The notes under the pieces were generated by a model. It was not told the origin of the DNA, searched no databases, and was given only the letters and a program-made list of their open reading frames with translations. A program made the position numbers and the translations under genes. From Trichoplax adhaerens (taxonomy: Eukaryota > Animalia > Placozoa), in the NCBI RefSeq assembly GCF_000150275.1, contig NW_002060945.1, positions 6,073,246 to 6,137,245 of the forward strand: DNA of 64,000 bases, read 5' to 3'. Shown here piece after piece: positions 1 through 64,000 of the stretch (positions are counted from its first letter, which is position 1; each line of letters begins with the position of its first letter).

Positions 1-38
1 ATATTGCAAACTGTTTCTCAAACTCATTTCTAATTACC

Positions 39-3000
39 CATAAGCTAAATCTGTGAAAACCGTCGTATCATCTGGTGCTTTGCCGTGTGAGATTCGTTCA
101 CGGTTTCCAGGAGAACCAACAACAAGAACTGTTGCGAATTTCGGATTAACAAAGCGATTTTTATCGGCTTGATGATCTATTTCATCCATATAAGCTACGA
201 CATAAATTAGTGAAAAAAGAAAATCAGTTACGTCAAAAGAAAATATGGATTAATTCGAATTAAATGTACACATAAATCCTAAAGATAGACTTACTTGGAT
301 AAAGACGTTGATAATTGTGCTGATGTCCACAGATAAATAAGTCGACTCCGTATTTATGCAGCAATGGAGAGAATTTCGAGAAATCTGTGCGATCCATCCA
401 CCATGCCTAACAAATATTACATTGGAAATTGACAAGGATAATAAAGTTGGTAATAAGTTCTTACATTGCCAGCTACTAATAACGTTACAAGTTCTTAATA
501 AATTTCAAACTACAAAATTATCGTAATTGCTAATTAATTACCTTATGGGCCAACATAATGATCCATGGAGTTTTATCACGATTCTCATTGGCCTGTAAAA
601 AAATCATGAATATTGTTACTGTGTGATAACCATAACTCTTCAAATTAAATCCTATTCATTTATTTTCAACTTAATTTACAAAGTTCAACAATACCAACAG
701 CAAACTATATGAATTATTTACTTTACTATGCTATTTTCTTTACCTTCTTTAAATCTTTAGCTAGCCATTCTATTTGGCGTTCAATTTGTACCTATTGATT
801 TTATTAAAGTCAGAGATGGAAATATAGTTTCACTACATAAGCCGAGTTAAGTTATTATGCGATAATAGAGTAGGAAATCAGTACCGGATCCGAATAGTAC
901 GCGTAAACTTCCGTATCGATCGCAACAAAGTGGATGTTATCCTGGTCAAAGCTATACCTGTAGCATTTGAATGATAAATATATAAAAAATTTATAATATT
1001 TCAATCCGTAAATAATAAATTAGTAGTACCGTTGATCTTCATTAAATAATTATTACTTCTTGAAAAGAGACTATAATGAAATTTGGTAGAGCATATTTTA
1101 AGTATCTCATTGAATTCAATCTTCAATACGCGTATGCATTGAGTAAAACAGGATAATATTCTCAACTAATAACTTAATAATAAAGCTTATCCACATAATT
1201 GTATATAATCATGAGCCAATTATTTAGATATTAATAATAATTACGTTAGAAATAGGTACATAGATCATTTAAAAATATTTCCAAATTATTTATTTACGCC
1301 CTTTCGACGTAACGATGACCTTATTAATGTATTTGAGTTAAATTTACTTATTCATGAGCCCATACAAAGAATTTAAGATTTTTTGTACTTTATATTTTGT
1401 TTACCAGCAGTTCATAAACAGTAGATAAAATATATATGAGCAGCCTCTTAATATGCATATTGTAGTTATATCAGAATCATTAAGCTGATAGATTTTAAAT
1501 AAAATAATGGTAATTAACTTTCCACCAAAGTTAAAGCATTAAAAATTTTTTCTAAATAAATAATATAAGCGATATTTTAGAGTCTAAATGCGATAGGTCA
1601 TCTAATTTTAAATTAAATCTATAATAGAACGAAAATAAAAATAAAAAACTTTGCACTAATATTATGAGGTTGAAAAACACTTTCGTAAATGAAGTGATGC
1701 TTTTACTCCAAATAATTAGTAACTATGCATTATAAGTAGTAATTTATGTTTGTCTTTTAATTTCGATCAGTCATGAATATAATAATGTTCTATCAATCTG
1801 TTCTAACTATTTATAGATAAATGTCTATTCCATCTTGTAGATGATTTTAGTCATCATTTAAGTGGTGGATAAAATTTAAATGAAATGACTCACCATAAGT
1901 TTGTATTGCTACCACTGTTGATACCAACGCCAGCTGCCATACCGGCATAACGATTTTGGTATTGAGAGAAATTGCTATAATGCTAAGTAGATAGTAAAAG
2001 ATATGCATAAGTCACAATAATTATAACCTTCTAGTCATACTATTTATATCGGTGATAGATTAATCATAAATCAGCAAGTAAAATTCATTTTACCTCATGA
2101 TTACCGGGTAAGACCATGTAAGGTGTTGTTGTGGTTAAAGGTTGAATCATTCTAAGAAATCTATTAAATCATATTAACAAACAGCAATTAATGATGATCT
2201 AATAACTTAATAGCGAAATGACTAGTTTATATTTCAAGCTTGTGTAATAATGATAATTTTATTATACTGTAGATCAACTAACTTATCTCCCGTTCTGCCA
2301 TAATCGTCATGTAAATCATACGCGATATCTTACAATTATTGAAGAATACCCATATTCGATAAACACCAAGCATATAGTATAATGAAAAGAGAGGAGCAGA
2401 TAAGTCAAAAAATTAGCATATTAGCCTATAATAAAGTTGATTAAAAATGAAATCAATTGTCTTACCCCCAACATGTAGAAACATATCGAACTGTCTTTCT
2501 TGCATTTCCGTAACTAACTGGTTGAAACTAACATCATTTTTCAGTCCAAAATCGCCGTAGACCTGATAATTGTTACACATATTGTTTACTAAGCCGTATT
2601 AAGAACTGATAAAACTACTATATCAAATAAAACCGTACGTTATATTTATAATTAATGAGGAAAAATAATTAAATTAAGTAAATTAGAAATTTAACTTCTA
2701 ATAAATTTGCAATATACATTGTTCGGCGAGTGTTTATGATACTGTTCCAATTGATTTATAGTAATAAAACCTATATTTCATAGTTTATAGTTGAAAGGTA
2801 TTCTATCACAGGTTATTATTAATGCTATTTGATAGGAGCAAGATTTACTATTTGGATGATGCTAATGTGTTTTCAACTTATAACATTAAATATCAAGATA
2901 AGCCATTCACTCTTTATCCAATCCTACATAATACTGTAATTTAGCCGTATTCAACACGAACAAATTTAAATATGCTCTATTCTTGAAGCAGTATAGTTAG

Positions 3001-6000
3001 TAATATTTAAATTAACGGTGTCAAGCTTATGAAACATTTTAAATTACAAAATTAATCATCTATATCATATTCAGCAGGATATGATAATTTAAAAATTTAT
3101 TATTATCATAGTTATATAACTAGAATAGACTTTAGGTAAATAATAAGTAACTTACGCCATATCTTTGTGGCTTCTTTTGTGTAGTAAAATTATACACAGA
3201 GCTTGAGCAACCGTCTGCAGATGCTTGGTAGTAATACGTCTTGTTAATCTTTAAATCAGTAAGCTAAGAAAGTATAAATGATATGTCTTGTAAATTTAAT
3301 ACATGTTAAAGCCTTCAACTATAGGTATAGAGTAATGATAACGAAATATAAAACAGGGTGATAAATTAATTATCAACAATACAATAGTAAGAGCGATATA
3401 ATAGATCTCTATAAAACCTAAACTTCATTCGCATTTCTAATATCAAATGTGCAATCAATTCACCATCCCTTATCCATCTCAAAAACAACTTTTAAAATTC
3501 ATATAGCGACTACAACATACTGTAGTACTACAGTCTATTTTCATACTTCAACAAACTACCGATGCCTGCACTTGAAAACCGGATTTATTTCAAAACTATC
3601 GATATTACATTAAGTAGTATCTACTTATAAGGATAAAATAGATATCGAATTTTAGTTTTAAAAATTGGAATGAGTACCGTAAAATGTCAGGCAGTTACAC
3701 TAGCAACGGCAGCAATTTACGATAACCCTTTATTTTAGCCTAACTGACGTAGAACATTTATTCAATAAGCTGTTGATCGGCGGACTCGATTACAATTTTC
3801 ATAAATGTAAATATATGGATAATTGGTCATATGCAAATGAAAGAAACAAGTTCTTGAAGTCTTTATAATAACCCTTTACTTAATAATAAATAATGTACTG
3901 ATGAATTTATCACTAAACGAAATTCAAAGTAAAAATGTCAAGATTTTGACGAAAACTAAAAAAATGAAGTAATCTTACATGATTTACTTATAGAAATATT
4001 ATTTAGATTCTTCGTCTAGATATTGCCACATAATCTTTCGGTTGAAGCAATCGATCGCAGAATTAACTTAAAAAGTACTACAACTAGTTACTAATTGGGA
4101 ATTTTAAACAGATCTAATATTGAAAGAAATAAAAATGCTACAAACGACGCTAAGAAGATGACAGCCTCTGTGCTAGAGGTTTTTCAGTAAGGTACCTTAT
4201 TTTTAAATTAATGTGCTCTTATTTATGAGTGTTTGATTGAAGCTAAAATATGTAGAACTTTATACCGCTAATCGATATCAATTTCGCTCACGCTGAATAT
4301 ATAGAGTAGATGATTTCTAGTTAAAGGGAAAAATTTACTTCAGTCTATATCAGATTAGAGATATCGTTGTTATACTTTGCAGCTAGTAAATATTTCGTAT
4401 ACTAATGAAAGTAGACATTGCGATACAAGTAGATATATTCAAAAATGAATTAATTAGAATAGCAAAAAGAAATTTGAGGTTAAACCAGATAATTTTTATG
4501 ATTAAGGAAGATTTCTCTAAAGTCTTGACATAAATTTGTTAGACATTCAATTTATTGTCTTACTATTCAGAATAATATTCTACTTTACTTATGAAACAAT
4601 TCCGTGTAAATGAGATTCTCTATTAGTCAGGCGAATTAATAGTCTTGACGATAGTGTAGATCTTCAATAATGAATAATTATAAATTGCACAAATTAATAT
4701 GTCAGTTTTTTATTGTATAGGAATTAACTTGAAAACTTCTAGAAATATTCCGAAATTTAGTAGTGGCCCTTTCTAATTACTAACGAAAGAAAAATTGCTA
4801 TTCTATTTAACAAGCTTTATCAATTCCTGGTGAACTATTATAATCTATAGTAGTAGGTTATCCTTCCACTCAATGTCCAATTATCGATAATAATTTAATC
4901 CCTTTTCTCCTTAAATTGCCATACCGTTAATAAAGAAAACAAGATTTTAATCGATACAGCACTAAAATTTCGACTTTCATTTTGATCGGAACGATAGAAT
5001 ATTATCTTAAATTAAGTCGCCTTTTGATATTGATGATGTTTTTCAAGCATACTACCACGTCTGTGTACTTAGAATTAAGTATAGAAGTTTTTCAAATTTC
5101 TATCAGGCAATCATTGTATCTGAGAATTAATGTAGAAGAAGACTAATCAAGTACGAGATTTAATGCGATGTAGATAGGCCGTCAGGTCTGCATACACGTA
5201 GAAGAAGACTAATCAAGTACGAAATTTAATGCGATGTAGATCGGCCATCAGTTCTGCATACACGTAGTCAAATCTAGAAAGTTTTGAATTTTTATCGACA
5301 GTTGCATCTGAGAAGTGATGTAAAGTATGACTGATAATATTATATAAACTTATGTACGATATAACATCAAGACTGTATCTAAGGAACTATTTAATTCTGT
5401 TACGGAAATTATCTAAATTTTATTCCTTAAACCAGTCTCAGGATATTTCTACTGATGACCTTGACAGCAGTAGTATGAGCCTTTTGATTTCTGAGGAAAC
5501 AATTTACCGCGTGCAAATAACTAAGATGTCTGATCACGATGGCGCTATCTGATCGCATTTAACTTCAATATGTGGAAAACATTTCAGAGACTACATAAAT
5601 CCCAGTTTAAAATAAAACGAAAGACAAGTCTGTAAAGTATTATTATTATAAAAACCTTCGATGACCTTATCAATGACATTTCCACTCGAATAGCTAGAAT
5701 AGATTCGTATTTTTCAGTAATTTTCATGTTGAGTATGAAAGAAGCAATACTGATCATGATGAATTTGACCTCCTAACTCTGTTCAAGGGGTACATGTTTG
5801 CAGTTTACCTTATTCGCAGATTTGGTTAAATTAACCCCTACTTGTAAACTAAAGTTTTATCACATTTGAAATTTGAAGGTGGAAGTAGCAGTAACTAATT
5901 TCGCCCGTACTTATGATTACCTATTTATCTTTCATGAGATATATACATAGTCATGACGTTAGTTACTGTATGTAAAGCAGATTGAAAATGAAAAGATCGG

Positions 6001-6744
6001 ACTACCATTCACGATGATGAATTGAATACTACTGCTTTCCATGATGCCTATTTCCAGATGCTCAAATTTCTTCTCTAGCAATAGTATGTAGGGCATTTTA
6101 CCCGTTTCGATAAGAGCTATTATTATTTTCATTTTTGGAGCTGAGGAATAATACGTGCTAATATTTGATCATCGAATGATTACTTCTCATTGACGAGTTA
6201 ATAGACTGGAATGAACCATCAAACAAGTTGAGAATCAACAGAGATGAGTTAAAAGAACAGAATAATGTTTTTTATCGATTGAAGTACATAATCAAGCATG
6301 TTGAGAATCAACAAAGAGAGGAGTTAAAAGCGTAGAGTAACCTTGTTTTATTGATGGCAACGATTAAATTGACCCTAGAATTACCTTGGTGTAGAGAATG
6401 GAAATGATACGATTTCTTCTACCGGTAGCACTTTTAACGGCAGCAAATTCATGGCAATGAATTTGGCCATGTTGGGAAAGATCATTTGGATTTACACCAT
6501 ATCGCAGAGAACTTTGCGATGGACATGTTTTAATCTGAACAACGAATGAAATAACACGTTCAGAGGGTTTACCAGTAACACTTAGATGAATCTGTTCGGG
6601 TTGTCGGCAATTTCTCTCCAGAATAGAATAATCTCGGTTGTCATGATGAATATGATTACGATGATTAGATCCCGGTAGATAATAGACGACGCCAGTAAAT
6701 AGATAGATGAAAATCAAGGAGAGGATAAAGCTCGAAGACACCAT
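39..6744 (-). CDS. ACP7: Purple acid phosphatase, ACP7/PAPL type (secreted metallophosphoesterase); 3' end lies outside the window
   Basis: Manually spliced GT-AG exons: 6744-6385, 3263-3156, 2562-2466, 2328-2283, 2160-2094, 1982-1894, 957-885, 791-744, 592-542, 406-295, 194-39. The N-terminus is hydrophobic (signal peptide-like) and is followed by the PAP N-domain motif QPEQIHLS. All five metal-ligand motifs are present: GDFG, GDIAY, GNHE, MLAH, GHQH. Confidence 0.92.
5132..5267. repeat. Tandem duplication of about 66 bp (2 copies) in ACP7 intron 1
   Basis: gtagaagaagactaatcaagtacga(g/a)atttaatgcgatgtagat...tctgcatacac occurs twice head-to-tail with few substitutions. Confidence 0.85.
6227..6360. 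repeat. Diverged tandem duplication of about 73 bp in ACP7 intron 1
   Basis: gttgagaatcaaca...gagttaaaag...tttat(c/t)gat begins at 6227 and again at 6300. Confidence 0.65.
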
Positions 6745-8367
6745 GGTGCTCCTTTAGCCTAGCAGACCGATCGAATTATTAAAAGATTGGGTCTGTTAAG
6801 ACTTAAATACATGTATCGACTTTGATCTAAATGACGTCAGCGGAAGAATGGAAAAATATAAGGCAGGTGCCTATTTGTTGATACTATTGCCACGGTCTGC
6901 CTACTCTGTCCAGTAGTGCAGTATAGTAGAATCAAGTGCATACAACAATTAAAAGCATAGAATGATGCTGAATAATTATAAATAGAGTCAATGGAGAATT
7001 CAGGACCTAAAGTTATAAATTGATTTTCTGTCAACGAATATTGATTTAAGGAGTCTGATGTGTGTATTTTATATGAATTATACATCAGATATTGTCCACT
7101 CAATAGAACAGGTGGAACTCAATTAGTACGTAGACAGTTTATTGAAACTAATGCAAGGATATTTTCGCAAGTGGTATTTTCTCCATTTATCATTTACTAA
7201 AACAAGTTCAATTCTAATCATGGCCATATTGATTTTTGAACTGAAGAATTAGTTAAGATATCGCTCTTTAAATGATTCATTGATTTTAGCCATGGATTTG
7301 GAATGAATCAAGATATGATCGATCATCCTATCGAGAAGGTTGGATCAAGCAGCTATTGAGCTCAGTATTTTAGACTTGCAATAAATGAGGCCGACTCTTG
7401 AGAGATAAAAATCTCTTCGTAATTGTAGTAAAATTTCTTTTTACTACATGTAGTCACTCGTTTCATTTTTTATCGATCAGCACTCCTTGATTTAAAATTT
7501 CTGACGGCAATCTAGCCTGTACCTAATATTGCTCTGATTATGATTGCAAGATAGGAGCATGAAAACTCGAGAATCTTTTCCTTGAAGAGTAAAGGATAAC
7601 CATCCACAATTCACGTGATTAACATGGATCTCCAAGATCTTACTCCCCGCCGACTTGTAGTCACGTTTATCCACTGTCCCTTTAAAATTGTACCATCCTG
7701 ACTATAATATCGACTACTGTACCGACTCCTTTCGAGCTATGTCCAGTCTTAAAATTCGATAAATTCAACCTATCGGAAAGATAAGGTGTTTCATCTAAGA
7801 TAGAATCGAGTTATGGTTATTTCTGGCGATAAATCTAGGTACGATGTTTCTATCTATCCCACTCACAGCGGGGGCCTAAATGCGTTTGCCTATGGAATCA
7901 AATAAGAGTCAAGAGTATAATTATTGTCGTTGCAGCTAATGACTGTAGTAAAGTGCTCTGCGTTATATATAACTAACTACTAGAGTCTAGAGAACTACAC
8001 TATTCGTAAGTTCGTACTACTCCGGAAAGCAGCAATTGAAAAAAATAATATATGAGATTAGTAATATGGACAAAAATAACAATTCACAAACGTATTAAGA
8101 AAATTCTTAAAAACAATAAATATAAACGTCTTCATTAGGGAATAATATTTAAATGTTCTACCAAACAAATCGCGAATGCTCCAATTAGGATTAATATCGA
8201 TAACAAGGTAAAAGTTAAATTACCTGAAAATATGATTAAATCTTAATCTTATTTTATAATATTTCTAAATATACGTATTATGAAAAGAACATGTGATCTA
8301 TCGCTCATACTCTTATTAGTAAATATAGTCGCTCTCAATAGCTATAATATGCAGTACTTCGATCTCA

Positions 8368-8975
8368 AGTATGGCATTAATAGCATGCAGTAATAAGGAG
8401 TCAAATTGATGATGCAACGGCTAGTTCTATCTACTGTACAGTACATATGCATCTATGTCGGCCAAATGGTCTATTTAACTATTTACTGTATACGTATATC
8501 TATATCTAGCTGCCCTACGTCTAAGGCTTCCAACAATCTGCGAATGGCTATAGCTATATATCTGCCTAATCGGTTCACAATGAACGGGAAGAGTAGCTAT
8601 TTATATCCGCTCACTATACTATACATAACATTTATACGGTATACACATATACCATCTACATGTACATATATATACATAATTATAGATATATAATGCTAAA
8701 ACATCTACTTATACTCTAAAGTATGGCGCTAATACTGTTGGCATGCAATAAAGAATAAAGCCAATGATACAACAAACGGCTAGTACTATCTACCGTATAC
8801 TGTATATGCGTCTATGCTGATCAAAGTGTCTATTTAGCTATCTATACCTATATCTATATCTAGCTGCTATATGTCTAGAGCTCCCCCAACAACCGCTGGC
8901 TATAGCTATATACAACGGTCTATATTGATTTACAAAGAACGGCAATAGCATCTACCTGTACCCGTTCGCTATAGT
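8368..8975. repeat. Diverged direct repeat of about 250 bp (period about 350 bp) in the ACP7/ZCCHC9 divergent intergenic region
   Basis: Shared blocks agtatggc..taata, gcatgca, aacggctagt.ctatctac.gta, tatatctatatctagctgc and tggctatagctatata occur in the same order at about 8368-8620 and 8720-8975. Confidence 0.75.
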
Positions 8976-9418
8976 TCAGTATATCCGCTCATAACGTACA
9001 CTACACTGTATCAAAGACTACAAGAAGGTCTTCTTCTAGTAGTTTTTGACTATGTTCATCATTTTTGGTCGATAAGGGAGCATAACTTCAGTGAAATGGA
9101 TATAGTTTCCTACTAGTGAGCCAAATATAACCAGCAAATCATCCCAGCCTACATATAGGATATTGCAACATGAATCATACAGGACTCGGTACTGTTCTGA
9201 GTCATACAGAGTAATTGTGACAGAAGGCCTGGACGCCTCGACTAGCGCAGGCGCCGTGCAGCTAGTAGTCTTTAGCTCATTGCATAGTCGTAGAGTAACT
9301 TAAATCCGACTAAAAGCAGGATTCCTTTTCTCTTTAATTCATTTTTCCGTCGGCCAATTTTGTTCTCATCATTAGCTCATTGAATAATAATTCCTCAATA
9401 CACTAGAATAAAAGAGCT

Positions 9419-11337
9419 ATGACCCGATTCGCAAGAAGCAATCAAAACAAGGGACGTAAATTGGACAAGGCTACTCCATGGAAAGAATTAAAACCTCAAT
9501 ACGCCGGTTTGTATACCATGATCATGCAGCTACTTCCTTAGCTCTGCTTTTTCATGATAGCCATTCATACTGCTGTCATTTTATACTATTCGGCCATTGA
9601 TTTCTCTTATTCAGTAATAATTATAAGACTAGATGATAGCAATGAATTGTATGCAAGAATTGATCGCAGGCTTGCAACCAGCATGGTGGACATGACATTC
9701 AGTTTAATGACAGTCAATGATGAACTACTGTATTGTAGATGCACCGAAGATGCAATAGTCTAATCCAATGCGCTGTACAGACTACCTCATTCTTTGCCCG
9801 TGCCCAACTATAAAGTATTAATTGACAGCCGCAGTTATTGGCTGAATTTCATTTAAAGATTAGCATTGCAAGCTAGCAGTAGTTACTTACATTATTATTT
9901 GAGATAGGATCTTGTATAATTTACCATTCGAGCAAGACCATTTTTGTTACTTTTCAAATTATATGACTGTAATTTGTAATTAACCTTGATCGACCGAGTA
10001 CATATTACAGCCAGAGCTGGACCATAACCATCTCTTTGATCTCACATGATTTAAAGTCACGCTGTAATAAGCAGCGATAACAGCAATGTAAAAATTATCA
10101 TTATACACGTATGCTTGTCAAACTGACATGTAAACTATGCAGTACTCGTGTTATTCTATAAAATAAATGGAAGAGTTGATACGTTTCGTCTCCATAGGCA
10201 ACAAGAATAAAAGTAAACGTCCAGATCCCGGGAGTAAAATGAAAATGCATCACATCGGTAAAGCCGATCAGGCCAAACTTCAAAAGAAAAAAACGGTAAA
10301 TTGTACATTACAATCGTTAAATATAAAATTTTGTCAGTGAACTACACTGACTATAGGAATAACAGTATACAGTACTAATAATCAGAATGACATTCGCCTC
10401 TCTCACATTACCACTGTAAGCAAATTATTTCAAAACTAATCCTTAGGTTTGCTTCAAATGTCGACAACCCGGCCACAAAGTGTCCAAATGTAAAGCAGAA
10501 AGCGGAAATAGTAGCGAAAAAATTTGCTTCAAATGTGGTTCCAGTAACCATTCCTTATATCAGTGTACCCAATATGATCAATCACGTCGTGATGGTAAAT
10601 ATCCGTTCAATTATTCTCTTACCTTATAGACGTGCCCCTATAATTATCTTAATTTAATCTATATATCCTGATTATAGTATTACTAAAATAAAATTAAATA
10701 ATATGCTATTGTCTAGATCCATTGCCCTTTGCAAAGTGTTTTATATGTCAAGGTGTTGGTCACTTATCAAAATCTTGCCCAGACAATCCTAGAGGATTGT
10801 ATCCGTTAGGTAAATTAGACAATAAGTCAATATCGTTCAATGTTATATCTACAAATATACAGAAATATAACAATCGTAGATTTCGACCCTCTTGCATATA
10901 ACTTGTAGTCAAGTCCATAGAGGTAAAAGGAAAGCTACCTCTATCATTAAGTCGGATAATATAAAAAGTTAGTTTATACGAATAAAAGCTAAGACTTTTT
11001 GGCAATAGGTGGATCCTGTAAACTATGTGGATCCGTAGAGCACTTTCACAGAGATTGCCCCATGAGACACAAAGGTATTTATGTTGATAACTTCATGTAT
11101 AGGTTCAGGACATCTTATTCTGAATGCGATTTATGATATAATAAATAAACCGTGCTATAGAAGTCAGTCTATTTAACGTTATTCCAATGTTCTTTAATAG
11201 AAGAAGAAAGCGAATTGAAATTACGTGTTTTAAATTCAACCGTGAGCGCAGATGATGATGGTATGGTAACGATTTCTAAATCGATTAAAACTAACTTTTC
11301 TAAAGCTAAGGGAAGACCCAAAATTGTTCGATTTTGA
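9419..11337 (+). CDS. ZCCHC9: Zinc finger CCHC domain-containing protein 9 (four zinc knuckles)
   Basis: Exons 9419-9506, 10198-10295, 10447-10594, 10717-10809, 11009-11074, 11201-11337. The N-terminus MTRFAR...ATPWKEL matches the family MTRWAR...ATSWEDM. Knuckles are CFKCRQPGHKVSKC, CFKCGSSNHSLYQC, PFAKCFICQGVGHLSKSCPDNPRGLYP and GGSCKLCGSVEHFHRDCP. The C-terminus is SADD...PKIVRF*. Confidence 0.92.
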
Positions 11338-12236
11338 AAAGCGCAGATAGCGCAGCCTATTTGTAATAAAATTGACGGGAACAAATGTATAAGCTATAAT
11401 GAAACCTTGAATGTTACTGCAACAGTAGCTACTTCATTAAAAATCAAGGCCAATAACAATTCCTTGAATCAATGCTTCATTATTTAACTGTATCATACAT
11501 TTATTTTGTTGTACTCGATAAAATAATACACACTTCTGAAATTATGTACTTGCAATTAGCTCACACTTGGTACGGCTAAGAAAAAATAAAAAGTATATTA
11601 TGCAACTTATACCTAAATAGATGCAGTATAAGCTATATATAAATTACTTTTTAAAATTGCCTTTTCATTACAACAGGTAAGAAGTTGTGTATATTAATTG
11701 ATGACTATAATAGCAATGTAAATCTTGTACGTCCTTTTATTGATGTTATAGTAACATATAAATTTTACTACTAATATTAGATTCGAAGCAGAAGCACAGT
11801 ACTGTTCAATTGTAATGCACTGACAATGCGATACTTTTATTACAGAAAATTGATATTCTAAAGAAAGCATAAACTGTAAATAAAGTTGCTAGAGTTTTGA
11901 TTGTAACGACTAATGCGTTCAAATTGATTAAAACCTTTTGTAATAATATTGCCAAGCTTTTAACGCAAATAGCTAAACATGTTATGACTACCAAATTACC
12001 GTTATAATGCTTGTAAGGTAACGAATATTGTAGTAAGAATTAAATAAAGTACAATTAATCTAGCTTTATATATTGATATTCACATGTTAAAATACATATA
12101 TAATTAGATTTTAATTGCCCTAAGCAATCTATACTATAGCCATAGCAAAAATTAATAGATCAAGGCTATGCGATATCTATGCGTGCACATGCACCCTTTA
12201 AAAATTTTCATTTCTAACTAATACGAATATAATAAA

Positions 12237-14765
12237 TTAAGTCTTCGTTACCATCCCAACAACGACGGTAATATCATCTATAATTCCGCCATATTCAATA
12301 TCAAGATCATCTATTATTTTACCACCAGTTCTTCTGCTATGGCTGGGTGCAATCCTAGATAAATTGTAGAACATAAAGGTAAATCTACATTAGCAAACAC
12401 TATAATCATTCTATACGTGTAATCTCCAATTAATAATACTGTAATAACAGCAATATTTAGATTAGTGATTATCATTAGATGGAATAAGGGGTTAAAATAT
12501 CTATACAATTATAATCATAGTAATAAGACACAATTGCTCACCTATCAGGCCTACTAGCCAATTGATAAGCTCTACTACAAAGTATACGAGCAGCACCAAG
12601 AGCGTCATTAATATTCTAAAGAAGAAAAAAAGATTATACCCTCGTATGTAACCTAATACAGCAATAGCATTTCCACGTAGAAGAGGTAGCCAACGTTGCT
12701 AATGTACACGTAAATACTGTATATTTCACCCAATATAAAAAGAAGAGGCATACAGAAATTGTAAATACAATAGTTGATAGGTTATTGTTATTGAATTAGC
12801 TGATATACACTTTTTAATCACTTACGTGCATATCATTTAACTCTTCTATCAATTCTTCATCATATAAATTATCGATAAAACCATCAGTTGCAGCTATTAT
12901 ATGATCATTTTCTTTTAACTCAAATGTGCTCAAGGTAGCATCGGATATTCTATAAGGATCATCAAAGGTAAATCTTTTTTAAATCGCTATACTAGACCGT
13001 AGCCTATCTTCTAATCGTATTATAATCGTTTAAATAGTTCATAGACTATTTACTTAAAAGAGTGTAACTTTAGAATATATGATTACTTCCCTGGATTAAC
13101 TTACTTGCTAGAGATTGTTGTGTTCGGCGCCGACGGTGGCACAATAGCAAGTTGATATGGCGCATCTCTTGAGTATAACTGATAATTTGGTGTGTGCAGT
13201 AACTGCGTATCTCTCACCAAATAGAAGCTACTATCGCCCAACGTTAACGATTTCAATGTTCCTTCGAATTTATTTAATATTAGCAGACAAACAGTCGCAC
13301 TCCCTAAGGATAATAAAAATTCACGATGCTATTAGATTATCCAAAATAATGTTAACGGTCAAATTTTAAATCGTTTTTAAAGGATAAACTATCTCTAAAA
13401 AATAAAAAGAATAGGGCAAAATTTACAGATTAAAGATACAGCAAAATCAACTATACTGTACAACCGATACGTATAGTTATTAACCGCTACTTGAGCAGTA
13501 GCAAATATGACATTATTAATTTATTCATCACTGGCTCTCATGTCATTAAATGATTGAAAAATATCTAAGATTATACGAGGACTAAAAGTACAATTTGTAT
13601 GAGATTGAGTTAACTAACTAACCTCCTTCCACTTGTTTATCATGTATCAGTTTATCGTAGCTATCATTCAACAAAGATAACGGATCGCTGTATCCCTTGG
13701 TCATCATCAATTGATGACAATTGTCCATTAAAGTTGTTGGGAATATCGTAGGATCATAACCTGCAGATCTCCATTGACCAACGCCATCAGCAACACCTAT
13801 ACAAAATACATCATAAACACTTCAAATAAACGCATCAACGGTCGATAACTTAATGTATCTATAAACATAAGTCGATTAATATAAAGGAGCAGTTGGAGAA
13901 TTACTGAAATCATAGCAGAAAATTGCTGCTAATGAAATTGCATAGTAACGATTATTCAAAAATTGGGGCCCATGAGTTAAGTGTAGACTGGCTCACTGAC
14001 TAACTAACTAAGGGATTCATAATCAAGTCAACTTGGCAACTATATCACTTGTTTATGACAGCAATCTCACTCTCGAGGAGAACTACAATGCAATAAGTAT
14101 AATACTGGTGGTAGACCTTCGCTATTGCACTTTGAATAGGTGCCGTTTTACAGGCATTACAGTATACTATCACAGGTTACAACGCTATAACAGATCAGCT
14201 TTGATAAACGTTTCTGTGATGATATATTGAACGGCGAAAGATTAGAGCTTTATAATCGACTAGAACGCTCGCTTAATGATGTCTGCATACGCCTCAGACG
14301 GATGAAACGATTTTTATATCATTATACTGCAATCTGAGTCCACCTGAAATGATCGTGTATCATCGCCTAAAAGCAATGTTCATAAATACCCTTATGTAAT
14401 CTTTCATATCAAGTAGTCTATGTTAATGTCTACTCCATGATCATAAAAATAATAATCCTTGTATATACATGCATATACACATATCATTTCAAATCACGGT
14501 GACAAATAATACGAGTGCACAGAGCGCGGCTCATTTTAACAAACAAGATTGACCAACCGATAGCATAGTAATCTCCAGCGTCAGCCAGGAAAAATGCATC
14601 TTCACACGGCCGCTTAAGGACACGAGGTTTAGAATCGCCACCAGCTAATACATCAAATTTTCTTGCTGGCGACGTTCTTGTATTCGTTACGAGTAGTCTT
14701 GATGTGCTTTTAATCCATTGATCAGGTTGTTTATTGAGTAATCTTCTTAGCGTAGACGATAACAT
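12237..14765 (-). CDS. PPTC7: PP2C-family phosphatase, PTC7 homolog (probably mitochondrial)
   Basis: Exons 14765-14558, 13796-13623, 13303-13105, 12949-12826, 12615-12542, 12354-12237. Motifs are CEDAFF, GVADGVGQW, GGSATVC, LGDS, PYQL, ATDGFIDNL and GGIIDDITVV. The N-terminus MLSSTLRRLL... is rich in Arg/Ser/Leu like a mitochondrial presequence. Confidence 0.88.
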
Positions 14766-15079
14766 TTTATTGATATCTACAGATAACGATCGGAAAAGTT
14801 GATGAAAGTATTTGAGGTAGTTTACCAAGCTATGCCCCCTACGACATCCGGCATGAGTACATTACTCTTTTTATAAGCCAATGTCTGGTAAGGCTGTCAA
14901 TCGTTTTCTATCTATTATACTATAATCAATCGCTCCAAAGTACTCTAATCATGTAATATGGATGGGTTATATCCTTCTATCACTAGACCAACAATTTTCC
15001 CACAATATCCACCCTTTCCATCAACACCGGACGATAATTATGATGTCTTCAAAAGTGGTACTTCGCTTTGCACGTGACC

Positions 15080-15230
15080 TTACGGGAACAGTACGTGAAG
15101 TACCGTGCTGTAACTGCGCTACTTTACAGTACGCTATCCACAGTACTGTACGGTACTGGATTATACTGTACCACCATGGTAAAGACCAGTGAGGCGCCGT
15201 GGTACAGTACAGTACAAGTACTGTAGATGG
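15080..15230. promoter_or_regulatory. TACAGTAC/GTACTGTA-rich cluster upstream of PPTC7 (putative promoter)
   Basis: Multiple cagtac/gtactg words lie about 300-460 bp upstream of the PPTC7 ATG. Confidence 0.4.
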
Positions 15231-15924
15231 ATGCTAATCAGGTAATACTATCTTACTTACTATCGTAATAACCCTACACTATTTGGCCACCTTGCTAGAG
15301 GCAGCGCATGAGCAATTGAGCATGACAGGAAACAACTGGCTCCAATAGTCAGTACGTACAAGGCGACAGCGATCATCATGGCTCCCTTAGCTATTCGACT
15401 GGAGGCAATCAACATGGCCTACATACTACTGTATCAATTATATTAGTACTAGTCATAAAATCCGTTGTTCTATTCAAGGTTCATGTCTATTGAGTTTATT
15501 TTCGTATTTACTTGCAACGACAACATACAATAACTGTCATTAGATATTTTGGGGCGCAATTCGTGCTCAATGATTATGCAAGGGTATCAATTCTACAGCA
15601 ATTATAGGGTGGGAGTGGGATAACTAGTACAAAGCCGCTTGTTACACTTGGCGTAATATGTAATTCCTTGTTACTTTACTTTTTATTAATTAATTAAGTA
15701 ATAATATTATTGAATTCTATCTGTCTTTCCATAGTTATGAGCACTATTTCAAGCGAAATGTTGCATGCATATTATTATAATAAATTAGACCTACAGTCCT
15801 ACATTCGTTATACTGTATACGTATGTACTTGTCTCTTTACATCATAGACAGTACATGATATTAATTATATTACTTCGCATAGATGCTTATCCATTATATA
15901 ATACTACGCAGAAAGCGATACATC

Positions 15925-16390
15925 ATGATATATCACCGGTTTACTGTATAGTGATACATTATGTCGTAATTAAAAGTCGCTCTATCAACATCCTTTTTAC
16001 ACGCTATCGTATAAATTAGATGATAATACATTGTGTAGCAGTAATTGGCGACTGAAGAAGGCCTACATGTTACTGTATTAATTATATTATAACACTATAA
16101 TATCATGCACTATGATATGTCACTTGTATACTAGAGCGCATTATGTCGAGATCGAAAGTCGCTCTGTCCAATCTTTTTACATGCGATCGTATAAATTGGA
16201 CGATAATGTCGCAGCATTATAAGATAGCAGGCGTACAGTATGCTGTATACTGAGTCTAGAAATAAATTGCGTCAGAACCAAAAGCCGGCCTTTTAATATT
16301 CTTCAACACACTCTGCATACTACTGTATGAATTCGATGATAATGCGAGAACACTGTGATATAATGTACATAGCAGTAATTTGCGACGGAA
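15925..16390. repeat. Diverged tandem duplication of about 130 bp; the second copy is interrupted by an insertion of about 150 bp
   Basis: cattatgtcg..aaagtcgctct..ctttttaca.gc.atcgtataaatt.ga.gataat occurs at about 15957-16026 and 16139-16207. The tail agcagtaatt.gcgac.gaa occurs at about 16037 and 16371. Confidence 0.7.
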
Positions 16391-17532
16391 TTGAAAGCCA
16401 GAATCTTATCGGTTAGCATTGCAGTCTTTCTACTATAATTAGAAACCGATCAACTAACCAATTCATTAGATAGTTGACAATCTATCATACGATGTACCAG
16501 TAAAGCGCTACGATGTAGCAAATACCACAATAGATACCAACTACGACAGCTGTATTACTTTTTCATACTTATAGTACATTGTAGCAAGGAAGAGAGAAAT
16601 GTACGGTAATTCTATATTTATTCGTTCATTAATTTGTTATTATCAATTGACTCGGAGATAATTAATTAATTAATTAGCTAGTTATAGGGTTATTAACATC
16701 AATACATATCGTACGCTGATGCCACCTTACATGGATTAATTATTTTATATGGGCCGTGTAACTCAAAAATGATGAATCAACACAAAATCAATAATATAAT
16801 TAATTAACGTCAATGTTTCAATACCCATATTTATTTTATACATGAAATTAAATACGTTAAAACTGAGATAGATAGATATTGCAATTATAAATCAACCCAT
16901 TTACATTATCATTCAGAGACATGATTATAACCAATACACCGAATGCTCGAGCAATGACTAAATCATGCCTACATTTGATCATATTGAAATTGAGGTACAT
17001 TGTACCATATATTGTAGTTATGCAAATCGAACATATTTACGTCTCTCATTGAAAGAGAATTATTATGATAGATGCACGGAGTAAGCTGTAACTAAATTAA
17101 TTAATAAAATAAGATATGATAGGTTACAAGCTCATCACAGATACCACATTCTGCACCGTATAATTATTCATTCATTTGTGATACGGTGCATAGATTTGAC
17201 TAGTTTAATTAGCTAACAAGACAATTTTAAGGTGTATACAGTATCAATTGATACATCATTCTTTTTCCTTGTCGATCATAACAACAAGAAGATTTTACTT
17301 CATTTTATAAGAAAAGTTTCAATTCAAGAAGTTCATATCTAAAAATATCTTTACTTCCTATATACGAGTATACACGAACGAATATTACCTATACAGCATC
17401 ATATAGGTTCGCACTATCGCATAGCAATAATCGCTATTTACAGTAAAAAAATAGTCTCTACATGAAGAGAATATTCACTTTCTCCGACTGTAACAGCAGA
17501 GTAATTATATAAATCTATAAGATGAAGATAGC

Positions 17533-20526
17533 CTACAAATATGTTAGCTTATTTCCTTTAACGGAAACTAAACTAGTCTCATGGATCACAGTATCATTAG
17601 GATGAGAATGATTTAATGAATCATGATTACGTGTAACCACTTTTGTTGTAGGTCTCGATGCAAATGGAACCGTTGCAACATTACCGAAATCGCTGCTTGA
17701 TGCTAACACTTGTTGTGATGTTAAACATTCTCCTAATACCTGATCAATTTCTCGGCCTACAAGCCGCGGACTACAATAAGCTTCTGAATTTGACATTGCT
17801 TCAATCTGCCTAGAATAGGAATTAATTCGAGACGTATTCCACAAAAGTTGCTGACTTCGAGACGATGATAACGATTTTTCATTTTTAGATTCTATATCCT
17901 GCATTTTCTTAGTCAAGTTTAGTATAATTAAATCATCAGGTAATGGCTCTCGTTTGGGGGATCCATTCCTAAACTCGTTACTGTGTATTAGCGTTGATGA
18001 TAATATTTCTTCCTTATTCTCAGATTGGGTATCTTGATACTTCTGTTTCTCAGTCATTCCATTAATTCCTTTACGTATTGTCGATTTTGGTAAGGTCTGA
18101 TTATAACGGATAGATGATGTACTCTTCGATTTACCTTGATCACTTAGCTTTATTTTCCCCAGCGATAATGATGTTATCTTATCACTACTAGCTGATGTAG
18201 TTAAAGATTGCGATAAATCAGTCAGCAATTGAGGATGATGTAAATTGTTACTGCTTTTCCCTTGAATAACAGGTAGGGGTGATCCAGGTTTATCAGGTAG
18301 TAGAATATTATTCTGGCTATCGATAGCTACACTGTTACTATTTATATCTGTTATAGAAGGTGGTATAGGGCTTGCCAATATTGGTACCTCTTCTTCTTGT
18401 TTACTTGGCTGATCATTATCCTCATCAACAGGCGTTGTCGTTACTGCACGATGAAAACTATCATGACTAATGTCACCATCATAATTAACATTTGGTATAG
18501 GATGTGTAAATACCTCGTCATTAGAATGGCTCCTACTAGGATTAATAGACAGCGTTATATTACTGTTATTGGTATTGGACCGTACTCTCATCTGAGAAGT
18601 TTTCTTAACGTAATCGCTGTCATCATCTGGAATTTGGCTTCGTCGGCTGATACTTCTATCATCCAGTGTTGTTGGAGTAGCAGTAGGGCTATCATAGATC
18701 CACGGATTAACTGTATCATTATCATAATTTTTGTCCTTTTTTCGCTTATGATGCTGTACCTTTCTATTTGAGCGATAAGCATTATTACGATGATATTGCC
18801 GAGATATATACTGGTTAATGGCAGATTGCGATTGATTCGCAGCATAATATTGGTAAAGGTTATTATAATAATTGCTAGTCATAGATTGTTGATGTTTCCG
18901 AGTTGGAGTACCGTGAACGGGATATTTAGGCGACGATTTTGCTTTTTCCTTGGATTTATCGCCGAATTTTAATGTTCCTAATGAATAGCGATCTATATTC
19001 CCGGTTAAAACCCATCTTTGCTGATGTAATTCATAATTGTAATGGTCGGAAAGATCTTTTGTAGTGTTTGTTTGATTTTGTGATGGTATCCGACCCTCTC
19101 GAGTTTTCTGCGACTGTCGAGACCGATTGTAATTCGGCTGAAGATCAACGGACTTACATAGTGCCGGTAAATAGAAGAGGTGATTACCAAATGAGTTTTT
19201 CGGTAAAATGAACTAACAGCAAAGAACAAAAAATTAATGAGTGAGACAATTAAACACAACTATCTTGTAATCGATCTCTATCTAGAATTATTAAACGAAT
19301 GAAATCGACATATATCTCAATAACAGCAAACCCTACAAATACTCGTCATATTATTATTTGTATTACGGTACTGTTTTAATGTTTTAAAGCAAATTTCTAT
19401 TTATTCCATTAAAGTATCAGTACGTTATCTAGCGATAATATAGCAAGAGATGGAGTTATCGTATAAAGTCTATAGGACATTATATTGAACCTAATCTGCA
19501 TCAGTATTTTTCAACGTAAATATCATCTTATAATTAGAGGCTAAATAAAAACGTTTGAGCTTTGCTCCGTAACTGAACTTACGTTATCGTTCATTCCTTC
19601 TTGCTTTTGCGCTAGACGAGAATTGACAGGGCTAGTGTTTGGTTTATTTAAATAAATACTATTCATATTATTATCGTGATCATCACTAAACGAAATCATG
19701 ACTTCCTGATTATATATAGCAGGACTTGTACTTGGCTTCTTATCATAAACATTATTCCTCATTATTTCATGGGTAGTTGCGGTTAAAAGTTCTTTAGATT
19801 CTACAGAATTTGTACTCAATATTGAAATAGGATTAGTATCCTTTTCATTGTTATTATTAGCATCAACTGATTGATTTGACTCTATAGGATTTTCAGCAAA
19901 TACTTTAGTGCTTGTAATGGTGGAATTTGTGGGGTAATTGCCATTAGTGAACGGAGTCTGGATACGATCTGAATCTTCTTGACATGATAATTTTGATTCA
20001 TGAGAGATAGAATCTGTCTGATTTTGTTGATACAGCTGACACATTGCAACTTCATTAAGAGCTCTAAAATATAAGTATAATAATTTAATAATTAACCAAA
20101 ATGGAAACTTGCTTAAGGAATAAAGGCCCTAGACAATAACGCATGAACATATAGTACTACAATATTAACTAGCTTCATCAATTATATTCCGGCTGTAATT
20201 AAGTTGTATTGATTCCTTTTCTGTACCTCTAGTTTCTAGATCTATTATTAGTAGTAAATGTAGTTGCTATGATAATAATTCTAAACTAAAGTTGTTGCGC
20301 AATAAGACAGTTATGAAAAGAATTTATGTTTTATTTACTTTGCAACATGATCTGGAGATTGATTTTGAACGTACCTTTCATTCATGAAATTTGATGCCTT
20401 ATTGGGCGTCTGCTTTTGATTCCGTTTTCCTCTAGTGGGCATTCTTGATTGGTTGCGATTTGATGGAGGTCTTGGACTCAATCTTTTCGCTTCAAGAATT
20501 AATTCACTATTCATTGTAGCAGCCAT
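17533..20526 (-). CDS. Uncharacterised low-complexity/disordered protein of about 770 aa with no recognisable domain
   Basis: Three ORF-track pieces join in phase. Exon 1 runs 20526 to about 20374 (alternative donor at 20339, both phase 2), exon 2 is 20063-19583 (donor gtaagt), and exon 3 is 19212-17533, reading open into the 449-aa ORF. The protein is N/S/Q/T/P-rich and ends ...KLTYL*. Confidence 0.7.
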
Positions 20527-23500
20527 ATTTGGTTTAAAATGGTAGTAGATATATAATAACCGTTTTATAGAGGAATTATTTCACAGTAGTTAGAATGTAA
20601 CTTTTTCCAAATCACGGTCCGTTGTCGACTTAAGTAATTTCTTTCTTTGATGTTACGCTGCTGATTATCAATATTATACCAAATCCAGCGTTGGAAATTT
20701 TTAATTTCATTAATCTTAGTATTAAGTGGTTAATTCTGAAGATACAAAGAAAAAAGAGTTAATTTGATTAATTAGTTTTTGATAGTCGAATTTTTGGTAA
20801 ATATGATATTATGAACAATAGCAAGAATATTAAGCGAGAAGAGTGTTTAATTTAAAAGCTGGAATACAAGCCGATGATGACATTAGAGGTAATCAAAGTA
20901 AGGTCGTTACTGACAACATTTTAAAAATGATAGTAGCAAACTGATTTCCAACAGCAGAATTAAGGCTAACTTTTTGTCGTCGATAATTACGACTATCTAT
21001 AAGAATAACAGTAAAATTGGCCTCTTCCAGTTCTAATTTATCATAAAGTCGTTATTTAAACTATAATAAAATCAAGATACAAATGGATATCGTATAGGAA
21101 CTAACGATATTAAAGTACATAATTGTTAACAGTTATCCTAGTAGCCTTTAATTCATATCGATTGACTCTTACACCTTCATGAAGGTCCTTATAATGCAAG
21201 TTCATCTTGAAAATTTACATATTAGTCAACTTTGTAAACGATCAAAGCGTTTAAAACCTACTATAACAGAACTATCGTCATGTATTTCATTACGGATCAA
21301 GTAATAGCTTAACTATCATTACGGAGACAAAAAATATTAATTCTGGGTGGCAGCTATGATTTAACCGATTGACAACATAGGATAATAAGCTGTAAAGCAC
21401 TGCAGATCTACACAGAGTGTGATGTCATCATTAATTATTATTGACGAAAAATCTTTTTAAATTCACGATGTGAATAATCCAAATCATCTTAACTATATCG
21501 AACTTTAGATAAGGTTTCAGTTATACCGGTAATCACTCATTTATAGCTTAATGATTGATTTCTTTCGAAGGATTTTCACGACTATACTACATTTCTATCT
21601 CATCCATTTTGTAATCCCTGTCTATTCTTGTCATTACTTTGTCATGGTAACGGTTCAATGGCGACAGTCAATAGCTTCGGTTATCTACTATACAAGGACT
21701 GGTGCATGAGCCCGTATTCTATATTGTAGTACATCGTCCAATTAAACAGTTAGAATTGAAGTACAAGACGATACTATTTTGATAGTCAGTGGGAAGGAAA
21801 GACGTCCTAAACCCATTTCCTATCATAATAACTAATAAGTTATTGGATGATAATACACAGATATTAGGAAATGCTGAAGTAATGGTAAAATTAAATTGCT
21901 ACATAGCTAGTGATAACTTCTTCCTTATCGTAAACTACGTAATGATTTCACTATGTTGAGATTTTTTTTAAATACTGGATATAAATGAACAAGCCAAGAT
22001 GGCAAATGGTGATTTAAATCAAGCATAAACAGCTCTGAATATTGTCTGACTTTTATATAATTGTTATTGCATAAAATAAAAATTCAATTGATCGCTATCC
22101 AGCATCGTTTTAATCATGGGTAGACTCTTGCACATTCAAAGTAGTCAAATCTTATTTCTTCATTATTTTGTCAGTTTTTTTATCCCACATTTATCATCGT
22201 TGCGACATAATAGAAATCACGTAATAGAAGTTAAAGCCTTATTCTTTTGGCATGTTCTTTCTTACCACTTGCTGGAAAGCTTGAGTAAAATAAAGATAAC
22301 TTTTTTCCGAGCGAAAAATTTCTTATGCACTATCTAACCTAAATCTCTAATGTTCAAAAAGAAAGCCAGCAAGATTTAGATATAACCTAGAACAACTTCA
22401 AGTTGGAGTGACTACTATACATCGCGTATCTATTACGAGATATAATTCGTATTTAAATCGTATAAAATGCGACAGAAATTACTACTTATTTTTATCACAT
22501 TATGATATAAATTGTGATAACCTAATGACTAAAATTACTATTACAGCAGTCGACTGCCGTTTTATTAAATCAGTACAAAACACTACACTAGCTACATATT
22601 GTAGGATATTGATAGTTTTTAGTTTAGTGTATTTACCATTATATTGCACCAAATTCAAAAATTAGAAATAACAGGTGGAACAACTATGTTACTTCAAATA
22701 GAATTGAATAAATCCAGCATTCTTGACCGCTAATTTCCTCTAGTTATAAAAATCGACTAGCCAAGTTTACGGTGGAGTCTATGGACCACAAAAGTGTTAA
22801 AATGTTACTATGTGGGCACAGTTAAGACAGATATGCTTTATAAGGATAAACGTCATGGATGACGATGGTGATGGGACAAAAAATATAATTGCGTAAAAGA
22901 ATGAAAAGAAGAGAAAACAGAACGAGATCATCAATCACCTCTAATAAAATTAGTCAATAAGTAGCAATTGTAGCAATTGTTTTCAGTTGTCATTTGCATA
23001 CAAAGAATAGATTATTCATAAATCCATTATAGTACTTATTGATTCTTGATTAGAATAGCTTATAATAAATTTTAAATTAAGATTTTTGCATAGACATAAA
23101 AGGAACTATTGTTTGCTTTAGTTTAAAACTGTTGATTATAAAGAAACTACTTCTCTACCATAATGGATAACTTATAGTATACTGAAGGCAAGATCGTAGC
23201 TATATGTAATTTATCAATGGCATAACTATAGAGTAAAAAATTATTCATATGTGCTGTTTGAACAAAAATAAAGCTAAATTAATTTGCAATAGGTATATAG
23301 TAAAATAAGCTTATACGCGATATGGGTACAAAAGTGATCATCACGAACCTACGAAATTGAACTGATGAGATTACTTTATATGAGTCAAATTAGACCAATT
23401 AAAGCTAAGGTCATTAAACCCAGCTGAGAGTTAAAGAATAAATCAACCATAGGTGCACCGTTGCAAAGATGATAATATTCAACTAGTAAACAAATTAAAT

Positions 23501-25780
23501 CATTATGATAGACAGTTCAGAAAATTTATGCAATTATGATATTGAATTTCACCTATTCACGGCTTTCTTATAAGTCTGCAATAAATAATAATTTCAAAAA
23601 TAAGCTTTATATATTTGTTTTATACATCATTTGCTTTGTCTATTCCTACTGTTTAGGGACAAGCATCTCCATATTTAGTGCAAATACATTCGATTTTGGG
23701 CTATAAAGAATTTAAGGAGCTTTCAATCATTTATATTTCAATAAATGTTTTCGCAAAGATTTAGCGGCAGTATTATTAACCGTTTGTACAACATAGAGAT
23801 AATAGCCAAGTGCGCTGTTTAGGATACTCTGTATTCTAAGAAGTTATACTTTGATGGCTATTCTAATTTATAGCATTTACGACTTGATAGGGTAACTACC
23901 GGTACCGTATACTCGTATGAGTATTAAGACATAATTATCTTTCACTTATCCTATTCTATGCTTGTTGACTAATGAGATATCGCAAGCAATTACAATATAT
24001 TACGTGTTTCAATCCTAATTTATTCCCTACCCTCAGCGAAGCGAATAAGAAATTAACCAAATTTTCTATATTTTTATTTTATGGATGAGAATAATTTGAT
24101 ATTGGATCAATCAATTGATTGTTAATTTTATATACCGCACTTCAATGATTGGATTTTGATTAAGATTGAGATCAAAAGTAAAATCAACGTTATGTACTAA
24201 TATACAGTAGACTACTAGATACGACCGGTTATCTCCGACAATACTATAGTACAGTATAAGCAGCGAATAATCTCCTACCCGTATTTTCTTTTGGTTAAAA
24301 TGAAGACTGAAAGTAAAGGAATTAACGTTTTGTTGTATAGTATGATAATTATTATGCTCCCAAGTACTGTGCCGACTTGATACAATCCAACTTTAATATA
24401 ACTATCACTACTGCTTTAACTATCTTTTGATCTCGAACCTTTGTAACTTATTATTCAATGTTGAAAGATTAATGAATATAAGTTGCTCCTAGAGCTATTA
24501 TAAAGGCAAACGAGAAAATGTATCAGCATATATATGTTGTTTTGAAAGAAAGGATTTATGCAGTACGTAGTTGCTTTCTGTTAACGGCGTACAGTAGGAT
24601 TCACGTAATGCATTCATTTTACTGTATTCGATATAAGTTATAAATACAGCTTCTAAAATGGAAGCACGTTATGCATGGTTATTTTAGGATGAAAGAATTC
24701 ACCTTAGTTTGCAGTTAATTTATAAACTTGCTACAGTACTAACAATTTTATATTACCTCCGAGTTGTCATCAATCACTGACGAACAGACCAAGTTGATAA
24801 AGCATACTGAATTCTATATTGCCATACGTATTCAGGATGTTCTCACAACTTTACTGACTACTACAGTATATGTGTGCGTACTATTCCATGGGATATGCAG
24901 AGATGCTCAAATAATAATAGTAGACTTCCTAAATCAATAGGAAATTGTTCCACGCTGCAAGGTGCTCAGCATTCTCTCCTGAGATGACTCATAAAAGTTA
25001 AGTCGTAGGATTCTGCCGCTTTTCTTCTTTATAGTTCCATTATCATGTAACAGAATGTGAGCACTTCTTAAAATTTTTGGCGGTTATAAGGAAGTTAATA
25101 AGGATTCTAGCGCAATATCTAATTTTTAAATTTCAAATAAATTACGAGTTAATTTTCTATTAAATATAGCTTTGACGATTACTAATTTCGTGATGGAAAC
25201 TGGAAAATATTTTATTGTCAGAGTGCAGACATTGATCATAATACATACAAATATACTATCATATTTTAGATGCATCTATTAAATAAGTTGATATTCATGA
25301 AGGAGGATAATAAAAATGAAGGACAGCCATGTCTGGAGTTTTACGCCCTTTTTTTCCCAAAAAGTATTAGGTAAAACTATCACCTACAGAATTCTATTAA
25401 ACGCTTTTTCAGGTGAAAGTTTAGTTCCATTACTGCATTGAAAGAATTTATATCCTGACTTGTGTATATACGTGTGCGCATACGGTATCATTTATACAAC
25501 ATGATAACAAATTGCTTTCGTCCTATAATTAGGGAGTAATTTCGCTACTACGGTATTAACATAGACTACCTTTACCTTCAAGTACATACATCATATCAGT
25601 GCAAGGATTTTAGAACAAGATTTCAATCTTTATCAATATGATTTCTCAAGGTTTCAATATCATTTGCTATACGAGCATATTTTTAGGTTATCCTATCTAG
25701 AAGTCCATATTTTACAAATATTATGGTTTATGAAAAATACGTTGTTGGCAAATTTTTCTTTACTCATTACAGACGCAGAA

Positions 25781-28700
25781 TTAACTGTCATCGGCATTTC
25801 CTGCTAAACATTGATCTAAATGTTGATTTATAATTTGATTGCTTGTATTTGATGGAAAACAGTGATTACATACAGGGCAGTAGATCAATAAACTATCGTC
25901 GGATTCGTCTGCAGAATCTTCATCACTATTGGCAGTCTTATTTTGTCCATTTTGTTGAAAGGCATCAAAAACTTTCAGCTGTCTATGTCTTTTAGTATTA
26001 TTTGAGTCAGTATGTATGTCTTTATTATGTCTCTTATTTCCCGCTTTTTGCTTTCCATTACGTACCGGTATACTGCTGCCATTCATGCTACGATGAGTAG
26101 GCGATACGTTTGTAACATCAGAGATGACGACTATATCGTCATTATTGCTGCTATTATTTTGATTATCGTTTAATTTTTCACCTTGCTTATTCTCTTGTCC
26201 ATGAAGGTTATTTTGTTGAGTAGTAAAATAATTTCGAATAGATAATGGTTTAGTAAAAGCTCGTTTAAGCAGACGTTCGTTAACATGATCGTCATCTTCA
26301 GTAATTAGTTTAGCACCACCAACCACTGTTAACAAGACAGCATCAGCAAGTGCATAACAACTACCTTCTTGCAAAACAGTTGGTAAACGTGTCGCAGAGT
26401 CAAGCAAACCCTGATTTTTTAACAACCGCTGTTGTACAGCCCATTTTAAGACTGTCGTCACTTCGCTAATAATTGGTTCCGGATAACGAAGTCCAACAAT
26501 CTTTCTACCGTCATCGAGCTGAACTCGTACTATTCTCAGTGTTTGTTGTTCCTTGCTTAAGTTATACTTTCTGGCGCAGTTAGTTAACATCGACTCCAGT
26601 AATGACAACATTGGTATAATACCACCACAGATAATATGTACACGATTAATTCGAATCCCAACAGTACAATATGAACCGAACTTGCATGATCCACCATGAA
26701 TACATGCCAGCTCTGTAGAGTTATACTGTTCTTTCCATCCATTTTCAGCATCACTAAGATCTAACTTGTGATATTTTTGTAACAAATCCTTACTATTTTC
26801 CATATAAGACGAAAATCCGGTATTAGGCCGAACGACGCTAAAAACATCTAGATGAGCCTTATACAGCGCAAAAAGATAAAATTTTCGGTTAAAATAACGA
26901 TTACGAGAACAATAAAACCCATCTAATGGATCCGTCGCTTGTTCATGGTATAATTTTAATACTGTTGGCCAATCGATTCCTCTATCAACACATAACGTAA
27001 CTTGCTTCGTAGAAACATTACCTCGTTTAACTTCAGTAAAAATCTCTTTTGGTGAATCAACCATAACAATTGATGTTCCTTTGATGTCGGTTACACCTTC
27101 GTTGTATTTCCCTTCTTTTTTAGCTCGTTCAATACTAGTTGTTAGACATTGACAAAAGTAAGAAAAAATTAAATTTTGTCTTTCGATAGTCAGACCAAGG
27201 ATACGGTTTAGAAATCGCTGTACATCTGTTGCATCTTTTTCAGGTACACGAGCTTCGAGGGAGGCAGTTAGTCCCATATCGAGTAGACAATGTTTCATAT
27301 CGATATAAAATTGAGAGATGGTGTAACTACTATCATCCAGTGTACTTGCTTGTAATATACTTGAGAAAGTGATATTTGGGCAAAGGACACCTCTTTGAAT
27401 GTACGAATACATCAATTTTAAAGCTGAACGGCCATAACTTGTATTAAAATTAAATTCGGAGAAATCTGCGCCAGTTGCTGCCCGACGATCACCTCTTGTT
27501 AATGCACCTAATGAGAGTAATCTTTGAGCAACTGCAGCAACAAATCTTTTCTCACCACCTACATTTGTAGTCATTAATTTATAGATTGGCGCACTAGATT
27601 GATTTGAACGATGAGATCGACCAAGTTGTTGTACAGCTTTTTCAGCACTCCATGGTAACTCCATAGTAATATGAATACGACGTCGATTATTAGCTACACG
27701 TGTATCGCTATGTAATGATATACCAGTGCTAGCGGCATCTGATAAGACAGCAATTAATTTTTTACCTTGCATGAATAGATTCTTTTCCCTTACATTGAGA
27801 CTTTCTAAGCCATGATCGCTACTACTATCAGTATCACGAAGTTGATAGACAGGCGTTGAACTACCATTGATACAAACTATTCGGCCACGGCGTCCAGTCA
27901 TTTCAGCGACACAATTAGTACCACCCAATTGTTGAATTAACTCATCTAAGGAGCAATTCGGTAAATTAATATTATCGATGAATTGTAGTAAGGCATCGGC
28001 AGCATTTTTACACCATGCATTAATTTTAGTGCCTTTGGATGTTTTCTCTTCGATTGGAAAATGTTGTAAAATAAACCGTACTAAAATTTCCTTCGCAGTG
28101 GAGATATAGCCATGTGTGTTGTTCCCTTGGCGAGTAATTTCATTGTCTAAGCTAGCTTCTCCAGTGGTTTGCAAACCGATAACAACACAATATCCTTCAT
28201 CCAGAGCAGCTTTGGCTTCCCGTACAATGGCTGGTACTTTTAAAGACATACAAAGTTGTTTAAAAAATCGTTGATGGCAACTCCAATAAACAGTCCATAT
28301 ACGACTTGCGGAACTTTTAGTGTGGCTGATTGCTTTTTTAATTGCTTCAGCTAATTGTTGCCAGACTCGAGCAGATAAATTATACACTCTAATTTGTTCA
28401 TCGGTTAAATTAATTTCAACAGTGTGAAATTCAGCAGATTCAAAGCTTAGACCTCTTGAAACATACATTCCTGCAGCTTTCATTTCCATGGCTAACATTT
28501 CTGATGCGCCTAGACCACGTGTGGTCATGGCTTGGATAAAATTTTCAACATTTTTAAAGGCTGTATTATCACCCCATAGTCCAAGTCTTTCCATAAATGC
28601 CATATTCTTAACATTAGTGACACCGGTAGCGCTGCAATAGACAACGCGAGCCTTAGGCAATTGCCTTTGTAAGGCAATTGCAGCAACTGCAGCTTTGGTA

Positions 28701-29431
28701 CTGGCAGCTTCATTGCCGGGTATAAATTGTTTCGCTTTATGGCACTCATCAAAGATTAAGCAACCATTAAAATTATCGCCACACCAATCCAGAATTTGTT
28801 GTATTCGACTACCTCGTGTATGGGTTGGATTGAAACCACGTTGACCTGATGATATCAACGTAGCATAAGTATTAAATAGAATGCCATCTTTGACTTGTGG
28901 AGACATGCCTGCAACTCTGGTCTCACGATCTAACTCTTGACAGCCATCAATGACCTTAATAAAGCAATTTATATCTTTTAAATCTCTTTCAGCATCTATC
29001 CTTAAATCGTGAGATGTGCTAAACCATAAATGTTTTCGTCGGCCACGGACATAATTATTAATAATGATACCAGCAATTTGTCTTCCTTTGCCTACTCCAG
29101 CAGCATCTCCAAGATAGAATCCAGCTCTAGCACCCTTCGGCAAGATCATCTGATGGCGTTGGCATGCATGTAAGATACCTTCTAATTGCAAATCACTTAA
29201 TTTACAATCAAGTATTAAATGTGGTGGTAAGGCATCTTTTAGCGGATAGTTAGTAGGCGGCAGGATTTGAGCAGCTAAAGAAGCAGCTTCGACAACATTT
29301 CCCGGATGACTTTTGTAGTTAGTAATATCACCTAAGGAGTGGCATCGATAGGGCAAGAAAACTTCTCTATTTTTCTCTTGGCCATAATCTTCATCGGCAA
29401 TTCGATTGATCTCTTCATCATGATGAGCCAT
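25781..29431 (-). CDS. Strawberry notch (SBNO/FORGETTER1)-family SF2 helicase-like protein with a C-terminal UBZ zinc finger; single coding exon
   Basis: Motifs are [18 protein letters not shown] (Walker A), [10 protein letters not shown] (Walker B), [57 protein letters not shown] and FLNRILG. The first ATG is at 29431. The ORF-track start at 29512 is a GTG inside a probable 5' UTR intron (29595-29476). The C-terminus is CPVC-x15-H-x3-C. Confidence 0.92.
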   Translation of the reverse strand: [1216 protein letters not shown]

Positions 29432-29595
29432 AAGTAGGCAAGTAGTTGATTTTTTACCAGGGTACAACTGCAAATCTGCAATTAATAATTTAACTTTATT
29501 TTTAAAGTTCACTTTGGCGCCAACAAGCTATTAGCAAACATTTCGTGGGCCAGGGCATGATTGATTTACGGTCCAGATCAAAGTTTGATTTTCAC

Positions 29596-30869
29596 CTATA
29601 GTGTGCACTGTACTGTGTATCGGTACAGTAGAAACGTGCAGTACAATACTAGAGAAGAGTAAAACATAAACAAGTTTGTTCATGTTTGTTTGAATCAAAG
29701 ACAGTAGAGCCGGTTAGGGTAGGCCAGTACTGAGTCTGCGTGGGAAGGATGGTTGGACAGCATCATTGCGCACAATCAGGATTTTTCTTTGGTGATGCGC
29801 TACAGTATAGTGTACTGTACACTGTACACTGTAAGACCGGCTACACACCACTTGGTGAGCAGTCGGAATGACATCATGTTTGAGCAAGACTGCACTCAGT
29901 ATACTGTACGTGTCGATCCGCTCCACTTTGTATCTGTGTAGCATTTTTGATTTATTTTTGAATCTAATCTACAGTACTGTATAGTGCATAGACCGGTAGG
30001 CACCTACTGTACTGTAAGTTGCATCTGTTGGAGGGTAGATGTGGTGAGCGGCATTGCGGCCAATATCAGAGGCTAGTCCTTGTTCATCAACATGGTCATA
30101 AAATTGGGTATGCGACACGATCCAAAAGTTGCTAGTCTGTTACTGCTGGTGTTGCTGTACTCAGTGTACTGTATGACCAGTGGAAGACAAAAGAACCTTT
30201 TGTCCGCTGGTTATCTCCAGCTAAAAGTGGGTGAAGTTGCTGGAGTAATCAATCAATCACAATGTGTTTTACAGTACAATGTACTGTACACTCATGGTAC
30301 CACTAGATACGACCGGTCGCGTTCCGGTCTGATAGTGGTCCATGACTCTTACTCTACAGTGTACAGTGTACAGTGTACACTCACGGTACCACTAGATACT
30401 GTACGACCGATCACGTTCCGGTCTTGTAGTGGTCCATGACTCTACAGTACTGTAGACACCAGTACAGAACCGTACTGTACAGTACAGTGTACAGTATCTT
30501 TATACTGTACAAACCCCTGACTGCTGTACTGTACACTCATGGTACCAATAGAGGCGACCGGTCGCGTTCCGGTCTTGTAGTGGTCCAGGATTGTACTCTA
30601 CAGTGTACAGTGTACAGTACTGTAGACAGTGGTACAGAACCCTACTACTCTACAGTATCTTGATACCTGTACAAATCTCTGTCTGCACTGTACACTGTCA
30701 TAACGTACAGTAGGACTGCGTGGCCAGTACGTAGTAAAGGACCACGGTTACCATGTGTAGTGACACTACTAGTGAGTGATGACAAGCTCGGCCACTCTGA
30801 CTGGCTTCCATTGAAGTAGACGTATTGGACGTCTTGGAAAAATTTCACCAAGCCAATCGATAGAAGACT
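29596..30869. promoter_or_regulatory. Bidirectional promoter region between the head-to-head SBNO-like and Mint/X11 genes
   Basis: The start codons are about 1.44 kb apart and divergent. The region has higher GC than its flanks and is saturated with tacagt/actgta/tgtaca words. Confidence 0.6.
30281..30695. repeat. Complex tandem repeat containing three copies of an imperfect hairpin separated by (tacagtg)n-type spacers
   Basis: Copies are at 30293-30344, 30382-30438 and 30538-30589, with consensus ca(t/c)ggtaccactagatacgaccggtcgcgttccggtct(t)gtagtggtccatg. A higher-order unit of about 245 bp starts at 30281 and 30526. Confidence 0.85.
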
Positions 30870-33800
30870 ATGGCGGATATCAATAGCACTAGCAGCGAAA
30901 GATATTCCAGCTTGGATAGCATCGCTGTCTCTGAAGAAGATATTGCCTTAGGTAGTGCTAGTCTAACTGGTGATGATATCGTTGAAGAACAGGATGGTAT
31001 TCATGAAAATTCACTCCATGACGACAATAAGGCACAAGAGAGTGTTGAAGAGCAATCATGCCAAGTTGAATTGAATCTCAGTGAAAAGGGTGATGATCTG
31101 GACGAAAATCAACAATCCAATCACGATCTTCCTCCTAGCCCAGTGGATCATGAACCCAAAAATGATGATGATACTGGCGATCCAGATAGTATTGCGTTGG
31201 TTAGTTATACAGTGGATGAAAGTGGTACAGGTAATCAGTTTAATGTTAATCAAGCCTTGATCCATCATCAGATTGCTTTTCTACTTTATCTCTATTACAT
31301 CGAATGTGGTCTTGTTCCATTTCATCTCAGTCATTTTATCACCACTGCTCTTTTTTCCTTCAATTCAATTAATCAATAACGGATAAAATAGCTTGAGTAC
31401 ACGATACACTGTCAAACTACCTAAGTAGACTGGATCAACATAGATCCTAATAATGGCCCCTAGTTTTCACATTTTACCTCGTTGATCCATTTTGTCATGA
31501 CATCCAAATGGATCTGTGCTCTCGTCCACAGTACAGTACATGATGTTCTCATCGGTAGTTATCGCATGATACTGTAGAATCGTCTTTAGCCCTTGGGGTA
31601 CTGTACCGTACGTATGGGGCAACTTTTGAATGGCGCAAGACGACCATTTCCATACTTTCTATTTCACCATAATAAGACGTATGGAAGACAAGTATCCTCT
31701 CGATTGTAACGCTATATCATCGAATTTTTCTTTTATGGTTGGTATTCATGTGGCTTATTCAGTTCGACTGGAATCCAATGGATATTATAGCACATTTGGG
31801 CAGTGTGATTAGTATATTATTGAAATCGTTGATACTATTTTCATCATCTTCTATGAAGAAATAGGTCAATCTCGACGCTGCTGAGCAATGCATGCTTTTA
31901 CGTTTATATGTGTAGAGAGAAGACTAATATACTTCGATTACATCCAACATTCTAATTGTAATCGAGAATTTATTTTGCGAGGGGTGATCGACCAGTTACT
32001 GAAGGACTTGCTAGCAATAAATTAATTATACCAGTAATAAATAAATCAAACTTCGACTACATACGGTATACACTAATTTGTATTCTTGGCTAGATAATTC
32101 ATATTGTCTTGTGATTTCTACCATGATAGCCATGTATTCATTCCATCTGCTAAAGAATGGCCAAAGGGGAGCAATCGATGAAACAAATAATTCACAAGGC
32201 TTCACTATTGAAAATAAGATTATACAATGGTTTTTTTTTTTCTACACTCTCAGTAGATGATACTGTATTCCATTACTCTATGCTATTATCCACTTACTAA
32301 TTCCATCATTAAGATATCAATGTGCTGCATTAAACAGTTATTTGCTATGGTACGGTCAGCCATAGTACTGTACTGTATAGTTGCTATCCTTTTTCGGCCT
32401 TTAATCCCTAACATTCAATTCTTCGATTGTTTACCATGTATCTATCAAAGATTAAAACTTATCGTTAATATACTGTACTAATAGCTAAGTACTATCCATG
32501 TCTTCCAATCCAATCCAATCTGGATAATACATGCTAAGTTGAAGATTTTCTCTCTTCCTCATCAATATCCCCTTGGCTGTGATGTCAACATAGACAGATG
32601 TCTATGGTAGTACTGGTTTATTGCAATCTCGTGACTGAGTAAATATAACGTCAACGTAGCTACACTTTATTGCTCTATCGTGCGATTCGTGCCAAGAAAG
32701 CACCAGGAATGATCTAATTCATATCTTTTGTGTATTTTCTTTCATTTCTTAATTATTAAAATGGGATTCAAAAAGAATGATTCTGATTATTATTATATCG
32801 ACTAACTGCACTACTTACTCTACTGGGTGTTTTAGTTGTTGAAACTCGCGTAAAAGGCCAAGAAAATAGCCTTACATCTCCTCCTATTGTTCCATATGAT
32901 TTGGTCTATGTTGATAATAGTCAAGGAGAAGAATTATCTCAGGATCAAATTCCACTTGTCCACTATGATGCGATTGATACTAAAGTTGTTAGTCATACCA
33001 ACGGAACTGCAGATGTGGAAAACAATCAAAGTGAAATTCTGGATTCTAATCAAGTTAACGGTCTTCTGCAAGGTGAGAAAATTCGATATATATATATATA
33101 ACATATACAGTACAATTAATTCTACAATATCGAGTAGATAAAGTATCATCCTACCCTGACACAGCATGGCAATAATCATACAGCTTTTTCTCTTACCTAT
33201 ATGGCAATGACAGCATAATCATTTTCATTCATGCTAACAAATTCATGCATAGCGAACTATTGACAATACCACAATTGTTACTCCTTTAAATAGTGCTTTC
33301 TATATACATGGAATGATTAATTAGTTCTATTAAACATAGACTGTACCTCATTTCTTAGACTATACGCGTATAATATCTCTAGTAATCTGGTTTATAAGAA
33401 ATGTATCAAATATTCGTTATGGACATTGTAAATTCTATATTCCGTTACAGTTTCCTTTTTATTTATATTCTTTAACTCTAAAGAAAATTATTTGTACAAC
33501 AACAAAGATTTTACCTTCAGTTTTGCTTGATAAACTATTTACAATATTTATGGATATCATCTTTTAGTATGAAGTGCAATAGGGTAGCGGCGATTAGTTC
33601 TGCATCATAAATGGGAAGGACCTAATACTATATGTGACCACGTTTGCGATGTACTTGTATAACTAAAGTGCGTCTGCACATGTTCTACTACTGCCTTTAC
33701 TGGACATATTTTAACTGTAGATAGTGTCGCAGTGGTTAAAAATTTCAAAGTGATTTGTAGAATCACTGTTAGTAGTTCAAGAAATGATAGTTTTAAATGA

Positions 33801-36800
33801 TAAAATACGCGTATAGTCCCTTCTCCGTATATTTGTATCTTACTGGCTTATAGTTAAAGCATACACATTTTTTTTATCCAAGAACTTACTCTTATGACAG
33901 TTTTTCAACTAATTATATGATGATATAATAAATATAATATTACATTTATATAGTTTCTGCACAGTAGGTATTGTTAATCATAATTTCATTTACCAAAATT
34001 TGCTAATGAACTGAAATCTATTGAAATCAGTTTACGCTGTGAAGACCATCTCATGGGATAATATTAGACTTTAGTGAACTGTTACAATGATGAATTATTT
34101 ATTTAAACTTGATTTAGATGCAGTGTATTACATTACACTTAACGCCAAATAATCACCTTTATTGTTTTCCTCTGCAATCTAAGCATAGAATTGACAAATG
34201 TGTAGTATTTTGTGCCAACGTTAATATATCTCATACTGTATTAATATTAATAATTCGCATGATAAGCGACAGCTCAAGCTTTTAAACTTTTGTATAAATG
34301 CAACTATTCCTGTATCCATACAATTCGCAGCGTTAAGAAATTAGATTTTTACTCTTACTATAATGGTCAAAATTTCGAAACTTCTAGGAATCGTTAATTC
34401 AAATCGTTACAGAAATTGAACGAATGTAACGCTTCCAACTAGATCAGTTATTAATTAATAGTATGGTATACAGTTGTCTCGTTGCTGTGCTGATTAAATG
34501 TTTGTAATACTTTTTAGACAATGAAATATTGGAATCGAAAAGTCCTACTGTAATGGAAAGTAGTGATTCACTAGCAGAAAAAGAGACGTCAGATGCAATA
34601 AAGGAAGAGAACAGTGAGAATGATATCAACCACACACCAAAAATTGACGAGCATGGTACAGTATATAGTATTTCCCTTTCAAGATTACATCATTTCATAA
34701 TCTAAATTACTATAAAGATCATATCTCTGTAGATGGTACTGTAAGTTTGCTGAGTAAAATAATTCCACCTTAAACCGTGCGTTTATATATCTAGCAACTG
34801 CATATTATTTATATGATTTATTCTGTTTGTGTATAAAAACCTAGTTATCCTTCATTTTAATCTAGTGTAACTTTATATTTTTGAGTCTTATGCAGTTGCT
34901 TTCATCTGATATGATGATGCCTTGTCTTTTATTAGTTGATATACCTATTATAGATAATGCTACTTTAGCTGCGGAAGAAAAGGAAAAAGGAAATATCGCT
35001 TTTAGAAAAAATGATTTCGATGAAGCTTTAGAGCACTATAATAAAGCAATTAAGCTTGTTCCTTCTAATATTATCTTTTATATTAACAGAGCAGGTAAGG
35101 GTATGATTTATTAGCATTGTACAATTTGTTATAAGAAAGGAGATTATCTTATATTGTACATACACTAGTTCTTTTCTAAAAATGTAATTCACGCTTGCAA
35201 TGCTTCACCTTTCAGCCACTTACTACAATTTGGAGGAATATAAAAGAAGTATCAAAGATGCCGAATATGCCTTAGAGTTGGGATCGAAACAAGATGCTGA
35301 TACAAAGTTAATAGCTCGTACATATTCTCGCCTGGGCTACTCGTATAAAAAATTGAATCAACTTAGTTTGGCAATTACCTACTTTAATTCATCGTTAAAG
35401 TTACGTGATAGTACAAAGATAAGGAAAGAGTGTTTAGATGCAGAATCGCAACTAATCAAGCAAAAAGCTGCAGACCTTAAAGAAAAGGAGTTGCGGCTAT
35501 TAAATGAAAAGAAAAGAAATGAAAGCACAGGAAAGGTATGATTGGCCGTTGTGGTAGATTGTCACTACAGTATTGTATTTCTCAAGTGCAGTGTGTCATG
35601 TTTTTAAAATAGGACAACCCTAAAGCGAATAGAAAAGGAAAGCAACCAGCTAAAGTTATTACAACACAACCCCCAGCGGAATCATCACTTGACGTTAGCG
35701 TAGAGCCAATCGCTGAACTACCTTCTTCTGTATTAAATCAGAAAACAGCAGAAAATCATCCAAAGTTAGCCACACAGATGTTAAATCATTCAAGTAATGA
35801 AAGAGTGATGGATAGTGGATTAGAGTGGGATAGTGGCGAATTTGATGGTTCCGAACAGCCTTGCGCAGATGAAGAACATAACGATAATCCTAACCATGAT
35901 AACAAAGAAAGCTTAGTTTCTTCAAGACCTAATAATAACACAAAAGGATTAAGTAAAATAGAATTGATGAAACTACAAATGAAAAAGGACGGAGTTACAT
36001 CACCAAAAGTAGAAACCAACTCCAATGAAGGTAATGTCATTGATCTCTATTAGTTATTACTTGAATCGTTACCAAAGCTCAAATACACATAAAAATAAAA
36101 ATATACGTCTTGGAAATTTTATTAACCAGAATCAATGGAGGACCTAGATCAGGAACCTGATGACCCCGACAGTATTTGGCGTAGACGAAGACTTCCAAAG
36201 TCTTCAAGTTCGACAAAAGATCTCAACACCAGTAGACCTGGTATTCGTAGAGTAAAATCAGAAACTGGAACGAAAGTTAGGTCAGCAGATAGTGAACAAC
36301 CACCAAAAGAACAATTAGATAGAACTGTGGCAGAAAGAGAGGAAGCGTCATATGACGCACAAAATTCAGATCCCTATGGCGTCCTTAGTGATGTTAGTTT
36401 TTAGTTAGATTAAATTATATTTTATTACTCTAATCGTAAAGGTATTTGTATTTTTTTTACTGGTAGAAGATCGAGCCGTTGAAACAAGACGAATTAAAAG
36501 GTTTGCTAGATGCAAAGTCTTCATTGTAGAATGTAGTACTTCTTACTTCATTACTGTTCTTGTTGTTGCTATATGCACGTATTAAAATGTAACAGTTGTA
36601 GATAGAAAAAAGTTACATGTTCCTCCTTAAAAAACTTCAATATGCTTGGGTTGAACATAGGTCGTGACACTGGTAGGCATCATCCTGCTGATTTAACTAG
36701 AGGAGTCGTATACGATGCTGATGTAAGTACATTTAGTAAGATCGCACAAATAATTTTTATAGCTAAGCATGTGGAGTGACCAAGTATGAGCTTTTCAAAT

Positions 36801-38804
36801 AAATAAATGTCTCGAGGGACGTGATAGTAGGTTTAAGTAAAGTCTTTATCGTCAACATATCAGACGCTAACTCATTGAAAGAACTGTGTAAATATTTTAT
36901 AGTTCTTATCATGTTTTGGAATTTGTATACCCAGTATCTAGGGACAACACGTCTAGTCAACGATGTGGAATGGTCAGCAAAGACTCGAATAAATTTAGCC
37001 AAAGAAGCTATTGAGAGGATAAAGGTAGTAATACTTAAGTAGTATTGTATTTGTCGTTGAGTGATTATGATCTCTCATCTATAAATTTCTGGTTCATTTT
37101 CCTTTATGACATTTACATAGGTAACGTCTTCGGACTTTCAGAGTTGTATGGATGTCGAAATTGTTATATCTGTCCGTAGCATAATCGTTTTACAGTCATC
37201 AGATAAGGTAAAAATTTTCTCTGTTTGATGAAATTTGAATTCTATTTTATAGTCGTTGTCAGTATTATGGTAAAAAATTTCGTTAATTTAGCCATACAAT
37301 CTATTGTTACTTAAATGCCCTATTGATATTCACCAAAATGTAGAAATTGCTCGTTGAAACTCTCTTGCATAACGTTTCGTACATCGCCGATATTGGAAAT
37401 ATTGTGGTATTGATGACCAGACGTCACAAGCGGAAAGAAGAGGACTTTGTGAAAGAAAAGAGTGGAAAAGCCATGATTGAAGTTTCCACTTCTGATTTTG
37501 ACGAAGATCCGAAGGGTTCTCAAGTAGTCAGCCACGTTTTTAGTTCTCAATATGTATGTTTAGTTTGTTCGTTCTTAAATTTTTGTAGATATGGTTATTT
37601 ATTTTGAGTTTTACTCAGGATATTAAAAAATAAATCAATTTTGATCCTATTGAAGGCACGGTCAATCGCCAAATCTATTGGACAGGCCTTTGACATTGCT
37701 TATGAAGAATTTGTTAAAGAGAAGGGCTGGAGTCAGGAAGAATTAGAAAAAGTTGAATACGAGAATGTCTTAAGTTGTCAACGAACCTCAGTAGAGGAAC
37801 TTGGTCGACTGTCAGATATTAATTGCAAGAAAAAGGTACAATCATTGAATAGCTATTTTTACTATAATGGCAAGCAAGTACATGTAGTTAGGAATTGTAA
37901 TCAGTCAAATAGTTTTACCTTTATTGGGACAAGTAAAATTTCTACCGTACAAATAACAGTAGTTGTTAATTTTTTTAATTTTATTTTGGATGTGAATTCT
38001 AGGTTGTAGTACGAAAAAAACGAAATGAAAATCTAGGAATAATGATAATACCTTCCGGCTGGGGATCATTAATACCAGCCCCCGTGATTGCTCATATCAA
38101 TAAATTCGGCCCCGCTGCCTTAGGTGGTCAGTTAAACGTTGGCGACCACTTAATGTTTGTGAATGGTATTAGCCTTGTCGCCTTACCAATCGATAAGTGC
38201 AAAGCTATTATTAAGGTACAGTAATCGACGTCAATCTGAATAAAGTTATGAAAATGTTAACCCATTATTGAAAATATCCGATATGGATCAAATTGTAGGA
38301 AAGCTGCCAGGCAACAGAAGTAACTTTAGAAATTGTATCCATGTCACCGGTAACAGAAATAGTACTAAGAAGACCAGATACGAAATATGTATGGGGATTT
38401 AGTGTGCAAGATGGTTTGGTATGAATGTTTAGCTTTATTGATTGACTTACTAAATGTAGCTATCCTTTTAAACCTATTACGAATATATTTTTTACTTGTA
38501 GATTTGCAGTGTTATTCGTGGAGGTATTGCGGAACGAGGTGGTGTACGTGTTGGCCATTATATTTTAGATATCGACAGACATAATATTGTAAAGGCTACG
38601 CATGACCAAGTTGTCGAACTCCTAACGATATCCACCGGAGATGTCAGTATTTACCTCTGTACAGCTTTCTCTTTAATTTTATGTAACTTCACAATTGGCA
38701 ATACTTACATTAAAATAATAATTTTTTTTTAGTTACGTTTGAGAACCATGCCTGCTAGTATGTATAAACTGATGACAGACCAAGAAACGCCAGAATACAT
38801 CTAA
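30870..38804 (+). CDS. APBA: Mint/X11/LIN-10 adaptor (PTB + 2 PDZ) with an additional N-terminal TPR domain
   Basis: Exons 30870-31230, 32836-33072, 34518-34655, about 34954-35094, 35216-35535, 35613-36030, 36130-36392, 36467-36500, 36661-36722, 36935-37024, 37121-37207, 37344-37553, 37656-37835, 38003-38215, 38299-38419, 38502-38642, 38733-38804, all phase-compatible. PTB signatures are YLGTT, SYIADIGNIVVLMTRR and IAKSIGQAFDIAYEEF. PDZ1 has SGWGSLIP, PDZ2 has [27 protein letters not shown], and the tail is TMPASMYKLMTDQETPEYI*. Confidence 0.9.
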
Positions 38805-39268
38805 ATTGAAATTTCATTTATTATGTCAAGAATTGAAGATTGTATCTAATATTGTATTATTGAAATGCAGAAGTATGCGATGCATCAAATAAGCAAGTGA
38901 AATTTTGTAAATTGTAATAACTTAATGGTGAATTTCTATTGTTATAATTTGATTTGCAAATCTTTCGCTTTGCTTTGTGTTAATGTTCATTACAGTTTTA
39001 TGATATTTTTAAGCCAGTTAGCGATATACATCACTATCTTGTATCTTTAAGAATGATTGCGGGTTATTGGATAGCTGATTAATATAGCAATATAATGGCC
39101 GTTCCAAGAGTATGTTTTCTGGAATTGTATTAGAATTCTTCATTATTGTTTGTAGTTGTTTACGTTGAACGTCATAACTACTCTGTTCTAAAATTTAATC
39201 AATTGCTTTATATTGTACAATGATGATATATTATATATGCATACGCACATACATACTCGTACATATAA

Positions 39269-39287
39269 CATATATATATATATATAT
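39269..39287. repeat. (TA)n microsatellite downstream of the Mint stop codon
   Basis: catatatatatatatatat is seen directly. Confidence 0.8.
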
Positions 39288-42200
39288 GGTAAACAGTTAT
39301 TTTAAAGTCAGATATTATTATAACATCAGCGTTTGTTAAAGAATCATTCGTTATGCATAGTTTGCATGATTTCTTGTTATGCTATTTTACATCGAAATAT
39401 ACGAGTGTTAGATACTTTTACACGATTTGTATAAGTGCATATCTTAAAAATTGTGATCACATTATTTTAAATAGCAGTAATTAATGTTAAAGCATTTATT
39501 ATCAAATGGACTGGAACTGGTGTAAAAATAAGTAATCGTTAATAGTAAGAAAAGGTGAATTCTGGATGTAATGTATGTTTTGACATTCTGAATTTACAGC
39601 GACCCGTTCGCTTAATCAGGTACCAGTTAGGCAGCAATGTAAATATCTTTAAAATTATTCCACCTGTCAACCGTATCGTAAATACATTTATAGCAATATG
39701 GGTATTGTATTTTCATAAAATTTGAAAATAAAAGTTATGCGTTGTTAACAACATTCTTTAATTGCGAGACATTTTGGCAAGATTACTCCAATAGTAGATA
39801 GTAGATTGAATTACGACGCACAGAATGTATTTGTTCAAACTTATGTAATATAATTAATTAAACATGACAAATCGTGATATTGAAGAAAGCATTGTAACAC
39901 TGCATGGCAAATTAGGCCAAAAAGCCTTTCAATTTTTGTTAGTGTATCACTAATACTCGCAGTCCAGCCTCAAATCAAGTTGAGTAAGGATTGGACTGAT
40001 AAAAATTAACAAATCACATTGGAATTTTATTCATTTTAACGAATTTCTGTTTACTTTTAACACTTTCACTGTAGTTCTAAAAAGTAACTTATAAATCTTT
40101 AGTATCAAAAGCTTATCCACGCACGGAGTAGTGTCGTTATGGTTCGATTTGATTCGCAGCAAGCTAAATCTCAGATTCATATTTCATAAGAAAATATAAT
40201 CCCGCATCTTTGTTTTCTGTTGGATAATTTGAAATTTATTGGCGTGAAGTTGTACTTCTCTATTTTAGCGTTGCATATTGCGGTGCATATTTTCGTAATC
40301 TTGAAATTATAAGCTAGTTATGGTACATTTATGCTTAGGTAGGCGATGAGAGTCATAGAAAACTTTTAATTTTCATATTATCCATATATGCGTATATACT
40401 GTACTTGTGAAAGTTGGGCAGGCGTCTGCGCCTCCCCATGATCAAGTAGATTAATTATCAGTGTTTTGAATTCACAACTAATGAAATATCAGGAAAGGCA
40501 TATTTAGCAATAAATATTTAAAAAATTTAGAAAACTCTCAAACACACACTTACTTATTAGTAGCCCCAAGGAAAAGTCATGACTTACAAAATACGATGTT
40601 ATTCTTAATGGGTAAGTGATATCAATGTGATACAGCATCCCTACAGTATGCATTACTATTTCAAGCAATTGACGCTGGAAAAGGTGGAAATTTGCAAGAT
40701 TCAGACACTGCTGGTTTGCCTATACACAAGAGAGGTTCAATATTGAGGCGGTGGTGTAAATAGCTAGTATACTGATCCTATATTCATTAACAGGATGGTA
40801 GGTTTTGGATAATAGTTTATCCTTATCTTAAAATATACCGTACAGTACGCTACCTCAACACGTTCACATGAAATTACTATCTTGGATAGTCAATGTAACA
40901 AAAATAAATCTACGAAGTTCAAATATTACCGTCTGTCATATTGGCATATAAAATTTCAATATTCAAACTGTGATATGAATTAGCAGATAGTAAGCCTATA
41001 TTCGCTAATGAGACGATTATTATTATCATTATTAATTAATAATTTATAATCAACTTAAAATTAAGTTTACATTTATACATTTTCGAACAAAATGTTTATT
41101 ATACCGCTATTATTTGATGATTTTCAAATAGCAGTTGCCTAAGATGCCTAATTACTTAAGATGTTGTAATTTGCTTATAATAACACAGAGCTTATTATTC
41201 CTTAAGCTTCTCATATTCTAAATAACTGATGATTGATATTTATTTCTGAAAACTTCGTGACGAATATATCATCATAGCTCTTACTATCTCAGGTATCTTT
41301 CTTACAACTTTCTACTATTTTATAAAATGGCACTTCTTTGCTAATAAAATGAAACGAAATTCCATCTCTAACTACTCTCTTTTTAATCAAACTAGTTTAA
41401 ACTAGATATTATTATTTACGTGAGCTCTTGAAATGATCAACGAAAAATATCGCCCCCCTGCTGCCGTCCTATATGCAAGTAGTATATCCTCATTAATACC
41501 TTCTATTATAACTTCTGGCCTTGTATAGTATTAATAGAATATTTACTTTCTTTAAGCAATGCTATCATCTTGTAAAGTTTTTACAGTAAATTTATGATGC
41601 TAGTAAACAATAATAAAATAGCCCAATAAATTCTTATAGTCAGGAAAATAGTTATTTTGATTTAACATTATGACCTAAGTGCACATATCCTACGTAACAT
41701 GTTTAAGTTACGGTACTGTCAAGACTACGAGTATACCAACATGTTTTAACAAAACAACAAGATTTTATAATATACTTACTTAACATTCTGCACTATTTCA
41801 ATTGATATGCGCAGTTAGTGGCTACCGTAATAGTAGCATATTTGTTAACTAATAGCAGTTAGCAAAGAATACATTAAGCAACCTATTAAATTATCGTAAT
41901 CAAAAAGCAATTAAATCCGTATTTCATAGCATTGAAAATCGTTTTGAAATATTTGTAAACTACAATATGTATTGCATTTGTCTTCAACGGAGTCCTATAA
42001 TTGGCAATATATTGCTACTATCATAGCTTATTAGATACTAGGTGAGATATCCTTTCAAAATAAAGGGTGGCAGAATAGAAGTTTCACGATCGTGTACCAT
42101 ATGCCTTAATATGTAATGATATATTTATTGACTATATTCAGCCATTGACATGGTTGCCGCACCGTCATTACTCCTTATTATTTTTGCTGTTAGATTAGGA

Positions 42201-45200
42201 ATCAGCTTAATTTAATAAATTGATGGACAAGTAATGCAGGGCATGAATGTTTTCTTGCTGAATGGATTTACAATTGCAGTATAGTTCGATATTTTGTAGC
42301 AGCTTTATATTACATAGATACATTTATAGTGTGAAATTATCGAGTTAATTTGAAGCACTAGTGTTTAGCCACTACTATACGAGTTACAGTACGATGACGT
42401 CTTAGTGCTTGTTATTGATTATTTGCTATGCAAATAGACTTCGTTAATGAATTCATGGCATTTTTTCTAGATGAGCTGTACTTATGAATACTGCACTATG
42501 GAATGCAGCTCCTCATTATCATCATATGTAAGCATCCAAGGACCATGCTATATCGATAGCTTAAGGAGTAGGAATATCCAGTTGATCAACTTATTAACTT
42601 ACAAAATAGTTGTTATTCAACTTGAATACCCTCGTATTGTATTAGATAACTGGTAGCAGTAGCGGATGAAAACTAGTTCTAAAGTCTAAAATTTAAATTG
42701 TAAATTCTGATTCATACATGTCATATTAATGGATTACTTGCTAACCTAGAGTGCATTGGTTAATTGTTTTCGAAACAATTCTATGTCTGCCCAATGTTAA
42801 TTATTAATGAACTTGAATATTATTTAATATTTATCATTTTGCGGCTATTGATTATTAGTAATTGTTTAAATAGACTTGGCTACGGTTGCATTCTTCATGA
42901 GAATACATGGATTTAAAATGTAGGCACTTCATTTTTATTTAGCAACTGACTTTCAGGATGATTAACTTTAAACCTTATTAGCCTAGAATAAATCGACAAT
43001 CGACGACAATTCCTAATCTTAAAAGACACACTTCTAACACCAATATTAGCATTTAGTATTCTATATATAACAAAATTTGACGGTTTTACCTTTTTGGGAT
43101 TATGTTAAGGGAAGGGGAACTAATTGAATGATGTCTGGATGGTCTTTATGACTATAATAAACAGTAACAATTCAGTCAATTACTTTAATTGTATGATGAT
43201 TACTTGGTCACCGTTCATGGCGCCAAGGCGTGCAAAAAGGAGCAGATGGCACCGTTAAACTAATTCATCCAGAATCAGTTTAAATTTCATCAATAAATAA
43301 TGTTACTGTAGTCTATCGATATACAAGGAGTTTTTTAGTGTATAGGTAATGCTCAGTCTTTTTACCTGTTCACATCTGCAAGCGCGTTCTTATTTGTTCC
43401 GTAAATTAGTAATTTAGTACTATAAGACTAGCTCTAGGCAGCGTTAGTGGATTAATGCTATTTGTTAACATACTTAATTTACATTTTACTTTTAGACCAT
43501 TTCAATATTATGTCAAAGTTTTGACGTAGTAGCAGTATACACAATGTTATTACAAACGGATCCACTAATTGAAGTTATTGTTGCAGCACAGTAGAAAATA
43601 CAGAGAGGTTGCACAACTGTTAAATATTTAATTAATAAAATAAATGAATAACAATGAAAAGCTTACTCTAGTAATTTATTACAAGCATTACAGTAGCGTC
43701 ATTATAGAATTTGTATACTTAATTTTGACGTTTTAACCTTAATACAGTAAATTCATTCTTAATAAAACCTATATCGGTGATAGAATTTATTAACGGGGTA
43801 TTTTTTATTGATAATTAGTAATTATAGTTAGTCAATTTCATAGGGAGTAACATTCTGTAAACGATCCTAGCCTTTAATTTTTTAAGATGAGCTAACAAGA
43901 TTATAGAATAAATTCTTAACTGCTGTCTATTAAAGAACAATTTACCGGCGAAATAGTCATAATAAATAATTCTACGGAAGAAATAAAGCATTATCTCGCC
44001 GCCGAAGTTTTGTGCAGATTTGGTCTGGTACGTAATCATTGATGTCAACTAAATGACTTATAGGATTGCTGTAGTACTTGTAGCAAGTTTATATTTACTA
44101 GTTAGTTTAGTATTAAGATATTGATTGAATCTCATTATGGGATTAGATTCTAACTCATTAGGAATATCGACTGTGCTAGTGTATAGTTATAGTTTATACA
44201 AATATCTTGATCAATTTTTTTTCCATTGCTTATGGATTATCCCGTAATGTGGGAACCAGAGGGGGTGGGTAGCACGATATCAAGAGAACATGAAAATCTT
44301 TAGTATTCTTCCTTCTGAAGAATTTCCGAAAGACGATTGAAACTTTCAATTCTCCACTAGTATTGCTAGATACTATTGTTTGTTCGTATTTCTATATCTT
44401 GAAGGGTTAACTTATATTTTTGAGAGATTTCACGTATCTTTTACTGTGAATCCCCCCCCCCCGCCCAACTTAAATCTAAATTTGATTGATATACTTGACT
44501 AGCTAATACACATAATCTGCTCGATCTATAAATCCCAAATTATGCTTTTATATTATAATTTTAGTTGGAGAATATCATCGAATGGCTCATTTAAAGTAGT
44601 TATCAAGAGACTATTACGACTGAAAGTAGAATTTCAGGCTATTTGACAAAGTTTGTCTATAATACACTGTGTAAAAGCTTTCAGTAGAAGAAAATTTACG
44701 AAGGTGCCTAAAAAAATATTCGGGTACATACATCCAAGGCTGTTTCAGCTATCGCATATCGTTTAACTTAATTTCTCAAATTAACTGTATCATCTTCTAT
44801 CACTTTGCCTGGTCGAATTTTAACAAGCTAATTTAATTCTAGTACTCATACATTTTCGGCGCTGTTAAAATGTCTTATTCAGTTTGTCTTGTGATTGATT
44901 TTGTAGTTTTAAGTTGAGATGAGCGTCGTAGAAATAACAGCTTATAAATCATGTCGTACCGACATTAGTTGATTCTGTTCTGATTATATAGACTAGACAT
45001 AAAAAGTACTTCAGGTTGCAACAATAGAGAAAGAATAAGTTCTTATTATAGTCATTTATTGCCTGAGTTATACAATTTAACTTTACATTCATAAATCTAA
45101 TAATATCTCAGCTTTTATTCATTGCAGTAATTGCATTATATCCCGTAAAATTTAGTTTTAATTCATTTCGATCAAAAACAACTTTATTGGTTCATAGCAA

Positions 45201-45700
45201 CAATATAGCGCGTTAAGTTTCTATTGATTACAACATTTCCTCAGGCTAGATGAAAGTAACGGTTAACTGAACAGTTCTACATGATCCCCTAGATTTACTG
45301 ACTCACTAAAATTAGGTTAAAATAAGATTTTTAAAGGTACAATCAATTACTGAGATATGCTATAATCCTCCCTATAAATGCTATACTATAAGAAACTATC
45401 AGGGAAGGAGCTACGGAGCTTTAACAATTATAATAAGCATTATCAATATTAAAAATTCTTCTTAATTTGCAACGTAATCAAAACACTATTATTAGCGTTA
45501 AAAGTAATCACCACATTAAAATTATGACAGCCTTTTATGCCTTAACATTATGATTTGTTGATTGTTCACTACAGGTAATAACTATTTACACTCTACTTGA
45601 GCAGATAAATCATCTTGATCTGGGTACTGCACTACCCTGCATTGCATAATTACAGTTCGCTTTCTGGGACGTATTTATTGTTGTTGATTGCTAGTATCAT

Positions 45701-45873
45701 TGCTAATCAATATTTATCTAGTGAGAAAGGCTTCTAGCGATATTGTAAGTTGATATTTAAGATAGATAGAGAATTATATAAGTTATTGATTTCTAGTATA
45801 AATTGCTGATCAATAATTTTTGGGTAAGAAAGGTATTTAGTGATTTGGTTGTAAGTTGATATTTAGAGATAGG
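45701..45873. repeat. Diverged tandem duplication with a period of about 103 bp
   Basis: ttgct.atcaata..t....gt.agaaagg....tag.gat..ttgtaagttgatattta occurs twice. Confidence 0.6.
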
Positions 45874-46742
45874 AAACAATGTAAGTAACATAATGTGGGA
45901 ATCAAATTCCAATTGAATTAAATTGTCGATTTAACATAAGTACGGTACCTTCTGTAAATTAAGCGTGATATGTATATAAACTATTTAACTTTTTCGTGTA
46001 GCTATTCAAGAATTTTTTAAACAAGGCGGAGATAGTTTTTACGAATATTTCTTTCGATAGAGATACAGAATTCATTAAGTAGTTTTATTATACTGTAGTC
46101 ATTCTTAGTAACTATGAAATGATATTGCACGAGTAATACTAGGAGACGTCATGAAACTCTATACAATTTCTAATAGCAAATTACGGTAGATATGGTGTCT
46201 GTCGCTGGTGATATTATAGATTGACAATGCAGTTGTAGGTGGCCATTGACTAGTAAAAGTGAAAGGGACGGCCATACCTTACAATAATACTCGTCCGAGA
46301 TAATCGTGTTAACTGTACTGAATCAGCCTCTATCATGGCATAGTCCTTCAAGTGATAAGTAATTGACAGTAAATCTGGATATGCCTAATTGAGATTAATG
46401 TCGACAAGCCTTAGTTTGAACTTCTTGTAAAAAATTATTGTTTAAAAGGGTTAGTACGTTAAATGGTTGTTAACGACTGTACGCATACGCGTATATCGTT
46501 GAAGCCAATGGTAACACTTTTAACTGACTGTTAGTAAATTATTTATCAGGTAGTTTATTGTATCAGCAGTAGAATATACGATAGCTAGCTAAATTCATAA
46601 TCTAAACGGTTAGTAGATCCCTAGATGTCGTCTATACTTTCAGTTTATAAGCCGATACATCAAAGGTAGTGGTTGAAATAATATACTGGAATAGTGTAGC
46701 ACCTGTATTATGCTATTGATTAAAATGATACACTTCTCCATT

Positions 46743-47030
46743 TTATTGCATGACATAAAATTGTTTTAAATAGTCAATAGAATTTGCTTGATTAAGACTG
46801 TGATAAAGTAGGATGTATAGCATTTAATAAGTGTCCAAAAATGGTGCACCAATACATCGTCGTTACTACTTTATATCATTAGTATTATATTATCATAAAA
46901 TTGTCTTCAATAGTCAATAAAGTTGTTTGATTAAGACTGTGATAAAGTAGGATGTACAGCATTTAATAAGTGTCCAAAAATGGTGCACCAATACATCGTC
47001 GTTACTACTTTATATCATTATTATTGCATG
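46743..47030. repeat. Near-identical tandem duplication of about 139 bp (2 copies)
   Basis: ttgattaagactgtgataaagtaggatgta(t/c)agcatttaataagtgtccaaaaatggtgcaccaatacatcgtcgttactactttatatcatta occurs at about 46788 and 46927. Confidence 0.92.
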
Positions 47031-47504
47031 GTATTGTCGATGTATTATCCGTCAAATCGCATTCTGTCTATTGTACTGCCTTTCTGACGGTACTTTATCT
47101 TGGCTATATAATAGAATTGGGGTTTAGTCTTGAATTCATGGTGTGGTTTATCATTATCAGTATTCATTATTTACTTTTAATTCAGATCCTGTAGTGGAAT
47201 TCATTCAATCCTATGTATCGGAATAATGAATTGAAAAAGGCCTGATAGTGCCATAGAATGGCGGTTATGAGTCATAAATTAGAACGAGCTGTTGGACTGC
47301 TAATTACTTATTCATTGCGATGAATTGATTTAGCGCTCTTATTATACACCGTTGATACTTGTAGCCAACACGTCATTGACAGAAGATTTTTCAACATTTT
47401 CAGCGTTCATTCTATTTTGGAAAAATAAACGGCCGGGCCATCCATTTCTTCCTCGACATTACCTACAAGTGTGTGTCCTATTTATTTTCATGTTTTGACT
47501 GGCT

Positions 47505-48535
47505 GCAAATCTACTGTACTGTACACTGTACAGTATAGTAGTATTTCACCAAGTGGAAGCAATTGTGCGATTTTTATAGTCGATCAATAGGAAGTGGTAG
47601 AATATTGGCAGGGCTGTTGATCATCATTATAACGAGTGTACGTTTATGAGTTGATCAAAGCTTTTACTTCCTACAGTAATGTTGAATGAGAGTTTAGCCG
47701 TGATTTGCTTGTCCTTTTCGTCGTCAAATTGATTGCTGTAGTCGATGTCGCTGCTTGTCTGTCAGGCCATACTGTCGTTGGTAGTTTGTCGGCGACAGAG
47801 GCCCGAGTGCGCGTGTGTTGCAGATTGCATCCGTCTGTTGGTCAGTCTGTCGACTGTGCAGTATGGATGAAGACGGCACTGGTTAAGACTGGTACAGAAT
47901 GTAACCGAAGAGGCGGAGCGAGGGCAGGCCTTGAGGCGATGGATCATGTATTGAAAATCATGACAGCCAGTATGGTAACCAGTGCTGAAGACGACCAGAC
48001 CGATGATACTCAGTTATATATAGATCATAACGGTATTGAACCGGACCGAACCGAACTCAGGTCTAATACTAACCGTATGCAGTTCTAAGGTTAGGCAAAG
48101 ACGGTACAGTGTACAGTACTGAGTTTACAGTACACAGTACTGTATTGTCCACTGTACACTGTACACTACAGTACTGTACTGTTAACAGTACAGTATTTCC
48201 AGTGTTTCCAGTACATTGTACTGTGTGCTGCAGACAAAGAAAAGTACGCTACAGTCCAGAGTGAGTGACCGTCACTCAACCTTGGCCATACACCCCTGGA
48301 CCGGGGGGCGTACAGTAGTGAAAGAAAGAATTTTTCACACAGTCAAGCGTTTACGGTTGGTCATTCAAAATACAAGCTTGACGCTATTGTCCTGTACAGT
48401 ATGTAAACTAGGGGACGGTAGTGTGTACTGTACTGGACACCATTTGACAGCAAACAATAGACAACACTGGCCGAGGGTCGATCGATCAGACAGCCCCGGT
48501 CTGCGTACTGTACAGTATGATTACTGTAAACTGTC
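47505..48535. promoter_or_regulatory. GC-enriched, TACAGTAC-rich putative promoter/5' region of the FERM gene
   Basis: A GC-rich island at 47700-48060 is flanked by dense tacagt/actgta clusters (47511-47540, 48100-48220, 48390-48530) immediately upstream of ATG 48739. Confidence 0.5.
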
Positions 48536-48738
48536 GAAAACAATTAGCCATGATAGATAACATTGTCATTTGTTCAGTAATCTAATCCATTTTTCTCTTC
48601 CAATCTAGTACGCCACGATTTGCTTGCAAGCTGCAAATTAATGATTGTCTGACATACTGTGTTGATATCAGGAACAATTGTCGGTTCTACTCGTTGGTAT
48701 CCTTCTATTTGGCTCTCCTGTCTTGCTTGATGAGGAAA

Positions 48739-51700
48739 ATGGGCTTTTTTTGCCTCGGTGGTGGCAAACGTACTGTCAACGTTAGAATAATAATGCTCGA
48801 TGCAACGGATATTACTCATGAATTTAGCGTAAGTGGTCTACCATCGTCTATCAATGTCCAACGGACTATTTTTGTACACAATAATAAATAAATAAAGAGG
48901 TACAACCATTTCAATAGTCAATCCAATTACTTTACTCTCCTACATTACAATCATCAGTACGATGCAAATCGTTCGAGCTTTATCGTGCTCAAATTAACTC
49001 CTATAGCCATTACAAAATACCCCCAAAATGATAGTCATAATGTTGAGACACACCAACACACATTGATCACATCAGACATGGCTAGACGCGTAGTAACCAT
49101 TTCCAATCACTGTCTCGTCCAGTAGTGGTACAAGCAGCTGCAATGGATGTACTCTACTACGTTTCAAGTTATTTAGGCTTCCACTTGGCCAATTCCATTG
49201 CTGTGCAGTTCAAAAAATTACAGCCAAACACTTTCTACTTCTCATCACTTTTCAATCTCAGCGTAGTAATCCCCCCCCCCCCCGTTGGGCTTTCGACGAA
49301 TAATTTCAATTTAGAATCAAGAGTATGACTCACCACGGCCATACTTCTTACTATACAATAATTACAGTAAAATGACTCTACTTAATGACATGACTAACCC
49401 ATATACATCGGGTAGCAATAAAGTTAAACGTTAGCAATCGACTCTAATTTCGATCTAAACTGCATCATAATTATCATTCAAAAAATCATTCAAAAAAATA
49501 AATAAATGTACCCAACAACGCCTAGACCGTCGTCATCATAACTTGCCTATGAATCATTTTTATTTCATTTGATCATATTACCACAGGCAGTTCTTTTTTT
49601 TTTTTAACCAATTTGAACATGTTTTATGGAATAATTCACGCTCATTGGCATGTGATAATTGGTCGTAGTTTGCAACGTTGATTAAGTTGTCTAACGCTGA
49701 TTTTCTTCATTCTATACCTAACTAGAAGTTAGAATACGATACTTGACTTCTATCCTTGATCAGATGCAACATCTTACCAAGTAATTGATTTTGTGAACAA
49801 CATTACTGTACACATTTGAAAAATATCGTATCGCCTTCATCTCTTCCCAAAGACGTCTACGGTACTCTAATTTCCAACATTGGTATAGTTTGAAAATAAA
49901 GTAAGAGAGTGATAGCGGACAAATTTGATGCTATTTTATCATCCTAGTTGTAGGCACTTTTATAGACAGAAAGAAAGACATCTATAACACTATTCCACTC
50001 CGGTCTGACAATCGCCACACTTTTCCTACGTAGTGAAAATTACATGATCGTTATCATTGCTTTTGAGTTTGTTTCAATACGATAAGAAAAAAGACTCTGA
50101 TAATAAAACTGTTGTTTTTATTGATCTACTAATCAAGCGATGAGATAAGGGTTGTAATGATTGATCATCAATCACGCCGGTCATTTCCTTTTGTAAATAC
50201 GCGTACATTTCCTTTTAGACGATAAAAAAGAGGATTTAAAAACCTTTATCATCCTCTATGACTACGTATAGTGCTATACTTTATTCAATGCCTGTACACT
50301 GTACAGTAGTCTGTAGTTTTAATTAGGAATAACACTATCTACTGCTCCCTTCCCCCCTCCCCAAAAAGACAAGCGATTACGGCTCAGAGACGGCTACAAC
50401 AGTCATTTTGTAATTTTCGACTACGTACGCTGTTTGTTTGTTTTTTCATGATCATTGTCGCCGCTTTTAAATGATGTCTAAAAATGTTATGGGCCAATGG
50501 ATAAAATGGACGATTGTTATTCAAAAGTTCATTGCAGTAAAATCGATGTAAAGTAGAGTAGTAGCTCGTCGGTGATAGTGTACAGTATACTTATACAACA
50601 GCGTAAATTGGATTAAATTAATGATATACTGTACATCATCATTTCGTCGACGTAAGTGTTATTCCAATGTACGGTAATAAATATTATAGAGTCACCGTTT
50701 TTCATTTTTTTTGTTGTCTGGATTGCACTTAATTGTAAATCACCTGTATAGCGTATAACTTGCACAAGTCGAAGGTAAAACAAAACGTGCATACGATCAT
50801 TTTCAGGAACGATTTTGATTACATACTCAGCCAATAAAAAGGATCAAGATTTCTTGATTGAAATTAAATACATTACAGTATATTGAAACTGTATTTAACA
50901 TCTGCGCACCCCATCATGGTCACACCATATAAGGATACGCATTTTAAAGTCCAAATTTTCGCGTATGTCTGTATTGTTATTGTTGATATGTATAGACCAG
51001 CACTCCAATGAAGTTAATTATATGCGTATCCTATTCCATACGCTTTAAGAATAAAAATTCCATCTCTCTAATTGAATTACTATTCAATCCTTGAGATTAG
51101 ATTACCAACATTACAGATTTCCACATTTAGCTTAACGAATGTTGATACAGTTGGATCTTCCGTTACATAAATATGCCCTGCTATTAATTATGACATTGTT
51201 TTCTTTATTGAAAATTTAATTTGGATAGACAAAATAACATTGATAAATTACTGTAACTTTCAGCATCATGTCGGTACGAGAGATTAAAATTTTTTTCTAG
51301 GTACCTTTTACAATAGGATGAAAAAATTATACAATACCATACCATCCTTTTCTCCTGCATTAACAGAAGTAGACGTTTCAAAAATTGAATGTACTCATAT
51401 TTATATTGAATTTGAGTAAGAATGATTAACGAGTCGAAATTTTAGCCAACTGCTTTTAGCCGCTATATAGCTTGATTGATTGCATATGGGACAGTCCTGT
51501 GCTTATCAAAAAGGTACCATATCTTTAGATAAATATTAGATGTCATTAGACATCTTGTCTACGTCATACCCGACGCATCCAAGTAAATGTACTCACTCAG
51601 CAAGATCATCCTTGAAAATCTTTCCTACGATAGTATAAGAAAATTGCATCCCTTCACCTACTCAGCCAACTCGATCACTATTTATACTCGTAATGACTGC

Positions 51701-54700
51701 AATAATTAGCTAATTAAATTCTACACTCAATACACGCTAAAAGTCGTCTACCTGTAGCAATCTATTTATCAAACAATTTCTGACTACATAGTAGACCTTC
51801 AGTGTCGTATAATCCATTTTTTATAAAGCTCCATTTATCATTGAGGCGTTGCACGTTTTTAAAATATCCATGATGTATAACAATACACTAGGGGGTATTT
51901 TCCTTTTGTAGTATCTTCCTTATTTCCCTTCTGTCATATAATCCCTGCCGATCTTTCTAAGTCAACCGTAAGTAGTTATTGATTCAACGATCTATCATAA
52001 TGGTTATGAATAAAATTGCGGATTTCATCAATAATATTAATTTTTCAATGTTTAACTGCATGACCATACTCGTTTTCACTAAAGGAAGATGAAAGTTTTC
52101 GCAACTAGACTTGAACTTTTACGCTATGTTACTAACGGAGTATTTTACTGTCGTATAAAACAGCACAGTGTAAGATACAGTATTATTGCAGTGATCTCGA
52201 AATAGACTGAAGGATGCCAGCTTATGTGACATCGCAATCGAACATCGGCGCACTGATTTTGTCAAAATACATCATAAACATACGTATAACTTATGGCCTC
52301 ATGACATCTACAACAGCATACACAGTGGCACATCAGTGATTGTGAGAAAGTATACAATACAGTATGTACATTTATTTTGCCAAAACTTTCAAAATTTTGA
52401 ATATCCTTTATTGATATGATATTATGAACGTACCTTTGGCAGTGTCAACAGGTGATATAATATGCGGGCATTACATCGACAATGTTTAGCGTACATTTTT
52501 ATTCCGAAAACTATAGTTTCTTATTTCTAGCTAGACATATAAAAGATGCTAATCTGAGATGTTCTTAAATCTAGTGTCGGACCGTATTCGTAAAACATTT
52601 TGAATTGTAATTTTTTGCACATGATGACTTCAAAAGCTTTTAGAGATTACTAGTGATATCACTTAATCTACCGTGCTGAAAAAGGTTATAATACAAATTT
52701 AGGATATAGTTACTTGACTTTCAATCTATCGTAAAGCTTATCATTAATTTCTGAAATTATCGAATATAATCTCAGCAGCTATCGGTGTTAAAGTGGACAT
52801 AATTGCGTACATGTATCAAAAATAAGATTTTAATTGTTTTCTAATGGATATGATTGTTAAAATTAATAGAAAAATACCAAGTGCCAAGCAATCTTTGATT
52901 TCGTTGCTGATAAAATTAAATTAAAAGAAAGGGAATATTTTAGTCTTAAATACAAGGATGAATATGAATCTTCGGTGAGTTTAGATGGTGTTAATAATGT
53001 CTACTGAATGCGTATTAGCTCCCTTTAACGAAATTTTACACCTACTTGATTTTAAAAATTGAATGATTATATTATCTCTAACGAATAACCATACATATCT
53101 TCGGTACCATTCTACCTGTAGGTAAAGTAACTACAATTTATTAATTTACTCCTACCATACATTTAATTTCTTTAGACATGGCTTGATATGAACAAGCGTT
53201 TAACGTCTCAAGTTAAAGGTTAGCTATTAAAGTTGCTAGATAGTGAAATAATAATAACTTATTTCTATTTCTATAATAAGATTGAGTATAAAACTTGTTC
53301 AGACACCATACATTAAAAGTATGCTTACTAGAAAATTATAGTTATTAATGCTATTTGTTTACAGCTTCACCTCCGTATACTGTACATTTTATGATAAAAT
53401 TCTACGCAGCCGATCCTTGTTCACTTGAGCAGGAATTAACTAGGTAAACCAAATGTTCTTTATTCGAATAAAAAAAATGACGTAATAGTAGAGTTAGTAT
53501 TGATCAGTTTTTATGAAATTACAACATAAAAATAAGCTATCTAATTATGTACACATTTGCAGATATTTATTTTTTCAACAAGTAAAAAATGACGCCCAAA
53601 CGGGACGGTACGTTGAATATTCATACTTTAAAGTAAATATCATATAACGAACAAGGTGAAATAGTATTAATGATGAATGCTTTTTGATTGTTTAGGCTTC
53701 CATGTAATTTCGCTGATGTAGCACAATTAGGAGCGTATGTATTGCAAGGTCAGTAAATTATTTTGTACATGTATAGACTGCCGTTCGTATCATATTAGCT
53801 GTAAATTTAGTATAAACTTTTATGATTACTTCTTTCAGCTTTACACTAACATTTGCATTAGTACAAGTAATAAGTTTTTACTGCTGTATCACTTTATCGA
53901 TGCATGTTGTAGCTGAGCTTGGAGATTACAATCCTCAAGTCCACACTGATGGATATGTTTCTGAATTTCGTTTTGTACCAAAACAGGTTAGTAGATCTGT
54001 ATTTCATTATTATAATATATATGTATAATTACTTGATAACCCGTACTATTTCGTTATAGTCTGAAGAACTTGAAGATCAGGTCATGGAGTATCATAAGAC
54101 CGTATCGTAAGTGTTATACGTAGCTTATAAGATATATTCTGGATTTTTTAGTTATTCACGTGATGTGTTGAATATCATTTGCAGGGGTTTAGTTCCTCCG
54201 GCAGCGGAAATGGCGTATTTAGACTTTGCAAAGTGGTTACCTATGTTTGGAACCGATAAATACCCCGTTAAGGTTATAATTCACTGTCTTTAGCAATCGG
54301 TAGAGAGATTGCTTAATAGTGTTTCATCTACGCTTATTAATAGGGAGAACGAGGGATTGATTTCTATCTCGGCCTAAAACCTACAGGCATTATTGTAATT
54401 AAGAATGATACTGTAGCTGGGACCTTTATTTGGTAATTTTTTAAGCTTTAGCTAAATTCCTATTTAATTTTAAGTGAGTTAAATTTATTCCTCATATTAT
54501 TTAAATTTTTACCATACTTATAGGCCAGGTATATCGAAACTCAACTTTAAGAATAACTCATTTTCATTAGCCGTCACTGGCAAAGATGTGCGTAAGAATC
54601 TGTTATCCTAACTTATTAATAAAGCCAACTGAGTTTGTATCTTAAGGCCTATGTTTATCAAGTTGGCTGATATGTTGTATCCACTTCTCTTATTCTATAG

Positions 54701-57700
54701 GACAATGAGAATATATATGAGTTTGAATTGCCCTCAGCGACAGCATGTAAACAGTTTTGGAAAAGATGTATTGACAATCATGCATTCTTTAGGTATGGAA
54801 TTCGATATATTATACTATAAGAATAAACGTAGAAAGATTTACGTGCGAAGGACGCCGATTAAAATTTTGATGACACATGAAATTTGAACTATTACAGAGC
54901 GCAAAAAGCCGCAAAAACACCAGCTGGTGCATATTTCTGGTTATCAAATTGTACTCCAAATCAGAAACATAGGTTTGATACATTACTTATTACATTAATA
55001 TTTAAGCCGCAGCCGATAGTTTTAAACTAATTAAATTATTCCCTTTACAGTACTTCTACAGAAAAAGAAAATTATCGAAAAATTGCTGAACAGCAATATG
55101 AATTTTCTAAAGTAGTTAGGTACGAAGACTGTATAAAAATATTATAAAAATATGTTATAGAATGTTAGATAAGTTTCTGTTGTGATATTAAAATTGAATA
55201 TTTAATGTAGACTCCCGAGTAAAAGATTTCCTAGGCGAGCCAGCACAGGTTGAATTTTTAACGCTATTTTTTAAACGGTATTGTTTTATAATCATCAGAT
55301 TATCTATAAAAATAGTATCTTTTTTGTAGACGACTCATTGTTTGGTAGACATTCAAGAGCTAGTTCTATTGCACCTTCTGTGGATAATTCACGTATTCAA
55401 GGATCTCGTGGACGGTATGTGACGTAGAGATTGCTGCTTATTATACAAATACCCCTAGCTTATACTTACCTAAACTGGTGCACAGTATATCTAAAATTGT
55501 TGCGAAAATAGTTAGAGTTTGTGCATAAGATTAAATTAAAATACAGAGTAGTTGTTTCATATATTTAGAATGATGTATATTGTTAGGGCCGATATCGCTT
55601 CGCTATTTAACTTTTAAAGTATACTTTCTACTTTGTGATGCAGGCGGCCTTCCAGTGCTTCTCAGGCTTCAGGTAGTAGTAGTCGTCGATCACCACGTAC
55701 TAGGAGGCGAAGGCACATTTATGTTGATAGCGGTAGCGAATCGGACACAAGAAGGAGGTAAAATATACTGTAATAACTAATAAATATAATTTCGGTACTT
55801 CCTTGAACAGTTTGACTAATCTTAGAAATGAGAGTAAGGTATTCTGTCAATTAAAATATCACATTCGCTGCCAAATAATCGTAGTTATCATAGCCGGATG
55901 TCTGATGATGAAGTCATGAGAAGGCGTCGCCGTTCAAGGTATATTTTACAGCATAACAATATTTTGTAGTGAAGTAGTGCGATGTAAAATGAGCTTGGTA
56001 CATATGCAGTATATTAAATAGCAAGTATTAAAAAACAGATAAAATCTAACCAATATATAGCCGTAGGTCGAATGGTAGATATAGCAGCGATACAGAAGCA
56101 ACTAATCGACATCGTCGGATTAGAAAGCGGTAAATTATAAAATTCGTCTTATTTAATGTTTACGGTAAAAATATTTTTATATTTTAGCAGTCTAGTTTAC
56201 ATACTGAGACGTAACTCTCTATCCTTCCATGAGCTAGTATATTTATCATCCAATTATCTACTACTATATTAAGATCGCAATCAAGTGAACTAAAAGTTCC
56301 AAAAATGATTGATTCAAGACCTCAGTGGAATGAAGTTAAACGTAAACAAAATGAAATGCAACATCAGCCTAGCGAAGATAGTCAGGAGTAAGCACTACAA
56401 TAACTGATATTTCATTACGATAGGCGATGTATCGCCGCTTACTTTTTTTTGTAAATTAAAGGATTAATATTAATTTACAATTGTAGACCTCATAGGATTG
56501 CTACAGATAGAGCATCCTTATTATCCGGTCGAGAAGGTGATGGAGATACACGAAGTGTGGCTTCAGGTCATTCTAGAGGTTCTCGTAGTTCACGCCGGCG
56601 TGGTAATCGTGGCCGTGATAGACGCGGTAGTTATGGGCGCGATCGTAGTAAGAATAAAACTCCAGTACATATCGATAAAGAAAATGAAATCTGGATCGAT
56701 AAAGGCCCTGAAAATGATCAACAAGGTAACAATGACGGACGACGAACAGAAGAAAAAGATTCCTCTAGAGTAGATGGAGGTATTAATGATTCGTATGATG
56801 AAAAATCTCGAGGCATGCCGGAATCGCGATCTCGTGGATTTCCACCATCTCCTCCGAGGCGATATCCGCAAACGCAAGATTGGTCTGCTGTTAATGGTCA
56901 TAGCAACCGTTATCCCTCGGAACATGGAAATGGTACTGTAAGATCGCATGATCGATATGTTCCTGATCGATCGAGGCATGTTAACAGGCGGTCTGATAAC
57001 GACGGAAATTATAATATGAGACAAGAGCATAGGTATGTCATTACTAGATCTCCTTTTGTTAATAATTGCTTTATTCCTAACTCTTAAATATTGGGTGACA
57101 CATTTGAAAATGGCTATCGTTTGCTTCGCTGACAAATAAAAATATCTATAAACTCTCAAGGTACACCAGACCACCGGCATCTCCGATGAGGGGCAATACA
57201 ACGCCTAGTACACCTGGTAGTCAGCCAGTTCCTCCCCCGAGGGCAGTGTAAGTTCAATTAGAATACCTAAAAAAATATCTAGTGGATAGCATTTAATCAT
57301 TTGCTGAGGCAAATTTCGATACTATATAGACTTCTATGCATTGATATATGATTAAAGAGCGTGGCCGTAAAATTTATAATTACTGGGAAGATTGATATTA
57401 AATAGAAAATTGCCACTGTATTGCCATAGGTAATGCTTATTGTACGTACTTAAGAAATTCTATTTCTCCTATGCTGTAGGTCTTTACAAAAGAGGGTTCC
57501 TCAAGGACGAGAAAAGCCAATAATGAACGGTAATGGTGGCCCGTCGAGATATCAAGGACAACCGTAAGCCTTATTTTAATGATATTTCTATAATCGTTAT
57601 GGTTAATGCTTTATTCATTCATAATTTTTTGTAATTGCATAAAATATTGTTTATTCTTTATTATAACGACAGCAATAAATAAATTTACGCGAAGCAGTAA

Positions 57701-57789
57701 ATTAATGATTTGCTATCCTTTCTAGTTATTATGAAGGTTACAATCCAATGTCACGGCCGAATTCAGGGTACAATAATCGTCGCCTATAA
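48739..57789 (+). CDS. EPB41L4A: Band 4.1-like FERM protein 4A (FERM + FA + Arg/Ser-rich tail)
   Basis: Exon 1 is 48739-48828 (MGFFCLGGGKRTVNVRIIMLD), followed by a 4 kb intron. Further exons start at 52870, 53176, 53365, 53563, 53696, 53913, 54060, 54185, 54344, 54524, 54701, 54898, 55051, 55211, 55330, 55644, 55894, 56061, 56274, 56487, about 57161, 57480 and 57726. FERM motifs are WLD, PPYTVHFMIKFYAADPCSLEQELTRY, QAELGDYNP, GYVSEFRFVP and ACKQFWKRC. The FA motif is RLPSKRFPRR, and DSRPQWNEVKRKQ matches the 4A-type PQWEAVLRRQ. The last frame is ambiguous (see findings). Confidence 0.85.
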
Positions 57790-59728
57790 TCTCTGTAAGT
57801 AGTTGAATGAATTATTAATTTATTATATCTAAATAAAAAATAATATTTAGCTTTAATTATACCGATTGATACTTATACAGATGCGAGGCATTGTACTCTA
57901 ACCAAGTTCTGCAAATACTTCAGAAGTATTACCAAAGGTATTTTTGTTATTTACGAAGCAGGTTTAAGTCGAGCTGACTATAAATTGTTTTGAAAGAATG
58001 CTTGAAATGGTGATTTTGCGTCTTTAACGCACTAATTGCGAGTAAACGTAATCCCTTAAATTTCGTTAAGAAATGTCTCTTAAAATTATTTTAAACTGCT
58101 GTACAGGATTAAAATAAGATAAACTTGCGTAATTATTAATGTGATGCGCAACGTCTGCAAGGATGTAAATAATGTCGGAATCCTCATTGCGGCGTATGTT
58201 ATGCCAAGTTTTTATGAGTTATCAATATTGTCTTGTTTCTTTAACACCCAAAGTTATTATTATTGCTAATTTAACAGAAATGCTCTTACCACTGATATTA
58301 TATTTACTATATCTTATTAACCATATATATAAGAATTTTTTTGTACACGGAGTACTTACTATAGGCTTCATTAATTTGTGATTTTCGTACATTTTAATCG
58401 ATAGCGAAATCAATGCTTACTATCTAGCTAAAAATCTTGTACAACTAGCTAGAATACTACCATCTATGTGATGATAAGATTGCATATATGGTTGTGCATG
58501 CATTCGAATCTTGCGGCGTTCGATTTTGAATTCATTAATATTTTATTTTGTGATATTTTGTGGTACAACTTACAATCTTGCTGTTGTTCATAAAATGTAA
58601 TCATCAAATTTAACTATACATATTTTTTCGTGATTAAACGCTATATGAGCAGATAATCATTTTTGCTTTTTGGTAATATAAGCATGAAGGATATTTTAAG
58701 TGCGCTGCTTTTTAGTGATGCGGTTGATCCCTCGTAGGGTACAGTTGTATTTTCAACAACTGCTAAAGTCTATCAACCTAGAATGTTTATTATAATAATA
58801 TTATTAAACTTAATTATCGATTATTACTATATATGTAATATATATGTAAGCAAACCAATGATATAAATTGATATTAAAACACCCTTACTTTTAGTATTTA
58901 TTCTCAGCGTCAATTAATATTTTAAATCCTTTCAGTAGTGCCATTACAGTTTTGTCGCCAAGTAGTTATTAATGTTTACTGAATAGCGACATTTGCGCAT
59001 GAACTACAATATGAAAGGTACTGTAGTTAGTTTTGGGGGCGGGGTTCTTTTCTTAAAGAGTCTTTACGGAAAATAGATACCATTGCCTATCCAACCCCTT
59101 AATGCAGTGGACTTCGAAGATAGTTCTCTACTTTTCGGACATAATAGTAAATTACTAATTACAATCATTCAGTCATTGTTCTTCAAAGCAATTGACTATC
59201 ACACTGCTGTGCTGTAATAGTCTACTACTAGATATTGTAGTAGTAGACAAGATGCTGAAAAATTCATTCTTGATAAATAAAGCTCGCTTAATATCAATTA
59301 TATATTGACTGGGCCTGTGAAGCTTGCTTATTAAATAAACAAGTCTAAAGAAAAAATTTGGAAAGAGACCAAGCACTTCTTGTTGTGAATTGCACAGAAT
59401 CTATCGTAGACTGTTTACAAGGCCTCTTTCTTTCTGATACAATTGACTATACACTGTTAAGAACGAAGACTTTTACAAAATAATCACCCAACCTGAGACC
59501 TGGCCTGAGGCGAATTACTGTATGTCTACTTAACTAATCTATTATATATATAATTATTGTTGCCATTCATGGTACCCTCAGCACCTGTGGCGTCGTAAAC
59601 TATAGCCTTCTAAGCTTGAACCAAATCATTAACGGATGCTAAAGGACGTCTTCTTTATTTGTTAAGCAGCTATTCCAACGAAGACGAGAATTTCGATTGA
59701 GATTTCATACTTTATAAAATAGATTGCC

Positions 59729-62700
59729 ATGGTTAGTCTCCAATCTTTCCATTATGGTGTAGAAGATTAAAATTGTTAATCAAATATAAATTATTTTAGT
59801 AAAATCGGAATTTTTAAGACTTTTTTAAAACGTTAATTAGTATATCCATGTCCGTAGACTTTTTCGATATATGAGTGTCTGGGCGTAGTCCGATGTACTG
59901 TAGTCAAATTTTAATAGGATAAAAAAATTTCCGATTAAGGTAAAATTAATTACTACCTGTTTTTTATCTGTATCTAACAATTTAATCTTCATTCTTTTTA
60001 TTCATGGTTTAAAAACATCATAGGGGAACTATACACTCGATCAGGTAGATAAAACTGTATTTCTTGCTATTAATTCTGACCGTGATTGAATGAATTGAAA
60101 TTTTTTTTTCCTAGTTCAATGTAAAGTTAACTAGATTTTTAAATCATATTAGGTGCGTTCGGTGATGGACAAAAAGCACAACATTCGAAATATGTCGGTT
60201 ATAGCAAAGACCGAAGAGGGAAAGTCGTCTGTAGTAGATTTGCTTATGAGCAAGGCTAGTGTTGGTGTTGATACTAAAGATAACCAAGAAAGCCCTAAAA
60301 AGGCGATGTAAGTAGGGTTTGCAATCCGTCAGAATTTTGTTACTATTCTGCTAGTGCACCATTTATACAGTACTACATATATCCTACATTCTGCGAATTT
60401 TCCTCTGAATATGATTGTGCTCTTAAAAAATATTCTATAATATTGCCTGTTCTAGTTTTATTGATTAACATTTATGTACGATAAGTATAGTTCAGTGTGA
60501 TTCGACAGTAACAGAACGAATTTTACTGCGTACTGCAGTGCCACACCTACCGTTGTCTGAAATTACTTTAAAGTTTATTTAATTAATTGTAAAAATTTTA
60601 CTATCCTGTTTTAACATACGTGGCTTAGACTGCAATGATGCATTCCTATATGCGCGTATTATTCAGCACAATTCGTAAATAGTATTGTATTATCCTTAAA
60701 AAACGACGGATAATCTTAATGGAGAGATTTAATAAAATTCGTTTATTACAATATACAGTTTTTACACCGTGTGGTACCGGATAATTTGGATAGACCTAGA
60801 TTCAATTTGTGAATTTTAACTATCCGATCGAGTTATTAGTATGGTTCTGTTGTAATCCTACTTTATTACACTAAGCTTAGACAGATACTTCTAAAATCGT
60901 GCAAACTATTTAGATTCTAAATTTTTGTTATCCGATAAATAGGGCTAAATCACTTCATTATACATTATCTGACCCAGATATGGCATATCTTTCCGGTCAA
61001 GGAAATGATGGAAATAATTTTCTTTTCAATTTGATTGATATGCCTACAAATCTTGACTATTCATCGGGAATTGAAGCAGCGCTTCGTGCTACAGATAGTG
61101 CTTTGGTAGTTATCGACTGCATTAAGGGTTAGTTTATTGATTTTTAATACGTTATTATAATGCGATGATGAATTTAAATTAAAATACTCTTCTTTAGCGG
61201 ATTTGAAAAATTGAAATTATTTTAATTATGATAATGAGGATTAATTTTGTTGAAATGTCGTGGAAAAATCGATTAATGACTCAAGGCTACCTATTTTAAT
61301 TCAGGTGTAAGTGTACAAACTGAAACTGTTTTACGTCATGCTATCAGTCAGCGTGTAAAGCCTCTCTTGTTTATGGATAACATGGACGAAGCTTTATTGA
61401 AATTAGAGTTAGACAATGAAAATTTGTATCAGACGTTTTGCCGTATTGTTGAGAGCACAAATGTAATCATCGCTACTTATAATGATGATGATGGACCGAT
61501 GGGAAATATTCAGGTTAGTGGTAATTTTCTTGGTTATTTGTTGACTTGATCATCTGTAGAATTTATTTTTGTATCTTATAAAGGTTGATGCAACAAAAGG
61601 CACTATTGCCTTTGGCTCTAGCTCACAAGGTTGGGCTTTCAGCTTGAAAGAATTTGCTGAAATATACGCTGCTAAATTTAAGATTGAGCCTCAGAAACTT
61701 ATGGTTCGATTATGGGGTGATCAATATTATAGTCCAAAGGAGCGTAAATGGAATAAAACCGGCGGCAGTGGTTATGTTAGAGGATTTAACCAATTTGCAC
61801 TTGATCCTATCCAAATGGTATATGATTATATAAGTTAATTGTAACTGTTACTGCATTTTATATATCAGATCTTCTCAAATTGGGGTTTTAGATTTTCAAG
61901 AATGTAATGAAATCTCAAAAAAATGTATATGAAAAGTTGCTGAAAAAGCTTCAAATTAAGTTGTCATCTGAAGAAAAAGTAGGCCTACATATAGTGTCGC
62001 ATCGTAAAGTATAGTTTTCGGGGTACAATATATTTTTACGTTTTTTAATAAAACTAGAAAAAGGAAGGAAAAGCGTTATTGGATATAATCATGAAGAAAT
62101 GGCTGCCTGCTGGGGACACTTTGTTAAAGATGGCAAGTATTCATGTGCCTTCACCTGTTACTGCACAAAAATACCGCATGGAAATATTATATACAGGTCC
62201 TCATGATGATCCTATTGCTCTTGATATAAAAAATTGCAATCCAAAGGTTAGATACAATAGTAACTTGATGGCATACCGGTATGTTTACCAACTAATAAAA
62301 TTGGATTACGTTCATTTACAGGGACATTTATGTATGTATATTTCAAAGTTGGTACCTAAAAGCGATGGAAAACAGTTCTATGCCTTTGGTCGAGTCTTTT
62401 CAGGCACAGTCGGTACTGGACAAAAGGTTCTAATCATGGGTCCTAATTTTGTACCTGGAAAAAAAGATGATTTACATCAAATAGAAATTCAAAAGTAATA
62501 TTGAATATAATCATGTAGAAATCATGAGAATTTATTTTACTCAAGTAATATTGACTACTCAACGTTTTCGATATATTTAGAACTGTTTTGGTGATGGGTC
62601 GTTGTATTGCATCAATTAAGAATGTACCATGTGGTAACATTGCTGGTCTTGTTGGAGTTGATCAGTTTTTAATGGAAACTGGAACGATCACTACGTACGA

Positions 62701-64000
62701 TAAAGCTCATAATCTGAAGGTTAACTGATTTAGATTAATATTGCATAATTGGATAAAAGAATATCACATAAATAAATTTAAATATGATTATGATCGTAGA
62801 TGATAAAGTTTTCTAAGTCGGCTGTTGTACGGATCGGTGTCGAACCAAAGGACCCCTCTAATTTGCCAAAACTTGTAGAAGGACTTAAACTTCTTGCAAA
62901 ATCCGATCCTACGATTCAGGTAGTTTCTATTTTTATCCTGTAGGGCACCATTATAAGTTACTCTGGTTAAAATAATATATTCTGTATCATGATATTATGA
63001 TCGTGATTTTATTCTGGTTACTTTTTTAGTGCATTATTGAAGAAAACGGCGCTCATGTTGTCACTGGTAGTGGAGAATCGCATTTAGATACTAGCTTGAA
63101 AGAGTTAGAGAAGGACTATGCTGGCATTCCGATCAAAGTATAAAATTACCATTTAATTTTTATGATTGATTACGACTGCATTGCCAAAGCTGGTGTAATT
63201 TATGCCTTTATAGAAATCTGCTATAACAGTATCGTATAAGGAAACAGTTAGCAGCAAATCAAGTCAGACGTGTTTATCTAAATCTCCCAACAAACACAAT
63301 CGTCTCTTTATGACAGCGCAACCTTTCCCTGAAGGATTGGCTGAGGATGTTGAGAATGTAATTTAGCAGTTATATTAATCTATGGTGGTTGTTTTCGCTA
63401 ATTTTTTTAATATGTAATCGTATAGACGCGGATACGAGACGTAAATTCAATTCTCTACATTTATCTTGAGTGATGTATGTATTACTTATTTTATTTTTAT
63501 AGCGTAAAGTTACTCCAGAACAAGACTTCAAAGTTAGGGCTAGGTAGTTATTATGATATATGACTCTCTGCTATATAACTATGGTTGAAAAATGTTGACA
63601 TAGAGTATGTATCTTTAGATATCTAGCCGATACGTACAAATACGATGCCGGAGAAGCACGTAAGATTTGGTGTTTTGGTCCTGAAGCTAAAGGAGCCAAT
63701 TTTCTTATTGATACGTCAAAAGGTGTACAATACTTAAATGAAATTAAAGATAGTGTGGTTGTTGGTTTCCAATTGGCTACGAAAACGGTATACGCATACT
63801 TTGTAGTTCTGCTGTTGTAATATGACCAATAATCAATTCCTAATATCAATGATAATCACAAAATTTCTCGAAGGGCGTTTTGTGTGGAGAAAATGTTCGT
63901 GCTGTACGTTTTAACATCAATGATGTTACATTGCATGCTGATGCTGCTCACCGTGTTGGTGGTGAGATTATTCCAACGACTCGACGTTGTTTACATGCTT
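59729..64000 (+). CDS. Divergent elongation factor 2 paralog with degenerate GTPase motifs; 3' end lies outside the window
   Basis: Exons 59729-59731 (ATG only), 60024-60044, 60153-60307, 60943-61127, 61305-61513, 61584-61817, 61892-61978, 62058-62246, 62322-62494, 62581-62719, 62800-62919, 63030-63137, 63214-63357, 63503-63543, about 63620-63787 and 63874-64000+. There are no stops or frameshifts. eEF2 signatures are [82 protein letters not shown] and DVTLHADA. Confidence 0.93.

What the first reader, a model, noticed from the sequence alone, without database searches (positions are those of the whole stretch)
60153..61640. eEF2 paralog with every G-motif rewired: candidate pseudo-GTPase ribosome regulator
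Seen in sequence, compared with canonical eEF2 from memory: G1 AHVDHGKST becomes AKTEEGKSS (about 60204-60230). Switch I/G2 RFTDTRKDEQERCITIKS becomes [14 protein letters not shown], about 13 residues shorter and lacking the Mg-binding Thr. G3 DSPGH becomes DMPTN (61037-61051), losing the Gly and the catalytic His. G4 NKMD becomes DNMD (61376-61387), and G5 GSGLHGW becomes GSSSQGW. The frame and splice sites are intact over 16 exons, and domains II-IV stay close to eEF2 ([31 protein letters not shown]). Established: the switch II His is required for ribosome-stimulated GTP hydrolysis, NKxD determines guanine binding, and eEF2 occupies hibernating ribosomes together with SERBP1/Stm1-type factors. 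Inference: substitutions concentrated in the most invariant motifs, with the ribosome-contacting domains preserved, look like selection for a catalytically dead ribosome-binding factor rather than decay. Possible roles are hibernation factor, dominant-negative translation brake or toxin decoy. This is the best candidate here for an undescribed system.
Basis: partly seen in the sequence, partly recalled or inferred. Interest (0 to 1): 0.87.

Follow-up and report, generated by a model that had tools for sequence, protein, structure and literature searches.

The report
Expressed GTPase-dead copy of eEF2
Next to its normal translation elongation factor 2 gene, this small animal genome (apparently Trichoplax) carries a second, fast-evolving copy that is still transcribed, correctly spliced and kept open, but has lost the residues needed to burn GTP, so it is probably a ribosome-binding factor that no longer works as a motor; nobody has tested what it does.

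Summary
Window 59729-64570 (+) holds an 18-exon, 828-codon eEF2 paralog (copy A). Its G1, G3, G4 and G5 motifs read [18 protein letters not shown] and GSSSQGW at the stated coordinates, and switch I is 13 residues shorter.

A canonical eEF2 (copy B, 840 aa, all motifs intact) lies in tandem 3.8 kb downstream, with the same 17 intron positions. These are the only two eEF2-type genes in the genome.

Copy A is not a dead pseudogene:
- Four runs from four studies, one on record as RNA-seq, each hold one 2.7-3.1 kb contig of the fully spliced mRNA.
- The frame is intact despite 22% nucleotide divergence from B. In a neutral simulation, 1% of sequences stayed stop-free after 100 substitutions and none of 4000 after 336.
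- With a close placozoan outgroup, the branch omega of A is 0.36, significantly below 1 (p = 5.5e-4).

Constraint is nevertheless relaxed:
- A has 195 lineage-specific residue changes against 30 in B.
- The window strain carries new changes at universally conserved sites.

Loss is heaviest in the G core (38% of deeply invariant positions) and domain III (32%). It is lightest in domain IV (14%).

Best reading: a lineage-restricted, expressed eEF2-derived pseudo-GTPase. A ribosome-binding, non-translocating role is inferred, not shown. Interest is moderate.

The parts
59729..59731 (+). Exon 1 of copy A: the ATG only, followed by a GT donor. The canonical copy has the same micro-exon layout at window-equivalent 68354-68356.
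   Evidence: Sequence read. Splice check. Contigs of runs X5 and X6 cover this bin.
60024..60044 (+). Exon 2, 21 nt (GNYTLDQ). It matches VNFTIDQ of the canonical copy.
60153..60307 (+). Exon 3. It holds the degenerate P-loop AKTEEGKSS (60204-60230) and a switch I region shortened by 13 residues, lacking the G2 threonine and the position matching the main eEF2-kinase target.
   Evidence: Pfam GTP_EFTU 17.8 bits against 61.9 bits for the same exon of copy B. Splice joint seen in 4 runs.
60943..61127 (+). Exon 4. It holds G3/switch II as DMPTN (61037-61051): the DxxG glycine is now Thr and the catalytic His is now Asn.
   Evidence: None of the ten best hits and fuller-length proteins read, out of 150 listed for this exon in 1.84 billion representatives, carries anything but DSPGH (or DSPDH in one duplicated artefact).
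61305..61513 (+). Exon 5. It holds G4 as DNMD (61376-61387) in place of NKMD.
61584..61817 (+). Exon 6. It holds G5 as GSSSQGW in place of GSGLHGW, and the start of the eEF2-specific insert.
61892..62919 (+). Exons 7-11 (61892-61978, 62058-62246, 62322-62494, 62581-62719, 62800-62919): rest of the insert, domain II and the first half of domain III.
   Evidence: Splice joints. Pfam GTP_EFTU_D2 and EFG_III fragments.
63030..63787 (+). Exons 12-15 (63030-63137, 63214-63357, 63503-63543, 63619-63787): the second half of domain III and the first part of domain IV, including the conserved SPNKHN loop.
   Evidence: EFG_IV 35.7 bits, over its cut-off.
63874..64000 (+). Exon 16, which runs off the window to 64056. 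It holds the domain IV tip [11 protein letters not shown]. The diphthamide His is kept. Gly is changed to Val in this strain only. Exons 17 and 18 lie beyond the window at 64136-64268 and 64377-64570 (L003:5136-5570).
   Evidence: EFG_IV 33.5 bits and EFG_C 26.0 and 26.6 bits.

Best explanation
Copy A is a tandem duplicate of the eEF2 gene, found so far only in the Trichoplax lineage. It is kept as an expressed, intact gene but has lost the machinery for ribosome-stimulated GTP hydrolysis.

Shown:
- It has the full five-domain eEF2 architecture.
- Its mRNA is transcribed and spliced.
- It has been under purifying but relaxed selection.
- Degeneration is strongest in the G core and domain III, the parts that couple GTP to movement.
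- Degeneration is weakest in domain IV, the tRNA-like arm that reaches the decoding centre, and in domains II and V.

Inferred:
- The protein still docks in the factor-binding site of the ribosome but cannot run the GTP-driven translocation cycle.
- It is blind to the eEF2 kinase.
- It therefore acts as a passive occupant. That could be a ribosome-preserving or silencing factor, like eEF2 held on idle ribosomes by SERBP1, or a competitor of canonical eEF2.

Whether it still binds a nucleotide is open. The P-loop GKS and the guanine-contacting Asp of G4 remain.
For: Motifs:
- Motif losses were verified against the canonical copy and vertebrate eEF2.

Gene and copy number:
- The canonical copy is in tandem, with identical exon lengths in 16 of 18 exons and the same 17 intron positions.
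- These are the only two eEF2-type loci in the genome.

Expression:
- One fully spliced 2.7-3.1 kb contig is present in each of 4 runs from 4 studies, with 15 listed GT..AG joints. X13 is on record as RNA-seq and carries a different organism label.
- In all four runs the only difference inside a motif is a synonymous one at G202 in X13.

Selection:
- ML branch model on 241 codons with the close outgroup L020: omega A 0.36, B 0.24, outgroup 0.07. The test of omega A = 1 gives LRT 11.9, p = 5.5e-4.
- Parsimony counts on the A branch are 61 nonsynonymous and 32 synonymous changes, against 3.8:1 expected (p = 0.0016).
- Neutral simulation: P(no stop) is 0.10 after 50 substitutions, 0.01 after 100, and 0 of 4000 after 336. 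The only indels are in frame.

Domain pattern:
- Deeply invariant columns changed: G core 38%, domain III 32%, insert 24%, V 21%, II 19%, IV 14%.
- G core plus III against the rest gives an odds ratio of 2.4, p = 1.2e-5.

Context:
- eEF2 is sequestered on inactive ribosomes by SERBP1 (PMC6226290).
- The genome has an alpha-kinase locus and a weak HABP4/SERBP1-family match.
Against: - Constraint is weak. Pairwise omega A-B is 0.41 over the whole gene, and roughly 0.6-0.7 on the A branch if synonymous change is split evenly.
- Between the window and run X13 there are 7 nonsynonymous and 4 synonymous differences. Five of the 7 are derived in the window strain, two at sites invariant in all eEF2 compared. 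This looks like continuing decay.
- Every domain is relaxed, not only the G domain.
- No ortholog outside the Trichoplax-labelled runs was found, so long-term conservation of the degenerate motifs across species is unproven.
- There is no protein-level evidence, no ribosome-binding evidence and no structure model. The joined protein has no reference and was not folded or searched.
- Contig depth cannot rank its expression against the canonical copy.
Confidence: 0.55

Rival explanations
1. Copy A is a decaying duplicate. It kept the parental promoter and is still transcribed and spliced, but it has no function of its own and is on the way to becoming a pseudogene. The intact frame reflects past constraint plus a short time since full relaxation.
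For: - A-specific residue changes number 195 against 30 in B.
- 143 of 544 deeply invariant positions are changed.
- Omega is elevated in all domains.
- The ratio of 7 nonsynonymous to 4 synonymous differences between strains is not distinguishable from neutrality.
- The window strain has derived changes at invariant Q133 and at G687 in the diphthamide loop.
- No ortholog was found elsewhere.
Against: - The ORF is intact over 828 codons at 22% nucleotide divergence. The simulation allows at most about 50-60 neutral substitutions at P >= 0.05, out of an estimated 336 on the branch.
- There are no frameshifts, and all 17 introns keep GT..AG.
- Omega of A is significantly below 1.
- Pooled strain variants give 8 nonsynonymous and 7 synonymous, binomial p = 0.046 against neutrality.
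- The loss pattern is specific to domains.
- The full-length mRNA is present in four studies.
Confidence: 0.25
2. Copy A has taken on a new role off the translating ribosome. Examples are a decoy for diphthamide-targeting toxins or for the eEF2 chaperone and modification machinery, or a partner in another complex, as Snu114 is in the spliceosome.
For: - The diphthamide His and the SPNKHN loop are kept, and domain IV is the best preserved part.
- The EF2 family has produced non-translocase paralogs before: Snu114, EFL1/Ria1 and archaeal aEF-2p (PMC4342817; PMC6143161).
Against: - Nothing in the data points to a specific non-ribosomal partner.
- Domains II and V, which contact the ribosome, are preserved about as well as domain IV.
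- The window strain has just changed a Gly next to the diphthamide His.
Confidence: 0.12
3. Copy A is still a working translocase or GTPase isoform with unusual motifs, that is, a subfunctionalised second eEF2.
For: - The five-domain architecture is complete.
- The P-loop still fits A-x4-GKS, and the Asp of G4 is kept.
Against: - The switch II catalytic His is Asn, the DxxG Gly is Thr, and the switch I Thr region is deleted.
- The NK of NKxD is replaced.
- The requirement for these residues rests on established knowledge of translational GTPases, not on a test here.
- The Pfam GTP_EFTU score is below its cut-off on every G-core exon.
Confidence: 0.05

Closest known systems
Canonical eEF2 (the tandem neighbour, window-equivalent 68354-73162; vertebrate eEF2 such as P0174 and P0177)
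   Same: - Same five-domain order.
- Same 17 intron positions and nearly identical exon lengths.
- Diphthamide His, SPNKHN loop and C-terminal LDKL kept.
- 67% identity to the neighbour and 61% to vertebrate eEF2.
   Different: - G3, G4 and G5 are rewritten, G1 is partly so, and switch I is 13 residues shorter.
- The branch in the protein tree is about 9 times longer (0.57 against 0.06).
- The Pfam G-domain score is below its cut-off.
Archaeal aEF-2p paralogs (Narrowe et al. 2018, PMC6143161)
   Same: A second EF-2 family gene beside one bona fide EF-2, judged unable to act as a normal translocase.
   Different: The pattern is the mirror image. aEF-2p keeps G1-G5 and loses the domain IV diphthamide and SPHKHN loops. 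Copy A loses the G motifs and keeps the domain IV loops.
Snu114/EFTUD2 and EFL1/Ria1, the ancient eukaryotic eEF2 paralogs (PMC4342817)
   Same: Duplicates of eEF2 that left translocation for another task built on the same fold.
   Different: - Those two predate the last eukaryotic common ancestor, and the same survey reports Ria1 as apparently universal in eukaryotes. From my own knowledge, not tested here, both keep working GTPase motifs.
- Copy A is young (dS 0.5 to its neighbour), lineage-restricted and motif-dead.
- It nests inside the placozoan-type eEF2 clade in the tree (99/98 support).
Pseudo-GTPases in general, for example degenerate septins (PMC10731463)
   Same: A GTPase fold retained while catalytic or nucleotide-binding motifs decay, and the protein stays in use as a scaffold or regulator.
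   Different: Three full-text searches turned up no eEF2-derived example. Nucleotide binding by copy A is untested.

Membership tests
eEF2 / EF2 family of translational GTPases (by descent) | Domain order G, II, III, IV, V with EFG_IV and EFG_C | tested here: met
   - Exon-level Pfam: GTP_EFTU fragments; GTP_EFTU_D2 27.3 bits; EFG_III 19.4 and 16.2 bits; EFG_IV 35.7 and 33.5 bits, over the cut-off; EFG_C 26.0 and 26.6 bits.
- 67% identity along the full length of the canonical neighbour.
eEF2 / EF2 family of translational GTPases (by descent) | Groups with eEF2 rather than with other EF2-family paralogs | tested here: met
   - Maximum-likelihood tree: copy A sits in a 99/98-supported clade with the canonical neighbour and the outgroup contig L020.
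- Introns are alignable to the neighbour along the whole gene at 72%.
- EFL1 and Snu114 sequences were not included in the tree.
Functional eEF2 translocase | Intact G1-G5, including the switch II DxxGH catalytic His and NKxD | tested here: not met
   DMPTN, DNMD, GSSSQGW and AKTEEGKSS against DSPGH, NKMD, GSGLHGW and AHVDHGKST in the neighbour and 11 vertebrates.
Functional eEF2 translocase | Switch I with the G2 threonine and the eEF2-kinase target Thr | tested here: not met
   There is a net 13-residue deletion, and the CITIK threonine has no counterpart. The residue-by-residue match inside the gapped stretch is uncertain.
Functional eEF2 translocase | Domain IV tip loops (SPNKHN; HxDxxHRGGGQ with the diphthamide His) | tested here: inconclusive
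   - SPNKHN and the His are kept.
- The loop reads [11 protein letters not shown] in the window and HADAAHRGGGE in run X13.
- The modification itself is not testable here.
Functional eEF2 translocase | Ribosome-stimulated GTP hydrolysis and translocation | not testable with these tools
   This needs recombinant protein and ribosomes.
Pseudo-GTPase (pseudoenzyme kept by selection) | GTPase fold with catalytic motifs lost | tested here: met
   Met at sequence level only. No structure model was made, because the joined protein has no reference.
Pseudo-GTPase (pseudoenzyme kept by selection) | Expressed and under purifying selection | tested here: met
   - Spliced mRNA contigs in 4 studies.
- Omega of A 0.36, p = 5.5e-4 against 1, over 241 codons.
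- ORF retention against the neutral simulation.
- Selection is relaxed, and protein-level expression is untested.
Unprocessed pseudogene | Frame disruption, lost splice sites or no transcription | tested here: not met
   No stop or frameshift in 828 codons, 17 GT..AG introns and a full-length spliced transcript.
Unprocessed pseudogene | Neutral evolution (omega = 1) | tested here: not met
   - Rejected on exons 5-8.
- The whole-gene branch estimate was not identifiable with the distant outgroup L022.
- The ratio between strains has too few sites to decide.

The most novel reading that the evidence does not exclude
Placozoans of the Trichoplax lineage have turned a duplicate of eEF2 into a dedicated, GTP-independent ribosome occupant. 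It would be a built-in 'parked eEF2' that escapes eEF2-kinase control and silences or preserves idle ribosomes, possibly together with the SERBP1/HABP4-type factor. That would be the first eEF2-derived pseudo-GTPase with a regulatory role in translation.
Probability: 0.2. Interest if true: 0.8.

Novelty: new variant of a known kind. Interest (0 to 1): 0.55.

Why it matters
eEF2 is among the most conserved proteins in eukaryotes, and its G motifs are essentially invariant. None of the ten best hits and fuller-length proteins I read, out of the 150 listed for the G3 exon among 1.84 billion representative proteins, departs from DSPGH apart from one duplicated artefact.

An expressed copy that has dropped those motifs while keeping the ribosome-facing domains is a natural separation-of-function allele. 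It could show what eEF2 does on the ribosome without GTP hydrolysis, in hibernation, competition or A-site protection, and how a motor protein turns into a pseudoenzyme.

If it turns out to be only a slowly dying duplicate, it is still a well-dated example of how long a transcribed, intact copy of a core translation gene can persist.

Tried and rejected
**1. Joined spliced protein.**
- It has no reference, so it was sent to no search, fold or complex tool. All database searches were exon by exon.
- The joined CDS was used only inside scripts, for codon bookkeeping, alignment and the tree.

**2. Scaffold alignment to reach full-length database entries.**
- I aligned the exon pieces to a full-length database eEF2 (alignment A1).
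- MAFFT stacked the fragments on each other, so the alignment was useless. It was not used for any search.

**3. Exon-level database searches.**
- Searches with exon 6, exon 4 and the open frame spanning exons 8-9 found only canonical eEF2 fragments.
- Every sequence I read carries canonical motifs.
- Even the window's own exon ORFs are absent from those collections, so this blank does not show that orthologs are absent.

**4. Search with a chicken eEF2 isoform.**
- It returned vertebrate eEF2 only. These were used as outgroups.

**5. Whole-gene branch model with the distant outgroup L022.**
- The outgroup branch was saturated at 11 substitutions per codon, and omega of A came out at 1.2. The model was not identifiable and was discarded.

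**6. Parsimony polarisation with distant outgroups.**
- It under-counts synonymous changes and inflates omega.
- It was used only to show that synonymous counts are equal in A and B (46 against 43), while nonsynonymous counts are 228 against 36.

**7. Rooting A, B and L020 with L021/L022.**
- Shared derived states were AB 11, BO 20 and AO 11, so the order is unresolved at exon sites.
- Intron and synonymous distances favour A and B as sisters, but gene conversion is not excluded.

**8. Synteny test with the flanks of L022.**
- No hits.

**9. Codon-bias difference between the copies.**
- None worth noting: ENC 45 against 48.
Full report
**What is there.**
The window is G000:C1412:6073246-6137245 of a 105.6 Mb, 1414-contig, about 33% GC assembly. 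An earlier follow-up note on the same genome calls it Trichoplax. The size and contig number fit that from my own knowledge, but I did not test the name.

The finding lies in a gene I call copy A, at window 59729-64570 on the + strand. It runs 570 nt past the window end, so I read the rest from L003.

Splice joints seen in transcript contigs and a splice-site check give this model:
- 18 exons, all 17 introns GT..AG.
- A CDS of 2487 nt, or 828 codons, with no internal stop.
- Exon 1 is the ATG alone, and exon 2 is 21 nt.

I compared copy A with its tandem neighbour and with 11 vertebrate eEF2 proteins.

| Motif | Canonical | Copy A | Window coordinates |
|---|---|---|---|
| G1 | AHVDHGKST | AKTEEGKSS | 60204-60230 |
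| G3 | DSPGH | DMPTN | 61037-61051 |
| G4 | NKMD | DNMD | 61376-61387 |
| G5 | GSGLHGW | GSSSQGW | exon starting at 61584 |

- Switch I is 13 residues shorter and has no counterpart of the CITIK threonine.
- Pfam GTP_EFTU scores 17.8, 25.4 and 17.5 bits on the three G-core exons of A, against 61.9, 49.1 and 34.1 bits on those of the neighbour. The cut-off is 26.5 bits.
- The P-loop still fits A-x4-GKS, and the Asp of G4 is kept. Nucleotide binding is therefore not excluded.

**A canonical copy exists.**
Copy B lies at window-equivalent 68354-73162, with its start 3.8 kb after the stop of A.
- It encodes 840 residues with all motifs intact and is about 81% identical to vertebrate eEF2.
- A and B share all intron positions, and 16 of 18 exon lengths are identical.
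- Introns align along the whole gene at 72% identity.
- A search with the domain IV exon finds only A, B and one distant EF2-family locus at 41% identity.

**Expression.**
I laid four runs from four studies on L003:700-5600. X13 is on record as RNA-seq and carries a different organism label.
- Each run holds one contig of 2748-3085 nt that skips every intron at GT..AG (one joint is listed as AA..AT, which reads GT..AG when shifted by 2).
- The contigs are at least 99% identical to the window.
- These are assembled contigs, so they show presence and splicing, not expression level.
- The only difference any of the four runs shows inside a G motif is a synonymous one, at G202 in X13.

**Selection.**
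- A and B are 66.9% identical in protein, with dN 0.21, dS 0.51 and omega 0.41. Omega is 0.34-0.51 in every domain.
- Against vertebrate eEF2, A has 195 lineage-specific residue changes and B has 30 (relative-rate chi-square 121).

*A close outgroup.* A Logan contig from another sample (L020, SRR30664515, 908 nt) covers exons 5-8. It aligns to B through its introns at 77% and has canonical motifs.
- Parsimony on the A branch gives 61 nonsynonymous and 32 synonymous changes, a ratio of 0.50 (binomial p = 0.0016).
- My three-branch codon-model ML fit on 241 codons gives omega A 0.36, B 0.24 and outgroup 0.07. The likelihood-ratio test of omega A = 1 gives 11.9 (p = 5.5e-4).

*A neutral simulation.* I started from B and used the observed substitution spectrum.
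- 10% of sequences stay stop-free after 50 substitutions.
- 1% stay stop-free after 100.
- None of 4000 stay stop-free after the roughly 336 substitutions estimated for the A branch.
- The only indels are in frame, at 39 nt and 3 nt.

Copy A has therefore been kept open by selection for most of its history.

**Constraint is relaxed, and perhaps still relaxing.**
- Window against X13 shows 7 nonsynonymous and 4 synonymous differences. Pooled with the other runs, the counts are 8 and 7 (p = 0.046 against neutrality).
- In five of the seven nonsynonymous differences, the other strain has the residue of copy B, so the window strain carries the derived state.
- Two of those sites are invariant in every eEF2 compared: Q133H, and G687V next to the diphthamide His.

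**Where the damage lies.**
I counted changes at the 544 columns that are invariant in the 11 vertebrate proteins and in B, grouped by exon.

| Region | Invariant columns changed in A |
|---|---|
| G core | 38% |
| Domain III | 32% |
| eEF2 insert | 24% |
| Domain V | 21% |
| Domain II | 19% |
| Domain IV | 14% |

- G core plus domain III against the rest gives an odds ratio of 2.4 (p = 1.2e-5).
- The motif columns themselves are hit more often than other invariant columns, at 13 of 25 against 130 of 519 (p = 0.005).
No domain 'stays close' to eEF2.

**Age and distribution.**
- Intron distances are A-B 0.39, B-L020 0.51 and A-L020 0.59. Synonymous branch lengths agree.
- Under a rough clock this places the duplication after the split from the L020 species, unless gene conversion has homogenised A and B.
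- Exon sites rooted with more distant contigs do not resolve the order.
- In the protein tree, A sits in a 99/98-supported clade with B and L020, on a branch about 9 times longer than B's.
- Word shares suggest the locus is also held by runs under three organism labels. Only labels A and B were laid.
- Exon-level searches of the protein collections found no A-like sequence. Those collections lack even the window's own exon ORFs, so this says little.

**Mechanism.**
Established knowledge of translational GTPases bears on three of the losses:
- The switch II His activates the hydrolytic water on the ribosome.
- The DxxG glycine and the switch I threonine sense the gamma-phosphate.
- NKxD reads the guanine.

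With these gone, ribosome-stimulated hydrolysis is very unlikely. This is an inference.

Domains II, IV and V are the better-preserved parts; from my own knowledge, not tested here, they contact the small subunit, the decoding centre and the stalk base. The likeliest activity is therefore binding to the factor site without GTP-driven cycling.

Canonical eEF2 is already known to sit on idle ribosomes, held there by SERBP1 (PMC6226290). The genome has one alpha-kinase locus and a weak HABP4/SERBP1-family match. A dedicated, kinase-blind 'parked' eEF2 is a fair hypothesis but is not shown.

The main rival is a slowly dying duplicate that still rides on the parental promoter.

**Comparison with what is known.**
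- Archaeal aEF-2p paralogs show the opposite pattern, with G1-G5 kept and the domain IV loops lost (PMC6143161).
- Snu114 and Ria1 are ancient eEF2 duplicates that took on other tasks (PMC4342817).
- That survey mentions divergent species-specific eEF2 duplicates in protists but nothing in placozoans.
- Five full-text searches found no description of this gene or of an eEF2-derived pseudo-GTPase.

**Verdict.**
- This is a new variant of a known kind: an expressed eEF2-derived pseudo-GTPase candidate.
- Interest is moderate, at 0.55.

Noticed in passing
L004:1354-6162 (window-equivalent 68354-73162): The canonical eEF2 copy itself shows a raised branch omega (0.24) compared with the outgroup branch (0.07) on exons 5-8. 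It has 30 residue changes of its own where copy A keeps the state seen in vertebrates. Both copies may have relaxed after the duplication.
   Followed up: partly
window 59960-60263 and L003/L004 equivalents 68622-68927: The 3' part of intron 1, the 21-nt exon 2 and intron 2 are 72% identical between the two copies. By eye, the stretch just upstream of both ATG micro-exons is also similar (a shared ttccaacgaag motif). This suggests that promoter-proximal elements were duplicated and retained.
   Followed up: partly
L010-L019 (genome-contig hits): Ten short contigs filed under bacterial assemblies (Microbacterium, Paracoccus, Alcanivorax, Gordonia and others) encode eukaryotic eEF2. L010 holds an intronless full-length copy that is 80% identical to the Trichoplax protein. 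They look like eukaryotic contamination of bacterial genome records.
   Followed up: no
G000:C1412:9563183-9566795 (-): This is a third EF2-family locus, 41% identical to the domain IV exon of copy A, with a strong GTP_EFTU exon. It is probably Snu114 or EFL1. It was not modelled or placed in the tree.
   Followed up: no
L021 (Logan SRR28326078) and L022/L023 (ENA ERZ25072448, ERZ25070844): Compact eEF2 genes of about 3.5 kb, from unnamed assemblies, group with the Trichoplax copies in the tree (95/95). In L022 no second eEF2-like ORF is called within 4.5 kb upstream or 2 kb downstream. Its flanking ORFs have no match around the Trichoplax locus.
   Followed up: partly
window 62247-62321: The 75-nt intron between exons 8 and 9 of copy A is in frame and free of stops. 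A naive ORF scan therefore reads through it as one 146-residue open frame.
   Followed up: yes
G000:C1381:135796-136474 (-) and G000:C1405:2322410-2322496 (+): The genome has a single alpha-kinase locus, a likely eEF2 kinase, and a weak HABP4/SERBP1-family match at 25.7 bits. Both are possible partners for eEF2 regulation in this animal.
   Followed up: no
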